Made by a program: the position numbers and the translations under genes. The notes beneath the pieces were generated by a model. That model searched no databases and had not been told where the DNA came from. It saw nothing but the letters and a program-made list of their open reading frames with translations. From a virus (Duplodnaviria > Caudoviricetes), in IMG/VR virus record IMGVR_UViG_3300020283_000004, positions 1 to 58,353 of that record: a DNA stretch of 58,353 nucleotides. The stretch is one strand, 5' to 3'. This document shows positions 1 to 58,353 of this stretch, one piece after another. Numbering within the stretch: position 1 is the first letter of the stretch; each line of letters begins with the position of its first letter.

Positions 1-89
1 TTGCTTAGCAACCTGAAACGCCTTCGCAATGGCAGTCTTGACACGAGTCTCCTCTTGCCTGATCTGTTCTTCAGAAAGACCAAGACCAC
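1..89. repeat. Terminal direct repeat, left copy (circular assembly overlap)
   Basis: 1-89 matches 58265-58353 except C13 vs T58277. A CDS reads through the junction in frame. Confidence 0.97.
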
Positions 90-648
90 CCTTGCCATTC
101 TGCTCACCATCACCATCACCATCGGATGGGTTGTCACTCTGCATCGGGGGCATCTCACACAAACCAGTAGAGATCTCACTAGGCTCAGGTAGATCTTCAG
201 GGTTGTAGTTGCCACCAAGGTAACGAACAGCTTCTTCAAGACTCATGCGAGAGATCTTGAAGTATTCTTGAACCCCACCCTCCCATGTCTCAGGGAGTAT
301 CCCATCAGATGGGAGCTCAAACTTGTGCTCAAGACACATCGCATTGACGATAATATCCGCAGCAATCTGAGCAATCTTGGGGTCCATCCAAGGGGCAAAC
401 ATACGTATGTGGTGCATGAGCATGACATGGAATATCTCATGAGCCATCACACCAGTTTGTTCCTTGCGAGTCAGAGACTCGTAGAACTTTTCATTGACAC
501 CGATCTCATACCCATTCGTGTATGCCGTTGGTTTGTCGTTATCGATCTTCAAACCAAGACTTGTTGCCAGAGTCCCAATGAAGGGGTTGTCAAGCAACAA
601 GCCAACACGAACTTTAGTGAGAGTGTCAACGCTCACCTTATCAGCCAC
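1..648 (-). CDS. N-terminal part of HExxH metallopeptidase-like + VWA protein (DUF2201-like); continues at 58264
   Basis: Not in the ORF track because it is split by the origin. GTG at 648 follows GAGGAA. Translation reads ...LLLDNPFIGTLA...TAYTNG...VMAHEIFHVMLMHHIR..., in frame with 57692-58264 (406 aa total). Confidence 0.88.
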   Translation of the reverse strand, partial: MADKVSVDTLTKVRVGLLLDNPFIGTLATSLGLKIDNDKPTAYTNGYEIGVNEKFYESLTRKEQTGVMAHEIFHVMLMHHIRMFAPWMDPKIAQIAADIIVNAMCLEHKFELPSDGILPETWEGGVQEYFKISRMSLEEAVRYLGGNYNPEDLPEPSEISTGLCEMPPMQSDNPSDGDGDGEQNGKGGLGLSEEQIRQEETRVKTAIAKAFQVAKQ

Positions 649-660
649 GCTTCCTCTTGA

Positions 661-1710
661 TTAAAGGATTGTTCTTGAGTGCATCGAAGCCCAATCAACG
701 TACTCAGGGCATTCGGTAAACTCAGGGATTTCACGGGTGCAGTCCCGCATGAGAACGACTGAGAACTCAGCAGGGAGTCTCATCGCATACTTGATAACTT
801 GTCCTGCATTCTTCCCATCGGCCTTGTTGAACAGACCACAGATGATAGCCCAGTTAAGATGGGCATCCTTGACATCATAGATGGGAGCATTCTCAGGATC
901 TTTGATCAGGTCATCAAGATCAGGGAGCTTCTTGAAGTAATCGAGAAACCCAATGAACTCTACCCCTGCACCATCTCCCACACAGTTCTGTATGAGACTG
1001 AGAAACAAGTCATCCTTGAACGACTTACCTTGCGACTCCCATGACTTCATGAGATCACTCACATAAGTCCAGGTTCGCATCGAACCGAAGGTCAGTTCAG
1101 GATTCTTGGGGTCATAGTTCATCATAAGTTCTGGTCTCCATCGAAGGAACGCCATCACTTCTAGACGACAACCCACCTTGAACCCATGGTTACAAAAGTC
1201 ATCCACAGTCGGGTTGACCAGGATATGATTTGCAAACCTGTTGGCAACAGGCCCAGGAACTTGATAGGTAACTCCGTTGTCTTGGTCACGATTACCCAGA
1301 GCCCAGACAGCCCACCCGTCTGGTAACTTGTACTTACCAATCCTCCTGTCAAACAGAAGTTCGTACAGGGATGCCAACACCGCAGGGATTGCGGAGTTGA
1401 GCTCCTCAAGAAGCAAGAGTCCAAACTTCCCATCGCGTTCCTCGTTTGGGAACACATCAAATGGGAGCCAGGAAGATTCCTGCTTCTCAATGTTGACGTA
1501 AGGCATACCCCTTACATCAACTGGGTCCAACTGACTTGCTCTCAAATCAATCAGACCGAAGTTCGGATCGACCTTGCGTTTCTCATCAACGAAGAGGTGC
1601 ATGGTCGTGCTCTTGGCTGCACCAGTCCCACCCCAAAAGAATACTGGATTCTTAGCGGTGAACAGAGCAGGAAGAACATCCTGAACTTGGTTAAGCGTCA
1701 TGCTTTGCAT
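661..1710 (-). CDS. MoxR-like AAA+ ATPase
   Basis: WGGTGAAKS (Walker A variant), DLRASQLDPVDVRGMP, LLLEELNSA (Walker B variant), ALGNR, PVANRF. Directly upstream of the VWA gene. Confidence 0.88.
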   Translation of the reverse strand: MQSMTLNQVQDVLPALFTAKNPVFFWGGTGAAKSTTMHLFVDEKRKVDPNFGLIDLRASQLDPVDVRGMPYVNIEKQESSWLPFDVFPNEERDGKFGLLLLEELNSAIPAVLASLYELLFDRRIGKYKLPDGWAVWALGNRDQDNGVTYQVPGPVANRFANHILVNPTVDDFCNHGFKVGCRLEVMAFLRWRPELMMNYDPKNPELTFGSMRTWTYVSDLMKSWESQGKSFKDDLFLSLIQNCVGDGAGVEFIGFLDYFKKLPDLDDLIKDPENAPIYDVKDAHLNWAIICGLFNKADGKNAGQVIKYAMRLPAEFSVVLMRDCTREIPEFTECPEYVDWASMHSRTIL

Positions 1711-1865
1711 GAACTCTCCTTGTTAGGGTTTAGAGTCAATGGCCTATCCATCAACCCACTCGTAACAGCAACATGTTCAGCTAACAGCCTAGACCCTAGG
1801 TCATGTTGCTTTCGTTTGATGACGAGCGATCTGAGCACTCTCACCAATCGATTTGGTTTTATCAT
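1698..1865 (-). CDS. Small hypothetical protein (55 aa)
   Basis: ATGA overlaps at both ends; below the ORF-track cutoff. Confidence 0.4.
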   Translation of the reverse strand: MIKPNRLVRVLRSLVIKRKQHDLGSRLLAEHVAVTSGLMDRPLTLNPNKESSCKA

Positions 1866-2014
1866 TCATCCTCATCTTCTAATTTCTGCATTGCTAAAGC
1901 ATCAATTTCATCAAGCAATTGAGCTAAAGTTCCTGTGTTTTCATAGCCTAGTTCTTCTGCTGATTCTTGAATAAAATCAGTAGCATTTAATATTTTGTTT
2001 AAATCCATTTTCAT
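1862..2014 (-). CDS. Small acidic hypothetical protein (50 aa)
   Basis: GGAG upstream of MKMDLNKIL...; fills the gap in the - strand gene run. Confidence 0.6.
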   Translation of the reverse strand: MKMDLNKILNATDFIQESAEELGYENTGTLAQLLDEIDALAMQKLEDEDE

Positions 2015-2022
2015 TGCTCCAC

Positions 2023-2286
2023 TCAAAGTAGACATATATATCCTGTCTTATGTAATACAGTTGGGGGTTTCAACCTATGGTTTTTAAACTTCTCCATGTC
2101 CTCTGTCTTGTATGAGATGGACCATGATTGTTTGTTGACATGTATCACCATTGCTTGATCGAACTCCACATCATGATACTCAGCAAGGTAGCAATGCTTC
2201 ATTAACTGATTCAGTAACTTGTCCTGCTCATCTCTGAGCTTTTTCATTTCTTTGATCTTGGCTTTGATAGCTTGAACATCAGCCAT
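2023..2286 (-). CDS. Hypothetical protein
   Basis: ORF in a tightly packed - strand early run. Confidence 0.7.
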   Translation of the reverse strand: MADVQAIKAKIKEMKKLRDEQDKLLNQLMKHCYLAEYHDVEFDQAMVIHVNKQSWSISYKTEDMEKFKNHRLKPPTVLHKTGYICLL

Positions 2287-2461
2287 GTCTCATCACTCCT
2301 TCGATTGCATCTTGTGGATCTCTTGCCTTGACTTTCAGTACCTTGATCTCACCATTCGCATATTGGACTGTAACGTCATGATCAACGAATTCAATCGCAT
2401 CAGTCTCAGGTGTATTCGGTTGACTGACACAGGCATCCAATACTAAGTCAGGTATTCTCAT
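2279..2461 (-). CDS. Hypothetical protein
   Basis: AGGAG RBS; overlaps the next gene. Confidence 0.7.
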   Translation of the reverse strand: MRIPDLVLDACVSQPNTPETDAIEFVDHDVTVQYANGEIKVLKVKARDPQDAIEGVMRHG

Positions 2462-2469
2462 GGCTCTCC

Positions 2470-2670
2470 TTATTTATTCATTTCATCATAAGTTAATATG
2501 GAATGACCTTTTCTAATGACTTTCTCCCATGCTTCACCCTCGTAGTAAGATGTGAACTCATCAGGATCTGGTAAAGCATCCTCAGCTTGCTGTTTCATTT
2601 GCTCATAGTGATCCCATTGAGTCACCATCTTCTCATCACGTCTTAACTTTTCTTCATCTTCTAAAGACAT
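2470..2670 (-). CDS. Hypothetical protein (66 aa)
   Basis: Start moved to ATG 2670, which follows GGAG. Confidence 0.65.
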   Translation of the reverse strand: MSLEDEEKLRRDEKMVTQWDHYEQMKQQAEDALPDPDEFTSYYEGEAWEKVIRKGHSILTYDEMNK

Positions 2671-3027
2671 ATTATCTCCGTAACATGTTTGTGTTATGGG
2701 GGACAGTGGCCTACCATCCCCCATGATCAGGTTGAGCCAAGTTGAAAGCCAAGTAACCCATGAATGCTACATCAGAGTGCAGAGGTGGAACGAGCATTAA
2801 CTTACGAGCGTTTCCTAGGAAAACCAAGTAGGTCAACCACGAACTCTTAACTTATCGTTCAGGATCATATCATGGTTGCTATAACAGGACTGCAACCCTA
2901 TGGAGCAACCAAGCGGAGACAATAGCTAGCAATATGTCACACGCTAGTTGCAACCAATTCAACAACCTATATTATATGTATATATATTTAATTATAATAA
3001 TATATATAAATATAAGTAGGTTGTTCA

Positions 3028-3050
3028 GAGGGGCTAACATGTAACCCCTC
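3028..3050 (-). terminator. Stem-loop just downstream of the 3060-3542 gene
   Basis: GAGGGG...CCCCTC inverted repeat. There is no clear U-tract. Confidence 0.4.
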
Positions 3051-3059
3051 GAAACAAGA

Positions 3060-3542
3060 TCACCCGAAGCTATCGAAATCTTCAGGAACCCTAGCAAGAT
3101 CAGCATAGTTGCTTACAAGAGTAGTCCAACTCTTGAGCTCAGGATCTTCAAGTCCAGTCATGTAATCAATGATCACCTTACCGACTTGTTCTGGAGTCAT
3201 ACCACCCTCAATGTTAGGGAGTCTGGGCTTCTTCAATGCTGTCCCTTTCTCGCTCATGTGGATCTTATGACTCTCAAGGCATATGGAATCGAAGAACTTC
3301 AAAGCGTTACGCTTCGATTTCTCTTTACCAAGAACCCAATTGCACTTGTTAAGGTAGAGAGCATCAACCAACTTGCGTTGGATGAAACGCTCTCTTGCCT
3401 GGTCCATGGTATCAGCAGGTTCTTCAATCTCATCAACATCAAAGAGCTCAGCTTGATCAGGCTCAACGTCATCCATGACATCGAGTGTATCCTGCATTCG
3501 CATATTGAACTCCTCAACTGTCTCAACATGTTGTTCTGACAT
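3060..3542 (-). CDS. Hypothetical protein, acidic N-terminus
   Basis: 160-aa ORF co-oriented with its neighbours. Confidence 0.7.
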   Translation of the reverse strand: MSEQHVETVEEFNMRMQDTLDVMDDVEPDQAELFDVDEIEEPADTMDQARERFIQRKLVDALYLNKCNWVLGKEKSKRNALKFFDSICLESHKIHMSEKGTALKKPRLPNIEGGMTPEQVGKVIIDYMTGLEDPELKSWTTLVSNYADLARVPEDFDSFG

Positions 3543-3567
3543 GATATTGTATGAGTTGAGTTATGAA

Positions 3568-4488
3568 TTAAGCAGGTTGGCGTTTCATACCATACCCACC
3601 CATCTTAGAGAGAACTTTCTTAGCCCCCTCAACCGCTTCTTCCCTGACAGCAGGGTCGGTCTTGAGATCATCGACTGACTCAATACTCGAAGTCAGATCC
3701 AAAAGATCCTTGCGGATCTCCTCAAGTTCACCATTACCCCTGAAGTTCAACCCTGGTAGAGCATTGGCAACATCAACTAGGTTGGTTACCAAAGTCCCAT
3801 GGAACTTCTTGCTATCTTCAATGGGAACCTTGAGAGTGTCGTGCATCTTCTGCAACGGCTCCAAGATTCTCTCCCAAACATGTTGAGTGGCATAAGTTTC
3901 AACGGCATCCATTGATTCCTTCTGTTGCTTCTTCAACGTAGCTAAAGTCTCAGGGTCCAGAAATGCACCCCCTGACTTACTGAAGTCCCCGAAAGCATCC
4001 ATGCTATGATGAATGTTCAGGTTCTTCTCTACGTCATCAACAGACGGATAGTTACCCTTGTCATACTTGCTACCAAGTCTTGCTTGACAACGTGCATGCC
4101 AACTCTCTTGATCCTGATAGGATCTTTTGAACTTCTTCATACCATCTTGAACATCCAAGAGAAGCTGATCGAATTCTTTCTTGAACTTATTCAAGTTCAT
4201 TGTTGAAACAATTCGGTGCGGTTGCTTGCCTTTACCAATCGGTAAAGTGTTCTCATAATAGAACTTCTGCAACTTCTTCAGGGGATCTCTGTAAACATCA
4301 ACTGATGAGTCATCAACAATCTTGATGCTCACAGAGACTGTCCCATCAGCCATCTTGTTTGCCTCTTGAATAGCGGAAGCTTGCTCCTTGTCAGGAACTG
4401 ATTTCCTCAGAGGATCTTTGACGTTCAAAGATATCTTGAAAACAAGTTCATCCAAACCCAACGGATTAACAACACTCTTGTTTTGCAT
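3568..4488 (-). CDS. DUF3150-like phage protein
   Basis: YYENTLP, RLGSKYDKGNYPS, LPGLNF..N.ELEE and DLKTDPAVR motifs. This family often sits near MoxR/VWA genes. Start taken at ATG 4488. Confidence 0.65.
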   Translation of the reverse strand: MQNKSVVNPLGLDELVFKISLNVKDPLRKSVPDKEQASAIQEANKMADGTVSVSIKIVDDSSVDVYRDPLKKLQKFYYENTLPIGKGKQPHRIVSTMNLNKFKKEFDQLLLDVQDGMKKFKRSYQDQESWHARCQARLGSKYDKGNYPSVDDVEKNLNIHHSMDAFGDFSKSGGAFLDPETLATLKKQQKESMDAVETYATQHVWERILEPLQKMHDTLKVPIEDSKKFHGTLVTNLVDVANALPGLNFRGNGELEEIRKDLLDLTSSIESVDDLKTDPAVREEAVEGAKKVLSKMGGYGMKRQPA

Positions 4489-4611
4489 AGTATCAATGGT
4501 CAAGAGATGGATAATTACTGATCTTGATAACAAGACCAGAGAACAACGCCATTGTTGTTCTAATATGTTGACTCAATCGAATCAACATAATGGAATAACA
4601 AGGTATGAACA

Positions 4612-4640
4612 AGTATACTATGTTAAATATAGGTTGTCAA
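4612..4640 (-). promoter_or_regulatory. Sigma70-type promoter
   Basis: TTGACA-N17-TATACT on the - strand. Confidence 0.8.
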
Positions 4641-4861
4641 GTCTCACCCAATCCCATACCTTCCAATCTCTTTTTCATCGGACCATACCACAAATTCGAT
4701 TTGAACTTGTAAGGCCCATCATATTTTCTTTGGATCATATCGCCCATATTGTTATGGAGTTGATTGATCACTTGCTCTGGACACATCTCTCGCCCTTTGA
4801 CTTGATCGAAAGTATCAAGAATGACTTCATGTATCGCATTCATTTGCTTTGCATGAAACAT
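4637..4861 (-). CDS. Hypothetical protein (74 aa)
   Basis: AGGAG RBS before ATG 4861. Confidence 0.65.
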   Translation of the reverse strand: MFHAKQMNAIHEVILDTFDQVKGREMCPEQVINQLHNNMGDMIQRKYDGPYKFKSNLWYGPMKKRLEGMGLGET

Positions 4862-4884
4862 GTTGCTCCTATGTTTTAAGTTGT

Positions 4885-5062
4885 GGACAAGCCCACTACC
4901 CATTCAGGGAAAGGCATGAAACCCGAAAGGGTATCCATAGCATGAGCTTGTCCGAGTTACCCATCGAGATAACTCTAAGAGATGCTCAGGTCGTATCACC
5001 AACGCCAGTGATACATTGCAGACCCCCGTCACCCAAGCATCTCTCAGGGCTATCTCACCCTG
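4885..5062 (-). ncRNA. Candidate structured RNA (four abutting helices)
   Basis: Helices at 4885-4953, 4954-4975, 4978-5044 and 5045-5062. The + strand A-C mismatches become G-U pairs on the - strand. Confidence 0.65.
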
Positions 5063-5096
5063 CTGATTTAAATTTTTCTACTAAGCTAAAGCCACA

Positions 5097-5267
5097 TCAT
5101 GTTGTTTTCCTTTCATGTATTATCTTAATCTCACGATAAATCTCATTATCCAAGAGCATATCGACTTCACGCATTGCACTCTTGTAAGATGGGAAAATCC
5201 CAATCAAAATATTGGTATCATTATCAATGAGATGATAACGCCCCTTTCTTGATTTCTTCCTTATCAT
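5097..5267 (-). CDS. Small hypothetical protein (56 aa)
   Basis: ATGA overlap with the upstream gene, GGAGG upstream; below the ORF-track cutoff. Confidence 0.55.
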   Translation of the reverse strand: MIRKKSRKGRYHLIDNDTNILIGIFPSYKSAMREVDMLLDNEIYREIKIIHERKTT

Positions 5268-5446
5268 CTTCCCTCCAATTTATGAAGTTCAGTAATGTGA
5301 TATTCAACGTGACCTTCACAATCGTCGCACCAAGCACCCTTCTCATCGATGTAATCCACTAGGACTCCATCCTTGCTTACCCATGCTCTGAATTGAAGAT
5401 TGTCACCCTTGCACTCTGGGCATATAAAGTTCTCAAGGTTCTCCAT
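5264..5446 (-). CDS. Small zinc-ribbon protein (60 aa)
   Basis: CPEC...CDDC motif; start taken at ATG 5446. Confidence 0.65.
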   Translation of the reverse strand: MENLENFICPECKGDNLQFRAWVSKDGVLVDYIDEKGAWCDDCEGHVEYHITELHKLEGR

Positions 5447-5447
5447 A

Positions 5448-5654
5448 TTATCTTCCCAAGGCATTAGCGAAGTGATCGAACATAGCATCAACTTCATCAG
5501 ATAAAGTTGACTCTCTGTAACCATATTCATCCATCATCATCAGGATTGATTGTCCATCATACCCATCCCACCAGGGATCATCAGCATCATGCCAAGCAGA
5601 TACTGGTATCATCTTCAACCCAACCCCAATGATGTATATCATCATTGTACTCAT
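5448..5654 (-). CDS. Hypothetical protein
   Basis: ORF abutting the next gene; start uncertain. Confidence 0.45.
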   Translation of the reverse strand: MSTMMIYIIGVGLKMIPVSAWHDADDPWWDGYDGQSILMMMDEYGYRESTLSDEVDAMFDHFANALGR

Positions 5655-5662
5655 TTCAAAGA

Positions 5663-5816
5663 TCTGATTATGGGAGATTTGATTATCTCCAAGACAAGTT
5701 GGTGAGCTATGTTTTTCGTTTCGTCATCACTCAGGTAGCATCATTAGCTTTGAAGTGAAGCTCGCCTCGATATCCCACTTAGGGCATCTCTCCAACATGT
5801 CTTACAGACAACCAAA
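5663..5816 (-). ncRNA. Candidate structured intergenic RNA
   Basis: Long helix 5691-5706/5788-5803, hairpins 5673-5690 and 5746-5762, and a G-U-rich closing helix on the - strand. Confidence 0.4.
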
Positions 5817-5870
5817 CTGATCTATCAGAGTCGAAGTCAACTTAATGTTTTGTTAATTGATTAAGTTAAT

Positions 5871-6209
5871 TTAGACGCAAAGTTTACTCATAAGATCGGT
5901 AAGAACTCTGTTCTCATTCCAATTGATAGACTTATAAGTTTCCTTGAACTTATGTCTTTCATCAGGATCAAGATGATTTTCCAGTATCTTTTGAGAATTC
6001 CATGAACAAGAACCATTCTTCCAATTCTCAAAGAATATCTTGAAATGATTAACCATCTCACCATCATCAAGATTATTGAGTTGTTCAAATAATTCCTCAA
6101 CAAAATCCCGGCATCCGTTATTTGTGTCGAGTTGGTCATGGACCTTTCGAACTATCTCAGCATCGGTTTTATTGATGAGCACACTCACCATTGGTTCACT
6201 TGTAATCAT
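5871..6209 (-). CDS. Hypothetical protein
   Basis: 112-aa ORF with AAGG upstream. Confidence 0.65.
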   Translation of the reverse strand: MITSEPMVSVLINKTDAEIVRKVHDQLDTNNGCRDFVEELFEQLNNLDDGEMVNHFKIFFENWKNGSCSWNSQKILENHLDPDERHKFKETYKSINWNENRVLTDLMSKLCV

Positions 6210-6315
6210 AGTTGCCTTTCCAAGCTAACCCCGACCCTGAAAGATCAGTCTGACTTTACACAGACTTGTTACTGATAAGAATGTCAAAGAACTAAACGAT
6301 AACTATCTGATAAAA

Positions 6316-6831
6316 TTACTGATACTCACGATAGGTTGTGTGTCCAGAATAAACTGGAGCTAAACGCAACATATCGGTTGGGATCAAACTACGTTTTTCA
6401 TCCCTGGAAACTTGTCTGGAACGTTGAGTCCATAATTTGTTAAAGACCTTGGACTCCCTTTTAGGTCTTTTACCTACGCCATGAAGATGACCAACTCCTC
6501 CGCTTGAAGTCAGACCAGTAGTCCAACCTCTTTTGTAAACAGATGAGTTCTTCATTGGTCCAGTCGGCAACTTAGATATGTCAACTGGGACCAACTTTAT
6601 CACCCTGGGAGCCGAAGTGATCTTGACTTGCTCAGGGATTGACTCGAAAGTCTCCCTCACTTGGGCCTTGATTCTCCGACTTGCTCGCTCAGGGTTGACC
6701 TTGCGATCAACCATCTGATGAGCCATCTTCATCGCTTCCGAATGAGTAACATCAGAAGTTCTGAAGATTTGCCAAGACATCTTCATGACAAGTCTAGATC
6801 TCTCCGACCTTGTCATAATGTCTCCATTCAT
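6316..6831 (-). CDS. Hypothetical basic early protein
   Basis: First gene of the leftward arm. The N-terminal VMKMSWQI...SEAMKMA pattern resembles small phage early proteins. Confidence 0.65.
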   Translation of the reverse strand: MNGDIMTRSERSRLVMKMSWQIFRTSDVTHSEAMKMAHQMVDRKVNPERASRRIKAQVRETFESIPEQVKITSAPRVIKLVPVDISKLPTGPMKNSSVYKRGWTTGLTSSGGVGHLHGVGKRPKRESKVFNKLWTQRSRQVSRDEKRSLIPTDMLRLAPVYSGHTTYREYQ

Positions 6832-7064
6832 TTATTTAAGAACATCTAAACCTTACACCCTGATCATCCGAAGTGATCTATACAGATGTATATGTTCCCC
6901 CGCCAAGCCAGTGACTTGACTCATCACCATTAGACCACGCCACCCCCCACAGTGATCCTGGCTTGAAAAAATGGATAAGGATTCGCGCGCGTATAGAGGG
7001 GGGAGGGGTCGCGCACCCCCGTACCCACATATATATGGGACTCCTAAAACATTTCCACACAACC

Positions 7065-7094
7065 TTGACTTTCAAATAAAAACGGTTGTATAAC
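7065..7094 (+). promoter_or_regulatory. Putative sigma70-type promoter for packaging genes
   Basis: TTGACT-N18-TATAAC. Confidence 0.5.
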
Positions 7095-7139
7095 GTTCGT
7101 AACGCGTTCGTAGAACACCAAAAGACACCATTAGGGCTT

Positions 7140-7691
7140 ATGCAACCAATAAGAAAGTTGACAAAGCAGAAGCTAATTAGACTGCAAGAGGACTATGAGC
7201 AGGGTATGGGCTCACAAACCAACATAGCGAAACGTTATGGTATCAGTAGGGCTAGGTTATGGCAGATTGCCAAAGAGTTTGATTGGGAGTTTGGGGGCAA
7301 GCGTAAGGCTGATTTAAAGAGGTTTTCAGAGATATCTTCCGCTAGGCTGAATGCACAACGCACTGAGGCAGTTGAGTCTCATGCTTTAGAGCTACAGCAT
7401 TATAGGGAAGACTTAGATGCGGTGAAAACTTTAGATGAGGCTTTATTGCTTGAGAAGAAGGTCCACATTCTTGAGAAGCTTATCAAGAGTGAGAGGACTG
7501 CATTTGGGTTGCCTAATGAGATCAGACAGCTTGAATCAAAGCAGGATGTAAATATCCGTGTTGAGGACATGCTGAAGACTCTTGAGGCTAAAAAGAAGGA
7601 CATCACATATGAGGTCATAGATGAAGCCGATCCAGCGAGACTACTCACGAATGAACAAAACGGAGCAGAAGTATGCAGCACACCTGTATGA
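7140..7691 (+). CDS. Putative terminase small subunit (HTH)
   Basis: HTH motif (QTNIAKRYGISRARLWQIAK..DW) and position upstream of the large terminase; ATG 7140. Confidence 0.65.
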   Translation: MQPIRKLTKQKLIRLQEDYEQGMGSQTNIAKRYGISRARLWQIAKEFDWEFGGKRKADLKRFSEISSARLNAQRTEAVESHALELQHYREDLDAVKTLDEALLLEKKVHILEKLIKSERTAFGLPNEIRQLESKQDVNIRVEDMLKTLEAKKKDITYEVIDEADPARLLTNEQNGAEVCSTPV

Positions 7692-7983
7692 TCTGTATGA
7701 AAGCCGTGGAATAGTAAGATATGATTTTGAGCCTTTTGGGTTAAGGCTCGCAGAAGAGAAGTGTTACTACCATCCTGATTTTTTAGTTACTTATCCTGAT
7801 AGATTCGAGATCCACGAGGTCAAGGGTTTTGATAGATCCAGAAAAAGACCTAGAGTAGAGGATGATGCAATGGTGAAATTTAAAGTTGCATCAGCTTTAT
7901 TTGATTTCTGGGTGTTTAGAATGGTTTGGTTTGACACAGATAAGAAGGAATGGGACTCCAAGGTATATAAGCCAGGAGCTTAA
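7621..7983 (+). CDS. PD-(D/E)xK endonuclease (DUF1064-like)
   Basis: YHPDFLV...EIHEVKG motif. Confidence 0.8.
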   Translation: MKPIQRDYSRMNKTEQKYAAHLYDLYESRGIVRYDFEPFGLRLAEEKCYYHPDFLVTYPDRFEIHEVKGFDRSRKRPRVEDDAMVKFKVASALFDFWVFRMVWFDTDKKEWDSKVYKPGA

Positions 7984-9758
7984 TGGACCCGTTAGCGTAC
8001 CAGACCTACCTTAATAGCCTGCTGAGTGATGATGAGCTCTACTTCTATGAGTGTTTGAAGATTGTAGAGTTTGGTACAAAGCAGTTAATCCCCTTTAAAT
8101 TGAATAATGTGCAGAAGATCCTGCACGACATGGCAGAATCCCAGAAGAAGGATGATGACCATATACGCATGATTGTGCTGAAAGCACGTAGATTTGGAAT
8201 ATCTACCTACATACAGGCACGTTTGTTTAAGAAATGCGCCACTCAGTATAACAAGACCGTCCATATTGCCACGCATGACCGTTCAACGTCTGACACCATG
8301 TTCCAGATGACTAGGATTATGGAGCAGAATTACCCAAAGCTGATAAAGCCAGAGGTAATGTATAGCGGAAAGCGTGAATTGATGTGGGCCTCAGAGGAAG
8401 GAGGTGGTTTAAATAGTAAATATGGGCTTAGTTCTGTAGGGGGTGCTGAGGTAAGAGGGGATGCTATTGATTTTTTGCACTGTTCAGAGATAAGTAGCTG
8501 GGGTGAAAGGGCTAGAGAGTTCTCTATCGGGTTGCAGAACTGCGTATTATCTGGTTTTGAAACAGAAATATGGCTAGAAAGCACTGCGAAGGGTGTAGGT
8601 AATTTTTTCTATGACGAATTCTGGAGAGCATGGGAGGGGAAATCTGGTTTTAGGGCAGCATTCTTTCCATGGTTCATCTTTCCTGAGTACAAAACCCCAC
8701 TAAATGAGAAAGAACTTCTTGATGACAAGTTTTTGAATAGTTTAGGGACTGAGAGAAGGTATGGTGGTAAGGAAGAGTTAGACTTATTAGGAGTCACTAA
8801 GACGTATAAAACGGATTCTGCGGAATATAAGTTTGAAATTACAGCAGAGCACCTGAAATGGAGAAGAAGGTGTATTGATACGCAGTGCCAGGGGGATCTT
8901 TTGATGTTTAACCAAGAGTACCCAGTAACAGAAGAGAGTGCATTTGTCACTTCTGGGAGATCTGTCTTTGACCTACAGGTTCTTAACAGCATGTTACTGA
9001 GAACTAACGAATTAATGACTACAAAGCCCCCAGAAAAGTACAGAGTCCCAGTAAACGACTACCGCACAAACATGAGTATGCGTGAAATGCGCTATTACCT
9101 CGACCCTGACGACCTTGGGGAGCTTACTATCTGGAGCCACCCTATAGCAGAGAGGGAGTACCGCATAGGTTGTGACGTGTCAGAAGGAATTGAGCGCGCA
9201 AACAGGGATACAGACTATTCAGTAGTCGTAGTAATAGAAGCGCAGACGCTCGAAGAATGTGCAATGTGGCGTGGGAAGCTCGATCCTGACCTTCTCGCGT
9301 GGGTATTGACGACTATCGGTAAATACTACAACGAAAGCTTGATAGGGGTAGAACGCAACAACCACGGATTGACTACGCTAACTTGTCTGAGAAACGTTCA
9401 TAACTACCCAAACCTTTACTATGAGCGAGTTCTTGATGAGAGAACAGCGCGTAAGCAGAAGAAGCTAGGGTGGAACACAACATTGAAATCTAAGCCCCTA
9501 CTTGTAAACCATCTGCGGGAATTGATACGGGAAGAGCAAATTGAGATACGCAGTAAAGAGATTATACATGAACTAAATTCATTCTCTCATCACCCAGATG
9601 GAAAGATGGCAGCACAACAAGGGAGACATGATGATACCGTGATAGCCCTTGGTATTGCTTTAATGATGGCGCAACTGTATCCCCCATCTATGCGCTCAAG
9701 ATTTCTGAAAGAACGTCAGAAGATAGAGAATACGATCCCACTGTTTGAGTACCAGTGA
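7983..9758 (+). CDS. terL: Terminase large subunit
   Basis: LKARRFGIST, FLHCSE, ESTAKG, IGCDVSEG..DYS, VERNNHG and HDDTVIA motifs. Confidence 0.95.
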   Translation: MDPLAYQTYLNSLLSDDELYFYECLKIVEFGTKQLIPFKLNNVQKILHDMAESQKKDDDHIRMIVLKARRFGISTYIQARLFKKCATQYNKTVHIATHDRSTSDTMFQMTRIMEQNYPKLIKPEVMYSGKRELMWASEEGGGLNSKYGLSSVGGAEVRGDAIDFLHCSEISSWGERAREFSIGLQNCVLSGFETEIWLESTAKGVGNFFYDEFWRAWEGKSGFRAAFFPWFIFPEYKTPLNEKELLDDKFLNSLGTERRYGGKEELDLLGVTKTYKTDSAEYKFEITAEHLKWRRRCIDTQCQGDLLMFNQEYPVTEESAFVTSGRSVFDLQVLNSMLLRTNELMTTKPPEKYRVPVNDYRTNMSMREMRYYLDPDDLGELTIWSHPIAEREYRIGCDVSEGIERANRDTDYSVVVVIEAQTLEECAMWRGKLDPDLLAWVLTTIGKYYNESLIGVERNNHGLTTLTCLRNVHNYPNLYYERVLDERTARKQKKLGWNTTLKSKPLLVNHLRELIREEQIEIRSKEIIHELNSFSHHPDGKMAAQQGRHDDTVIALGIALMMAQLYPPSMRSRFLKERQKIENTIPLFEYQ

Positions 9759-9790
9759 TATACAAGTGTAGTTTATTTTTTAGAGATAAG

Positions 9791-9819
9791 TTGACAAATA
9801 TTAAACTTGCTAGTAAAAA
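9791..9819 (+). promoter_or_regulatory. Putative promoter for the structural operon
   Basis: TTGACA-N17-TAAAAA (imperfect -10). Confidence 0.45.
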
Positions 9820-9832
9820 AGTATCTATAGTT

Positions 9833-9943
9833 ATGGGCGAGGACTCGATGTGCGGAAGTTGGTCTTAACTAAGGCTGAGCTCAATTAACTGACGCATAGG
9901 TCGGGAAACCTAAGTGAGTCCTCGGTTCATTTTTTTTGAACCG
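9833..9943 (+). ncRNA. Structured leader or small RNA upstream of the structural genes
   Basis: CGAGGACTC(9838-46) pairs with GAGTCCTCG(9916-24) around internal hairpins, followed by T8. An alternative CGGTTCA/TGAACCG hairpin is possible. Confidence 0.55.
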
Positions 9944-9964
9944 TTCATAATACGAAAGGACAAT

Positions 9965-10555
9965 ATGTCTTCATTGAACACTTCTTTTTGGCATAAGGGT
10001 CAAAGAGATCTTATTGTAAGTCAGCCTCTCGGGAAACTTGGTTTTTCGATGAATGCTTCTGAACAAACTTCATGGTCAGCAATTCCCGTTATGATAGCTG
10101 GTAATATATACACCTTAACGGATGATGCTGCTGGATCTGATACAGTCTTGAATACAACAAACTTTACAGCAGGTTTGCATGCAAACAATCCTGTAAAAAC
10201 TAGAAATGATGACAGTACAAATGGTGATGTCTTTGTTAGACAGAACTTCCTCGGACTATCGGTTCCTGCTTTGAGCCAAGTTCGATGTATTGTTACTATT
10301 TCTGGGGCTCCAACTAATATAACAACGACAAGGGCTGGTATGCACTTTTACGCTGGAGAGATTGTCTCAAACACTGCTACAGCGAAAAGACCTGAGTTAG
10401 ATCTTTCAGCCGAGTGTCCAATTGTTGAAATTCATTATGTCAATACGACAAATAGTGCTTTGGCAGTTGGAGCAGCTACTTCCGCAGAATTAATGGGTGG
10501 AGGTACTTCTACAGCAGGATCAATCACTGACATTGGAAGAATTCCATCTGACTGA
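9965..10555 (+). CDS. Putative virion structural protein
   Basis: AAGGA RBS before ATG 9965; T/S/G/A-rich; lies between terL and portal. Confidence 0.6.
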   Translation: MSSLNTSFWHKGQRDLIVSQPLGKLGFSMNASEQTSWSAIPVMIAGNIYTLTDDAAGSDTVLNTTNFTAGLHANNPVKTRNDDSTNGDVFVRQNFLGLSVPALSQVRCIVTISGAPTNITTTRAGMHFYAGEIVSNTATAKRPELDLSAECPIVEIHYVNTTNSALAVGAATSAELMGGGTSTAGSITDIGRIPSD

Positions 10556-10627
10556 GAAAGTTGGGGGTGAGGGTGAACCGATCCCCCTTCAAACCCTCTC
10601 GGTTTGCTAGTAGCCCCCACGTAAGCT

Positions 10628-12745
10628 ATGGCTGAAATGCTTAACAACAACGAGATGATGGTTGAAATGGAAATTCCATTTGAGCCTGATAGTCTTGCAG
10701 AGATGGTTCAAAGCTATTTCCAGCAAGCTAAAGAATATCGAGTTGATGAAGAGCAGATTTGGAAAGAAGCACACGATGCGTTTAGGTCTACACATCCTGA
10801 GCGCATTGATGCTGTTCATAGCTTAGCGCAAAAGCGTGGAGTTTTTATTCATCTGGTGAGGCGCAGAGTCAATAGCGCAAAAGTCAAAATATCCTCTTTG
10901 TTATTCGAGTCTGGGAAAGTCCCATTCGATATTACCCCAAACTTGAAGCCTAAGTTCATATCTCCTGATCTTGCTCAGTTACCTCCAGAGCTTATGTATG
11001 AAGAGGTAAAGATGAGAGCAGAGCGAATGGAAAAGGAGATAAGAGATGTACTCACTAAAAGTGATTACGTGGGTGTAATTAATGATTCGATATTAGAGAT
11101 GTGCTTATATGGGACTGGTTGTACAAAAGCTGTAGTCCTTAAAAACCACAACTACCCAGTCTATAAGACAGCGAAAGAAGATCCTATTCTAGTAGAAGCT
11201 GAGGACTTTATTGAATCAGAGCTCATCCCGATGGTTGAGTTTGTCTCTTGTTGGGATTTATTCCCCACTCCTGAAGCGACAAGTATTGAAAATGCAGATT
11301 GGGTAATTCAGAGAGCATTTTATTCACAACAAGAATTAAGAAACCTTTCTGACCAAAATGGTTTTATCCCAGAAGCAATAGAAGAAGCAATCTCTACAGG
11401 CAGTGGTATTGAATACGGATCAGATCAGTCAGAGTCTCCTGTCAGGTATAATAGAAACAGGGGAGAAAGAATTAAAAAGTTTCAGGTTCTTGAGATGTGG
11501 GGAGAGTTTCCCATAGAAGATCTTGAAAAGTACATGGATATTCCTGAAGGAATAAAAGCAAACCTTTCAGTTTGTGTAACAGTTTGTGGTGGTAAAGTAA
11601 TACGTGTGGTTATGAATCCTTTTGATGGAAGGATTCCTTACGACATGTGTTATTGGGAAAGGAACCCTGAGTCTATTTGGGGGGATGGCATTTATTTTAG
11701 CATTAGGGATCTTCAAGACATCACCAACTTTGCCTTTGCTCAAATGGTTGAAGGTAAAGCTCTTGCCTCTAATCCAATGTCTGTCATCGACCCCCAAGCT
11801 TTTGATGATGGTGAAGACTTGGAAGATATACGACCTGGCAAAATGATACGTGTACGCCCAGGAAACGATGTCAACTCAGCTTTTCGCCCAGTCATTATCC
11901 CAGATGTTACATCAGGATTAGATAATTTAATACAGATGGTTGAGAGACAGGCTGATATTGCATCAGGCCAGTCAGCGATAGGGATGGGGGAATCATCTGC
12001 TTATCAAACGAAAACAGCTACTGGGATGAGCATCCTTCAGTCTAACAGTAACAAGTTGACAGCAGAAGTTGTTCGTTCTGTAAGCAACATGATCAGTAAA
12101 AATGTGCAAGCAGTCTATCACTGGTTGATGGCTGATAGTGATGACCTAATGATTAAAGGTGATTATGATGCACAGTCTACAGGGTTTATGCAGTATGTTG
12201 CGAAGGAAGTACACAATACTCAGTTACTAAATCTTTTAAACATACTTGGACAAAATCCAGATCTTAGGGCTCACGTTAAGATGAATGCTTTGGTTCGCCC
12301 AATCTTTAGGGCTTTTTCACTAGACCCAGAAGGAATGGTGATGACTCCAGATGAAAAGATTGAAGAAGATCAAATGCAGCAACAAATGGCAATGCAGCTT
12401 AAGCAATATGAAGAAGAAAGTAAGATGAACCAAAGTGTTTCTGATGCACTTCTTAAAGAAAAAATGGCTGTATCTGCTGATCAAAGAAAAGCAGACATGC
12501 GTGAGCGTGAGATTCTTATGAGTCAGGGTAATGTACTCTCAAGACCTACAGATTATGAAAATGATTCTATTCTGCTCAAAGAGCAAAAGATGCAAGAGCA
12601 GGAGCAAGAGATTATGGCTGAGATGCAGAATCAATCTCAGGATGCAGAATTAGATCAAATGGAGCAGGAGCTCGAAAATATGGAGCAAGCTGGGGCAAGA
12701 ATACCGACTACCCCTGCGGAGGGATCACCTGCGCCCATTAACTAA
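10628..12745 (+). CDS. Portal protein (P22/podovirus-like)
   Basis: 705 aa; MCLYGTG, VSCWDLFP.P.A, SIWGDGI, TATGMSIL motifs; Q-rich C-terminal barrel; genomic position. Confidence 0.92.
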   Translation: MAEMLNNNEMMVEMEIPFEPDSLAEMVQSYFQQAKEYRVDEEQIWKEAHDAFRSTHPERIDAVHSLAQKRGVFIHLVRRRVNSAKVKISSLLFESGKVPFDITPNLKPKFISPDLAQLPPELMYEEVKMRAERMEKEIRDVLTKSDYVGVINDSILEMCLYGTGCTKAVVLKNHNYPVYKTAKEDPILVEAEDFIESELIPMVEFVSCWDLFPTPEATSIENADWVIQRAFYSQQELRNLSDQNGFIPEAIEEAISTGSGIEYGSDQSESPVRYNRNRGERIKKFQVLEMWGEFPIEDLEKYMDIPEGIKANLSVCVTVCGGKVIRVVMNPFDGRIPYDMCYWERNPESIWGDGIYFSIRDLQDITNFAFAQMVEGKALASNPMSVIDPQAFDDGEDLEDIRPGKMIRVRPGNDVNSAFRPVIIPDVTSGLDNLIQMVERQADIASGQSAIGMGESSAYQTKTATGMSILQSNSNKLTAEVVRSVSNMISKNVQAVYHWLMADSDDLMIKGDYDAQSTGFMQYVAKEVHNTQLLNLLNILGQNPDLRAHVKMNALVRPIFRAFSLDPEGMVMTPDEKIEEDQMQQQMAMQLKQYEEESKMNQSVSDALLKEKMAVSADQRKADMREREILMSQGNVLSRPTDYENDSILLKEQKMQEQEQEIMAEMQNQSQDAELDQMEQELENMEQAGARIPTTPAEGSPAPIN

Positions 12746-12983
12746 ACCAGATTCTGGCGCGATTGCCAGATTAGACTCTGACCCTCGGTGGTTGGAGTTT
12801 GTTAAGTTTATAGAGTCTGAAGTGAATGAAAAACTTAACCTCCTTGGTACGAGAAAGTTGGTCACAGAAGACGATGTAGCAAAAGCCAATGTGATGATTG
12901 GTGAAATAAAAGCTTTGCGAGAAATCGCAGAGACACCCGCTAAACTAGCGGATAGGGAGATAAAGGGTCTCCCATCTGGATAG
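12729..12983 (+). CDS. Small conserved-type protein between portal and scaffold
   Basis: The frame is open upstream of 12792, and GGAGGG lies 5 nt before CTG 12729. Confidence 0.6.
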   Translation: MRPLTKPDSGAIARLDSDPRWLEFVKFIESEVNEKLNLLGTRKLVTEDDVAKANVMIGEIKALREIAETPAKLADREIKGLPSG

Positions 12984-13012
12984 CATGCTAACCCAGGAAC
13001 CATGAAGGGATA

Positions 13013-13930
13013 ATGGCAGAACAAGAACAACAGGAATTTACAGCTAGTTGGGAAGAAACACCTGAATACGGAAACAACGAACCCCCCGTACCCGCAGAGG
13101 AAACTCCGCAGATCGAGGCGCAGGTTGAGGAAACCGTAGCCGAAGAGGTTGAAGAAGAGGTTGAAGAAACTGAATCGGATACTGATTGGCAAGACAGGTA
13201 TAAAAATCTTGAACAATCACATTCTAGGCGTGGGAACGAGCTTCATAAACTGAAGCAAGAACAAGACGCTGCACGACTGGAAAAACTTGAGATGCAACAA
13301 CGCATGCTTGAGTTGGAACAAAAGGTAAAGGATGTTGATAGTTTACGAGAACAAGTTGACAGCAAACCTGACCCACTTGATGAAAGTATTTTCTACACAG
13401 ATGAAGAGAAACAGGTTCTTAAAGACTACCCAGAGTTATTGGGGGTTGCTAAGAAAATGGCTCAACGTGAGGCTCAAATGTCATTTCGTAAGATTGACAC
13501 CAAGCCTACACAAGAAGATGTGTTTAAATACGAAGAAATGCAAAAAGAGGTGGATGAGTTAAAAGCTCATATACGTCTGGAGCAGGCTAAGGCTGAACTT
13601 GATCGAAGGATTACACCTGACTGGAGAGTAATTGATGAAAACCCGAAGTTTTTTGATTATGTCAATAAATCCCCATTGCTTACACAAGCAATGAATCACG
13701 GTACTTTGGACGAGAAGGCAGAGGTATTTAAGATGTATATGGATTCCGAGGAAGGCCAGAAGATCTTAGGTAAGGTAGAACAGCCCTCCCCTACTCAAAC
13801 CCAAAACGATGACCGTAGAAAAGCAGCCCAGGGATTAGTCAGGGGCCAAACTCGTGATACCAAACCTACGGGTTCGTTATCTATAGATGAAGAGTGGGCA
13901 AAAGCTCCTGAATATCAATGGGGTACATAA
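13013..13930 (+). CDS. Capsid scaffolding protein
   Basis: Acidic N-terminus, WQDRYKNL, coiled coil and PDW motif; precedes the major capsid gene. Confidence 0.8.
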   Translation: MAEQEQQEFTASWEETPEYGNNEPPVPAEETPQIEAQVEETVAEEVEEEVEETESDTDWQDRYKNLEQSHSRRGNELHKLKQEQDAARLEKLEMQQRMLELEQKVKDVDSLREQVDSKPDPLDESIFYTDEEKQVLKDYPELLGVAKKMAQREAQMSFRKIDTKPTQEDVFKYEEMQKEVDELKAHIRLEQAKAELDRRITPDWRVIDENPKFFDYVNKSPLLTQAMNHGTLDEKAEVFKMYMDSEEGQKILGKVEQPSPTQTQNDDRRKAAQGLVRGQTRDTKPTGSLSIDEEWAKAPEYQWGT

Positions 13931-13959
13931 ACCACTAATGTTCAATATAGGATAATAAA

Positions 13960-15084
13960 ATGGCAGTTCAACCATATCAGGCTGGAACAAACGGTGGCAC
14001 TGGGGTTCTCTCATCGACTTCGGGATACGGGGCGAAATATGGTGAGCTTAGTGCAGCCGATGCGTTCACTATTCAAAAGAAGTTTCTTGCAATCAGCAAG
14101 CAACTCATTACCATGGCTCGTTTTGCACAAAAAGATACCAAGCCTTTGAATGAAGGAAGGGATATCAGGTTTCGCAGATATGAGCGTTTTGCTGTAAACA
14201 CTACTGAAATCAGCGAAGGAGTTACTCCTACAAGCGATAGTCTACAGCAGACTACAATCAAAGCCACTTTAGCTCAGTACGGAGCTTGGGTTCCTGTGAC
14301 TGATGTTATGTTGGCCTTGTCAACTGATCCCATTGTAGCTCAGATTACTGAGCGTCAAGCCATTCAGATGGCAGAGCAGATGGATACTTTGGCTTACAAT
14401 AAGTTCAAAGCCACCTCATCTGTTTTCTATCAGGATGGTTCCACATTTGATGGAGGGTTTTCCGCAGTTGATAAAGCAATTGGTGGTAATACCGCTTATG
14501 TAGCACCAGGAGGAAGTGGGACTGATGCTAAGATTTTGGCTGCGGTAGTTCGTTTCTTGGAAAAGAACAACGCTCAAAAAATTTCTCAGGTGATTAAGCC
14601 AACTTCTGGCTACAACACCGAACCAGTAGCTGAAGGTTACTTCGCTATTACACATCCGGACGCACGTGCTGATATTGAGGCAATGCCAGGGTTTACCCCG
14701 ATTGAGAAGTACGCTTCTTATGGTGCTGTAATGGCAGGGGAGATCGGTAAGGTAGGTCTGATTAGATTTATCGCTACCACACTTGCCACGCCTTATGAGC
14801 AGTCAGAGCAGACTGGAAGCAGCACTGCAAATTCTTTACGAACAAATGCTGATGGTAATGTCAAAGTCTACACAACTCTTGTGTTCGCTCAGGATGCTGT
14901 TGGTTGTGTAAGCTTGTCTGGACAAGACAGCGTTGTCCCAAAGGTGATTAGCCCAACTCCTTCAAGTGAAGATCCACTTGGACAGAGGGGCGCGGTGGGA
15001 TATTCCTACCATTACACCTGTCTCGTGCTCAACGATAATAACATGGCTCGTATCCATCACGGTGTAACTAACGTAGGTGGATGA
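13960..15084 (+). CDS. Major capsid protein, N4-gp56 family
   Basis: IRFRRY, SEGVTP, LAQYG, HPD...DI, GEIG and DPLGQRG.VG motifs. Confidence 0.93.
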   Translation: MAVQPYQAGTNGGTGVLSSTSGYGAKYGELSAADAFTIQKKFLAISKQLITMARFAQKDTKPLNEGRDIRFRRYERFAVNTTEISEGVTPTSDSLQQTTIKATLAQYGAWVPVTDVMLALSTDPIVAQITERQAIQMAEQMDTLAYNKFKATSSVFYQDGSTFDGGFSAVDKAIGGNTAYVAPGGSGTDAKILAAVVRFLEKNNAQKISQVIKPTSGYNTEPVAEGYFAITHPDARADIEAMPGFTPIEKYASYGAVMAGEIGKVGLIRFIATTLATPYEQSEQTGSSTANSLRTNADGNVKVYTTLVFAQDAVGCVSLSGQDSVVPKVISPTPSSEDPLGQRGAVGYSYHYTCLVLNDNNMARIHHGVTNVGG

Positions 15085-15506
15085 CCAACCAGGAATCGGG
15101 GGAAAGAATCGTTATTATTAATGATTCTTCTCCTGATTATTCGTTGATAAGGATCACGAAAAGTGATCTTGAAGTACACGGCAAGATTAATCCTCACTTC
15201 AGTAAGGACATCTTGCTACCAAACTATTCTCTCCCCACCAAGATTCGGGTGGTATGCCAGGAGCCTTTTGGGGAGGGAGTATTCATTTCAGTGGGGAGGG
15301 TCTCGCCATTCCGAGAGCCTGGGTTTTTTATAAACGAAACTGAATTGGAATCTCCAAAAGAATTAAACTCAAAAATAACTTCTTTGTTTATCCCACTAGA
15401 TCCCAAAGCTGGGTATCTAAGGCTGGAGATGCACTGCAAGAAAGACCCAATAGGTGGGTTGTTGTGGTGTGAAACAGAGTTCAGATTTCCAACAGAAAGG
15501 TACTGA
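15081..15506 (+). CDS. Hypothetical protein
   Basis: ATGA overlap with the capsid gene. Confidence 0.65.
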   Translation: MTNQESGERIVIINDSSPDYSLIRITKSDLEVHGKINPHFSKDILLPNYSLPTKIRVVCQEPFGEGVFISVGRVSPFREPGFFINETELESPKELNSKITSLFIPLDPKAGYLRLEMHCKKDPIGGLLWCETEFRFPTERY

Positions 15507-15958
15507 TGTCTACACTACCAAAAATAAAAAGCAAATCTGGTAACAAACATTTGGATGATGCTCTAAATTTAGAGTTTGGAATTCCTGTCACAGACAAGTT
15601 AGCAATACCAGTAGAGAAAGATTTAAAAAATGTTCCTGAAGGCTATGCTGTAATTGTACTTGATTACGGTGATCAGCCAGCATACATGTATCCTCAACCA
15701 GTTGCTGTAGGTGGGGAAACTATTTGGATTCCTAGGGCATCACGAAGAGCTATCCCAATGTCATACTTGGAAGCATTGCTTGGGTGTAAAGAAACAGAAT
15801 TATTTCAAGCAAAGCCAGGAGTGACTGGGGTTGAGTATGAAAAGAATCGTTTTAACGTTCAGATCCTCAAACTCCCAGAAGGTAAAGCCCAAGAGATTAA
15901 ATCAAAGAATCAGTCAATTCGTGATAAAGCAGAACAACAACAGATACACGTTGGATAG
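15506..15958 (+). CDS. Hypothetical protein (head module)
   Basis: V.VGG...WIPR.....IP..Y.E.L pattern like proteins found after N4-type capsid genes. Confidence 0.7.
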   Translation: MSTLPKIKSKSGNKHLDDALNLEFGIPVTDKLAIPVEKDLKNVPEGYAVIVLDYGDQPAYMYPQPVAVGGETIWIPRASRRAIPMSYLEALLGCKETELFQAKPGVTGVEYEKNRFNVQILKLPEGKAQEIKSKNQSIRDKAEQQQIHVG

Positions 15959-15960
15959 TA

Positions 15961-16236
15961 ATGACTATTGAAGTTGCAGGTGAAAAGTTTAGCGGTTATA
16001 ACAAACCCAAACGAACTCCAAAGCATCCCAAAAAAAGCCATGCTGTAGCAGCGAAAGAAGGGGATAAGGTAAGGCTTATTCGTTTTGGTCAGCAAGGTGT
16101 ACGGGGTGCAGGGAAGAACCCTAAGTCAGCAAAAGACAAAGCAAGGAAAAAAAGCTATTATGCTAGACACAATGCTCAGGGCAAGCCTACAACTAAGCTT
16201 TCAGCAAAATACTGGTCGCATAAAGTAAAGTGGTAA
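15961..16236 (+). CDS. Small basic phage protein
   Basis: KKSHAV...IRFGQQG...KSYYARH...SAKYWS...KW pattern familiar from marine phages. Confidence 0.8.
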   Translation: MTIEVAGEKFSGYNKPKRTPKHPKKSHAVAAKEGDKVRLIRFGQQGVRGAGKNPKSAKDKARKKSYYARHNAQGKPTTKLSAKYWSHKVKW

Positions 16237-16237
16237 T

Positions 16238-16408
16238 ATGTCCAAAAACGTACCGAATAATCCATCATTGTGGAGCCGTGTAAAAGCTCAGGCTAAAGCC
16301 AAATATAAGGTTTACCCCTCCGCTTACGCGAATGGCTGGGCAGCACGCGAGTACAAGAAACGTGGTGGAACGTGGAGAACCAAAACATCTTCTAAGAAGA
16401 AAAAGTAA
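16238..16408 (+). CDS. Small basic phage protein (56 aa)
   Basis: NPSLWSRVK..AK.KYKVYPSAYANGW...EYKKRGG.W; absent from the ORF track. Confidence 0.8.
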   Translation: MSKNVPNNPSLWSRVKAQAKAKYKVYPSAYANGWAAREYKKRGGTWRTKTSSKKKK

Positions 16409-16539
16409 TGCCTTATAGCAAGTATAGTAAAAAGCAAAAAAAGTTGGCTGCTGTAGCTCCACCCAGAAAGAAAATCACTGGGGCAGACCTAAAGGCGTTG
16501 AGCAAAAAGAATGGCAAGAGCAAGAGGCGGTCTAAGTAA
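16408..16539 (+). CDS. Small basic protein (43 aa)
   Basis: TAATG overlap; MPYSKYSKKQKKLAAVAPPRKKITGADLKAL... Confidence 0.7.
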   Translation: MPYSKYSKKQKKLAAVAPPRKKITGADLKALSKKNGKSKRRSK

Positions 16540-16780
16540 ATGGTTTAAAGAAGAGTGGGTAGACATCTCCAGAAAGAAAAAAGGAGGTGGACACCCGCCA
16601 TGTGGAAGAAAGAAAGCAAAGACTTCGAGTAGTGGATATCCTAAATGCGTCCCAAAAAGTAAGGCCAGCAAGATGTCTGCTTCTCAGAAAAAGAGTGCGG
16701 TACAGCGTAAGCGTGCCAAACCACAGGGGGTAGGAGGGAAACCAACCAATGTTAAAACTTTAGTTAAGAAAAGGAAATGA
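16511..16780 (+). CDS. Small basic phage protein (DUF5872-like)
   Basis: GLSKWFKEEWVDI...CGR...YPKCVP motif. Confidence 0.75.
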   Translation: MARARGGLSKWFKEEWVDISRKKKGGGHPPCGRKKAKTSSSGYPKCVPKSKASKMSASQKKSAVQRKRAKPQGVGGKPTNVKTLVKKRK

Positions 16781-16917
16781 TGTACGGAACCCCAATGAAA
16801 AAGAAGAAAAAGAAAACAGGTGTCATGAGTTATATGAAGAAGCCTGTTCGTGGTACTAAAAAGACCATGATGAAAAATGGTGCTAAAAAAACCATGATGA
16901 AGAAAAAAACTAAATAA
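16777..16917 (+). CDS. Lys/Met-rich micro-protein (46 aa)
   Basis: ATGA and TAATG overlaps at the two ends. Confidence 0.65.
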   Translation: MMYGTPMKKKKKKTGVMSYMKKPVRGTKKTMMKNGAKKTMMKKKTK

Positions 16918-17927
16918 TGACTCGTAAAGACCTGAGACAAAGAGTCGAGAGACTTTTACAGGATAACGAAAACAAGCGGTGGTCGGACTCTGAGATTAAT
17001 GGGTATCTTGATGATGCTCAGACAGAGTTTTGTAGATTATCTAAAGTACCCAAAGTTTCTGTTGTTCAGAATCTTGTTGATGTAACAAAAAGGTTTACGT
17101 CAGCAAGTCTCTCTATCTCAAGCAAGACTGTCACGGTAACGCTTGGGGGCTCTGACACCCACACATTAGTTGAGAATGATTCAGTATTAATTACTGGGAG
17201 TTCTAACAATGACATAAACGGGGCTCAGGTTATTACGTCTGCGACATCAGGGACGAACACGTTTTCGTTTGTTCTTGATAATGCTAGCTCAGGGACTGAG
17301 ACAGGGATAACCGTACTTGAGACAGGCCCATTCATAGACACACCGTCTTCCATTCTAGAGTTGCAGTCTGTTTACTTGGACGACCGTGAACTAGCGATTT
17401 ATACGGAGTCTCAGTTAAACAATGTTTCTAATCGTAATAATTCATCGGGGAGATATTTGCAGACTGTCCTTGGGGCTACTCCTCACCCCTTTAATAACAT
17501 GTCACTGTATAGAAGCAGTAAATGGAAAAAGGTAGAGGGTGAGATTGAAGGTATAATAATTTCAGAAAGATCTGCTAGCTCTTTTAGATTGTTTCCACTT
17601 CCTAGTAAAGAAGAGCATGTATATTTTGATAAAGATGCCAGTGCAAAAGTTTCTCTCAGACTTGTTGTCAGAGGTGTAAGAGATCCTGATAACTTGTCTA
17701 CAGACACTTCTGTCCCTTCTATACCAGAGCAATATCAGGAAGGGTTAGTGTTTGGTGCTCTTGAAAGAGCATATCTAAAAGAGTCACAACTAAGAAATGT
17801 AGAAAAGTCTGGACTATATAAGACTAAGTTTATGAACTATGTGAGCGATGCGATTAGGAATGAGAATCTTAATTCAACATCGATTACAATGGGAAGAAAC
17901 CAGGCACAGCTTAGAGTTTACAGATAA
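16917..17927 (+). CDS. Head-tail adaptor-like protein with beta-rich insertion
   Basis: LLQD...RWSDSEINGYLDDAQ.EFCR at the N-terminus and P.IPEQYQE.LV.GAL.RAYLKE at the C-terminus. Confidence 0.7.
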   Translation: MTRKDLRQRVERLLQDNENKRWSDSEINGYLDDAQTEFCRLSKVPKVSVVQNLVDVTKRFTSASLSISSKTVTVTLGGSDTHTLVENDSVLITGSSNNDINGAQVITSATSGTNTFSFVLDNASSGTETGITVLETGPFIDTPSSILELQSVYLDDRELAIYTESQLNNVSNRNNSSGRYLQTVLGATPHPFNNMSLYRSSKWKKVEGEIEGIIISERSASSFRLFPLPSKEEHVYFDKDASAKVSLRLVVRGVRDPDNLSTDTSVPSIPEQYQEGLVFGALERAYLKESQLRNVEKSGLYKTKFMNYVSDAIRNENLNSTSITMGRNQAQLRVYR

Positions 17928-18319
17928 TGGGTAAAGCAGGTAAATACAACATTGTAATAGAAGAAGGTTCTACTTTTGGGTTGGATCTTCTCTATAAAGA
18001 CTCTTCTGGTGATAGACAAAATTTATCCTCGTATACAGGAAGAATGCAGATCAGAGATTCTCCTGGTGGGGATTTAATAGATAGTACAGATTCAAATATA
18101 AGAATAGGCCATAAAGTACAAAATGGAACATTTGTAACATCTGGTTTGGGTGATGCTACGACCACCCATCAATCTAATATTTCCATAGAAATATTTGCAG
18201 CACACACAGCAAACTATGATTTTGAAAAAGCTTTCTACGACATAGAAATACAATCAGGAAATCATGTAGAAAGAGTCATAGAAGGTAGTGTCACTCTCAG
18301 TAGAGAAATAACTCAATAA
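17927..18319 (+). CDS. Tail-associated beta-sandwich protein
   Basis: YNIVIEEGSTF, YTGRMQIR, YDIEI and RVIEG.V.LS.EIT motifs. Confidence 0.7.
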   Translation: MGKAGKYNIVIEEGSTFGLDLLYKDSSGDRQNLSSYTGRMQIRDSPGGDLIDSTDSNIRIGHKVQNGTFVTSGLGDATTTHQSNISIEIFAAHTANYDFEKAFYDIEIQSGNHVERVIEGSVTLSREITQ

Positions 18320-19968
18320 TGGGAAACACAGTAACAGTAAATACTACGACTAATGTTGTAGAAGTAAAATCACCTGGGACACCAGGACCAGCAGGATCAG
18401 GTTATATTCTCCCTATAGCAACCTCATCTGTTCTTGGGGGTGTTAAGGTAGGGAGTCGCTTGACGATTAACTCATCGACTGGGGTTTTGGATGCTAACGA
18501 CCAGTCCTATACCTTACCCACAGCAAGTTCCTCAGTTCTTGGGGGTGTCAAGATTGGGAGTGGACTTACTATGGATTCAAACACTGGGGTTCTGACAGCT
18601 AATCCTGGTGGTTATTCTCTACCTATTGCTTCTTCATCAGTTTTGGGTGGTTTTAAGGTTGGCCTCAGACTTTCAATAAATTCTACTACTGGGGTGTTGG
18701 ATGCTGCTGACCAAAGTTACACATTGCCCCCAGCAACAAGTTCAAGCTTAGGTGGTATAATAGTTGGGAGTAACTTGTCTGTGACAAATACTGGGGTGTT
18801 GAGTGCTAATGCCCAGTCATTAACACCTGCAACATCATCTGCTCTGGGTGGGATTAAAGTAGGCAGTAATCTCAGTATTACATCTGATGGGACACTCAGC
18901 GCAGCAAGCTCTTATAGCCTCCCAATAGCAACATCTAGTGTACTTGGTGGTATTAAAATTGGTCAAAGACTTACGATCAACTCTTCTACTGGGGTACTCG
19001 ATGCAGATGATCAAAGTTACACACTCCCGATAGCCACATCATCAGCACTTGGAGGAATCAAAGTTGGGGCAAGACTTACAATCAATTCCTCAACAGGAGT
19101 GCTTGATGCAAATGATCAAAGCTATACTCTTCCCACTGCAAGTAGCTCCGCATTAGGTGGGGTAAAGGTAGGGACAAATCTGACGATAGACGGGAACGGG
19201 GTATTGAGTGCAGGCCCAATAGCTCTTACTACAGTACAGACCGCTTCTAGCCAATCTGCGATGTTGGCCCTTACCACGCAGGAAGGTGATGTGGTTGTCA
19301 GATCCGATCAAAAGAAGACATACATGCACAATGGAGGTTCTGCGGGAAGCATGTCTGACTTTACTGAGCTACAAACACCTGACGATGCAGTAACAAGTGT
19401 TAATGGTCAAACGGGTGTTGTCAGTCTTACAATTCCATCAGGTAATATTGTTGATGATACTTCTCCACAACTTGGTGGGAACCTTGATGTAAATAACCAG
19501 GATATTGTAACTACCTCAAATGGTAATATTGATCTTGACCCAAACGGTAGTGGCAAGGTTGTATTTAAGGGAAATGCTACTAAAGGCTCAGGTCAGTTTG
19601 TTCTTAACTGCGAAAATAATTCGCACGGCATAATTGTTAAAGGACCACCCCATAGTGCAGGAGCTAGCTATACACTGACACTACCAAACAACACTGGCTC
19701 ATCAAATCAAGCATTATTAACAGACGGAAATGGAGTTCTGTCTTGGGGTTCAGTTAGCTCGCTTCCTTCTCAATCAGGTAATGCAAACAAGGTACTGACA
19801 ACTGATGGGACTAATGCTGCTTGGGACGAGTATGAAGGATCAGTTCTTAACCAAACAATATCAGCATCTAAAACAATTCCATCGGGTAATTCATTCGTAA
19901 TTGCAGGCCCAGTAACTGTAGCGTCAGGTCAAACACTAACCGTCAGTGGGACAATGAAGGTAATATGA
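18319..19968 (+). CDS. Tail/head fibre protein with 8 tandem ~31-35-aa repeats
   Basis: LPxAxSxxLGGxKVG..L.I...GVL repeats, VTSVNGQTG, DTSPQLGGNLD.N and YTLTLP motifs. Confidence 0.85.
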   Translation: MGNTVTVNTTTNVVEVKSPGTPGPAGSGYILPIATSSVLGGVKVGSRLTINSSTGVLDANDQSYTLPTASSSVLGGVKIGSGLTMDSNTGVLTANPGGYSLPIASSSVLGGFKVGLRLSINSTTGVLDAADQSYTLPPATSSSLGGIIVGSNLSVTNTGVLSANAQSLTPATSSALGGIKVGSNLSITSDGTLSAASSYSLPIATSSVLGGIKIGQRLTINSSTGVLDADDQSYTLPIATSSALGGIKVGARLTINSSTGVLDANDQSYTLPTASSSALGGVKVGTNLTIDGNGVLSAGPIALTTVQTASSQSAMLALTTQEGDVVVRSDQKKTYMHNGGSAGSMSDFTELQTPDDAVTSVNGQTGVVSLTIPSGNIVDDTSPQLGGNLDVNNQDIVTTSNGNIDLDPNGSGKVVFKGNATKGSGQFVLNCENNSHGIIVKGPPHSAGASYTLTLPNNTGSSNQALLTDGNGVLSWGSVSSLPSQSGNANKVLTTDGTNAAWDEYEGSVLNQTISASKTIPSGNSFVIAGPVTVASGQTLTVSGTMKVI

Positions 19969-20639
19969 GTTTAGTATTCACTCCCGAAGGTACACCCGCC
20001 TCACCACAAGAAGGCGAAGTTTATTACGACAGCACCGCAGACAAACTAAAGGTGCGGGATGCTTCTGCTTTTAGGGAGGTAGTTTCTAAGAATAGCAGTG
20101 GTGAGATTGATGGTACGTTTAATGGGGCAATGAACACTGGTTCAATAGGCTCAAATGTTACTGGTTTTACTGGAATTAAAATGTACGATAATTGGAGGCT
20201 TGCTGCCAATCTGAGCTCATTAGCAACTCCAATAACTTCAAATATTGAAAGAAATGATACGGCTAATGCTGGTTTTATTGGGTCAGCGATGACAGTAAGT
20301 AGTGGAATTTGGACTTTCCCCCAAACTGGTATTTATCTGATTGGTTTTCACGCTCAATTTTATCTAAACGCCTCTGCACAATACTTAGGATTTGAAATTA
20401 AAAGTGTGATAAGTGGTTCAACCCAGACCCTGGCAAATGGGTATGGTTATATAAACAGAACAAATTCAGCTAGCACTTATGGTAATGCGGATGTATTTGC
20501 TTCTTTTGACGTTACAGATACCTCTACTCATAAAATTAGATTTGATTATGATGAGGCGGGTAGTAATACGGCTGCTTTATGGGGTAGCACTACTTTTAAC
20601 GGAACGCACTTCACATTTATGAGATTAGGGGATACATGA
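19965..20639 (+). CDS. Putative receptor-binding/fibre-tip protein 1
   Basis: GEVYYDST...LKV; C-terminal SGIWTFPQTGIY...F.RLGDT. Confidence 0.65.
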   Translation: MSLVFTPEGTPASPQEGEVYYDSTADKLKVRDASAFREVVSKNSSGEIDGTFNGAMNTGSIGSNVTGFTGIKMYDNWRLAANLSSLATPITSNIERNDTANAGFIGSAMTVSSGIWTFPQTGIYLIGFHAQFYLNASAQYLGFEIKSVISGSTQTLANGYGYINRTNSASTYGNADVFASFDVTDTSTHKIRFDYDEAGSNTAALWGSTTFNGTHFTFMRLGDT

Positions 20640-20995
20640 TAAGAGATTATCTACAAGAAGCCTTAATGTTATTATTACCTGAAACACCTAATTGGTATAG
20701 TTGGGCTAAAACTGATTCTGATGGAAATAAAATTCCTAATGATCAACGGATGCAGACAAAGTATGTCATTGTTGAAGAATCGCATATTGGGAAAGTAACA
20801 AGGCCAACGGATAAACAAATAAACGATAAGGTCGCAGAACTTAAAGCAGACGATGTAGCTAAAAAATACCAACAAGATCGCATTTACCCACCGATTGGAG
20901 ATCAGCTTGATGCACTATACCACGCAGGCGTTTTCCCTAAAGAAATGGCAGACAAACTAAAGGCCGTGAAAGACGCACATCCCAAACCAGAGTAA
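20636..20995 (+). CDS. Fibre assembly chaperone-like protein
   Basis: C-terminal YPPIGDQLDALYH...VKDAHPKP. Confidence 0.65.
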   Translation: MIRDYLQEALMLLLPETPNWYSWAKTDSDGNKIPNDQRMQTKYVIVEESHIGKVTRPTDKQINDKVAELKADDVAKKYQQDRIYPPIGDQLDALYHAGVFPKEMADKLKAVKDAHPKPE

Positions 20996-20998
20996 ACC

Positions 20999-21436
20999 AT
21001 GCCTTCAGTATTTAAATACAACGGAAACGAAATTATTGATAGTAGTGGAAAGTTAGGTGCTTCCACAATGGATGCAAACCAAGCGTGTGTAAAAACAGCA
21101 TTAAACGCAACTGGGTCTGCCCCAATTTATGCTTGCAGGGCATGGGTGAGATTTCCTTCAAGTTCTACAATAACCGCTTCAGGTAACGTCAGCAGTATAA
21201 CTGACCATGGGGTTGGAGACTTCACAATTAATTTCACAACTGCAATGCAAGACGCAAATTATGCCGTAACAATGATGAGCGGAGATGATGGTTCAAGTGA
21301 AACATTATATGGGGCTATGTTTGGTGCTAGTTCATCAAGACTAGCAGGTTCATTCAGATTTAGAATCATAAGAACCCATCATCAAGCAAGCGCCACAGAT
21401 GACGCAACTTACATTGGTCTAGCAATATTTCGATAA
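20999..21436 (+). CDS. Putative receptor-binding/fibre-tip protein 2
   Basis: CRAWV.F...NVSSITD.G.G.FTINFTTAM.DANY motif. Confidence 0.7.
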   Translation: MPSVFKYNGNEIIDSSGKLGASTMDANQACVKTALNATGSAPIYACRAWVRFPSSSTITASGNVSSITDHGVGDFTINFTTAMQDANYAVTMMSGDDGSSETLYGAMFGASSSRLAGSFRFRIIRTHHQASATDDATYIGLAIFR

Positions 21437-21444
21437 AGGAAAAA

Positions 21445-21654
21445 ATGGAACAACGAATTATTTTTCCAGAAGAAACAGGAATCGCAGTAATAATCCCAAG
21501 TGGAGATTTATCGGTTGAAGCAACTGCATTAAAAGATGTTCCTAGTGGGGTTAAATATAAAATTATAAATGCTTCAGATTTACCACAAGAACGTGATTTT
21601 AGAAATGCTTGGGAATATGATTTTAATGAAAGTTTTGATGGAGTAGGTGCATGA
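21445..21654 (+). CDS. Fibre chaperone-like protein
   Basis: KDVP.G..YKII...DLP..RDFRNAW motif. Confidence 0.65.
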   Translation: MEQRIIFPEETGIAVIIPSGDLSVEATALKDVPSGVKYKIINASDLPQERDFRNAWEYDFNESFDGVGA

Positions 21655-21881
21655 GCATTACGATCAATTTAGATAAGGCCAAAAATATTACTAAGGAACG
21701 TCTTAGGATTGAACGAAAACCTTTGTTAGAAGCACAAGATATTTTGTTTATGCAAGCACAGGAAGCAGGGTTAGACACAACGTCAATCGTAGCAGAAAAG
21801 CAAAGGCTTAGAGACATAACTAATGCAGTCAATTCCTGCACTACTACTGATGAACTAAAAGCATTGTCATGTGAGGCATAA
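21651..21881 (+). CDS. Fibre chaperone-like protein
   Basis: LR.ER.PLL...D..FM.A.E...KQRLRDIT motif. Confidence 0.65.
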   Translation: MSITINLDKAKNITKERLRIERKPLLEAQDILFMQAQEAGLDTTSIVAEKQRLRDITNAVNSCTTTDELKALSCEA

Positions 21882-23038
21882 TGGCATCCGAACTTAAAGT
21901 AGACACGATTAAACATACGAACAATACCAGTGCGATCACCCTGGATGCGTCTGGGAATATTACATTAAATGGCGAATTTTCAGGTTACTCCCATTCGTTA
22001 AGCCACAGAAATATGGTGATTAATGGGGCGATGCAAGTGGCACAAAGAGGCAACGTAACTGGAAAAACTTCAGCAACTTATGGTGGGCCAGATAGATTTA
22101 AAACGGAAATTAACGCTTTAGGTACTTGGAGTATAAGTCAAAATACAACGAACACACCAACGGACAAAGGTTTCAAAAATTCACTTAAATTAGAAATAAC
22201 AGCTAATGCTGAGTCTAGTATAGGAGGAGCTAGTGATTATGTTAATCTACAACAGCGTTTTGAAGGTCAAGATTTACAACATATTAGAAAAGGTACTTCA
22301 GAAGCAAAACAAGTAACTTTATCCTTTTGGGTAAAGTCAAATGTAACTGGAAACTATAATATTGAATTAACAGATGTTGATAATTCAAGACACGTTACAG
22401 CTCTTTCGACAATAGATTCTGCTGATACTTGGGAATATAAAACACATACATTTCCTGCTGATACAACAGGGGCATTTGATAATGACAATGGTCAAAGTTT
22501 AAGAGTTTTGTGGTGGCTTGCCACTGGAACTACATTTACAAGTGGGTCAAGACAAACAACATGGGGCAGTACATCTAATGGTGATAGGGGCGTAGGCAAT
22601 GCAAACTTAGCTAGTGCAAATAATAATTATTATGAAATCACAGGAGTTCAACTAGAACTTGGCAGTAAAGCAACTCCGTTTGAGCATAGAAGTTTTGCAG
22701 ATGATTTAAGAAAGTGTGAGCGTTATTATCAAAATAGTTTCAATGACGGAAATATTCCTGGCACTTCAACATCTTTAACAGATTCAGTAATTACAACTGG
22801 TTGGAACGATGGTAATGCTCCTTTTGCAAATCCTTTTCGCACAGTTATGAGGTCTGCACCATCTGCAACAATTAGACCAAGAAATTCTACAACAACTGGA
22901 CAAATAAACAATGGAGGTACTTTTAGAACTGCCGTTGCATCAGATATAGGCAATAAAGGTGTTTCCTATATAGCTGTAACTTCAGGGACTGCAAATGTTT
23001 ATAATGCTTACTCATACGAACTTAATGCAGAATTATGA
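21881..23038 (+). CDS. Putative receptor-binding protein 3 (carbohydrate-binding-like)
   Basis: RN.VING.MQVAQRG, TLSFWVKS, TGVQLE.G..ATPFEHR and C.RYY motifs. Confidence 0.75.
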   Translation: MASELKVDTIKHTNNTSAITLDASGNITLNGEFSGYSHSLSHRNMVINGAMQVAQRGNVTGKTSATYGGPDRFKTEINALGTWSISQNTTNTPTDKGFKNSLKLEITANAESSIGGASDYVNLQQRFEGQDLQHIRKGTSEAKQVTLSFWVKSNVTGNYNIELTDVDNSRHVTALSTIDSADTWEYKTHTFPADTTGAFDNDNGQSLRVLWWLATGTTFTSGSRQTTWGSTSNGDRGVGNANLASANNNYYEITGVQLELGSKATPFEHRSFADDLRKCERYYQNSFNDGNIPGTSTSLTDSVITTGWNDGNAPFANPFRTVMRSAPSATIRPRNSTTTGQINNGGTFRTAVASDIGNKGVSYIAVTSGTANVYNAYSYELNAEL

Positions 23039-23226
23039 GAACATTTAAAAACGCAAAATATATAAAAGATGTATATTCTCCTGAAAGCAAGCTAGTAGGA
23101 GTAAACGTAACAATTGATGAAGTTGTTTGTACGATCCCACTAGACCCCGCAAACACAGACTACGCAGAAATCATGCAACAAGTAGAAGCAGGGGAATTAA
23201 CAATACAAGAAGCGGATAGTGAGTAA
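23035..23226 (+). CDS. Fibre chaperone-like small protein
   Basis: IPLDPANTDYAEI motif. Confidence 0.65.
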   Translation: MRTFKNAKYIKDVYSPESKLVGVNVTIDEVVCTIPLDPANTDYAEIMQQVEAGELTIQEADSE

Positions 23227-23447
23227 TGGCAACAATATCCTTTAAAGACGGAATGGTGCATAACACGCACCAAATCACCGATACAGTCGGAGTATCTGCT
23301 AATGAGCGAGCCATGCTTGTTGGCCCAATCGAATTAACTTCGACAGGCACAATTAACCTGACGGGTAGTCTAACTGTACTGCATGAACTAAACATCAACG
23401 GCGGCACAGTTAATGTTCAAACTGGCGGAACCCTGGACGTAAGATGA
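23226..23447 (+). CDS. Small tail-associated protein
   Basis: Resembles the C-terminal (A/V)GP(V/I) beta segment of the 18319 fibre. Confidence 0.55.
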   Translation: MATISFKDGMVHNTHQITDTVGVSANERAMLVGPIELTSTGTINLTGSLTVLHELNINGGTVNVQTGGTLDVR

Positions 23448-23983
23448 GCACATTAACATTAGGTGGTAGTACATTAGCGAACAAGACAGGTAGTGTTCTG
23501 TCTTTGGACAGTGGGGTTACTTTCCCTTCGGGAAACATACAGCAAATTCAATCAGTAACTTGCACTTCCCAACAAGACTTTACAAGTGATACGCCAACAG
23601 CAGTAACTGGTTTTAATAAAGCAATAACAGTAGGTAAAACAGGAAGCAAAATTTTAGTTACATTGAATTTAGTTGGTTGGGGTACGAGTAATACAAACAG
23701 TGGAAATAGGTGCTACACAAAAATAACAGAATCAGTAACATCTTTAGATTATTGGATTTCTGACATTGATGGTTGGACTAATACATCAGTAAATCAGTTC
23801 CATACGCTTACTTTTTATTATTTACATACTCATGGTCAAAATGCTGGTACAGCATTAACCTATACACCAAAATTTGCAAATGGATCTGGTGGATCTAATG
23901 GAACAAAATTTAACTATTACTATGCAGGTGCTCATGGTGGAAATAATAGAGAATCCTATATGTTACTAACTGAGTTGGCATAA
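23444..23983 (+). CDS. Putative receptor-binding/fibre-tip protein 4
   Basis: FPSG.I.Q, SKILV and terminal L.E.A motifs. Confidence 0.65.
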   Translation: MSTLTLGGSTLANKTGSVLSLDSGVTFPSGNIQQIQSVTCTSQQDFTSDTPTAVTGFNKAITVGKTGSKILVTLNLVGWGTSNTNSGNRCYTKITESVTSLDYWISDIDGWTNTSVNQFHTLTFYYLHTHGQNAGTALTYTPKFANGSGGSNGTKFNYYYAGAHGGNNRESYMLLTELA

Positions 23984-24294
23984 TGAATGATAATGATTTT
24001 AAAGTAGAAGCAATTGCTAGATTAGCACCTAATGTTGGGTTTGCTTATAATGAAAAAGATGGAATTTTCCAATGGGAATCTGATACTGCAAAACCTAATA
24101 AAGATCAAATTGAACAAAAAGCATTAGAAGTAAAAAAAGAGTACGATGCACAGGAGTACGCCAGAAATCGATCATCTGAATACCCAACGTGGCAAGAACA
24201 AATGGACATGCAGTATTGGGATGCAATCAACGGAACTAACACATGGCAGGAAGCAATCGAAGCCGTGAAAACTAAATACCCAAAAGGTGAATAA
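23983..24294 (+). CDS. Fibre assembly chaperone-like protein
   Basis: YPTWQEQMDMQYWD...W...I.AVK.KYPK motif. Confidence 0.65.
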   Translation: MNDNDFKVEAIARLAPNVGFAYNEKDGIFQWESDTAKPNKDQIEQKALEVKKEYDAQEYARNRSSEYPTWQEQMDMQYWDAINGTNTWQEAIEAVKTKYPKGE

Positions 24295-24923
24295 TGCCGG
24301 GGATTCTTAAATTAGAAGGTACTAACATCGCAACAGGCGATGGTAATGGGGCAGTTACGCTTGGTAGTGCGGTTACAGTGCCTGCATCTATTGGTGGTAC
24401 GATGATTTTTTTAGAAAAATTTACTGCATCAAACACCGCAGAAAAGATATTTAATCTAGATTCTTTTACTAGCTACAATACTTATGTTTTTTCTTTAAAC
24501 GGACTTATATCTGTTGCTGATGATGTAACTTTTTTAATGCAAGTTGGAACATCGAGTAGTAGTTTTTTTAGTTCAGGTGGTGATTATAGATTTGCAAGTT
24601 CGCACCCATATTTCGATGGATCTACAGCAGGTGGACCTTATGTAGATACAGCTCAGGCATCTTTGGCTATAGCCCCAAATTTGGGGAACAATGCTGGATA
24701 TGGTATTAACGGAACTATCAAACTATTTAATCCCACAAGCTCATCGCTTAAAACAAGTGTGAGAGGTGAAATAGCATCATTTAATAAAGATGAATTCGTA
24801 CAACCTAGAGCCTTTGCAGGCTATAGATTAGCAACAACGGATGATGCTTATGTAAAAATTAAATTTGATGGTACCTCTATTGCCTCAGGAACTATTACAT
24901 TATATGGAATAAAAGATGCCTAG
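24294..24923 (+). CDS. Putative receptor-binding/fibre-tip protein 5
   Basis: G.IKLFNP and terminal SGTITLYGIK. Confidence 0.65.
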   Translation: MPGILKLEGTNIATGDGNGAVTLGSAVTVPASIGGTMIFLEKFTASNTAEKIFNLDSFTSYNTYVFSLNGLISVADDVTFLMQVGTSSSSFFSSGGDYRFASSHPYFDGSTAGGPYVDTAQASLAIAPNLGNNAGYGINGTIKLFNPTSSSLKTSVRGEIASFNKDEFVQPRAFAGYRLATTDDAYVKIKFDGTSIASGTITLYGIKDA

Positions 24924-25155
24924 ATTTCGACACATAACAGGATTAGGTAATGTCCAGTTTACCCCTGAAGAAGAAGCAGAAGCAGATGCCCAAGCACTCG
25001 CTGTCGCAGAATATAGAAGACTTAATGAATACAAGGACAAAAGGCAATTGGCCTACCCAAGTTATGCAGATCAACTCGACACGATCTACCATCAAGGATT
25101 AGACGCTTGGAAGGCAGAGATTAAAACAATCAAAGACAAGTATCCAAAGCCATGA
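24916..25155 (+). CDS. Fibre assembly chaperone-like protein
   Basis: YPSYADQLDTIYH.G.DAWK..IK.IKDKYPKP motif. Confidence 0.65.
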   Translation: MPRFRHITGLGNVQFTPEEEAEADAQALAVAEYRRLNEYKDKRQLAYPSYADQLDTIYHQGLDAWKAEIKTIKDKYPKP

Positions 25156-25334
25156 CTTTAGAAGAATGCGATAGAGAAATACAAATAACACAGAAACAAG
25201 CCACAGACTTGTCTGTGAAACTACAACAGTTAGTTGGGTACAAGCAGGCATTGATGGATATGTCTGATAAAAAGGGAGGTTCTTCAGAAGATGGGGAGAG
25301 GGTATTAAAAGCAATGGGTGGAAACCCAAAATGA
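25152..25334 (+). CDS. Small coiled-coil protein
   Basis: ATGA overlap; 60 aa. Confidence 0.6.
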   Translation: MTLEECDREIQITQKQATDLSVKLQQLVGYKQALMDMSDKKGGSSEDGERVLKAMGGNPK

Positions 25335-25391
25335 AACTGGCTTATAGATACCTATCTCAAAAAAACAACACTGCTGTCTCTCTTTATATTT

Positions 25392-25835
25392 TTGGGTTGG
25401 GAGATTAACAGTGCAGTCACACTTCTTAAGTCAGATGACTTGAAGTGTATGGCTTTAAACATTTACCATGAGGCTAGGAATGAGAGCACTGCTGGGAAAG
25501 TTGCAGTTGCACAAGTTGTTCTCAACAGAGTTAAATCCTCTCGATTCCCTTCCAACGTTTGCTCTGTCATCTATCAAGGGAAGCACAAGGGAGGACATCC
25601 TGATTTACATAGGTGTCAGTTTAGTTGGTATTGCGATGGTAGGGGTGACAGCCCTCGTGATTTACTTGCTTACAATAATGCTAACGAGATAGCTCAGTGG
25701 ATTTTGATAGCAGGAAAATGGATACCAGATATAACAGATGGGGCTCTATATTATCATGCAGATTATGTAAGCCCTAAATGGAGTAAGTACAAAAAGAAAA
25801 CAGCAAAAATAGATACACACGTTTTTTACCAATAA
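25392..25835 (+). CDS. SleB-like cell wall hydrolase (Hydrolase_2); 5' end appears frameshifted
   Basis: CMALNIYHEARNE, AVAQVVLNRV, FPSNVC.V, CQFSWYCDG, GALYYHADYV.P.W. The likely ATG at 25331 is out of frame. Confidence 0.88.
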   Translation: MGWEINSAVTLLKSDDLKCMALNIYHEARNESTAGKVAVAQVVLNRVKSSRFPSNVCSVIYQGKHKGGHPDLHRCQFSWYCDGRGDSPRDLLAYNNANEIAQWILIAGKWIPDITDGALYYHADYVSPKWSKYKKKTAKIDTHVFYQ

Positions 25836-25850
25836 CAAGTTACAGAGATT

Positions 25851-26210
25851 ATGGATCATCACTTTCCTTCTCATACACCAACACAACCACAAAGTATTAT
25901 GGAAGTAGAATCTTTACTAATGTTGGTTGAGAGAATAGGCTTGCCAGCAGTTATTATTGGGATTATGTGTTGGTATATATTTAAAACTCAGCAAAGCCAT
26001 AAAGAAGAAATAATTCGATGGGAAGAAAAAGATACTAGGGGGGACGAGAGGCTCATTGATGTAATCAAAGAGCAGAATAAACAAAACAGCATTACTTCGG
26101 ATGCAGTCAACGGATTGAGTATAGCATTCAAAGATGTTGCTAAAACCAACGAACGTCTCTCTATGGAGATTAAAGGGATGGCAGAAGCGTTGATATCCTC
26201 TAAACGATAA
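25851..26210 (+). CDS. Holin-like membrane protein
   Basis: One TM segment (IGLPAVIIGIMCWYI) plus coiled coil; lysis-gene context. Confidence 0.55.
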   Translation: MDHHFPSHTPTQPQSIMEVESLLMLVERIGLPAVIIGIMCWYIFKTQQSHKEEIIRWEEKDTRGDERLIDVIKEQNKQNSITSDAVNGLSIAFKDVAKTNERLSMEIKGMAEALISSKR

Positions 26211-26554
26211 TGGCTAAAGAAACAACTACCACAGTTAAAGAAACTCCAGATCCACCAAAACCGTCAAAACCAGCTATGACGGTTAATGAAAGGATACAAG
26301 TGAGCAGGTTCATAGCTAGATTTTTCATCGCTATGAGTGCTCTAGCGATATTCGCATACATCGTACATGTTATGCTTGGTAGTGCTACCGAGCTTCCTGT
26401 ATCGAGCAAAGATCTCCTGAACATTTTGATAGGGGCTTTCATCCCGATCATTGCTGGGATAGCAAAATTTTATTTTGAAAGTGGGGGCGATTTACATCAG
26501 GAGGAGGAGAAGAATCCAATCCCACCACCTAAGAAGGCAGACGAAGATGCTTAA
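26210..26554 (+). CDS. Two-TM membrane protein (holin-like)
   Basis: Two hydrophobic helices and LLNILIGA...FYF. Confidence 0.55.
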   Translation: MAKETTTTVKETPDPPKPSKPAMTVNERIQVSRFIARFFIAMSALAIFAYIVHVMLGSATELPVSSKDLLNILIGAFIPIIAGIAKFYFESGGDLHQEEEKNPIPPPKKADEDA

Positions 26555-26798
26555 TTGGTTGAAACAATTGTTTAGTAAACCCTTAGATAAGGTCGATGAT
26601 ATGATACCACCTGTACTTATGACAATGGCTGCGAACTTTGTGATGGATTTAGTCAAAGACAAAGCTCAGTCACTAGCTTCGGAGCATATTGAGAAAGCTC
26701 TTGATAATGCCCCAAAGGAGCTCAAAGAAGCCCTGGATAAAGCAGTCAATGATGACGATGCACACGAACACAAATCATTAATGGATTTGATTAAGTGA
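26547..26798 (+). CDS. Hypothetical protein
   Basis: Start taken at ATG 26547, overlapping the upstream stop. Confidence 0.55.
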   Translation: MLNWLKQLFSKPLDKVDDMIPPVLMTMAANFVMDLVKDKAQSLASEHIEKALDNAPKELKEALDKAVNDDDAHEHKSLMDLIK

Positions 26799-27277
26799 AG
26801 CTTACCAGGAACTTTTCACTAAAAGAACTCACTGCCTCTTCCTCAGCGAAGAGGCTTGGGATCAAGAACGAACCTAGTCATGAGCACATCGCTGCTTTGA
26901 CTGCGTTATGTGTTTGTATTCTCCAGCCTGTGAGGGAGGCGCATGGTATCGTAACCATCAATTCTGGGCTCAGAGTCCCTGAACTGAATGCTGTCATAAC
27001 GGGCAACCCAAAGTCTCGTAGCCAACACCAATATGGCGAAGCTGCGGATTTTGAGTGTATTGGGGGAATCAGTAACTATGATCTAGCAGTTTGGATTAGA
27101 GACAATCTGGAGTTTGATCAACTGATATTAGAATACTTCAACCCAAAAGAAGGACCGAACTCTGGTTGGGTTCATTGTTCTTACAGACGTTTGGGTGAAA
27201 ATAGAAAAGATGTTAAAACAGCACTGGAGGGGCCTGGGGGTAAAGTGAAGTACGAATCAGGTCTACCAGATGGCTAA
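26795..27277 (+). CDS. Endolysin, peptidase M15A family
   Basis: NFSLKELT.S, INSG.R...N, SQH..GEAAD, FDQLILE and WVH motifs. Confidence 0.9.
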   Translation: MKLTRNFSLKELTASSSAKRLGIKNEPSHEHIAALTALCVCILQPVREAHGIVTINSGLRVPELNAVITGNPKSRSQHQYGEAADFECIGGISNYDLAVWIRDNLEFDQLILEYFNPKEGPNSGWVHCSYRRLGENRKDVKTALEGPGGKVKYESGLPDG

Positions 27278-30200
27278 GTTTAGCATAACAAGTTTTTTAA
27301 AAGGAATTAACACTAGGGTCAACAAGTTTAGAATACAGTCTGATGAGTCTGTTAATTCTGAAGATGTTGACCTTTCTAACCTAGAGATCAAACCACAAAA
27401 AGGTTTGGATTCTAGCGATAGCACCTTTGATGCAATCGACTATAAGTTCAAGGGCTATAACGTAACTGATGCAACAGCCGAAAAGTTTACAGAGGCTGGA
27501 GACTATCTTATAAAATCATACTCTAATGCTGATGCAGAATTTGATCGCATTTGGTATGACTCTTCTGGTAATTCTCAGGGACTTGTTGGGAGCTTAGATC
27601 TCGGAGTTCCTTCACAACCACCTACTCCTTCTTCTTCTATTGTATCCTCTGGATCTGCTGGGGGTACAGCAGAAGCCTATAGCGTAGTTAAGACATCCTC
27701 ATACAGTAGCGCAACAGTTAACTCAAATGCTGTTAATTCTAACTATGATTTCTTGCCATCAGGGAGCGCAACAAACCACACAACAAGTAGGCAGTTTACT
27801 TTGTTCCAAAGATACGGGAACACGGTCTGCATGTTTGATGCTGTAAACAAAAAGCTACGAAGAGTAGATGTCACGACAGGTAACGCTCCGTCAGGTAATG
27901 TAAATTCAGAAGTACCAATAACCTATGCAGATGAATACTTTTTTGTAGGAAGCTACTTCGTAGGTTTGGATTCTAATTACAATAATGTAAGTGTTGTAGT
28001 AGCAGCCACAGGTAATACATCAAACGATTATCCAATCAATGATGTTCCCACTGGGTATCAGGCTTATAACTCATCAAATTATACACCAGGAATCTCTTCA
28101 CTAACTGAGATAGATAAAGATTTTCATGTTAATGATCAGTATCTTTTTGTATCTAAAAATTACAAACCGACTAGATACAGTTACGGTGCAAGAGAAACCA
28201 CCAATAATAATACGGGGAGTTCATATTATTATCCATACAGTTATCCACGATTAGATAGACCTGTTATGTATATCTATTCTGATTGGATGCGACCTGCTGC
28301 TTCAAATACTGTTCATGACGTACACATGGATTCTAATATTACAGAGAATATAGCTCCTGGCTGGCTGTATTTTGGAGGATATTATGAAGGCCAGTATTAT
28401 GGGAGTGGTAGATATGTTTATATGAATGGTGCTCAAACAAATCACCCTGGTAGTGAGTATCTTTTTTTTGATATTGGTGGTGTTCAATACACATGTATGA
28501 TTGTCAGTTACCTTGAGGCATATGGTTATGGTGGTGGTACGACAATAAGAGATGTTGTTGCAAGCCCATCAAATTTTACTAATTATGCTTATTTGTGGAG
28601 ATTACAAAAATTACATCAATGTTGGATATCCCCAATTAACCCAGGCACAACAACTTCTGGATCTAATTTTATTGGGAATACAGAAATATATGCTAGAGCA
28701 ATAACTGGGGTCAGTGGGACTTTTACGGATCAAGGTGATCATACTCCAGGCACATATAATAATGTACCTCTTATAGATGCTTCTGGTAACTATACTCACG
28801 GTGGTGGGACAAGTGGGTATCCTAGATATTCAGGACAAAATACACCCACCATTACGAACACAATGCCAGGTAGCAGTAGTAGTGCTCAGTATGGATTTGG
28901 AGCATTAGCAACTGTTGTTGTGAATTCAAGTGGTAATATACAGAGTGTCACAATAACTGATGGAGGTAGGGGTTGGAAAGTAGGTGATGTTTTTGAGATT
29001 CCCACATCATCAGGGGTTCCGCACTATAGCGGTTTCAGTAGTGGGAATGTGGCAATAGGAGGATCTGTTGGGGCTTACGGAACAGTTACATCAGTAGATA
29101 GCACATTTAAAGTAAACGTCCAGGGGGTAACAAATTATCAATTGGATTTATCAACTGGACAAATACAAACATATACAAGTGCTAATTCTGGTGGTAATAC
29201 ACAAAATGTCGTTCCTAGATCTCATACTTGGCTATATCCAGGTTTATCAAAATCTATGGGAAGTATAACCAAGCTAGATTTATCAAGTGGCTCAAAAACA
29301 TTTAAATCATTTTCTGATAACGTTACTGACATTCCTCAGCAATATGGTAATTGGGGGTCACGATATGGTCAGGGGGGTATTAATACATACAAGCCTAAGT
29401 ACCCCGTAAATAATAGATTGAATGGCGCAAACTACCCACCTGCCAGAGACAATTTTTTGCTTGCTGAAAAAAATTACAGTTATACAGCAGAATCAAGTTC
29501 GTACTATGTAAACTCAAATAATTGGGGAACTGTACAAGCACCCATACACCTTGTTTCTGATATTGCGTCAGAGTTTAATAATTCAACATTCTCAATCCCA
29601 ACATCAGCCCCATCTACATCTGGTGCTGGTAGCACTAGCGAAACTATACACAATAGTAGTGGTAATGCTTTATTAGATGGATGGTATACGATGGAAGCAA
29701 GTGGTGTTGCTTCATCAAATGATAGAGTGTTTAATAATCCTTTTGGTTCTTCATCAGTTAATGTTTACAGCAATATTCTTGCTTCAGGGGCGACTCAGTT
29801 TGGAACCATACAGGCCACGTTACAATTATCAAATAATGGTTATGACCTTGTAAGACAAGATGGTGCAAATGCAGTTTTCATAAATACAGGAGGTAACGGT
29901 GAAACTGTTAATGTGGTTAGTCTTCAGAACTTGTCTGTGAGCACTGGGACTCAGTTTTACGGTTATGGTACAGATGTAAAAGATATATATAAGGAAGGAA
30001 ACTACGTTGTAGCAAAAGTAGACACTAATGAATCGTTGATAATAGACACTGCTAACGGCAACGAAGTATCCCCAATAAAACATTTGTTTGATTTTGTTAC
30101 AAAAGTTGACACGAGCAACCTTCTTGTATATGGGATAAGGATATCTTCGCTTTCTAATCCAATAGCTTTTTACTTAACAAAAGCATATTTCTTTTTTAGA

Positions 30201-32483
30201 CATGAGATTCTGGCCCTAGGTACTGGGGGAATTAGAGAAAATGAAACAAATAGCGCAAATACAAGAAACGTAGGTGTTGTATTTCAAGAGTACGCAAACA
30301 ACGCAGCTACAAATGTCTATCATATAGGTTACACCTCTACGTCAGGCACATTCGATAGAACGCAGAGCACATATAACCTCGGCATCTCGACTACACGCAG
30401 ACCTCAAATTACGGCTGACGCTTTTACTGAGCAATTTACCGCAACTTGGAACGGCTCAAATAAATTAACGGGAGTTCCTAATGCGAACATGTTCTCAACT
30501 ATTATTGACGATTCTCTTTCCTTTGGTGGTGTATCGGCTGCAACGGTGTCTGGGTATAATAGTACAGATGAAATTACGGTTACTGGGGTTACTGGGTCAC
30601 AAGGGAGTGGATCAGTTACAGTTACAAGAACAAGAAGAACTCACAGAAACAGAATATTTGTACCACAAGCAGCTTCATCAAACTTAGGTGTGCCATCACT
30701 CCCAGCATTTAGTTCCACTGGGAATTACTCTAATATAGATGAGATGATCACATTTGCTGATCTACCATCAACCGCTAAGTTTATACCTCATTCGAGATCG
30801 TCAAATGATAATGACTTCGTTAAGTCAGGATCGTTTTTCTTTAGTGCGGATTTAGACAGAAGGATTGTTGACCCATCATCTCCTGATCAAGATATTGCTG
30901 ATAGTTCGTTTACTTTTGGAGGTGTAAATATTTACAACAATCAGGGTGCAAACATACCATTCCAATATAAGATCTCCTACCTCAGAGATATAAGAGCTAC
31001 TACTGATATAGCTGGATCTACATCGAATGAGGCAGAACCAGTATTGATCGAAGGCCCAACATCAGGGGAAACAGACGCGAGAACTCTTAATGCTGTCACC
31101 GAATCTTTAGAACTATCTTCATTAGGATCTAATTTAGCTTCTGATATAGCAAAAGTAAGGGTTTACAGAGTAGGTGGGGATTATGCTGAATATTACTGGT
31201 TGGCAGATTTAAATGTATCAAATGGTTCCGTGTCTAATTACAGTGATATATCTTTAGAAGTTGGGTCAACATTAATTACACCCAATGATGCAACAAGTCC
31301 TATCGATGACAAGTTGACAAACATAGTCCAGGTCAATGGTTTGTTTGTCGGGAGCCATGGTAGTTATGTGTATTTTAGTGAGTTTGCAAACCCACATAGC
31401 TGGCCTGAAGATGGTAAGTATGAGATTGATGGGAATATAAACAACATCGTAGAGAGTGACGGAGAGGCAGTAATATTTACAGACAACGCTATATTCAGAG
31501 CGCGTGGCTTTTCTTACGACAATATCAATATCGCATCAATACCTCAAAGCCAGGGTGTGAGCTCATCAAATAAAGGATCGGTTACTAAATATCTGGGCTC
31601 TATATTTTTTATCTCTAATGATGGTCTTTGTGAATACAAAGCTGGAGTGGTTAGGTTGATATCTCAGGCTAAGTTTTCAAGCTTTCCTGCTATTACAACA
31701 CCAAGATCTGTATTCAAGGATGGAGTTCTTTACATATTTGAGGGCTCATCCTCTGGGACAAACAAAGGAGTGAAGGTAGACTTCAGATTAGGTGAACCAG
31801 TCTTTAGTAGAATCAATCAAAAGGCAACAGTAAGAGCTTTATACAACCAAGCGAATGACACTCTATATGTGAAGAATGCTACAACTGCAACCACAGGTTC
31901 GTATGACGGATCAGGTTCTGATTTACCTGTACTTCATGAAAGTGGTGAGATCGGTTTTGGTGATTTCTATTCCACCAAAGCATTGTTCAAAGTCATTGTT
32001 AAATACAAGACATCACTCTCTTCTGGGTCTAATGCAACAATTAAGTTCTATGCAGATGGAAGTGGTTCTGAGTTCTTTACAGCAAGTCTGACAGATTCTA
32101 CATCAGAAACGTGCTTGTACTTCCCATTGCAAAATTACGAGTTGCTTAAATACCTTAGATACAAAATTGAGGGTAAGGTTACTGTCTATGAGATCAACTA
32201 TGATTTTGAGATGGCTGAATCTTTTGTCAACAAGTTGAGAATAAACTATGTAGATGTCCAGTATGTTGGTCAGCTAAAAGTAGATACTTATATAGATAAT
32301 GGTATAGTTGATAGCAACCCCGTCTATGCGACTTCAGGGTCTACCAATCTACCAAGCTCTGGCTCATCTGTAAGAACAGTAAGGCTTTACTACCCTAAAG
32401 ACACGACTGGGTATATACCACACATATATTACACAGGGACTGGTAGGGTTATCTCAACAAGTTATGGAACTGAGGATCTATGA
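27270..32483 (+). CDS. Large tail protein (nozzle/stabilisation-like with long S/G/N/T/Y-rich insertion)
   Basis: F.KGIN.R and LGVP..P..P at the N-terminus; VRVYR.GG, VYFSE..NPHSWP and IFFISNDGL near the C-terminus. Confidence 0.65.
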   Translation: MAKFSITSFLKGINTRVNKFRIQSDESVNSEDVDLSNLEIKPQKGLDSSDSTFDAIDYKFKGYNVTDATAEKFTEAGDYLIKSYSNADAEFDRIWYDSSGNSQGLVGSLDLGVPSQPPTPSSSIVSSGSAGGTAEAYSVVKTSSYSSATVNSNAVNSNYDFLPSGSATNHTTSRQFTLFQRYGNTVCMFDAVNKKLRRVDVTTGNAPSGNVNSEVPITYADEYFFVGSYFVGLDSNYNNVSVVVAATGNTSNDYPINDVPTGYQAYNSSNYTPGISSLTEIDKDFHVNDQYLFVSKNYKPTRYSYGARETTNNNTGSSYYYPYSYPRLDRPVMYIYSDWMRPAASNTVHDVHMDSNITENIAPGWLYFGGYYEGQYYGSGRYVYMNGAQTNHPGSEYLFFDIGGVQYTCMIVSYLEAYGYGGGTTIRDVVASPSNFTNYAYLWRLQKLHQCWISPINPGTTTSGSNFIGNTEIYARAITGVSGTFTDQGDHTPGTYNNVPLIDASGNYTHGGGTSGYPRYSGQNTPTITNTMPGSSSSAQYGFGALATVVVNSSGNIQSVTITDGGRGWKVGDVFEIPTSSGVPHYSGFSSGNVAIGGSVGAYGTVTSVDSTFKVNVQGVTNYQLDLSTGQIQTYTSANSGGNTQNVVPRSHTWLYPGLSKSMGSITKLDLSSGSKTFKSFSDNVTDIPQQYGNWGSRYGQGGINTYKPKYPVNNRLNGANYPPARDNFLLAEKNYSYTAESSSYYVNSNNWGTVQAPIHLVSDIASEFNNSTFSIPTSAPSTSGAGSTSETIHNSSGNALLDGWYTMEASGVASSNDRVFNNPFGSSSVNVYSNILASGATQFGTIQATLQLSNNGYDLVRQDGANAVFINTGGNGETVNVVSLQNLSVSTGTQFYGYGTDVKDIYKEGNYVVAKVDTNESLIIDTANGNEVSPIKHLFDFVTKVDTSNLLVYGIRISSLSNPIAFYLTKAYFFFRHEILALGTGGIRENETNSANTRNVGVVFQEYANNAATNVYHIGYTSTSGTFDRTQSTYNLGISTTRRPQITADAFTEQFTATWNGSNKLTGVPNANMFSTIIDDSLSFGGVSAATVSGYNSTDEITVTGVTGSQGSGSVTVTRTRRTHRNRIFVPQAASSNLGVPSLPAFSSTGNYSNIDEMITFADLPSTAKFIPHSRSSNDNDFVKSGSFFFSADLDRRIVDPSSPDQDIADSSFTFGGVNIYNNQGANIPFQYKISYLRDIRATTDIAGSTSNEAEPVLIEGPTSGETDARTLNAVTESLELSSLGSNLASDIAKVRVYRVGGDYAEYYWLADLNVSNGSVSNYSDISLEVGSTLITPNDATSPIDDKLTNIVQVNGLFVGSHGSYVYFSEFANPHSWPEDGKYEIDGNINNIVESDGEAVIFTDNAIFRARGFSYDNINIASIPQSQGVSSSNKGSVTKYLGSIFFISNDGLCEYKAGVVRLISQAKFSSFPAITTPRSVFKDGVLYIFEGSSSGTNKGVKVDFRLGEPVFSRINQKATVRALYNQANDTLYVKNATTATTGSYDGSGSDLPVLHESGEIGFGDFYSTKALFKVIVKYKTSLSSGSNATIKFYADGSGSEFFTASLTDSTSETCLYFPLQNYELLKYLRYKIEGKVTVYEINYDFEMAESFVNKLRINYVDVQYVGQLKVDTYIDNGIVDSNPVYATSGSTNLPSSGSSVRTVRLYYPKDTTGYIPHIYYTGTGRVISTSYGTEDL

Positions 32484-33781
32484 TTAGAGAACAGCAGATA
32501 CTCAGAGGGGTTCTTGCTCACTATGAAGGAGCCCCAACAATAAAAGTTTCTGTAGATGGGGGTAATGAATCGATATCAATTACTGCACCTAATCATGCTA
32601 GCTATAGAACAAGGTTCTTAACAGCAGAGCAGGGTAACATCGGGTACATATTTAAAGCAGAATCTGACTCAGAAAACAGAACTGATTTATCAATTGTTTC
32701 AGAACAAGTTTCTGATTATTCAGTATTAAGATACTGGGATTATTATGATATCACATTTGTTGGGACAATAAGCGTAACGATATATCTAGATAACACAACA
32801 ACACCTGTTATATCTGCGACAACGTTGACCGCAGCAAATGCACAAGATACTCAAAGAGTTTATTTCCCATCAAACTCATATGGCAGAGTGCCTTATCTTG
32901 TTGTCAATACAAGCAACACAAACGATGGGTATCTAGTCTCTCAAAAACCAATTGCTAAGACAGCACAAAATCTTACTGATGCACCATTACAGATAATAAG
33001 AGGAGTCACACTTTTATACAAAGGTAGCCCTCAGTTTACAGTAAGCCTTGATGGGTCATCTATATCTGCAACGAATGCAAGTGTAATCCCAACTCAGACT
33101 AAGTTTGCCCCAAGGAATATTACCCTTCCTTCAGGGCATATTGGATATTTTCCACATTTTAATTCTACAAATACATCTGATATTGCTGACTTCAACTTTA
33201 TAACGGATGCAGCAGCATTATACTCAGATCAAATTATATGGCATTTTTACGAGATTACTTTTAATGGAACTGTTAATGTATCTTTATATTTGGATAACGA
33301 TCTTCTTGTTGGCGATGGAGATGATGCTTCTGCTACTACTTTGAAGAAGACACTTACGACAAGCAAAATACAGGAAACGACAAAGGTTTATCTGCCAGCA
33401 TTGAGCTACGGAAGAATACCTCATGTTCTCAATGACAAGTCTGACGCAGGTAATATACTGAGGTTCAACCCAGTGGCACTCCCAGTAAGATTCTATAAAA
33501 CCCTGGAAGGAGTCAGTGAATGTCAGATTACTTACAAAGGTGATGTCTTTGTGGACTTCTTTCTTGATGGGGAACAGCTTGGGGATACCTATCAGTTTGA
33601 TGCTCAGTATGATGGGAATGGTAAAAGCATCTATGGTGTACAGAAGTTCTTACTCCCAGAAAACTCTGGTGGTTATGTTTTTCAGTATTCGCAGATCAGT
33701 GGGGATGGGGACATTATCTCAGTAGAGACAGATGCTCACCCACTTGAGTTTGAGCCTTCTACCGAGACAGCACCAGGATGA
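32480..33781 (+). CDS. Virion protein with internal duplication
   Basis: Two copies of QI(L/I)RGV...Y.G.P...VS.DG and W..Y.ITF.GT.....YLDN...(R/K)VY.P..SYGR.P. Confidence 0.65.
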   Translation: MIREQQILRGVLAHYEGAPTIKVSVDGGNESISITAPNHASYRTRFLTAEQGNIGYIFKAESDSENRTDLSIVSEQVSDYSVLRYWDYYDITFVGTISVTIYLDNTTTPVISATTLTAANAQDTQRVYFPSNSYGRVPYLVVNTSNTNDGYLVSQKPIAKTAQNLTDAPLQIIRGVTLLYKGSPQFTVSLDGSSISATNASVIPTQTKFAPRNITLPSGHIGYFPHFNSTNTSDIADFNFITDAAALYSDQIIWHFYEITFNGTVNVSLYLDNDLLVGDGDDASATTLKKTLTTSKIQETTKVYLPALSYGRIPHVLNDKSDAGNILRFNPVALPVRFYKTLEGVSECQITYKGDVFVDFFLDGEQLGDTYQFDAQYDGNGKSIYGVQKFLLPENSGGYVFQYSQISGDGDIISVETDAHPLEFEPSTETAPG

Positions 33782-34038
33782 AGAAAAAATTTGGAAGTCT
33801 CCCAACAGGGCAGTTATCTGCTGACAACAATGTAAGGCAAGCTTTTGCAATGACAGAAGAAGGACTTGGCAGACTGAATAAGTCTATAGAAGATACTGAT
33901 ACGATAGTTGCGGATCTTAAACGCAAGATTTCTGCTGACATTTTAACTTCTGTAGCAACGCTCGACCCCAATTCAAGCTCGCTTGCTGATGTGATCAACT
34001 CGCTGACAACTCTCTCTAAAAAACTCAAAGAATTATAG
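33778..34038 (+). CDS. Hypothetical protein
   Basis: ATGA overlap. Confidence 0.6.
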   Translation: MKKKFGSLPTGQLSADNNVRQAFAMTEEGLGRLNKSIEDTDTIVADLKRKISADILTSVATLDPNSSSLADVINSLTTLSKKLKEL

Positions 34039-34046
34039 AGGCCCCT

Positions 34047-36326
34047 ATGCCTGGTAAAAGAAAAAAGAATAAGAAGCAAAAGTTCTCTGCACTTGAGTCG
34101 ATGGTCAAAGCACCTCGCAGAATAAAGCCTGAAGGGAAACCTGAAGAAGAACTGATCTATGCAAATCAGGAAGAGATTCAGATGCTCAAGAGGGCTGGGG
34201 GTTCAGGGACACCTACACAGTTTGGTGTGAGGAGTTATGAGGAGAAAGGAGAAGAATTTGAGAGCAATACTCCGAGTGAGAGTAATCAAAACAATAGACA
34301 AGAAACCAGCTTTAGTTCGGATTATGGTTTCCAGCCAGATGGTTCATACAACTATACACCATCAGAACAAGCAGAAGTAAACCGTGTAATTGAACAATCA
34401 CAAAGAGATAGCGGTTCTGACAGAAATGAAAAGCCTACATTCAACACAAGCAATATAACTGAGACATCAGCATATACTGGGAAACCTCTTACTTTAAAAG
34501 AGCTCTATGATAATCAGGATGATTTATCTTCTCTTCTCTCAAAGAAGCAAAGCTCAACACGTACTGAGACACGAACAGTGCCTGCTGGGTATACTAACTC
34601 TGGCGAAAAATACACAGTCACCATTAATGAAGAAGGTGACCCACTCGCTGATACAGTAGACCCACAAAATTTTGAGTTTCTCAATGATAAAGAGGGGAAT
34701 ATTATTGGGTGGTATGATGGTGATGGTACACCTCAGTTTGAGAAGAGAGATGAGTGGTATGTAGACAGTGATGGTAACTGGTTCTTTGTGGGAAAAGGGG
34801 CCATGGAAGGTGTGGGTGCTGGAGGTTCTGGAGAGACTACAATCCTCACCGCAGACGGTTCTACGAAGACAGTAGGGGCTAGAACCTATGCAGATCTGAT
34901 TGGGTTTGAGCAGACACTTCTTGATGATGCGATAGCAGACAGACAGCAAAACATTGCTGAGCTCAAAGCTAGAGAAGAAGACTATGGTGGAGTGTATCAG
35001 GACTCAAAAGGTAAACGTCCTGGTGAGTCTGGCTTTGATGCAAGCACCGCAACATTCAGAGGTGGTCGTGCTCAGGAGATGTACGACAAGGCCGATCAGT
35101 ATACGTCTGCATATGATCAGATGTTGGCTGATGCTACTGGGTATACAATAGACCCAGTAACTGGGGAGTACAAAAAGACAGAAACCACAGAGTTTGACAG
35201 GCTTACTGGGAAAGCTGAGGACGAGTACACAAGACTATCTGCTGATGCAGAGTCAAGGCTCAGAGAAGGTGATAGAAGAAGTGAGGAGTATGCAGGTCAA
35301 GCCAGAGATCAGGCAATGCGTGCATCACAGCTTGGTTCACAGGCTGCCGACCTTGCGATGGACTCTGAGTTCTATGGTGGATTGCAGAGGCAAACAGATG
35401 CAATACAAAGAGATCAGCAAGCATATCGTGGTAGAATCCAAGAGATGGCAGACTCTGCTGGGGTTACCCCAAGAAGCAGACAGAGTGCATTGTATGCCAT
35501 GAGATCTGAGCAGATTGATAGAGACTCAGACGCACAAAGTAAGCAAATGCAACAGATGCTCACGGAAAGAGGTATTTCTCCAACATCCCCAATAGCTCTC
35601 AGAATGATGAATAACATCAAGTCTGGTACAGCTACACAAAAACGGGAAGCTAGGAGACAAGCACTGTTTGATGCAATGCAGATGCAGGATGCAGAAAATC
35701 AGCAAAGAGCAGGACTGTTTGCACAGGCTTCAGGCATGGCAGGACAGGAGTTGGGTACAATCGGGCAGAAGGCTGGTATACGATCTGGAAGAATAGGGGA
35801 TATACAGAGAGCACAGTCAGGAGTACTTGGTTCTAGTGAGGTTCTGAGTAGACTTGGGGCAGCATCAAGTGCAGATGCACTAGCTAGAGCACAGGCATTT
35901 CAGGGACTTGCTTCTGACAGAGGGCAGTTCTATGCAGGATTAGGATCTACAAAGATGAGCACTGCTCTACAAGGTGCAGGAATGCAAGCTGCTCAGAGTT
36001 CTCAGATGTTCTCTAGAGGGACATACTTTGGGAATCAAGCTCAGAACATTAATCAGCTTAGACTTGCTGATGCTATGGATCGTCAGGCTGGTCAGGAGTA
36101 TAAGAAGCTTACTGGGATGTCTATGGATCTTTCTAAGTACGGAATAGACAAGCAGGAAGAAATACAGAAGAAGCTAATGGACTTACAGTCTTCATATAAA
36201 TCAGGAGGATCTGGTAGCAATCTGATTGGGTCACTTGTTGGGGGTGCTGCTGGGTACTTTCTCTCTGGGGGTAACCCATACATGGCAGGTTTAGGTGCTC
36301 AAGCAGGCGGATCTTTTATTAAATAA
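34047..36326 (+). CDS. Putative internal virion/ejection protein
   Basis: LIY.N.EE..MLK..GGSG motif, Q/A/G-rich helical body and Gly-rich hydrophobic C-terminus. Confidence 0.65.
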   Translation: MPGKRKKNKKQKFSALESMVKAPRRIKPEGKPEEELIYANQEEIQMLKRAGGSGTPTQFGVRSYEEKGEEFESNTPSESNQNNRQETSFSSDYGFQPDGSYNYTPSEQAEVNRVIEQSQRDSGSDRNEKPTFNTSNITETSAYTGKPLTLKELYDNQDDLSSLLSKKQSSTRTETRTVPAGYTNSGEKYTVTINEEGDPLADTVDPQNFEFLNDKEGNIIGWYDGDGTPQFEKRDEWYVDSDGNWFFVGKGAMEGVGAGGSGETTILTADGSTKTVGARTYADLIGFEQTLLDDAIADRQQNIAELKAREEDYGGVYQDSKGKRPGESGFDASTATFRGGRAQEMYDKADQYTSAYDQMLADATGYTIDPVTGEYKKTETTEFDRLTGKAEDEYTRLSADAESRLREGDRRSEEYAGQARDQAMRASQLGSQAADLAMDSEFYGGLQRQTDAIQRDQQAYRGRIQEMADSAGVTPRSRQSALYAMRSEQIDRDSDAQSKQMQQMLTERGISPTSPIALRMMNNIKSGTATQKREARRQALFDAMQMQDAENQQRAGLFAQASGMAGQELGTIGQKAGIRSGRIGDIQRAQSGVLGSSEVLSRLGAASSADALARAQAFQGLASDRGQFYAGLGSTKMSTALQGAGMQAAQSSQMFSRGTYFGNQAQNINQLRLADAMDRQAGQEYKKLTGMSMDLSKYGIDKQEEIQKKLMDLQSSYKSGGSGSNLIGSLVGGAAGYFLSGGNPYMAGLGAQAGGSFIK

Positions 36327-36341
36327 ATAAAGAGTAATACA

Positions 36342-37808
36342 ATGGCAGTTCGATTCAGAAATCTACAAGGTGGCAACCCTTACCAGGGACTTGCTAACAC
36401 TATGGAAAGAGTAGCAGGTCGTGTAGGTGCTTCTTATATGTCTTACGGACAAGCCGTAAGGCAAAGAAACGAAAGACGGGATGCTCTGAAAGCTCAACAA
36501 GAAAAGTCTCTCACAGATGCAATCACAAAGCTGATCCCTGCTGCGGTTGGGTATGAACAACAGAAGGATCGCTTTGAGTATCAAAAGCAGATGGATGAGA
36601 AGAGATTTGGGATGCAAGAGGAGAGGCTTGGGCTTGAGAGGGATCGATTTGAAAGTCAGTCTCAATTCCAACAGGACAGCTTGGCAGAGAGAAAAAGGTC
36701 GAGCCAAGTAACAGAAGGACTTGCTAAGCAAAGACTTGAGGAGCAGGTAAGACAAAGAAAGGTGGCTGAAGAGTCTGCAAAAAGTGCAGAAAGTTTTAGA
36801 CAATATATGAAACAGCAGTCTGAAAATCTTGCCAAAGAAAATCGTGACTGGAGAAAAGTTCAAGCAGGATGGAGAAGAGAAGACGAAAAGATGTCTAACG
36901 AACTCCAAAGACTTCGGCTTGAGAACGAGGGCAAAAAGCTTAATCTGGCAAAAGATAAAGTAAACATGACCGCAATCGAGCAAGCCAAGGTGGCTGCTAC
37001 TATTGCAGGGATAGAAAACAAATATAAAGATGGTTTGCTCTCAGGGTTAAGAAGACAGTGGGCTATTCATTATGGAGCAGAGATAGGTACTTTTGGTTCG
37101 GACGACTACATAGCTGCAAATCCAAATGCTCCAGGCTATAACGCTGAGGCTAAGGGTCAGGATGGTAAAGTTGTTGGGGGACCAGGAAGCACCTTTGACC
37201 AGTTTCTTGTAAACATGGGTTACAAGAACGGAAGGGCTGATGAGGCGTTTCAGCCATCAAGAACAGAAGATATTCTCAGAATGTATGGATCAGAAGACGC
37301 GATAAACTCACTGAATAATACTGGTGGCAAGTTACCAGAACCCATCGTAAATCAAGAAGATGAATTTAAAAGTGAAATTGCTCAAACAAACCTGAGATTA
37401 GGGAATGAGGGTGGTAATCAAATTGCTGAAAAGCAGGGTGACGGTAGCGATATATCAAGAGATGGTGAGTTAAGTGTACTCACTGCCACAGATCAAAGAA
37501 GAGCAAGTAGAATTACAACTCAACAAAGACCTTCTATGCTTGAAGGCACAGCAACTGGTACTCAAAGAGTAGGTCAACTAGCTGCTTCTGAACTACCAGA
37601 TCAAACAGCTAAAGATATGGTGGTGAACACCAGAAAAGGTAGAAACCTCAACATACGAAGTGGGCCATCTTCAGATAGCGAAAGAATAGGGACTATTGCT
37701 AAAGGGACATCAGTGAGGGTCATAGAGACAAAAGGCAAATGGTCCAGAATAGAAACAGATGACGGACAGGTTGCTTGGGTCGCAACTCGTTTTCTTAAAT
37801 CGATGTAA
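36342..37808 (+). CDS. Putative ejection protein with C-terminal SH3b domain
   Basis: Coiled coil followed by LNIRSGPS....IG.I.KG..V.VIE..G.WS.I...G..AWV...FL. Confidence 0.75.
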   Translation: MAVRFRNLQGGNPYQGLANTMERVAGRVGASYMSYGQAVRQRNERRDALKAQQEKSLTDAITKLIPAAVGYEQQKDRFEYQKQMDEKRFGMQEERLGLERDRFESQSQFQQDSLAERKRSSQVTEGLAKQRLEEQVRQRKVAEESAKSAESFRQYMKQQSENLAKENRDWRKVQAGWRREDEKMSNELQRLRLENEGKKLNLAKDKVNMTAIEQAKVAATIAGIENKYKDGLLSGLRRQWAIHYGAEIGTFGSDDYIAANPNAPGYNAEAKGQDGKVVGGPGSTFDQFLVNMGYKNGRADEAFQPSRTEDILRMYGSEDAINSLNNTGGKLPEPIVNQEDEFKSEIAQTNLRLGNEGGNQIAEKQGDGSDISRDGELSVLTATDQRRASRITTQQRPSMLEGTATGTQRVGQLAASELPDQTAKDMVVNTRKGRNLNIRSGPSSDSERIGTIAKGTSVRVIETKGKWSRIETDDGQVAWVATRFLKSM

Positions 37809-37823
37809 TTATTGTTTGTAAGC

Positions 37824-40800
37824 ATGTCTAAACTCACTGATTACCTAAATACTCTCCCAAGAGGTACAAGACCTTGGGATGCCTGGAAGACAAGAGAGCT
37901 CTATCTTAGAAGACTTCTTGATGACGATCAGTACAGTGAACAAGAGAAGAATCGTCTGATAGGGCATTACATTGGGCAGGAGCCTGAGAATGTAGACGTA
38001 TCGAACACAGTTGCTGGGTACTTAGATCGCACGGCTGCGATGACTAAGAACTCTGCGATGATTGGGGTAAATCAGTTACGTCAATATTTCAATGAGCAAG
38101 AGTATTTTGGTGAACGGGATGAAGTAGACGCAAAAGCTGCTAGAGAACAAGTCACCAAATATAGAGGACTTCAAGAGTCGATCCCAAGAGATGAAGGGGC
38201 ATTAGGTGTTGCCCAAGATGTTGTTTCATCACTCCCATCCTTGATAGAAAACTTAGCTGCATCAGTAACAGCAGGGTATGCAGGGGCTAAGGTAGGTACA
38301 GCTATCGGTACTATGATTGCCCCAGGTGCAGGTTCTGCCATAGGGGCAGCTACTGGGTTTGTTTCTGGGATACTTGCAGGTTTAGGGGTCAACGCTGCGA
38401 TGGAAGCGTCATCTGCATTTGATGATAACTCCAGAAATGAAGAAATTAGAAAAAGACTTGTCAACAAGTATGGAGATAATAAAGACCTAGTTAACCAGGC
38501 ACAGAGAGCTATCGCATTAGAAGCTGCGGAAGCGGTTATGAAGGGTAACGTGTTTGACCCAACGAACATAGCTGTTGCCATGGCTAACACAAAAGGTGGT
38601 CAGCTATTCAAAGGATTTCTTCTAGGTAAGGCAGGCATTAAGCCTAACAAGTTTAGAAATAAATTAAGGGTAACTAAAGACACGATAGGGGGTGTAGTAC
38701 AAGAAGGAGTCCAGGAGAGTTACCAAGATGCACTACAGCAATCACAAACACTTTATCAGATAGCAAAGCTCGATGCAGAAGCAGATCCAGACTCACAAAA
38801 AGTCCCAGACATCCTTGATGTCGTCAAAGATATCGATTATGGACAGACTGCATATGCTGGCTTGGTCGGTGGTATTGCTGGGGGTGGTTTCTCTGGCTTG
38901 CGGTCTGCTGGTGGGAAGTTTGCTGATCGTAAGCGTGAGAAGATACGTCAAGAGATTCGTGACGCAATAGACAGTGGGGACTTAGATCGGTTCAATGACA
39001 CTCGTAATTTCTATCCTATTGACTCCGCAGAGAGAGTTGTTATTGAGCAAGAGATTAAAGATGTTCGTGAAGGTATTCACGTTGACCATAGAGTCGATAA
39101 AGACCTCACACGCTATGACATGCGTAACCAACTCGCTAATGCCATGGCAGAAGGTGAGAAAGCTTTCGATTCCTTTATAAGAAAGAACAGAAATAATCCT
39201 CTCTTCTCTGATGTAGTTAACGACTACTTCGATAAGCTTAGATCTGCACAGGCTACAGCGCAGTCACAAGCAGAGATTGACAGAATTCGCAATCAAGTTC
39301 TTATTGGTTATAACCCAGGTGAGTTTAGTCTAGAAGATCTCAAATTTAGAGAGGGAGAGGGCGGGATCACGGATCTTGATGAAGCGAGAAAAGTAACCCC
39401 AGGTGACCCATCAGGCAGGTTTGGTGGGAATCAGGGTATTGTTGTTGATCAGGCATACACACCTCCAGAGTTTGCACAGAGAACCCCAAGAGAAAGAGGG
39501 CAAAGACAGCTAGAGGATCTGACAATTCCTCTCAGCCAAAGACAACAAGCTAGAGCACAGGAAGAAAAAGCAACCATAGATCTAGATAAAGCTACTAAGT
39601 CTCAACTTATTAGCTATATCAACGATGACAAAGTTTCAAAAGGCTTAGAGATTACTGGGGAGGACACTAGATCTTTAATGAAACTCAGGAAGGCTAAGCT
39701 GAAAGAAATGGCTAAGTCTATTGAGGCCCAGAACGTAACCCCAACAACTGATACCCAAGAAACAACAGCATCTACTCAAGAACAAGTTGATGAGAATGTA
39801 GAAACAAGTCAGAGAGAACCAGAACCAGCACCTGTCCAGACGGAGGAGGAAAAACAACAGATAGAAGAGTTAAGAGAACAATTCTTAACAGAATACAATG
39901 AGAGTGATTCTCAATTTAGACGAAGGGATCGTGATGTAAAGGGAAATCCTTTCAAAGAAATCAGTTTAAGAAAGGGAGATGAGGAACAAGTCTACACAAG
40001 AGAAGACCTTAATGAACTAGGCTACCTCACTGATACTGGTGAGATTATAGATGCAAAAATACAGAATGACCTAAAAGAAAGATTTCCCGAACCAGAACAA
40101 ACGCTCGATCAAGGGGATCAGCAAACAGATACAGAACAACAACCTGAGCAACAAGTTACAGAACCAGAAGATGGTGATACCACAGCGCAAACTGAAGATG
40201 TTGTTACTGAGACTACTGTAGAAGAGGAACAAGACCAAGCGGAACCAAGTCTTACCGCAGATGATATTACAAACTTCATATCAATATTAAGACCCGACCC
40301 AAACACATACATTGTAGACGCAAGAAAGACAAAAGATGGAACAGATCTGGATGCGGTTGAAGTTGCCGTTTTTAACGATAAAAAACAAGAGTATGACCAA
40401 TATGAGATTGATCCGATTAAGGCTAGAGCACTTGGAATTGTTAATCAGGAGAATGAAATTGATGAACAAGCTGTTGCGGATTATGCCAGTCGATCAACTG
40501 AGCCCGAAACGGCACAAGGAGATACTCAAGCAACTCGTACAGAAACTGAAGACGCAGAGGGGGTGACAGTAGTACCTGTACAGAGTTCTGTACTTCCTGG
40601 TCAAGCTGAGATTGATGAGGATGTTGAACCTGAAACAAGAGAGCAGAGAGCGCGAACTGAGAACAATGTAGCTTACATCAATGAAAGTGGGAGTGCCGTA
40701 GTCAACGAAGCTCTTGGGATTAAGAACTCTCAACAGCGTGCTTCACTGGCAAAAATGGCTAATGACCTTAATCTTCAGGAGCTAGAAGATCTTGATGGGG

Positions 40801-43800
40801 TTATTTTTATTAAGTCAAAGGGTAAAAAGAAAGATCAATTCAGATACAAAAAAGGCCAACTTGAATCAGGTAGAAATGATAAAGGCAATAACATCACAGT
40901 CTCAAAAAGCCTTGTCAATCGCCTCAAAGAGTATGCAGATCAGAATGATATAAAAGTTATAGTCATAGATGATGATGCCCCACTTCCTACTCTCGGTGCT
41001 GATTATAAGACTGAGAACTACCGTGTTGCGGTAGCCCAAACTTTCCTGAAAACGTTTGGTTCACTATCTGGGGAACAGTTTATAAGCAAGACAGATACTC
41101 AAGGACCAAAAATCTTCTCCGTTAATCCTGGAGAGACCCCTGTTGCTGGTGAATCTGTTCAAAAGACTGGTGGGTCAGATAGCCCAATGGCAGAAATTAT
41201 TGAGTTGGTTGCGAGTCAGGGAATACGTGATGGATATGTTGCCCCTGCTGAAACTGAAGGTGAGTTTGTTGTTAATCTTTACCTTGACGAAGAGCAAAAT
41301 GTTTCAGGTGTGGAAGGCCCAGCAATCAAGGCAATAAGAATCCCAATTAAAGGTGTAAGCGAAAGCAATCTTGTTGATTTTGTTGAGACACTAAAGAACC
41401 CAGAGTCTAAGACAGAGGTAAGAAGGGAGTCCCCACTCTTCAGCATAGCACCAAGCTCTGAAGTAGGTTCAGGTCGGTATGATCGCACAGTCGTTGATGA
41501 AGCCGTTGCCCAGTTCACAAGAGAATACAGAGGTGGTGCTCTACTAAACTACAAAGTCTACGATACCCCAGAGCAAGCACAGGCAGAAACAGGTATCGAG
41601 TTCAATGCTAATGCTAGGGGTGCGTTAGTAGGGGATCAGGTCTATCTGTTTGCTAAGAACCTCAGAGACTTGCAGACAGCAAGAAAGGTTATCTTTCACG
41701 AATCAATTGGTCACTACGGAATCAGAAACGTTCTTGGGGATGATGACTTTAACAGCTTTCTTGATCGTGTCATAGCGGAGAGAAAGGTTGATGTTGATGC
41801 CAAAGCGAAGAAGTTGCTCAAAGCTAAAGTTATCAAGCAAATAGACAATGATGGGCTCAGATTAGCAGCAGAAGAACTTGTTGCTGAGGCAGCAGAAGGA
41901 AGGGCGAACAAGAGCTTCATTGATAAAGTCATTGAGATCATCAGTGACTTCCTATCCAAGCATTTTGGAAGAGTACAGCCTGATGAGATTCGGTCCATGA
42001 TTCTCAAAGCAGAGAGAGCCTTCAAGACTGGGGAGCTTTACTTTGGTGCAGATCGATCTGCTTATGGTGACTTCTTCAATGCTCAGTATTCACTAGGAAT
42101 AGTGATGGACAAGGGGCAAGTACCCACTGAGTTGCAAAGAGCCTTGGACTATGTAGGCAGGGAACTCGCAATAGATGGAAATCTAGATACATGGGAAAGG
42201 CTTAGGGACACCTATAGCAAAGCTATAGAGCAGAGAGATATGAACGTTCAGGATAAAATCAGAGACTTACTGAATAAAGCCACATATCTTTCAATAAGAA
42301 AAGCATCAGAGAATGGTGGGTATTATGTACTTCCAGATGGGGTTTGGAGATTCCATGTCAACGACTTTGACAATGATGGTAACTTGTTATGGGACTTCAA
42401 GACTCTCCCAAAAGACTGGATTACTGGGGCAAGGGACAATGACTTTGCTTTTGACAACTTGTTTGAGTCAGAACAAAAGATAGTAGAGCTTGCCCAGCAG
42501 GGGTTGATTAAATACAACAAAGCAGAACCACACCCAAGGTTTGAAAGATACCCACAAGATGTTATTGCAATAAGACTTAGTGATTTTGTAGGGCATAAAG
42601 AACTCGAAAGGTTATACCCAGATCTCTTCGAGAGTGCAGAGATCGTATTCAAGATGCCTACAAGCAGACCTGTTAAATTCCTAGGCACTCCTGCTCTCGA
42701 AACTAGGCTTGGATCGGCAGGTTCAGCAAAATCAAAATTCGCAGAAGATGGTCGTGAAGTCATAACCTTTGAGATCAATGCAGAAAGCAACATCACTGAT
42801 GTTATGAGTACATTGGTGCATGAACTTACACATGGTTTCCAAACAGTAGGGAATGCTGCCATGGGTGGTTCTAGTGCAGTTGATTATGAGGGTCTTAGAG
42901 TATCAACCTACTCAGATATTTTACGTGCAGTCAATGAATCATTCGGCGCTCTGACTCCCGAAGAGAGAACCAGTCTTATTGACTACATAAAAAAACTGGA
43001 AGCCAATACAGAATCTCCACGCTATCAAAGAAAAGCTATCTTCAAAACTCAGGTTGGCGAAGAAATAAGACTTAGGACTGGTAGGTCATTCGCACTTGAC
43101 CAGGAGGTTGCTACGTCCTTATGGAATATCTACAACACTTTTACTGGGGACAAGACAGATAAATCTGCGTTCTGGTTTTATCAGTGGGCAGCCCAAAATA
43201 AAGCAACAGCAAAAGAAAGATTTGGTCAAGATTCTGATGAACACAATAGAGCAAAAGATGTTCATCGTCTTCTAGCAAACACATTCAATCGTGGTAACAG
43301 GTCTATATTTGATAGAAGATCACTGCTTCAGGCTCGTTCAGAAAACCCAATGAGAAGCATGGAGAACTACCAGTCTCTTCTTGGGGAAGTTGAAGCAAGA
43401 CATCACCAAAACCAGTTTCGTCAGTCGATCATAGCCCTGAGAGAAGGTGATATGGACACCTTCAGAAAGACTAAGGACGCTGGGGCATTGGCTCTTGGCA
43501 GAAGGTTGAGAATAAAGTTCAGTCCTGATGAAGAGCTTCAGATGCTTGGAGAGCAAAGCCAGCTAGTAGACCAGCCTGTATTCAAGATAGAGGATATGCT
43601 TGTTAAGTATCCTGGTCCTAACAAAAGCAACCCATCTCGTGAAGAGCAGATTCGGTACAGCATAGCAGAGAACGAAGATGTCCCGATCAGGTCTGAGAGA
43701 GAAAGCGGATCAGCCCCAACCTGGATGTCCCCAGAAGAGAAAGCCGTATGGATGAAGTTTGGAGATCCACATGCTGGTAAGAGTATAGGGGAGAAGTTTG

Positions 43801-46454
43801 GGAAGTGGAGAGAAAACTGGTGGACTAAAGTTCGTCAGGGCATGTTCGACAAGTTTGCCCCACTCAAGAATCTATCACCTAAGTCTTACATTTTAGCAAG
43901 AATGAGCCGTTCAACAGACGGACCTTTCTCTGCAATGTTCTCACTCGGTCATATCTTCATGGATGAGGATGGTGCGATTGATGTCGATACCTCCAAGAAA
44001 TCATTCGTAGAAAGCATGCGACCCCTTGGTCAAGACCTTGAAACGTTCCTACGTTGGGTTGCCTCTAATCGTGCCTACGACCTAAAGAAAGCACCCAAGT
44101 CAAGGGATGCCCTACAGTTTCTGAATGATGATGAGATACGAATAGGGATGAACTTCAATCGTGGGACTACAATCAATGCCGTAACTGGGCAGAAGGTATC
44201 TCGAAAGAAGTTGTTCGATGATGTGCTCAAGGACTTTCAAGCGGTTCAATCATCAATACTGGATCTCTCAGTCAAGGCAGGAGCAGTCAGTAAGAAGGAT
44301 GCCGACATATGGAGAAACCAGTTCTACGTACCTTTCTATCGTGTCTTTGACGAAGCCCCAACCAGAAGAAATGGTCCTGCTACTTTAGACAGTCTTGTTG
44401 GTCAGGATGCAGTTAAGAGACTCAGGGGGTCTGACAGGGGCCTTGCTGATTTATTGCACAACACGTTGATGAATTACCATCATCTCATTGATGTGTCGAT
44501 GAAGAACAAAGCAGCAACTCAGTCTATTAGAGATTTGGAAAAGATTGGTGGTGCAACAAGAGTTTCAAAGAAAGGCTTTCCACTTGAGGAAGGAGACAGG
44601 CAGGAGTTTGCTCAGGAACTAAATGATGCGGATGATAAACTAGAGTTTATCGCTGAACCAGATGCAGGGCAGACAGTCTACATACGAGAAGATGGGAAGC
44701 GTGCTTACTATAGAATCAATGACCCATTTGTATTGGAGGCATTGATGTCTATGAACTCGATTGAGAAAGACAACCCAATCTACAAAGTGCTGAGAACAAG
44801 TAAACGATGGTTTACTTATGCAGTAACAGCAGACCCTGACTTCAAGGTAGCTAACCTGATTCGTGACTCTATTGGGTCAATCGCAGTGGCCCCACTTGGG
44901 TATAACCCTCTTGCTAATGTGAAGAGAGGGTGGAGAGGAACGCAGAAAGACTCAAAAACCTACGCTAAACTTGTTGCAGGTGGGGGTTCTTTTATATTTG
45001 GGAATGTATCTGGGACAGACCCAACAAGTGAAGGAGCACGAAGATTAATAGAGAGTGGAGTAAAGTCTGAGTTTATTATCGATAGTCCAGACAAGTTGTC
45101 AGGATTAGAGAGAATGATGAAGACAGGTTGGAATCTAGCTAGAGGAGCATGGGGTAAGTACGAAGATGTGGGTACACGACTAGAGAATGTTAACCGTGCA
45201 GCTTTATACGAAAGACTCACAGACCCAAACAGAAGAGACAAAGATGGTAATAGAATAGCCCCATTGTCCCACCTTGAGGCTAGCTATGAGGCCAGAGATC
45301 TCATGGATTTTTCCAACACAGGAAGTTGGGGAATGATTCAGTACATTGCTCAGTGGAGTCCATTCCTTAATGCCAGACTACAAGGTGCATACAAGTTAGG
45401 AAGAGGTGCAGTTAGTGAGAACCAAAGAGTCCAGTTTGCAACAACGATGTTGGCCTACACAATGGCAGCTTTGGGGCTTTATCTTACACACATGGATGAT
45501 GAGGACTTCAAAGAAAGAGAAGAGTGGGATCGTGATACTTACCACTGGTTTAAGATACCAGGATTTGAACAGGCGATAAGAATACCAAAAGCCTTTGAGG
45601 TGGGTACAGTAACCACTATGGCAGAGAGAATGCTTGAGCAGGTGATCGATGAAGAGGCTACTGGGAAATTGTTTGCAGAGAGAATGCTATTTGCTCTGAC
45701 GAACACATTTGCGATGGACCTAAGACCTCAACTTCTACGCCCAATCATTGATATCTATTCTAATAAGAACCCATTCACAGACAGAGCCATTGAGTCTTTG
45801 AGTATGAATAACCTCAATATAGAGGAGAAGAGAAATGCTTATACCTCAGAGACTGCAACGCTATTATCCAGAATCAATGCAGATACAATAGGTTGGGATG
45901 CTGTGAACTTGTCCCCAGTACAAATAGAATATGCGGTTCAGGGAATGTTTGCCTGGATAGGGACATCTGTACTCGCAGCAAGTGACTCTATTGTAAGAAT
46001 GATAAATGGGAAGGAGCCCCCAGATAATGGGTTCAACTCTATACCTTTTGTTCCTTCAGGGGTGGGAGAGATAGTAGGTAGCTCAGTAAGAAGATTCTTC
46101 CCAGACATGGATAGCCCAAAGAGAAGCACTAAATATACGACTCAGTTCTATGAGCAACTGAAGGAGATGAACCAGACCTTTAGCACAATTCGTGAGCTAA
46201 GACAGCTTGGTGACATAGAGCGTGCCATGGAACTAGAGAAAGAGGAGAGAGTTCTGCTTCAATACAGAACAAGTTACAATAGAATACAGAGAAGAATCTC
46301 TAAGTTGAGGACTCAGATGCAACGTATCGCCAACGATCCGAATATGGATGGGGATCTGAAGCAGATGCGAATAGACCGCATGCAAGCGTTGATTAATGCT
46401 AACATCAAAGTCCTTCAACGTAGAACCAATCAAAGATTAGCAGAAGCTAGCTGA
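37824..46454 (+). CDS. Giant polyvalent (ejected) protein with zincin-like motifs and LPD38-like C-terminus
   Basis: HESIGHYG, DGVWRF, HELTHGFQ, LLGEVEAR, YVPFYR, PFLNARLQG, RIPKAFEVG and LSP.QIEY motifs; ATG 37824. Confidence 0.82.
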   Translation: MSKLTDYLNTLPRGTRPWDAWKTRELYLRRLLDDDQYSEQEKNRLIGHYIGQEPENVDVSNTVAGYLDRTAAMTKNSAMIGVNQLRQYFNEQEYFGERDEVDAKAAREQVTKYRGLQESIPRDEGALGVAQDVVSSLPSLIENLAASVTAGYAGAKVGTAIGTMIAPGAGSAIGAATGFVSGILAGLGVNAAMEASSAFDDNSRNEEIRKRLVNKYGDNKDLVNQAQRAIALEAAEAVMKGNVFDPTNIAVAMANTKGGQLFKGFLLGKAGIKPNKFRNKLRVTKDTIGGVVQEGVQESYQDALQQSQTLYQIAKLDAEADPDSQKVPDILDVVKDIDYGQTAYAGLVGGIAGGGFSGLRSAGGKFADRKREKIRQEIRDAIDSGDLDRFNDTRNFYPIDSAERVVIEQEIKDVREGIHVDHRVDKDLTRYDMRNQLANAMAEGEKAFDSFIRKNRNNPLFSDVVNDYFDKLRSAQATAQSQAEIDRIRNQVLIGYNPGEFSLEDLKFREGEGGITDLDEARKVTPGDPSGRFGGNQGIVVDQAYTPPEFAQRTPRERGQRQLEDLTIPLSQRQQARAQEEKATIDLDKATKSQLISYINDDKVSKGLEITGEDTRSLMKLRKAKLKEMAKSIEAQNVTPTTDTQETTASTQEQVDENVETSQREPEPAPVQTEEEKQQIEELREQFLTEYNESDSQFRRRDRDVKGNPFKEISLRKGDEEQVYTREDLNELGYLTDTGEIIDAKIQNDLKERFPEPEQTLDQGDQQTDTEQQPEQQVTEPEDGDTTAQTEDVVTETTVEEEQDQAEPSLTADDITNFISILRPDPNTYIVDARKTKDGTDLDAVEVAVFNDKKQEYDQYEIDPIKARALGIVNQENEIDEQAVADYASRSTEPETAQGDTQATRTETEDAEGVTVVPVQSSVLPGQAEIDEDVEPETREQRARTENNVAYINESGSAVVNEALGIKNSQQRASLAKMANDLNLQELEDLDGVIFIKSKGKKKDQFRYKKGQLESGRNDKGNNITVSKSLVNRLKEYADQNDIKVIVIDDDAPLPTLGADYKTENYRVAVAQTFLKTFGSLSGEQFISKTDTQGPKIFSVNPGETPVAGESVQKTGGSDSPMAEIIELVASQGIRDGYVAPAETEGEFVVNLYLDEEQNVSGVEGPAIKAIRIPIKGVSESNLVDFVETLKNPESKTEVRRESPLFSIAPSSEVGSGRYDRTVVDEAVAQFTREYRGGALLNYKVYDTPEQAQAETGIEFNANARGALVGDQVYLFAKNLRDLQTARKVIFHESIGHYGIRNVLGDDDFNSFLDRVIAERKVDVDAKAKKLLKAKVIKQIDNDGLRLAAEELVAEAAEGRANKSFIDKVIEIISDFLSKHFGRVQPDEIRSMILKAERAFKTGELYFGADRSAYGDFFNAQYSLGIVMDKGQVPTELQRALDYVGRELAIDGNLDTWERLRDTYSKAIEQRDMNVQDKIRDLLNKATYLSIRKASENGGYYVLPDGVWRFHVNDFDNDGNLLWDFKTLPKDWITGARDNDFAFDNLFESEQKIVELAQQGLIKYNKAEPHPRFERYPQDVIAIRLSDFVGHKELERLYPDLFESAEIVFKMPTSRPVKFLGTPALETRLGSAGSAKSKFAEDGREVITFEINAESNITDVMSTLVHELTHGFQTVGNAAMGGSSAVDYEGLRVSTYSDILRAVNESFGALTPEERTSLIDYIKKLEANTESPRYQRKAIFKTQVGEEIRLRTGRSFALDQEVATSLWNIYNTFTGDKTDKSAFWFYQWAAQNKATAKERFGQDSDEHNRAKDVHRLLANTFNRGNRSIFDRRSLLQARSENPMRSMENYQSLLGEVEARHHQNQFRQSIIALREGDMDTFRKTKDAGALALGRRLRIKFSPDEELQMLGEQSQLVDQPVFKIEDMLVKYPGPNKSNPSREEQIRYSIAENEDVPIRSERESGSAPTWMSPEEKAVWMKFGDPHAGKSIGEKFGKWRENWWTKVRQGMFDKFAPLKNLSPKSYILARMSRSTDGPFSAMFSLGHIFMDEDGAIDVDTSKKSFVESMRPLGQDLETFLRWVASNRAYDLKKAPKSRDALQFLNDDEIRIGMNFNRGTTINAVTGQKVSRKKLFDDVLKDFQAVQSSILDLSVKAGAVSKKDADIWRNQFYVPFYRVFDEAPTRRNGPATLDSLVGQDAVKRLRGSDRGLADLLHNTLMNYHHLIDVSMKNKAATQSIRDLEKIGGATRVSKKGFPLEEGDRQEFAQELNDADDKLEFIAEPDAGQTVYIREDGKRAYYRINDPFVLEALMSMNSIEKDNPIYKVLRTSKRWFTYAVTADPDFKVANLIRDSIGSIAVAPLGYNPLANVKRGWRGTQKDSKTYAKLVAGGGSFIFGNVSGTDPTSEGARRLIESGVKSEFIIDSPDKLSGLERMMKTGWNLARGAWGKYEDVGTRLENVNRAALYERLTDPNRRDKDGNRIAPLSHLEASYEARDLMDFSNTGSWGMIQYIAQWSPFLNARLQGAYKLGRGAVSENQRVQFATTMLAYTMAALGLYLTHMDDEDFKEREEWDRDTYHWFKIPGFEQAIRIPKAFEVGTVTTMAERMLEQVIDEEATGKLFAERMLFALTNTFAMDLRPQLLRPIIDIYSNKNPFTDRAIESLSMNNLNIEEKRNAYTSETATLLSRINADTIGWDAVNLSPVQIEYAVQGMFAWIGTSVLAASDSIVRMINGKEPPDNGFNSIPFVPSGVGEIVGSSVRRFFPDMDSPKRSTKYTTQFYEQLKEMNQTFSTIRELRQLGDIERAMELEKEERVLLQYRTSYNRIQRRISKLRTQMQRIANDPNMDGDLKQMRIDRMQALINANIKVLQRRTNQRLAEAS

Positions 46455-46952
46455 TCAAGTATCTTCGGGGAGCTCTACATTCCTGCGTAGGCTCCTTCGT
46501 TTCTTCTTCATCATACTCCCAAGCATAGCTGTACGTGCCATTGCATCGGCATGTTGCTTTCTCTGGTCATCATCCAGAGCCTGAATGTCTGTATGCTGAA
46601 GCCGAGTAGCTGATCGATCCAAAGCCTTCTTTAGCTCTGCGTGCATCTGGTGTTCAGCCACGGATGCCTGATACTCAGGCTCAACATACGTATACCCAAC
46701 TCCACGTTTGGCTATCAGAAGAATCTTGTGATCAGTCAACAACATCTCCTTAAAGTTTTCAATCATGGTTAAGTATATCAGTTGAGTCTGCTGATACTTC
46801 TGTGTGGTTGTCTCTGGGGTAGGAATCTCCAACCCAAAGTTCTCGTACAACCATTCTTTCGTTACGACATCTCCAGGTTTAAACCCTTCCTCGATGAAGT
46901 TCTGCACTGCTTGTTTCCATTGTGGAAACAGCATCATCGTTTTATCTTCCAT
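46455..46952 (-). CDS. Accessory protein of the RAMP-array operon (possible winged helix + helical tail)
   Basis: AGGAG RBS just after the array; KRGVGY hairpin motif; basic C-terminus. Confidence 0.75.
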   Translation of the reverse strand: MEDKTMMLFPQWKQAVQNFIEEGFKPGDVVTKEWLYENFGLEIPTPETTTQKYQQTQLIYLTMIENFKEMLLTDHKILLIAKRGVGYTYVEPEYQASVAEHQMHAELKKALDRSATRLQHTDIQALDDDQRKQHADAMARTAMLGSMMKKKRRSLRRNVELPEDT

Positions 46953-46974
46953 AAACTCCTTGTGTTAAGTGTTA

Positions 46975-47708
46975 TCCGTTGCGCTCATTTCCTGTCTATT
47001 CAGTTTATATCTGCTCAGATACATTCCTTTCTTTTCTGATGAGATCGCTTACTTTATCTTCAGATGAGCTCCGTTCAAATACGCTCCGTTCAATAAGTTA
47101 AACCGTTCATTTCCAATCATTTGTGGGCTCTTCATTTCGGCTCCTCTTCGGTCAATTCATCTGTTCTCCGATCAATAATTTAAACCGTTCTTTTCCGTTC
47201 AGGTCCACTGTGCTGAAGTGTGCTCCCTTTTTTTCATTTGTGGTCCAATGCAGTGTGTTCCCCTACCCTGCTCTCAATGCTATTCTGATCATCTCCAATC
47301 CACTCCGATCCCTTCCATTTAATAAGTTAAACCGTTCCATTCAGGTCCACTACCCTGCTCTCAAATCGATTCTGATCATCTCCAGTCCACTCACTTCTAT
47401 TCCGTCCTCTTATTTCAAATCCTTTCCGTTTAATAAGTTGAACAACCAATCCGATCCTGTATCATCCACTCAGATACGCTGATTTGCGGTCAAGTCCCCT
47501 GTATTCCCCTGCGGTCCTTTCCCGTCCATTCCAATCAATAAAACATACCATTCCAATCCGCTACGCTCACCTGTATTCAAATCAAATCATCTCCTGTGAT
47601 GTCCAATCCGTTTAATAAAATTAACCGATCCATTCTTCTCACTTCCAGTCCGCTGTCCTCTGCTGTATTGTCCTCCAATCATCTCCCGTGTTTTACAGTC
47701 CGATTAAA
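46975..47708 (-). repeat. Seven-unit 5-nt-periodic array (RNA sense NN-GGA-like); putative guide RNA precursor
   Basis: On the + strand, 130 of 138 pentamers start with T and 98 have C second. Unit boundaries read T(C/T)AATAA-A/T-rich-ACC. Confidence 0.93.
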
Positions 47709-48273
47709 CAACCTCAACAGTGAAACGACCGTAAGAGTTCATGCGGTTCTCACACAACCCTTCGATCTCTCCGCACAACTCAAGGATCTCTATCACCTCA
47801 GACATGTTGATGATCTCCTCATTAACAGTAAGAGTGAAGGTAATCGACCACTCGTGAAAGATAGGACGACAAGTCATCACCTTACTGTTCTTCACGTTGA
47901 CCGATCTCACATCCCTGAACTTCTCGTTAGCCCATAATCCTTCGATATCTTTTGGGCCATCATATTCTATTGGGACTTCAGGTTGAGCTATCTGCACACC
48001 GCGTTGTATCTGTTTACCACGCTTTGAAAGCTTAGCCCCTGAACGGATCATTGCTCTCAATGCGTACCCAGGCATGACAGGTCTTGTCCCATCATGATAC
48101 AGTCCACCTTCCCACTTCAGACGATAGATCATCTCATGATCCTCATCTGTCTTAGTTCTCTTACCAGTATACTGTTTCAACTCTTTAGACAGTGGGTCTA
48201 AAGGGTTAGCTAATCTATCACTCTGCACCATTAACGGACTGACCCCTGTCAGCTTTATTTGCTTACGTTCCAT
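47704..48273 (-). CDS. Stand-alone RAMP (Cas7-like) protein
   Basis: IKLTGVSPLMV, PVMPGYALRAMIRSGA, CRPIFHEW, and terminal G-loop-like CGEIEGLCENRMNSYGRFTV; AGGAG RBS. Confidence 0.8.
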   Translation of the reverse strand: MERKQIKLTGVSPLMVQSDRLANPLDPLSKELKQYTGKRTKTDEDHEMIYRLKWEGGLYHDGTRPVMPGYALRAMIRSGAKLSKRGKQIQRGVQIAQPEVPIEYDGPKDIEGLWANEKFRDVRSVNVKNSKVMTCRPIFHEWSITFTLTVNEEIINMSEVIEILELCGEIEGLCENRMNSYGRFTVEVV

Positions 48274-48300
48274 ATATCTCCTATACGAATGTAGTTAAGA

Positions 48301-48317
48301 GCCCCCATAAAGGGGGC
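48301..48317 (-). terminator. Hairpin between ssb and the RAMP gene
   Basis: GCCCCC-N5-GGGGGC with a weak U-tract. Confidence 0.5.
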
Positions 48318-48323
48318 GATTGA

Positions 48324-48704
48324 TTAGACAGCAGGACGCTGACTACGTGGCTCTCCACCAAGATCGTAAGAACTATCCTCTCTTGGTTTTTGTTCTGGGA
48401 ATATGTCTACGACACGAAAGGTTATGAACTTATCCTTGTTCTGAAAACGTGTGTGTACATGCACAACATCACCTTTCCTCAAAGAACGAATCGTCTTACC
48501 TTTACCTTTCCCAAAGTTATCCTTGGACTCGATGAACTCACAGTTCGCCCATGAGGTTTCATTGACCCAAGTGTTTGTGGTTTTATCCATGCGAGGCATG
48601 TCAACAGCAATACCAAACTTCAGGACAGTACCCCAATCGAACTCTTTTACTTCTGGGTCAGCACCAAGCCGACCTGAGAAGATACATAAGTTTTGACAAA
48701 ACAT
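48324..48704 (-). CDS. ssb: Single-stranded DNA-binding protein
   Basis: N.CIFSGRLGADPE, F.IAV, TSW.N.E and LRKGD.V.V motifs. Confidence 0.85.
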   Translation of the reverse strand: MFCQNLCIFSGRLGADPEVKEFDWGTVLKFGIAVDMPRMDKTTNTWVNETSWANCEFIESKDNFGKGKGKTIRSLRKGDVVHVHTRFQNKDKFITFRVVDIFPEQKPREDSSYDLGGEPRSQRPAV

Positions 48705-48728
48705 AGAATTACTCCTGTAAAAATGAAA

Positions 48729-48877
48729 AGCCCAGGCTCGCTAAAACCTGGGCTAAGGAACGAAAATGAAAACGCACGTTTATATCCTGAGCAGGGCCAT
48801 GAGCAACCTGCCTCAAGGGTGACTGAAAAAGGAGAGCAATTCAGCCACCCACAAAGAGGAGATATAAACGCTGTGCG
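48729..48877 (-). ncRNA. Structured leader upstream of ssb
   Basis: A 10-bp stem (48777-86/48861-70) encloses two hairpins, with a further hairpin at 48729-54. Confidence 0.55.
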
Positions 48878-48888
48878 GTGGTTATATT

Positions 48889-49137
48889 TTAAGTGCCACT
48901 CCCGCTAGGCAACGGACCGAACAAGTCATCAAGACTTGTATTAAAAAAGGTAGCGAGCTTTCTAGCGTTTTGGGTACTGGGAACCCTCACCCCAGTACGC
49001 CAGAATGCAACAGTTACCTCTTTTACCCCTATAGATTTGGATAAAGATTTGTTTGTTATTTCTTTGTCATACATAAGTGCTATCAACTTTTTCTGAAAGT
49101 GTGTTTTCTCTTTCTTAGTTGACTGTGGGATCGACAT
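48889..49137 (-). CDS. XRE/Cro-like HTH regulator
   Basis: TNKSLSKSIGVKEVTVAFWRTG.RVP......LA.FF..SLDDLF; start taken at ATG 49137. Confidence 0.85.
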   Translation of the reverse strand: MSIPQSTKKEKTHFQKKLIALMYDKEITNKSLSKSIGVKEVTVAFWRTGVRVPSTQNARKLATFFNTSLDDLFGPLPSGSGT

Positions 49138-49354
49138 CTCTGAATGCGACTTTCCCTTCGTCATCTTCAAACTCTTCGACTTCCCTAATATTGACATAAG
49201 ACCCATATATTTTTGCCTGTCCGTAGTTCTGCAAAGCAGTCTCGTGATTGTACCCTTTGACCACAACTCCGATCATGTACAGTTTTTCCTTACCTTCACC
49301 TGGAAGGATCACTTCAAAGGCAGGGTCTTTAGCACCATATATTCTTCGAGACAT
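49115..49354 (-). CDS. Hypothetical protein (79 aa)
   Basis: Start taken at ATG 49354, because the upstream ORF extension overlaps a promoter. Confidence 0.6.
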   Translation of the reverse strand: MSRRIYGAKDPAFEVILPGEGKEKLYMIGVVVKGYNHETALQNYGQAKIYGSYVNIREVEEFEDDEGKVAFRDVDPTVN

Positions 49355-49394
49355 AATTGAGTTTATATAAATGTTAAGCAAAATAAACATCAGT

Positions 49395-49422
49395 ATAATA
49401 AATAATACATGAGTAATGTCAA
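49395..49422 (-). promoter_or_regulatory. Putative sigma70-type promoter for the XRE-ssb-RAMP region
   Basis: TTGACA-N16-TATTAT. Confidence 0.6.
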
Positions 49423-49432
49423 GCATTTTACC

Positions 49433-50746
49433 TCAGACAAGTTCTCCAAATAATGTGTAGTCTTGAACAAAAGCCATACGTGCAGTACCAGTAGCACCAA
49501 ACCTATTCTTGGCTACCTGCACCTCAGCAATACCCTTGTCCCTACTGTCATAGTCATAGTAGTCATCACGGTATAAAAGAAAGATCCGACTGGCAGCTTC
49601 TTCGATCTTACCAGACTCAGATAGATCTGATATCGCAGGACGTTTACTGGTTCTCCCTTCCACACCACGATTGATTTGAGAAAGCAACATAATATTAACC
49701 CCAAGACTCTTGGATAACTCTGCAAGATCATCAACCACTTCGCCAACCTCAAGATATCTTGCATCTCTCGTTGGGACCTTGATTCTCTGCACATAATCAA
49801 CAACAACAAACTTAACATCAAACCTTCTAACATGTGAACGAATGGATGCGATCACCTCAAACAGTGATCTACTCTTATCATCAATGAATAGTTTCAGATC
49901 CGACAACTCTTCAGCGCATGTCTCAAACTTCATCCAATCCTCAGTAGACATGTCATTGTTTGCGATGTTACCTTCTTTGATCAGACACCTACCTGCTATG
50001 ATCTTCCTGATGATCTGTAGTCTAGGCATTTCGATGCTGATCATTAGCGATGGCACTCCTGATTGGGCGATGTTGTACATCATAGACGTACCAAAGGATG
50101 TCTTACCCATACCAGTTCTGCCTGCGATAATATCAAGTTGACCTAACTGCAAACCCCCATCAAGAAACCTATCGACTGAAGGCCAAGTTGTTGGGAGTCT
50201 CTTGTGTTTCGATCCACCAGTCTGCATCTCTGTAAGTTGCTCAACCAATCCATCAGCAAACTTCGTAGCCTGGAATGTGGATGTTCTCTCCATCACACTA
50301 TCCAATCTCTTCTGTGTAAGGTGGATCACCTCTTCACTGGTCATCCCATCCATGACAGCTTCTTGAATTGACTCACCTACACTTATAAGTCTCCTTGATT
50401 CAGCGTTCTCTCTGACTGACAGAGCATGCTGTTCCAACAACTCAGGCATAGGTGGGGCTGTCAAAGATAAAGTCTCAATATATTCTTGAGACAACCCACT
50501 TGGTTCTCTTTTAATTTTCTTCCAAAGAGTAACGGAAGATACTGGTATGCCTGAGCGTGTGAGATTAACTATCTCAGTGAATATAATCTTGTGTCCCGCA
50601 TGGAAGAAATCATTCTCTTTGACAAGAGAAGTGACCGTATCTACATACTCAGGTCTACTAATGACTGCACTAAGTAGACGTTTCTCCTCGTCTATAGCTT
50701 CCTGGTGTATCGTCTGCATTGACATCCCATGTAATTTCTTGTTCAA
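49433..50746 (-). CDS. dnaB: Replicative DNA helicase, DnaB family
   Basis: AGRTGMGKT, SIEM, VVDYVQ, LSQINR, LSESG.IEE.A and KNRFG motifs; start uncertain. Confidence 0.95.
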   Translation of the reverse strand: MNKKLHGMSMQTIHQEAIDEEKRLLSAVISRPEYVDTVTSLVKENDFFHAGHKIIFTEIVNLTRSGIPVSSVTLWKKIKREPSGLSQEYIETLSLTAPPMPELLEQHALSVRENAESRRLISVGESIQEAVMDGMTSEEVIHLTQKRLDSVMERTSTFQATKFADGLVEQLTEMQTGGSKHKRLPTTWPSVDRFLDGGLQLGQLDIIAGRTGMGKTSFGTSMMYNIAQSGVPSLMISIEMPRLQIIRKIIAGRCLIKEGNIANNDMSTEDWMKFETCAEELSDLKLFIDDKSRSLFEVIASIRSHVRRFDVKFVVVDYVQRIKVPTRDARYLEVGEVVDDLAELSKSLGVNIMLLSQINRGVEGRTSKRPAISDLSESGKIEEAASRIFLLYRDDYYDYDSRDKGIAEVQVAKNRFGATGTARMAFVQDYTLFGELV

Positions 50747-51614
50747 ACTGTGAGTAGATTACATCTCTTGTGGCAGGGAGTGACTTCGCTTCATCGTAGC
50801 ATTTTGTAAACTGCTCACGAAACCTGCGGTCACCCATCCTATCGAGACTCTCCCCTAAGAATCTATCAGTCCCCCTCAGTCTCAAGATTGTTTCACCCAT
50901 GTACTTGTCCCCAACAATCTTAATCTTTGCACCACCCTTGAGTATGTTCCCCAAAACAGGAGAGTTGAGGAACTTCCACAAGGCTACGTCTGAGCTAGAT
51001 GCTTTCTGGTATTCATCACCCATGAACCTAGCTTCAGTTGGGTTCCACCATGTAGCTCCATGCTTCTTGTATATATTCATAGACTCGCACTTCGCAACAT
51101 AGTTTATGGTCCCCTTCATGACTACACTTCTCCCATACTTGTTGACAGATTTCATCCAGTTGGTGAAAGCAGGTATCTTATCACCAACTCTTGACGGATC
51201 TTTACCTCTGTAAATCTTCCAGTCCTGTTCAAACTCAGGTGGGTATCCATCCTTAGACTTGCTTACCTGCTTCTCCTGCTCAGGCTTTTTGAATAGATCA
51301 TGACTTAGATTGAGAAACATCTTTGATACATTGATCTTGTGTTTCCCATTCTGGCTCATGGTCTTGTTAGTCTTGATAGTCATGACCCCCATCTCTTCAT
51401 ACCCCTTGAGTCTGGTTCTAAACTCTTGCCTAGTAAGAGAGCACAACTCAGCAGATCTTGTCATAGTAAAAGGAATATACCCAAACTCATCCGCTGTGAT
51501 TATAAAATGAAACAACGGATTCTTATAAACTATATGCTTGTAGTAGGGATGATCTGGTGTAATTGAACTCTCAAACGTAAGCCTACTGCGTAACTGGTTC
51601 CCTGGACTTGGCAC
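50670..51614 (-). CDS. Putative replication initiator/replisome organiser
   Basis: HTH-like N-terminus; YPPEFEQDWKIY...K..AF..W...YKKHGATWWN; directly upstream of dnaB. Confidence 0.7.
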   Translation of the reverse strand: MPSPGNQLRSRLTFESSITPDHPYYKHIVYKNPLFHFIITADEFGYIPFTMTRSAELCSLTRQEFRTRLKGYEEMGVMTIKTNKTMSQNGKHKINVSKMFLNLSHDLFKKPEQEKQVSKSKDGYPPEFEQDWKIYRGKDPSRVGDKIPAFTNWMKSVNKYGRSVVMKGTINYVAKCESMNIYKKHGATWWNPTEARFMGDEYQKASSSDVALWKFLNSPVLGNILKGGAKIKIVGDKYMGETILRLRGTDRFLGESLDRMGDRRFREQFTKCYDEAKSLPATRDVIYSQFEQEITWDVNADDTPGSYRRGETST

Positions 51615-52449
51615 GTTGCTCTCCTATCATGTTCAGTGCTTTGTCTTTGACAGATGTAGGTTCATCCGATCTGCCAACTTGTTCCTGGCTAAAGTAAGTA
51701 TCAATAAAGGTTCGCGATCTTGTTATCACGCCAAGCATTTTCTCGTAGTCCTCATCACTAAACGAGTCACGTTGAGCGTTAAACACAGTCACAAACTTAT
51801 CAAGAGATGATGAGAAGGCATCTATACTATCCTTCGTTAATCCACCGCGAGAACTTACATGCTGCAAGTTGCTCTTACATTGTGTGTGCAAGGGTTTGAT
51901 ATCCGTATGCTCAGCTTTCAATTCTCTGAATGCTTCTTTCTGCTCATTGGTAGGGGGTTGACCACTACCTGATGGTTCCATATGAGAATCATCCTCGACA
52001 TCGACTCGTGGGTCATAGTCTCCGACATCCTGTCCTTGGACTGGAATCTCGTACTTGAAAAACAGAGCGTTCTTATACCCGTATGAGGAAAACTTTCCTG
52101 AAGACTTATCACCGTTGTCCAACCCCTCACCAGGGGCAACGAATTCGGAATAGTCGTCTGGCTTATCGATGTTGATGATTCGGTATACATTGACTCCTGA
52201 CATATGAATTTTACCACCAGATACATCCCTAATCTGCATGTTGTCAATAGACACCCATGAGAAATCAAGTCTGTATTTACAATGTAGTGCTGACACGCTC
52301 GCAAGGACATCATCCACACCACGATAGTTATACTTCTGATGCTTTTGGAAACGATCCTTGGATATTCCCACTTTGCACAACTCTCTCTTCACGCACCAGA
52401 TTCTCTGGTGTACGTTCATAGCAATAATATCTTCCTCTTCGTTAGGCAT
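51583..52449 (-). CDS. erf: ERF-family ssDNA annealing protein
   Basis: YNYRGVDDV, GEGLD.GDKS..K..SY.YK.ALF..Y.IP and D.D motifs. Confidence 0.85.
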   Translation of the reverse strand: MPNEEEDIIAMNVHQRIWCVKRELCKVGISKDRFQKHQKYNYRGVDDVLASVSALHCKYRLDFSWVSIDNMQIRDVSGGKIHMSGVNVYRIINIDKPDDYSEFVAPGEGLDNGDKSSGKFSSYGYKNALFFKYEIPVQGQDVGDYDPRVDVEDDSHMEPSGSGQPPTNEQKEAFRELKAEHTDIKPLHTQCKSNLQHVSSRGGLTKDSIDAFSSSLDKFVTVFNAQRDSFSDEDYEKMLGVITRSRTFIDTYFSQEQVGRSDEPTSVKDKALNMIGEQRAKSREPVTQ

Positions 52450-53521
52450 ACTCCACCTTTGTATAAGTTGACATTTGACTATAATCCTGAGCCAACACAG
52501 GGTTATCCTTCTTGAATTGAGATGAATTAAAACGTGTCGAAGTTACCTGTTTCACAGACATGACCACATCCCCCTCATACTCATACCCATCATGATCACC
52601 CAACCTTGACAGCAGGTTGTTCTCTATCTCCTTGATAGACTCTTGTTCTGTTTTGATCTGATCTTTCTTGATCTTGATCCTAGAAATCATCTCCATGACT
52701 TCTTCATCTGCCAAGGCCAACCCGCCTGAACGTTCCTTGTTCCTCAATACTTTCGAGGTGGCATCACTGCCATCAACGGGTGGCTCGGCTCCCTGATGAA
52801 AGAGTTCCCTCATGCGAATGAGGTGGTCTTTCAGTTCAGAGATCACAGTCTCATCCCTACGTACAACATACCAAGACATAGAGTGAGGTACGTCAGACAT
52901 GACATCATCAACTTCTTCCCCACTCAGAATAGCATCTACGGCTAAGGGAATTGTTGATGGGTCTTTAAGAATGAGGACTGGATTTATGCAACCATCAAGC
53001 TCATCTACGAGCATCTGGTGTTGCATCTGGATATAGTATTGGGGGACAGTATCTTCAGACCCTGAAGTCCCAAGTTTCTTCCGTATCTGCCAGTTCGATG
53101 TTGACTTTGTTTCCATAGCCCAACGACCTGGATACTTGTCAGTCTCAACCACATGGAAGTCCTTGTTGCAACAGATCCAAGGATGCTGTCTGTTACCCAA
53201 CATATATGGGTCATTGAAAACATCGATCCCAATCATGCGTGAAGCAAGATCCCCAATCCAGTTCTCAACCAAGTTACCAAATCTAATCTTATCCCAAGAC
53301 TTAGACTTACTAAGATCTTTTGGTTCTTCTCTCTTCATATCATCAAACACTTGAGTCGCTGAAGAATAAATACCAAGCAACCCAGGCGATTGAGATGCAG
53401 AGAAGTAACCCATTCTTGAATACTTCTGCTTGAGATCAGAGAACTCTTCTGGACTCAGATCAACAGTAGAAGCAATGATCTCCCCTCTTGGGGAAAAATC
53501 TTCAGGCGTTGGTATCAGCAT
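52442..53521 (-). CDS. YqaJ-like (lambda-exonuclease family) recombination nuclease
   Basis: SAS....LG, G..VE, HPW..CN.D, ETKS and PQYYIQMQHQM motifs. Confidence 0.88.
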   Translation of the reverse strand: MLIPTPEDFSPRGEIIASTVDLSPEEFSDLKQKYSRMGYFSASQSPGLLGIYSSATQVFDDMKREEPKDLSKSKSWDKIRFGNLVENWIGDLASRMIGIDVFNDPYMLGNRQHPWICCNKDFHVVETDKYPGRWAMETKSTSNWQIRKKLGTSGSEDTVPQYYIQMQHQMLVDELDGCINPVLILKDPSTIPLAVDAILSGEEVDDVMSDVPHSMSWYVVRRDETVISELKDHLIRMRELFHQGAEPPVDGSDATSKVLRNKERSGGLALADEEVMEMISRIKIKKDQIKTEQESIKEIENNLLSRLGDHDGYEYEGDVVMSVKQVTSTRFNSSQFKKDNPVLAQDYSQMSTYTKVEYA

Positions 53522-53684
53522 TCAGCCCTTCATTTGCAATGCGGTTCACAGTTTCTTCTGAGACTCTTGCTGACGAACCCAACTTGACTACTGGTATCTT
53601 ACCCTGATGAACCCAGTTTCTTATTGTCTGTTCAGCGACCCCCAACATCTCAGCAACCTCTCTATACCTATACAGTTTCGTCAT
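53502..53684 (-). CDS. Excisionase/MerR-like HTH DNA-binding protein
   Basis: EVAEMLGVAEQTIRNWV..GKIPVVKLG...RV motif. Confidence 0.85.
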   Translation of the reverse strand: MTKLYRYREVAEMLGVAEQTIRNWVHQGKIPVVKLGSSARVSEETVNRIANEGLNADTNA

Positions 53685-53743
53685 TGTATTATCCTACTAT
53701 GTTGTTGAACCAATATAATGTTCCTCACATTAACTCAACCATT

Positions 53744-53772
53744 AGTATAACACATCTCAAATCAACTGTCAA
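53744..53772 (-). promoter_or_regulatory. Strong sigma70-type promoter for the recombination/replication operon
   Basis: TTGACA-N17-TATACT with an extended -10 TG. Confidence 0.85.
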
Positions 53773-53798
53773 GTATAAAATATCATACTCTCATATAA

Positions 53799-54203
53799 CT
53801 ATACTTGTGTCGGGTCATCCATATTCCCATGATATATTTGACTGAGTTCTGCATCATTAACATAACAGACTTTACCTCTATTCAACTTGCTCCCAGGATA
53901 CTGATAGATCGCAAACTTACCTTTGTTTGCAGGTGCTTTACCCTGCTTTCCTTCTGATATAAGGGCAGGTCTTATGTCTTTTGTCTTTTCAAGATTCTCA
54001 ATCCTTGCTTCAGCTTGTCTGCATCCACAAGAAACAATCTCACCTTGTTGGACATGATCCATCCTGAGCTTCTTCTCATTACCACAATCACAACGAAATA
54101 AATAAATACTCTTTTTATTTACAGTATGACTGTATTTGACCACAGTTAAACGAGTTCCTTCCATTTTCCCAGTCCTCCTCATTTTTTGCCTAGGCATAGA
54201 CAT
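53799..54203 (-). CDS. Zinc-binding protein resembling the N-terminal module of HNH/AP2 homing endonucleases
   Basis: RLTV...FRCDCGNEK...G..VSCGC; no HNH motif seen. Confidence 0.65.
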   Translation of the reverse strand: MSMPRQKMRRTGKMEGTRLTVVKYSHTVNKKSIYLFRCDCGNEKKLRMDHVQQGEIVSCGCRQAEARIENLEKTKDIRPALISEGKQGKAPANKGKFAIYQYPGSKLNRGKVCYVNDAELSQIYHGNMDDPTQV

Positions 54204-54372
54204 CAACTATCTTTTCTCTGTTAATAGAAATTTCTTTTGGCGCATTGATCACCACTCTTGGGTGCTTACCTGAACTAACCAAACGTATTACAACTCTACT
54301 ACCATCTTCAGTAGTTATAGCAAGTTGCTCTGATTTCTTCAGGTTAAGAACCAAACCTCCTATTCTCTCCAT
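54190..54372 (-). CDS. CsrA/RsmA-like RNA-binding protein
   Basis: LVL..K..E.L.I...V.I.......RV.INAPKEISINRE.I matches the CsrA pattern; N-terminus divergent. Confidence 0.72.
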   Translation of the reverse strand: MERIGGLVLNLKKSEQLAITTEDGSRVVIRLVSSGKHPRVVINAPKEISINREKIVDVYA

Positions 54373-54577
54373 CGCGTATCTCCACATAGATTGGGTCTAA
54401 TGAATAAACGAAGTTCCCATTGTCAACAACGATCACTCCATTTGGGTATTGACGACAAGGTTTAACAGTTTGTTTTACTCTCCCACGAACATGCTCACAT
54501 TTACCATTGTACTCTAGTTCAAAAGTTACTTGCTTTCCTAACATTGAATCTCCATTTTGAGGTGAGCGATCCATCAT
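54344..54577 (-). CDS. Hypothetical protein
   Basis: GAGG upstream; packed - strand run. Confidence 0.6.
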   Translation of the reverse strand: MMDRSPQNGDSMLGKQVTFELEYNGKCEHVRGRVKQTVKPCRQYPNGVIVVDNGNFVYSLDPIYVEIRDGENRRFGS

Positions 54578-54595
54578 ACATAGCCTCAGTTAAAA

Positions 54596-54898
54596 TTAAA
54601 GGTGAAAAATAATATCTCCTTTCTCACTTTCATCACCGAAAAAATATTTGGTTGAACCCTTGTGAGTACCCTTGACAGTCAGGTATCTCAGCATGTGTTT
54701 AAGTATACTGTAACTAGAATCAGTGGTGTGGAAATGCTGACCAGGAATCCTGCCTGACACCAACATGTTGTAGATATCCAGATGTGAAGTACCTGGGACA
54801 CGACCGATCACACCATTCTTTTTATCGATACATACAGTGTGAAGTAATAATCTGTCAAACAAATGATCAGCAATTTTAGGTGATATAATCATTCTCAT
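54596..54898 (-). CDS. Hypothetical protein
   Basis: 100-aa co-oriented ORF. Confidence 0.6.
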   Translation of the reverse strand: MRMIISPKIADHLFDRLLLHTVCIDKKNGVIGRVPGTSHLDIYNMLVSGRIPGQHFHTTDSSYSILKHMLRYLTVKGTHKGSTKYFFGDESEKGDIIFHL

Positions 54899-54954
54899 TT
54901 TAATTATTGATACATGTTTGTATGAACAGCATGAGAAATAAAATGAGAATAATT

Positions 54955-55602
54955 CTAAAATGGAATTGTTTCATACTCATGTTGCATCTGCTCAAGGTTA
55001 AACCCTTCAAGTCTAAGTATTACTTTTAATCTTTCATACTCCATCAATAACTTCTCTCTCCCGACTTTCCACTTCTTGATAACATGTGTCTGAGTTCTAC
55101 AATGCTTCATGAGTTTAGATATCAAGTCAGTGGGTTCAGCCCAGACTTCCCATTGACGGAGTGCTTTGTCAGACAGTGAATCAGAACCACCTGATGCCAT
55201 GATCTTGTCTATAAATGGTTGACAACACTCAGCACCTTCATGCTCTACAAATGGTTGCTCGTATCCTAGTTGCCACGGATCTCTCTTCACCCCAACAAGC
55301 TGATCCATTTTAACTCCGTAGCAGTTGATCATGTGTCTCCATGTACACGGATATTTATTGACGAGCAGTTGTGCAGCAGCAGAACGCAATCTTGTTTTCT
55401 CAGGCCACTCTCGTATTCTTTGTATCGATGCTTCATGTGGGTGTATCAGCATATTTCCACTCTCCGTTAAACCTATTAATAGAAGTTTAGTCTCCTTGTA
55501 AAACTTCTCTCTTGGTAATTCCGTAAGTTCACACATTATGTGGTTTCTAATGTTGTCCACAGTAATGCCTTTCTTAGTTGCAGTTGGGTAGGGGTCAGCC
55601 AT
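54955..55602 (-). CDS. Hypothetical protein
   Basis: 215-aa ORF with AGGA upstream. Confidence 0.7.
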   Translation of the reverse strand: MADPYPTATKKGITVDNIRNHIMCELTELPREKFYKETKLLLIGLTESGNMLIHPHEASIQRIREWPEKTRLRSAAAQLLVNKYPCTWRHMINCYGVKMDQLVGVKRDPWQLGYEQPFVEHEGAECCQPFIDKIMASGGSDSLSDKALRQWEVWAEPTDLISKLMKHCRTQTHVIKKWKVGREKLLMEYERLKVILRLEGFNLEQMQHEYETIPF

Positions 55603-55957
55603 CTATCATCCTGTTAATTATATCCAAGCAGACCTTGACTGATTCCGTATCATGGAACCAATCGTCAAGCTCATCAGGGTTCATTCGTCTTGTTACAAAA
55701 TAAGTTCTAGCATGCTTGAGAACTTCAAGCGGTAGTGGAATAGCATGTGTCTCGCAGACTATTTCAAGTAGTATTTTGAGTTCTCTTTCTGCTTCTATCG
55801 AAGTGACGGGAGCACCAAACTTCTCATACATCTCCTTGCCTGCTTTCCTAATCCTTATCTGAAGAGGACAACGAGTTGTATATTCTGGATGATCAGAGTC
55901 CCATACAGCACGCTCATACCCTGCTTTCTTATGCCTAGTAACTCTCGATGTTGGCAT
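55595..55957 (-). CDS. Hypothetical protein (120 aa)
   Basis: AGGAG upstream of ATG 55957. Confidence 0.65.
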   Translation of the reverse strand: MPTSRVTRHKKAGYERAVWDSDHPEYTTRCPLQIRIRKAGKEMYEKFGAPVTSIEAERELKILLEIVCETHAIPLPLEVLKHARTYFVTRRMNPDELDDWFHDTESVKVCLDIINRMIDG

Positions 55958-56684
55958 CTTTTGATTTCTCCTTCTGATAGAACCACTGAATATCTGAGGG
56001 GCAATCCTCATTGTAGATGTTTGGATCTTCCTGAGTAGTGAACTCCGTGGCAAGATCAAGCATCCATCTTGGTTTGTCTGCTCTGCGATACCTAGCAAAC
56101 TGAGACTTCTCGTACTTGTAGAAGTTTCGATAAGCTAGGACTGGGTTATCTTTGACCTTGTACTGATCGGGCATACATTGGGGAAAATCGTAATGATCAT
56201 ACAGCCCAGGTTCCTCAACAAACATTTGACGAACAGTATTGGATCGATGCCACCCAAGAGGTGGGGGAGCGTCTATCTGAAAAATAGTTTTGCCAAAGTG
56301 AACATGCAATCTAGTATGCCCATCATAAGCAAAGTGTTCAAATGTGCCGTGTGTTTTCTTGTACCTTCTTGAGTATTCACTACAAAGACAGTCAAACAAG
56401 CGTAAGAGTTGAAGGTAGTTACCTTTCCCACTTCTTGCCCAGATTGCTGAGGGATGATTCTCGTGTGTCTTTTTATAAGACCTATCAAGAATGGTTTTGT
56501 ATTGTGGAAACTTCGTCCAGTTGATTTCACCATCATTGGTTTCAACCACTGGGCATTTCTCAGCCCACCATCTCCATGTGGTCGATAACAGTTGAGCATA
56601 CTCAACCACCATCTTCACAACATGTTGGTCGCAATGATAGCGAGCACAAAAGTATGGGTCATAATCTAAAAGGAAAATGTTCAT
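55935..56684 (-). CDS. Pyrimidine dimer DNA glycosylase/endonuclease V-like family protein
   Basis: MNIF.LD.DP..CA..HCD.HVVKM..E.AQLLST, YK.TH.NHP..IW, PQCMPD.YK and AYR.FY..EK motifs. Confidence 0.8.
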   Translation of the reverse strand: MNIFLLDYDPYFCARYHCDQHVVKMVVEYAQLLSTTWRWWAEKCPVVETNDGEINWTKFPQYKTILDRSYKKTHENHPSAIWARSGKGNYLQLLRLFDCLCSEYSRRYKKTHGTFEHFAYDGHTRLHVHFGKTIFQIDAPPPLGWHRSNTVRQMFVEEPGLYDHYDFPQCMPDQYKVKDNPVLAYRNFYKYEKSQFARYRRADKPRWMLDLATEFTTQEDPNIYNEDCPSDIQWFYQKEKSKDANIESY

Positions 56685-56986
56685 TCAAAATCCTCGATAT
56701 CGTTTGATAAGTTATAGTCCACGTTGACTCCCTCAAGGACATCAAACTTGTGGGCTACTTTTTTCTCAGTTGGGTGGGGTGCAGTATCAATCTTTTTAAT
56801 TGATCCCCCTTCCCTTAAATACTTCTCAGTAGCACGTTGTATTTCTTCTCTCGTTACCCCCTTCTTTTTTTTAGATTGCATTGGTTCCAATGTTCTATTG
56901 AACACTATCTTCTTGTCCCTCTTCCCTCTGATCTTCGCTAACTTTTCGTCTATATTCCTCCAAGATATTCTTTCCGAGTTTGTCAT
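56681..56986 (-). CDS. Basic protein with SutA-RBD-like motif
   Basis: REEIQRATEKYLREGGSIKKI. Confidence 0.55.
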   Translation of the reverse strand: MTNSERISWRNIDEKLAKIRGKRDKKIVFNRTLEPMQSKKKKGVTREEIQRATEKYLREGGSIKKIDTAPHPTEKKVAHKFDVLEGVNVDYNLSNDIEDFE

Positions 56987-57689
56987 AGCTCCTTCCCTCT
57001 CCTAAATCCCATTGAACATGTTCACGTACTTCATCCAAAGTCATGCGAGCAGGTGATGCTTGCCTGATCCAACATCTATCAGGTGATCCAAGTGAATTGT
57101 TCACGCTGAAAAAATTATTTGTATGCTCAGAATATATAATGCCTCTGGTATCCTTGTCTCTCATATCTTGAAGAGGATCATCAGGTATCCAGAACAGAGA
57201 AGCATTGCCAGCTTCATCACGATAGTCATTGGTTCGGTAGATATTTTTTTGCCTCAAGTATATGTAGAGTTGATCCCATGCCTTGTTGATAGCAAAAGGA
57301 TTATCTTCCCAACCCACTCCGAAATCATTAACAATCATTTCCTGCACCTTTCTCCCAATGTTGAACCCAATACAAGCATTGAAGATAGTACACAGTCTAC
57401 TGTAGCTAGCGTTAGTGATTTTCCCTGACTTACGCATCCTGGTTACGGCTGACTTCAATCCACGTATCGACTTAGATTGGGACGTATGATACACCCCACC
57501 ATAGAAGTGTATGTTGAACCCATAAGACTTTAGGTTTCTAAGATCATCTTGATAATCAAGATGGGGTATTGTGTATACAGATACAGTCTTGATAGACCCA
57601 GACAACTCAGATAACTCTGACTTGATCTGGGCTTTCATAGTTTGAGCACGCAGGTCTTTCTTCAAGACCTCAGCAATATCAACTCTCAT
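56895..57689 (-). CDS. Hypothetical protein
   Basis: 264-aa ORF starting 2 nt after the VWA gene stop. Confidence 0.7.
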   Translation of the reverse strand: MRVDIAEVLKKDLRAQTMKAQIKSELSELSGSIKTVSVYTIPHLDYQDDLRNLKSYGFNIHFYGGVYHTSQSKSIRGLKSAVTRMRKSGKITNASYSRLCTIFNACIGFNIGRKVQEMIVNDFGVGWEDNPFAINKAWDQLYIYLRQKNIYRTNDYRDEAGNASLFWIPDDPLQDMRDKDTRGIIYSEHTNNFFSVNNSLGSPDRCWIRQASPARMTLDEVREHVQWDLGEGRSYDKLGKNILEEYRRKVSEDQREEGQEDSVQ

Positions 57690-57691
57690 AG

Positions 57692-58264
57692 CTATTGAAC
57701 ATAAATGGTTTCACCAAAGGGTGGATTGAAGGGAACGTCATCCCATACAATCCAGTACACATCATAGGGTGGCTTCTCATCTGGGAAGCGATCACAGTGT
57801 CCATCAGTTATGTAGACAAGTGCTCGTATGTTAAGACCTTCCTCAGCTATGTAACGAAACACAGGGCGATAGTTAGTACCACCACCACCTCTCCATTCAG
57901 GGGTCACAGGGAAGTCATGCTGATTAAACTTCTCAACATGTCTGACTTCTGAATCACATGAGATACATGTCACAGTCATCTCATAAGTAGTACCCAACCC
58001 ATTCAACTCAGCATTGAATTCATCGATTGTAGGTTGATCAACTGAACCACTTGTGTCAGTACCCCACCCAATATGACCAAGGCTCTCACCCTGCAATGAT
58101 GGAAGATAAATACCCTGCCAGACATATCGTCTGTTAGGGGGGAACCACTTCGCATCACGCTTTGAGTGACTTGCTAACTTGGCACGGATAATCTCAGTCC
58201 AAGGAACCTTGGGGTTGAGTATGTCCTGAATGAAACGCTCCATGTCCCCAGACATGTCACCTTG
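57692..58264 (-). CDS. C-terminal VWA part of the origin-spanning metallopeptidase-VWA protein
   Basis: VPW...R, PNRR, YLPS, DTSGS (MIDAS), GGGGTNYRPVF and YITDG motifs. Confidence 0.9.
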   Translation of the reverse strand, partial: QGDMSGDMERFIQDILNPKVPWTEIIRAKLASHSKRDAKWFPPNRRYVWQGIYLPSLQGESLGHIGWGTDTSGSVDQPTIDEFNAELNGLGTTYEMTVTCISCDSEVRHVEKFNQHDFPVTPEWRGGGGTNYRPVFRYIAEEGLNIRALVYITDGHCDRFPDEKPPYDVYWIVWDDVPFNPPFGETIYVQ

Positions 58265-58353
58265 TTGCTTAGCAACTTGAAACGCCTTCGCAATGGCAGT
58301 CTTGACACGAGTCTCCTCTTGCCTGATCTGTTCTTCAGAAAGACCAAGACCAC
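58265..58353. repeat. Terminal direct repeat, right copy
   Basis: 88/89 identical to bases 1-89. Confidence 0.97.

Follow-up and report, generated by a model that had tools for sequence, protein, structure and literature searches.

What is a 751-nt spacer (46953..47703), built on a rhythm of five nucleotides and enclosed by two small genes of a marine phage, and does it belong to an RNA-guided system of a kind already described? The locus lies in the window, the 58,353-bp stretch of DNA analysed here, which is a complete virus record and encodes terminase, portal, major head and tail proteins. The major head protein shares no more than 33% identity with that of any cultured phage, the closest being Stenotrophomonas and Xanthomonas phages. 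A reading made from the letters alone (hereafter, the sequence-only reading) had delimited a minus-strand unit, 46455..48273, consisting of a 189-aa gene, an array and a 165-aa gene; coordinates and strands were rechecked and stand as given, the order being vipr, array and vap1 homologue (Table 1). That reading placed the array directly after the stop codon of the 189-aa gene, where it indeed starts, with the first pentamer one base past the TAA, but its length of about 735 nt has to be corrected to 751 nt.

A pentamer array of seven guide tracts

Analysis of the spacer revealed a lag-5 identity of 0.436, compared with 0.279 ± 0.016 in shuffled sequences (n=500). Identity at the multiples of 5 from lag 10 to lag 40 remained at 0.35-0.41, all other lags giving 0.22-0.29. 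Over the whole window, lag-5 density in 200-nt segments had a mean of 0.260 (sd 0.039); values of 0.375-0.48 were confined to 46901-47700, and one other segment, at 4501, reached 0.365. The array was not detected by Tandem Repeats Finder, because its copies are too unlike one another.

A dynamic-programming parse assigned 725 of the 751 nt to 145 pentamers, in a register where the two variable bases (NN) are taken as positions 1-2. Position 5 is the most constrained (A 133, T 10, C 2), followed by position 4 (G 98, C 28, T 15, A 4) and position 3 (G 68, T 41, A 33, C 3), and the information carried by positions 1 to 5 amounts to 0.09, 0.07, 0.37, 0.68 and 1.53 bits. The scaffold is thus xGA and departs from a GGY consensus, its third base being A in 133/145 pentamers and its first base G in 68/145. 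This bears out the GGA/xGA scaffold with a near-invariant A that the sequence-only reading had noticed.

Table 1. Features of the minus-strand unit, in 5' to 3' order along that strand, with positions in the window
Feature	Position	Strand	Description
vipr	47704..48273	-	189-aa Vipr-family RAMP protein; BLASTP, PDB, profile and PHROG matches
vrRNA array	46953..47703	-	145 pentamers NN-x-G-A; seven guide tracts and six AU-rich linkers
guide tract 1	47624..47703	-	16 pentamers, closed by NNGGT; L006-L008 lack a homologous tract
linker 1	47612..47623	-	12 nt
guide tract 2	47547..47611	-	13 pentamers; homologous tract in L007/L008 82-83% identical
linker 2	47535..47546	-	12 nt
guide tract 3	47445..47534	-	18 pentamers; homologous tract in L006 96% identical
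linker 3	47430..47444	-	15 nt
guide tract 4	47331..47429	-	about 19 pentamers; phase slip near 5' end
linker 4	47319..47330	-	12 nt
guide tract 5	47184..47318	-	27 pentamers; no homologous tract in L006-L008
linker 5	47172..47183	-	12 nt
guide tract 6	47102..47171	-	14 pentamers
linker 6	47090..47101	-	12 nt
guide tract 7	46970..47089	-	24 pentamers; 99% identical in L006
vap1 homologue	46455..46952	-	165-aa accessory protein; AAGGAG upstream of ATG

Tract 7 has neither a closing GGT nor a linker and extends to the ribosome-binding site of vap1; tracts 4 and 5 have in common a 58-nt stretch with 83% identity (direct-repeat family D2). The linkers follow the consensus TTAAnTTATTRA. RNAalifold over 12 linkers returned 0 pairs, and RNAfold on 16 linker sequences gave 0.0 kcal/mol in 7/16, with a best value of -4.7. 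The structured 3' tail of SUSP1 type, a pseudoknot, is therefore absent from these linkers of 12-15 nt, which have no predicted fold. The array RNA as a whole shows no excess structure either (minimum free energy -140.9, shuffles -146.1 ± 4.1 kcal/mol, z +1.28), as expected of a guide coated by protein.

Searches for other known elements were negative: Rfam returned 0 matches, with no hammerhead and no other family, PADLOC found 0 families among 2 + 49 ORFs, and no repeat-spacer family occurs among the 6 direct-repeat families. These searches agree with the earlier observation that neither cas genes nor a repeat-spacer array accompany the locus, Rfam and PADLOC having found no cas gene. Elsewhere in the phage no solo vrRNA was found, the only traces outside the array being two runs of 5 in-phase pentamers.

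Relation to VIPR systems

VIPR, known from four 2026 bioRxiv preprints, was first described in 2026 as a CRISPR-like RNA-guided DNA silencer in which a lone RAMP protein covers the guide with one subunit per pentamer, the constant triplet being bound and the variable dinucleotide serving as a gapped guide directed at rival elements (10.64898/2026.04.26.720920, 10.64898/2026.04.26.720927). GGY guides are used by all tested systems. According to the same two papers, published vrRNAs contain 9-16 repeats, the Y3 pocket of the SUSP1 protein excludes purines, and the Pseudomonas representative is a P. fulva prophage (10.64898/2026.04.26.720920, 10.64898/2026.04.26.720927).

The 189-aa protein is homologous to SUSP1 Vipr over its full length (YP_009199429.1, 69/191 identical or 36%, BLASTP E 6e-40). 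It also matches PDB chain 36pp_D, "SUSP1 Vipr protein" (E 4.2e-31), its family profile matches 36pp at 3.4e-57, and it belongs to phrog_4652 (5.9e-49). The C-terminal G-loops of the two proteins align. Alanine mutants of R138, K33 and D177 abolished silencing by SUSP1 Vipr (10.64898/2026.04.26.720920, 10.64898/2026.04.26.720927), and in the alignments these residues are kept or conservatively changed in the window (R138 to R136, K33 to K33, D177 to E175). About ten aligned positions of the pocket and G-loop differ from the solved SUSP1 protein.

The AF2 model of the window Vipr (pLDDT 96.8, pTM 0.89) predicts a Cas7/Csm3-like single-RRM RAMP fold, in keeping with the RAMP assignment of the sequence-only reading, which had expected this result from structure prediction and Foldseek. 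Top Foldseek matches were Csm3, Cmr4 and type VII Cas7 chains at E ~1e-6, the best chains being 9g9e_D (E 1.1e-6), 6s6b_I (TMq 0.54) and 8z4j_J; PDB matches at E <= 0.001 numbered 104 within the best 500. Backbone RAMPs of class 1 CRISPR systems likewise polymerise along their guide with a fixed step (10.64898/2026.04.26.720920, 10.64898/2026.04.26.720927). They step 6 nt, whereas the array of the window has a step of 5 nt and a putatively gapped guide. In the modelled comparison with Csm3, Cmr4 and type VII Cas7 the likeness is one of fold, identity being just 10-14%, and no sequence-profile match links the window Vipr family to any Cas7 of the PDB. Class 1 CRISPR-Cas was rejected as an identity for the locus, given a likeness of fold alone with no cas operon and no repeat-spacer array.

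The 165-aa gene has a ribosome-binding site of its own, as had been claimed, and encodes a protein 30% identical to SUSP1 YP_009199428.1 (BLASTP E 1e-19) and to LESphi2 P21_8 (E 5e-26) that falls in phrog_5926 (1.1e-33). No match to it was found in PDB, by sequence or by profile, nor in PADLOC; in Pfam nothing exceeded the cut-off for the query or for 42 relatives, and in the protein atlas it matches just unnamed viral clusters. A Vap1-like gene accompanies 68 of the 98 Vipr loci surveyed (the window and 97 other loci fetched, 403 kb) and lies downstream on the same strand in 64 of those 68.

The likeness to VIPR put forward in the sequence-only reading proved correct, both proteins being homologous to the pair of Escherichia phage SUSP1 (Vipr 36%, Vap1 30% identical). 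In both phages vap1 follows vipr on one strand, pentamer-coded guides lie on the vipr strand, and cas genes are lacking. The differences lie in the RNA. SUSP1 has GGT/NN guides with a pseudoknot tail of roughly 40 nt, and its four vrRNAs, one upstream of vipr and three downstream of vap1, have their own flanks each. The window, in contrast, has xGA/NN guides with linkers that lack predicted pairing. Its seven tracts all occupy the space from vipr to vap1, and those with 24 and 27 pentamers are longer than described vrRNAs, which have 9-16 repeats. Pseudomonas phage LESphi2 provides the best cultured-phage match of the window Vipr (39.9% identity, E 1e-33) and also has a Vap1 homologue directly downstream of vipr; unlike the window, it carries GGC/NN arrays upstream of vipr and the G-loop GLCDYRP...FGRF.

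From these comparisons, the locus is very probably a phage-borne VIPR system of the SUSP1 and Pseudomonas kind, with Vipr and Vap1. The published definition admits "a related consensus" to GGY (10.64898/2026.04.26.720920, 10.64898/2026.04.26.720927), so that the missing GGY leaves this membership standing. Judging from the position of vap1 beside vipr and from Vipr similarity, we infer that it would correspond to "type II" of the discovery paper.

The xGA scaffold and its Vipr clade

The sequence-only reading had suggested a distinct variant, an idea that fits the finding that xGA is fixed where the studied VIPR systems fix GGY. Departures from GGY are not new. GGY>GGA is one of the guide substitutions tried according to the legend of fig. 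S12B (10.64898/2026.04.26.720920, 10.64898/2026.04.26.720927), and the methods of the discovery paper include NNNGG, YNNNG and NNNNG repeats (10.64898/2026.04.26.720920). The available text of a further preprint describes non-canonical VIPR repeats with the fixed triplets GAC, CAC, WGT and TGH, arrays that resemble the present one in having period 5 beside Vipr-like folds and a triplet other than GGY (10.64898/2026.10.21.760802). The xGA/GGA motif is not named in the available text on non-canonical repeats, and figures or supplements may catalogue it (10.64898/2026.10.21.760802, 10.64898/2026.04.26.720920). The VIPR kind and non-canonical repeats are already in print. The xGA locus leaves the general picture of VIPR unchanged; a close relative of a solved Vipr that uses xGA offers a natural experiment on how the scaffold is read.

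A test of homologues for period 5 had been proposed from the sequence, and pentamer grammar indeed adjoins Vipr homologues in 86 of the 98 loci. The scaffold is GGC or GGT in 67/98 and of A type in 10/98, the latter marking a small marine clade with two lineages. Besides the window group, GGA/xGA is read by L019 (Vipr 61% identical) and L020 (60%), the scaffold of L020 being G.90, G.85, A.98 over 52 pentamers. The G-loop EGLCENR..YGRF is common to these three, and the helix-1 pocket position equivalent to SUSP1 M72 is A, C or A in the clade, compared with N or M in 80/87 other rows. On these alignments, the A scaffold tracks the Vipr protein clade. No single residue splits A-type from Y-type proteins, E177, N178 and A72 each occurring in some GGY loci. 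In L037 and L051, which form the second A-type lineage, position 72 is N and pentamer position 3 is almost free (G.28-.35, T.31-.33, A.21-.28, C.11-.12).

The gene order ssb-vipr-array-vap1 is kept in IMG/VR relatives whose Vipr is 94-99% identical. Their arrays also lie on the vipr strand and keep the xGA grammar, while tract sets and lengths differ: two arrays measure 659 and 935 nt, and another is split by a methylase gene. Marine DNA contigs show replacements and deletions within the array. Such differing tract sets, replacements and deletions are the turnover expected of guide sets, and since arrays differ between near-identical phages, this lineage is a good place to study it. Between homologous tract pairs, differences per 100 sites at positions 1 to 5 were 5, 10, 18, 9 and 3, position 3 being the freest and the position-5 A the most fixed. 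Vipr relatives were not found in GTDB genomes. In marine metagenomes the lineage is frequent: the window Vipr falls in a 90% cluster of 111 member sequences, one of which is in NCBI nr and was therefore probably encountered in the PSI-BLAST of the VIPR authors, the exact protein occurs on 51 contigs, and DNA matching part of the stretch was present in runs of 9 studies.

Proposed mechanism, targets and competing readings

By analogy with SUSP1, the minus strand of 46953-47703 would be transcribed and its RNA bound by Vipr protomers, one per pentamer, each holding x-G-A and exposing the two variable bases. The exposed dinucleotides would pair with double-stranded DNA, one target base being skipped per step, and the bound filament would block transcription of a competing mobile element. 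Vap1, a small accessory protein of putative DNA-binding type, would strengthen silencing. The scheme of one RAMP per pentamer with a bound triplet and a gapped guide, proposed earlier from the letters, agrees by this analogy with the published VIPR mechanism. A host endonuclease acting on single strands, for example RNase E, may cleave the AU-rich unstructured linkers.

The single RNA run (X20) is too thin to demonstrate transcription: its one fitting contig, of 247 nt, lies on vipr (47935-48181), and in the array it offers a 36-nt piece with 5 mismatches. No sigma-70-like promoter was found on the minus strand from 48800 to 46953, and a simple promoter scan gave 6 sites (6.9 ± 2.6 in shuffles), none on the minus strand inside the array.

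No natural target emerged from searches of the phage's own genome, the other Vipr loci, IMG/VR (tracts 1-6) and GTDB (tract 6). In the own genome, with the array masked, the best matches equalled those of shuffled controls whichever register was used (positions 1-2 or 2-3) and at each skip from 0 to 3; for tract 1 the best was 18/32 against a control mean of 19.6. In the 97 loci, just homologous arrays at skip 3 rose above controls. IMG/VR was scanned for tracts 1-6 with exact seeds of 8 dinucleotides under the 1-nt-skip rule, a procedure far less sensitive than the published searches, and yielded 9 hits for tract 1 (best 20/32), 15 for tract 2 (20/26), 8 for tract 3 (24/38), 19 for tract 4 (22/30), 10 for tract 5 (29/54) and 15 for tract 6 (21/30; 0 hits with 10 dinucleotides). 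In GTDB genomes, tract 6 with 9 dinucleotides gave 16 hits, the best (25/30) in a soil MAG. None of these seed hits, in IMG/VR for tracts 1-6 or in GTDB for tract 6, extends past its seed beyond chance. A codon-composition test of NN against codon positions 1-2 of the phage ORFs gave +15.0 bits in sense and +8.9 in antisense; the SUSP1 control gave just +0.9, and the other register +15.8 under another model, which leaves this test without power.

For the clade itself, we consider with about even confidence that its VIPR scaffold has been re-coded in nature. Adenine would be recognised by its Vipr at the place from which the solved pockets of SUSP1 and P. fulva keep purines out, and the first G would hardly be recognised. 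The long arrays, with their tracts head to tail, would be cut at bare AU-rich linkers without a capping pseudoknot, and at least two Vipr lineages would have reached xGA independently. If this is true, its guides and the GGY-type Viprs are mutually orthogonal, and the machinery of one phage can neither use nor be misled by the RNAs of a rival. For the multiplexed targeting of DNA, an xGA Vipr with its guides may provide an orthogonal pair of protein and guide.

An improbable alternative keeps the same VIPR machinery with an NNN-GA unit, three bases variable and two fixed, and a targeting rule other than the 1-nt skip. Position 3 carries just 0.37 bit in the window and is nearly free in L037 and L051, the NNNGG, YNNNG and NNNNG repeats of the discovery paper (10.64898/2026.04.26.720920) are precedents, and the 1-nt-skip searches gave no target. 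However, position 3 almost lacks C (3/145) and is thus constrained rather than free, and G fills it in 90% of the 52 pentamers of L020. Comparison of tract 6 with that of L006 revealed 5 differences, all at positions 3-5, whereas the NN positions are all identical, and NNN words, sought in the own genome and the 97 loci at skips 0-2, gave nothing above shuffled controls.

It is very unlikely that the array, instead of being the phage's own set of guides, has decayed or fallen idle, or that it serves as a decoy RNA soaking up the Vipr of a rival phage. The lack of targets would suit such a role, and one preprint describes solo vrRNAs, carried by satellites and phages, by which other VIPR systems are redirected or targeted (10.64898/2026.10.15.759431). 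The array is nevertheless flanked by an intact vipr and an intact vap1, and 92-93% of pentamers, in the window as in its relatives, retain the position-5 A. Moreover, the scaffold co-varies with the protein clade, which indicates that the array fits its own Vipr, and a comparison with the 97 other Vipr loci at skips 0-2 gave no match for any of the seven tracts.

A rhythm belonging to the DNA or to coding (bent DNA, protein-binding iterons or a hidden ORF) rather than to RNA has a negligible probability: two plus-strand ORFs of 119 and 113 aa do overlap the array, but codons do not repeat every 5 nt, and no ORF would survive the exchanges, losses and displacements of tracts, by lengths that are not multiples of three, seen among the relatives whose Vipr is 94-99% identical. 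Moreover, the same grammar recurs beside Vipr homologues in most of the surveyed loci (86/98).

A Vipr-Vap1 pair beside a periodic array

The 189-aa protein aligned over its full length with the Vipr protein of Escherichia phage SUSP1 (YP_009199429.1; 36% identity, E 6e-40) and matched PDB 36pp, 'SUSP1 Vipr protein', at E 4.2e-31; a profile of 57 relatives matched the same structure at 3.4e-57. The 165-aa protein showed 30% identity (E 1e-19) to SUSP1 Vap1 (YP_009199428.1) and matched the gene that follows vipr in Pseudomonas phage LESphi2 (E 5e-26). These alignments identify both window proteins as homologues of the tested SUSP1 pair. The RAMP fold predicted by the sequence-only reading for the 189-aa protein was confirmed, since the best PDB matches of its AlphaFold2 model (57-sequence alignment, pLDDT 96.8) were backbone subunits of the Cas7 family from type III and type VII CRISPR complexes (9g9e_D, E 1.1e-6; 6s6b_I, TMq 0.54); of the best 500 matches, 104 had E ≤ 0.001. 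Neither window protein had a match in Pfam or PADLOC, and PHROGs placed each in a family of unknown function. The Vipr family is large: 2,234 cluster representatives fall within E ≤ 0.001, of which 1,653 reach E ≤ 1e-10. A tblastn search with the window Vipr retrieved 130 phage records, 127 of them with at least 80% query coverage, FelixO1-like coliphages predominating.

The same reading had likened the locus to a phage system, VIPR, with a single RAMP and GGY/NN RNA. This comparison was correct: VIPR is described in four bioRxiv preprints of 2026, namely a discovery paper (10.64898/2026.04.26.720920), a cryo-EM paper (10.64898/2026.04.26.720927), a satellite-competition paper (10.64898/2026.10.15.759431) and a language-model survey (10.64898/2026.10.21.760802), so that the kind of system is already in print. 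According to these preprints, VIPR consists of Vipr, which is a RAMP protein of small size, the accessory gene vap and guide RNAs (vrRNAs), each made of 9-16 GGY/NN pentamers and a 3′ tail (10.64898/2026.04.26.720920). One Vipr protomer occupies each repeat and holds the flipped-out GGY triplet, and the NN bases pair with double-stranded DNA, one target base being skipped per step; the outcome is the transcriptional silencing of rival mobile elements.

The IMG/VR virus record is complete (58,353 bp, 41.9% GC) and encodes a terminase, portal/adaptor, major head, tail fibre and internal virion proteins, its - strand also carrying a RecE/Erf/DnaB/replication-initiator/SSB block. DNA of this phage is present in marine metagenomes, and relatives share the order SSB, 189-aa gene, spacer, 165-aa gene. 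A simple sigma-70-like scan of the - strand (48800-46953) located no promoter for the array. At the other end of the locus, vap1 is convergent with a 2,880-aa ORF that ends one base from the vap1 stop.

Features of the VIPR locus and further observations in the window
Feature	Position	Strand	Remarks
189-aa ORF (vipr)	47704-48273	-	
751-nt spacer (array)	46953-47703	-	
165-aa ORF (vap1)	46455-46952	-	AAGGAG ahead of ATG
SSB-like gene, upstream of vipr	48324-48704		Pfam SSB 3.3e-5; phrog_44
GC-rich stem-loop between ssb and vipr	48301-48317	-	no T run
Terminator-like hairpin upstream of ssb	48729-48754	-	with T run
Near-consensus promoter-like site	49422-49395	-	TTGACA-16-TATTAT
Stretch common to tracts 4 and 5	47259-47316; 47346-47403		58 nt, 83% identity
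2,880-aa ORF	37812-46454	+	large-polyvalent-protein domain LPD38, 2.4e-28
549-aa tail- or head-fibre-like ORF	18319-19968		
35-residue coding repeats in the 549-aa ORF	18403-19112	+	95-nt unit x5, 105-nt spacing, 65-71% identical

Tracts and linkers of the array

The 5-nt periodicity of the spacer is real. Lag-5 identity reached 0.436, against a mean of 0.279 (sd 0.016) in 500 shuffles; identity was 0.35-0.41 at all multiples of 5 up to 40 and 0.22-0.29 at the remaining lags, and across the whole window the spacer alone stood out for this period. A dynamic-programming parse placed 145 pentamers over 725 of the 751 nt, with the consensus N-N-[G 47%, T 28%, A 23%, C 2%]-[G 68%, C 19%]-[A 92%], in agreement with the near-invariant A of the GGA/xGA scaffold first read from the DNA.

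The array is divided into seven tracts of 16, 13, 18, ~19, 27, 14 and 24 pentamers. Each of tracts 1-6 closes with an NNGGT pentamer, after which comes a linker (consensus TTAAnTTATTRA) that measures 12 nt, or 15 nt in one instance, and tract 7 reaches the ribosome-binding site of vap1. The linkers have no convincing structure: of 16 linker sequences taken from the window and its relatives, 7 came out at 0.0 kcal/mol in RNAfold (best of all, -4.7), and RNAalifold predicted no paired bases over 12 linkers. The array RNA had no Rfam match, and its folding scored z +1.28 relative to shuffles, 18 of 20 of which folded equally well or better. The likeness between tracts 4 and 5 represents a partial guide duplication inside the array.

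This architecture differs from that of SUSP1, whose guide tail is a pseudoknot of ~40 nt where the window has bare AU-rich linkers. Unlike in the described systems, the tracts follow one another head to tail, all of them between vipr and vap1. The vipr-vap1 gap has a median of 38 nt in the 68 loci that carry a Vap1-like gene, and gaps above 400 nt occur only in the window group (the window and surveyed loci L006-L010), L035 (GGC type) and L051; the placement is thus unusual but not unique. The abutting tracts resemble the 'staggered arrays' of the fig. S18 legend in the discovery paper (10.64898/2026.04.26.720920).

Adenine at the third scaffold base

SUSP1 guides are of GGT/NN type, with T in 86% of parsed pentamers, whereas the third scaffold base in the window is A. 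According to the cryo-EM paper (10.64898/2026.04.26.720927), the third-base (Y3) pocket of SUSP1 sterically excludes purines; helix-1 contributes E71 and M72 to it, and the G-loop contributes C173, '175' and R179. (Residue 175 is T in the text of that preprint and V in the aligned SUSP1 sequence, L003:28474-29061.) The main text of the discovery paper (10.64898/2026.04.26.720920) states that silencing is abolished when GGY motifs are perturbed, and its fig. S12B legend includes a GGY>GGA guide substitution among the perturbations tested. The window Vipr is a close relative of the solved protein that is predicted to read A where the solved pocket excludes purines.

SUSP1 Vipr residues and their window counterparts, mapped from protein sequence alignments
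SUSP1	Role	Window
E71, M72	Y3 pocket, helix-1	Y70, A71
C173	Y3 pocket, G-loop	E171
V175	Y3 pocket, G-loop	L173
R179	Y3 pocket, cation-pi	R177
H17	G1 contact	Q17
D177	G1 contact	E175
R138	G2 contact	R136
W178	stacking on G2	N176
K33	target backbone contact at skipped base	K33

Vipr loci were surveyed in IMG/VR (14), in the best 80 of 395 confirmed metagenome-contig matches and in three phage records; GTDB genomes yielded no Vipr relatives. Period-5 tracts, called de novo in every surveyed locus, were seen beside the homologues, except in 12 of 98 loci. On the vipr strand, C stood at the third scaffold base in 58 loci, A in 10 and T in 9, and 9 loci were mixed. The A-type loci are the window, L006-L010 (Vipr 94-99% identical to that of the window), L019 (61%), L020 (60%), and L037 and L051 (41-43%). 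L020 carries 52 nearly uninterrupted GGA/NN pentamers (3056-3320; G.90, G.85, A.98), with a single NNGGT mid-array and no recognisable linker. L037 (3068-3900) and L051 (3068-3700), which form a second, separate Vipr lineage with the G-loop GLSTYRPRFGRF, have long xGA/NN arrays with an almost free first scaffold base, punctuated merely by GGT and 3-8 T-rich bases.

A quick maximum-likelihood tree built from 88 distinct proteins put the A-type loci in two clades (SH-aLRT 92 and 100). On this tree the scaffold label needed 3 changes; shuffled labels averaged 6.9, and 0 of 500 shuffles went as low, a contrast inflated by near-copies. Members of the first A clade have in common the G-loop EGLCENR(M/T)N(S/G)YGRF, found in 7 of the 269 Vipr-family proteins compared. 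At the position of SUSP1 M72 they carry A or C, in contrast to N or M in 80 of the 87 other rows, and at that of W178 they carry N, in contrast to Y, F or W in 81 of 87. These differences fit an enlarged, re-shaped pocket, which we regard as a lead rather than a demonstration, since they concern one clade, are not shared by the second A lineage and occur one at a time in some GGY loci.

Non-GGY motifs are also in print: GAC, CAC, WGT and TGH beside Vipr-like folds (10.64898/2026.10.21.760802), and NNNGG, YNNNG and NNNNG repeats in the methods of the discovery paper (10.64898/2026.04.26.720920). In the searched text of the four 2026 VIPR preprints, we found no GGA or xGA motif named. The window locus is therefore a variant of published VIPR, set apart also by its linker-joined arrays, and not a new kind of system. 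As NCBI nr contains a member of the 90% cluster of the window Vipr, the survey of the VIPR authors probably met it.

Target searches and tract turnover

Searches of the phage's own genome, the 97 other loci, IMG/VR and GTDB genomes revealed no natural target. The IMG/VR and GTDB searches used 8-10 consecutive exact dinucleotides and one seed per tract (tracts 1-6 for IMG/VR, tract 6 for GTDB), so that their sensitivity was far below that of the published searches.

In relatives whose Vipr is 94-99% identical, the xGA grammar persists (A 92-93%) but the tract sets differ: L006 has homologues of window tracts 3, 4, 6 and 7, L007 and L008 have one of tract 2, and none of the three has one of tracts 1 or 5. 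Array length in the window group is 659, 751 or 935 nt, and contigs from marine DNA runs show array deletions and replacements while the flanking genes continue. Between homologous tract pairs, in which L007 and L008 are mutually non-independent, pentamer positions 1-5 showed 5, 10, 18, 9 and 3 differences per 100 sites. Tract 6 and its L006 homologue were identical at 30 of 30 NN bases, with 5 scaffold bases changed. Such a pattern would be expected from selection on the NN code combined with loose reading of the first scaffold base. The vrRNA array of L008 and L010, whose Vipr is 94% identical, is divided in two by an internal gene for a 245-aa DNA methylase (PF01555 N6_N4_Mtase, 4.9e-37; L008:4012-4749).

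Follow-up and report, generated by a model that had tools for sequence, protein, structure and literature searches.

VIPR (Viral Interference Programmable Repeat), a CRISPR-related system of phages for RNA-guided DNA silencing, was described in 2026 (10.64898/2026.04.26.720920). According to the accessible text of that preprint, a VIPR locus encodes Vipr, an RAMP protein of ~20 kDa, together with an accessory vap gene. The guide RNAs (vrRNAs) contain 9 to 16 YNNGG repeats followed by a 3' tail; their NN bases pair with double-stranded DNA, one base being skipped per repeat, and transcription is silenced. The natural targets are satellites, prophages, and rival VIPR loci, and the same text reports no self-targeting. 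It distinguishes seven types of VIPR with several array architectures, including "staggered" arrays with abutting processed vrRNAs, and with alternative repeat motifs: the Methods list NNNGG, YNNNG, and NNNNG repeats, and "a related consensus" is permitted beside GGY. For Escherichia phage SUSP1, small-RNA sequencing detected discrete vrRNAs of ~100 nt. Its rules have been worked out for the most part on two GGY-reading systems of type II (10.64898/2026.04.26.720920).

In the published structures, each repeat is bound by one Vipr protomer (10.64898/2026.04.26.720927). The fixed bases of the RNA are contacted in SUSP1 Vipr by H17 and D177 (G1), R138 and W178 (G2), and E71, M72, C173, and R179 (Y3), and the Y3 pocket "sterically excludes purines" (10.64898/2026.04.26.720927). 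Satellites are able to redirect the VIPR of a phage with solo vrRNAs (10.64898/2026.10.15.759431). Non-canonical arrays, namely, GAC/NN, CAC/NN, WGT/NN, and TGH/NN, have been reported as well (10.64898/2026.10.21.760802).

A VIPR locus in a marine phage

The window (the whole stretch of DNA analyzed here) is a complete viral record of 58,353 bp with a G+C content of 41.9%. Marine metagenomes from several studies contain sequences of this phage. Two minus-strand open reading frames (ORFs) leave a gap of 751 nt between them, at positions 46953 to 47703; it harbors a tract with a 5-nt period, which is very probably the guide-RNA array of a VIPR system operating as outlined below the list. Direct support comes from the periodic anatomy of the tract, the homology of two proteins to the published system, the arrays of relatives, which follow this grammar with other guides, and the lack of self-targets; filament assembly, the one-base skip rule, and silencing are taken from the 2026 preprints. 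The initial annotation of this DNA had predicted separate RNAs and given them no function, for which the literature offers gapped guides for DNA recognition (10.64898/2026.04.26.720920). The features of the locus are as follows.

47704 to 48273, minus strand: vipr, 189 aa, matching PDB chain 36pp_D, with a predicted RAMP fold
46975 to 47708, minus strand: putative vrRNA array, seven blocks of NN-xGA pentamers, 138 units
47624 to 47708, minus strand: guide block 1 (in RNA order), 17 pentamers, its head UUUAA overlapping the vipr stop codon
47547 to 47616, minus strand: guide block 2, 14 pentamers
47445 to 47539, minus strand: guide block 3, 19 pentamers, with an ortholog in the related contig L006 (4 base differences)
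47331 to 47434, minus strand: guide block 4, 21 pentamers, one of them of 4 nt, sharing a run of ~10 pentamers with block 5
47184 to 47323, minus strand: guide block 5, 28 pentamers, the longest
47102 to 47176, minus strand: guide block 6, 15 pentamers, also found in L006
46975 to 47094, minus strand: guide block 7, 24 pentamers, without a GGU tail and continuing into the vap1 leader; the L006 copy differs by one base
47095 to 47101, minus strand: linker with the sequence UUAACUU
47177 to 47183, 47324 to 47330, 47435 to 47444, 47540 to 47546, and 47617 to 47623, minus strand: the other five linkers
46956 to 46961, minus strand: AAGGAG, the ribosome-binding site of vap1 as read from the sequence, directly past the last guide block
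46455 to 46952, minus strand: vap1-like accessory gene, 165 aa, homologous to the genes that follow vipr in phages Mijalis and LESphi2

In the proposed mechanism, the minus strand of the array would be transcribed together with vipr (47704 to 48273) and vap1 (46455 to 46952). Vipr protomers would bind the RNA, one per pentamer, holding x-G-A (positions 3 to 5) and exposing the two variable bases. The exposed NN of one block would jointly read a double-stranded DNA target written NN-skip-NN-skip, and binding of the Vipr-guide complex would silence transcription of a competing phage, prophage, or satellite. The seven blocks would thereby provide seven guides of 13 to 27 NN, equivalent to footprints of 39 to 81 bp.

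Anatomy of the array

The tract is a functional-looking RNA array that is read on the minus strand and consists of 7 blocks with 138 pentamers. Cutting of the plus strand at the unit boundaries proposed in the initial annotation reproduces the seven-unit parse, with 24, 15, 28, 21, 19, 14, and 17 pentamers (plus-strand order) and linkers of 7 nt (five) or 10 nt (one); the 4-nt unit of block 4 (47331 to 47434) was kept in register for the count of 138. The composition of the units also agrees with that annotation. T comes first in 130 of the 138 plus-strand units, the eight exceptions being six ACC and two GCT pentamers, and TCC accounts for 46 units; the recount changes only the number of units with C in the second place, from 98 to 97 of 138. 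A leading T on the plus strand is an A at each fifth base of the minus-strand RNA. Given the T content of the region itself, the binomial probability of at least 130 T in 138 units is 5.5e-48.

The RNA-sense unit is N-N-x-G-A. The information content per position modulo 5, a calculation proposed along with the original parse, amounts to 0.10, 0.08, 0.39, 0.70, and 1.63 bits at positions 1 to 5 (138 units), as expected of a variable NN followed by a fixed part. Position 5 is the best-conserved base, with A in 130 of 138 units and U in six block-final units only; position 4 is G (0.70 bits); and position 3 has G in 67 units, U in 41, A in 27, and C in 3. AUU(A/G)A opens six of the blocks; block 1 instead has UUUAA at the vipr stop codon. 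Six blocks end with NNGGU, and the seventh continues to the ribosome-binding site of vap1. These heads and ends, too, are seen in the sequence as they had been described.

When the whole window is scanned for a 5-nt period, 45 of 5826 sliding 100-nt windows reach a single-base periodicity of 0.75, and 43 of these lie inside positions 46911 to 47641, the remaining two being barely at the 0.75 threshold. The window contains no CRISPR repeat-spacer family. On the plus strand, ORFs of 119, 113, and 85 aa overlap the array; none of them has a PHROG match, and a 5-nt period is unfit for coding.

The Vipr protein

In a phmmer search, the 189-aa protein matches PDB chain 36pp_D, "SUSP1 Vipr protein" (E = 4.2e-31, residues 4 to 188), and a profile built from eight relatives matches the same chain with an E value of 2.1e-47; no other match in those PDB searches is significant. 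The protein is 37% identical to SUSP1 Vipr and belongs to phrog_4652 (E = 5.9e-49), a PHROG of unknown function. Neither it nor the 165-aa protein has a match in a Pfam search. A Vipr is characterized as a small RAMP homolog that combines an RRM core with a thumb and a glycine-rich loop. The AlphaFold2 (AF2) model of the Vipr of the window has a pLDDT of 73.9, with low confidence in the thumb (residues 121 to 136) and the G-loop (residues 174 to 180). Foldseek searches against the PDB show that this model is most similar to chains of type III Csm complexes (E = 6.5e-4, probability 0.98, TM score of ~0.4); entries explicitly named Csm3 come at ranks 18, 19, and 29. Since Csm complex chains are its best folds, the gene upstream of the array had been correctly labeled an RAMP. 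By analogy, Vipr should coat the repeats, one protomer per pentamer. Two earlier readings of the GG-every-5 pattern, a TRAP-like ring-binding site and a G-quadruplex, were dropped once the protein partner was recognized as Vipr.

Homologs of the 189-aa protein are found by tblastn in 130 phage records, none of which reaches 60% identity; besides Pseudomonas phage LESphi2, the records come mostly from Felixounavirus-like coliphages. A scan of a genome collection yields 43 vipr loci, none above 44% identity, so that no host can be assigned. Queries with DnaB, the helix-turn-helix (HTH) protein, and Erf, used for host clues, return the same few marine contigs only, and the locus has no blastn match among 50,697 phage records.

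The accessory gene and the genomic context

The 165-aa protein shows 30% identity to the product of the gene located just after vipr in Citrobacter phage Mijalis (E = 2e-19) and likewise 30% identity to its counterpart in Pseudomonas phage LESphi2 (E = 5e-26). It belongs to phrog_5926 (E = 1.1e-33), also a PHROG of unknown function. According to tblastn, vap1 adjoins vipr in 41 of the 62 loci searched, a count that includes the window itself (locus L003). The AF2 model of vap1 has a pLDDT of 88.3. Its fold matches are weak (best E = 0.043) and come mostly from winged-helix DNA-binding domains; this modeled resemblance is in line with the type II vap genes of the preprint (10.64898/2026.04.26.720920) but is not proof. 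As both proteins are homologous to type II exemplars, the locus is most likely type II-like.

The whole array is located between vipr and vap1; in 35 other loci, vap1 lies within ~100 nt after vipr. The locus forms the end of a minus-strand replication/recombination module with genes for an RecE-like exonuclease, Erf, a replication initiator, DnaB, an HTH protein, and SSB, and it abuts the end of the gene for a 2880-aa polyvalent protein.

Relatives and turnover of guide blocks

Period-5 arrays are found beside the vipr homolog, on the same strand, in both phage records that were examined, LESphi2 and Mijalis. In each of these, the homolog is directly followed by a gene for a protein of 146 to 163 aa, and the period-5 tracts occupy the flanking gaps. 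The LESphi2 array has the form (GGCNN)n. The Mijalis array has the form (NNGGT)n, with conserved heads and hairpin or pseudoknot tails. Such arrays also go with the vipr homologs of unrelated phages and of genomes from many phyla. A period-5 call on the vipr strand was obtained for 53 of 57 vipr loci, and the other four (L017, L105, L122, and L123) have none or only noise.

IMG/VR contains six contigs with 94 to 99% identical Vipr and eight with 42 to 51% identical Vipr. In contigs L006 to L010, which belong to the former group, the heads, tails, linkers, and period are the same as in the window, while the guide blocks are partly or wholly different. L006 has three blocks in common with the window, differing at 4, 5, and 1 bases (counted manually on the block lists), plus one more block that is a shortened form of the window's block 4; its other three blocks are different. 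The blocks of L007 to L010 are almost entirely different from those of the window, and L008 and L010 carry a DNA methylase gene inside the array (PF01555, E = 4.9e-37). The relatives with 51% identical Vipr have xGC units and short A/U-rich linkers. In contigs of three further marine studies, the flanking genes are retained, and parts of the array are skipped or replaced; one of these contigs has ~35 listed differences in positions 47584 to 47692 versus 3 in vipr.

The clade has 17 distinct block boundaries. The linker measures 7 nt at 12 of them, 10 nt at three, and 6 nt and 8 nt at one each. The pentamer before the linker reads W-Y-G-G-U, and the block after it opens with W-U-U-R-A. As the regular expression used to collect these boundaries demanded GGT and the head, the W-Y restriction and the lengths of the linkers are the only independent observations.

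These comparisons bear on another reading, in which the tract has no RNA function and is either a microsatellite in decay or a signal at the DNA level (bent DNA or an origin, for example). Its location in a replication/recombination module would suit such an origin, and Tandem Repeats Finder detects almost nothing here, reporting just two tiny fragments of the tract; the program is nearly blind to it because the units are too dissimilar to each other. Against this stand the strand specificity of the periodicity, which is on the strand of the flanking genes, the association of period-5 arrays with vipr homologs in unrelated phages and many phyla, and the pattern in close relatives. The initial annotation, which argued against a decayed microsatellite, held that random decay of the period in related phages would speak against its reading and a conserved scaffold would speak for it. 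At 94 to 99% Vipr identity, the scaffold, heads, tails, and linkers are kept, and the variable bases and whole cassettes diverge: the relatives keep the grammar and swap the guides. This is the pattern of a guide array and not of a decaying repeat, and a tract of either kind, with no role as RNA, is extremely improbable.

Fixed trinucleotide and RNA-contact residues

This array departs from the canonical GGY: A occupies position 5 in 130 of 138 units, and just 67 of the 138 have G at position 3. Thus, the locus misses the canonical motif but not the family, because the preprints permit "a related consensus" (10.64898/2026.04.26.720920). The accessible text of 10.64898/2026.10.21.760802 names no x-G-A motif in which the A is conserved best; the TGH motif listed there would cover TGA, and the xGA type may already be among the published motifs.

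Residues were numbered by alignment to SUSP1 Vipr. Of the 14 residues that the preprint names, 13 have the letter given there; at position 175, the RefSeq record has V and the preprint text has T. All five DNA-contact residues (K33, R39, K82, G87, and K88) are identical in the Vipr of the window, and R138 and R179, which the report of the structures (10.64898/2026.04.26.720927) names along with them as DNA or backbone contacts, are kept as well. The changes affect the RNA contacts: H17Q, E71Y, M72A, C173E, D177E, and W178N. The G-loop, GDWRP in SUSP1, is CENRM here. Among the 57 vipr loci, CENRM is confined to the four loci of this clade, which are the sole GA-periodic ones. The variants G-D-(W/Y/F)-R-P and C-E/D-Y accompany GGC or GGT, C-D-S-R-P accompanies GTT (3 of 3 loci), and N17 with G-T-F-R-K accompanies AGT (3 of 4 loci). 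In these alignments, the RNA-contact residues appear to covary with the repeat motif, which supports, without proving, the reading of xGA by this Vipr. The protein would then accept adenine in place of the pyrimidine. With GGY unmatched and the contacts changed, binding of the array RNA by this Vipr is something that we can only infer.

A further-reaching proposal is that the marine clade has re-specified the repeat code, the pocket and G-loop changes (E71Y, M72A, C173E, D177E, and W178N) selecting adenine in the third place and admitting any non-C base in the first, which would make the pair orthogonal to GGY and its guides tail-less. We consider this proposal, drawn from sequence comparison, a real possibility with somewhat less than an even chance of being right. 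If it is true, the orthogonal Vipr/vrRNA pair would be immune to hijacking by the solo GGY vrRNAs of rivals, and its tail-less guides with 7-nt linkers and footprints of up to 81 bp would be excised otherwise than via the published tails or ribozymes. An xGA scaffold combined with changes in the very residues that grip the fixed bases offers a natural test of how the repeat code is read and of whether orthogonal Vipr/guide pairs exist. Such pairs, if real, would matter for phage-phage competition, in which decoy vrRNAs could not hijack them, and for multiplexed tools.

CsrA-type regulators bind a GGA motif, and G-G-A is present in 46 of the 138 units. The array might therefore be a decoy or sponge that titrates such a regulator of the host or, alternatively, the Vipr of a rival phage, for which the solo vrRNAs by which satellites redirect a phage VIPR (10.64898/2026.10.15.759431) provide a precedent. 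However, the array resides within its own vipr-vap1 operon and appears to covary with RNA-contact changes unique to its Vipr, and its variable bases turn over among relatives as those of guides do. Csr-type sponges present GGA in hairpin loops, which this RNA does not have. A titrating role is accordingly a quite unlikely explanation, and guides for the phage's own Vipr are the preferred one.

Transcript and delimitation of the guides

The array RNA shows no excess of structure upon folding (z score of +1.28, with 18 of 20 shuffled sequences folding at least as well); an unstructured RNA is as expected for a protein-coated guide. No Rfam family matches the array, either at the gathering score or at E values up to 1, and hence there is no hammerhead ribozyme in it. 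A tRNA scan of the array finds no tRNA or tRNA-like element, and scans of its minus strand for promoters and terminators find nothing, the counts being at the level of shuffled sequences. A structured 3' tail resembling the SUSP1 pseudoknot is not present between the blocks, which have just the GGU end and a linker, mostly of 7 nt. The structured tail is a feature of a clade rather than of the family, because the preprint reports other array architectures. Assembled contigs of one metatranscriptome run cover 247 nt of vipr and, with 5 differences, 36 nt of the array.

By analogy with SUSP1, which yields discrete vrRNAs of ~100 nt (10.64898/2026.04.26.720920), the precursor would be separated at the linkers into seven guides. 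Separate guides are favored by the 7-nt linkers, which shift the 5-nt register by 2, by the block-by-block turnover among relatives, and by the SUSP1 vrRNAs. We presume that the AU-rich, single-stranded linkers could serve as sites for the host RNase E.

The RNA might instead stay uncut, as one or a few long transcripts that carry separate Vipr filaments, the linkers merely breaking the register. No promoter, terminator, ribozyme, tRNA-like element, or hairpin is found in or near the 7-nt linkers, and vap1 seems to need a transcript that reads through the array, because its ribosome-binding site directly follows the last block. Yet SUSP1 arrays give rise to discrete vrRNAs, and published "staggered" arrays consist of abutting processed vrRNAs (10.64898/2026.04.26.720920); the gain, loss, and replacement of whole blocks among relatives also fits independent units. 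We therefore regard the uncut form as improbable, although it deserves more weight than either a decoy or a tract with no role as RNA, and retain separation at the linkers as the working model. A compact, tail-less array with long guides raises the question of how its guides are delimited.

Targets of the guides

Targets were sought with gapped NN-skip queries derived from the seven full guides, with 0 to 3 skipped bases, each match being scored as the fraction of NN matched. A natural target under the published 1-nt-skip rule would have at least 80% of NN matched. The window's own 58-kb genome contains no self-target, the best match with a 1-nt skip covering 0.52 to 0.68 of NN. This agrees with the preprint, whose accessible text reports no self-targeting (10.64898/2026.04.26.720920). 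The seven full guides find nothing above chance in the own genome together with 19 loci, nor is anything above chance found in 100 loci (707 kb). In a set of 150 sequences (1.2 Mb), made up of the own genome, related marine viral contigs, and the 43 genome loci, the best 1-nt-skip matches cover 0.56 to 0.73 of NN, a chance-level value that the controls with 0 or 2 skipped bases give as well. Over skips of 0 to 3, the best matches cover 0.5 to 0.73 of NN and are alike at every skip; at skip 3, the array matched itself. A search with 587 ten-pentamer windows from this and related arrays gives 2 matches of 18/20, compared with 1.45 expected by chance. The targets are presumably rival mobile elements.

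The dinucleotide spectrum of the guides provides a further hint. The 130 NN of the window fit codon positions 1 and 2 in sense orientation best (+20.1 bits over uniform); the other five registers range from +11.5 to -31.2 bits, antisense positions 1 and 2 giving the +11.5 and the other four being negative. The dinucleotides TA and TG occur least often. The ranking of registers is the same for the 435 NN of the clade, for the SUSP1/Mijalis guides (+8.1), and for GGC-type guides. This weakly suggests that the targets lie within genes and that the base skipped is the wobble base; the measure is indirect and biased by the semi-conserved handle pentamers.

Comparison with known systems

The closest described systems are the type II VIPR of Escherichia phage SUSP1 and of a Pseudomonas fulva prophage, as portrayed in the accessible text of 10.64898/2026.04.26.720920. 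The locus resembles them in having a small Vipr RAMP with the DNA-contact residues kept, a vap1 homolog, several guides per phage-encoded locus, no self-targets, and, on the vipr strand, period-5 repeats in which three bases are fixed and two vary. It differs from them in the fixed part, which is x-G-A here and G-G-Y there, and in the residues that read G1, G2, and Y3, which are largely replaced. The blocks have 14 to 28 units versus 9 to 16 in published VIPR, with only two of the seven in the published range. In place of the ~40-nt tail or pseudoknot of SUSP1, the boundaries have W-Y-G-G-U at the end of one block, a U/A-rich linker of 7 nt, and W-U-U-R-A at the head of the next. The position of the array between vipr and vap1 also sets the locus apart from the 35 others in which vap1 comes within ~100 nt after vipr. 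With the non-canonical arrays named in 10.64898/2026.10.21.760802 and in the Methods of 10.64898/2026.04.26.720920, it shares the period of 5, an adjoining Vipr-like fold, and a trinucleotide other than GGY.

The backbone of Class 1 CRISPR complexes, formed by Cas7/Csm3 on crRNA, is a more distant parallel. The RAMP fold is common to both, judging from the predicted structure of Vipr and its Foldseek probability of 0.98 to Csm chains, and by analogy so would be the binding of one protomer per guide repeat and the flipping of bases at a fixed period. The period, however, is 5 instead of 6, and here the periodicity is written into the RNA itself. Further, the window has no CRISPR repeats, Cas6, Cas1/Cas2, or other cas genes.

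VIPR as a kind of system has been known since the 2026 preprints. The locus places it in an abundant marine phage lineage that is present in metagenomes of several studies. What is new compared with the described systems is the fixed adenine with matching changes in the pocket, the long guides, and the tail-less punctuation by 7-nt linkers.

Guide blocks and genes of the array region

Within the vrRNA array, a run of about ten pentamers is nearly identical between guide block 4 (47331-47434) and guide block 5 (47184-47323). This common run shows that one of the two blocks was derived from the other by duplication plus insertion. The same block is found in a shorter form in L006, a relative with a closely similar Vipr. 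In two close relatives, L008 and L010, the array is interrupted by a methylase gene, which is flanked by guide blocks.

Features of the window and of relative L008
Window 2968-3014: TA-rich simple repeat
Window 16855-16914: A-rich tandem repeat, 27 nt, 2.2 copies
Window 37812-46454, plus strand: 2880-aa ORF, PF18857 match (E 2.4e-28)
Window 48729-48754, minus strand: terminator-like hairpin, 11-bp stem
Window 49395-49422, minus strand: promoter-like site TTGACA-16-TATTAT (11/12), the best of the region
L008:5012-5749: N6/N4 DNA methylase gene, 245 aa, PF01555 (E 4.9e-37)

The promoter-like site lies immediately past DnaB, upstream of the HTH gene, and the terminator-like hairpin is located between the HTH and SSB genes. 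The stop of vap1 abuts that of the 2880-aa ORF, which contains "large polyvalent protein associated domain 38" (PF18857) close to its C terminus. The TA-rich and A-rich repeats are unrelated to the vrRNA array.

Comparison with other VIPR systems

The structure preprint (10.64898/2026.04.26.720927) includes T175 in the pyrimidine pocket of SUSP1 Vipr. The RefSeq SUSP1 protein (NC_028808.2) has V, not T, at this position and agrees with the preprint at the remaining 13 residues named there.

Additional noncanonical VIPR repeat classes are found in cellular genomes. GTT-periodic arrays adjoin Vipr proteins with the G-loop CDSRP in Clostridia-type MAGs (loci L118, L126, and L133), and AGT-periodic arrays adjoin those with N17 and the G-loop GTFRK (L137, L139, L140, and L143), in Bacteroidales and one Bathyarchaeota MAG.

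In relatives with 51% identical Vipr (L011:990-2600), one or two xGC guides separate vipr from vap1, and a long array is located downstream of vap1; the linkers are A/U-rich, conserved, and approximately 20 nt long. This layout is intermediate between the SUSP1 arrangement and that of the window.
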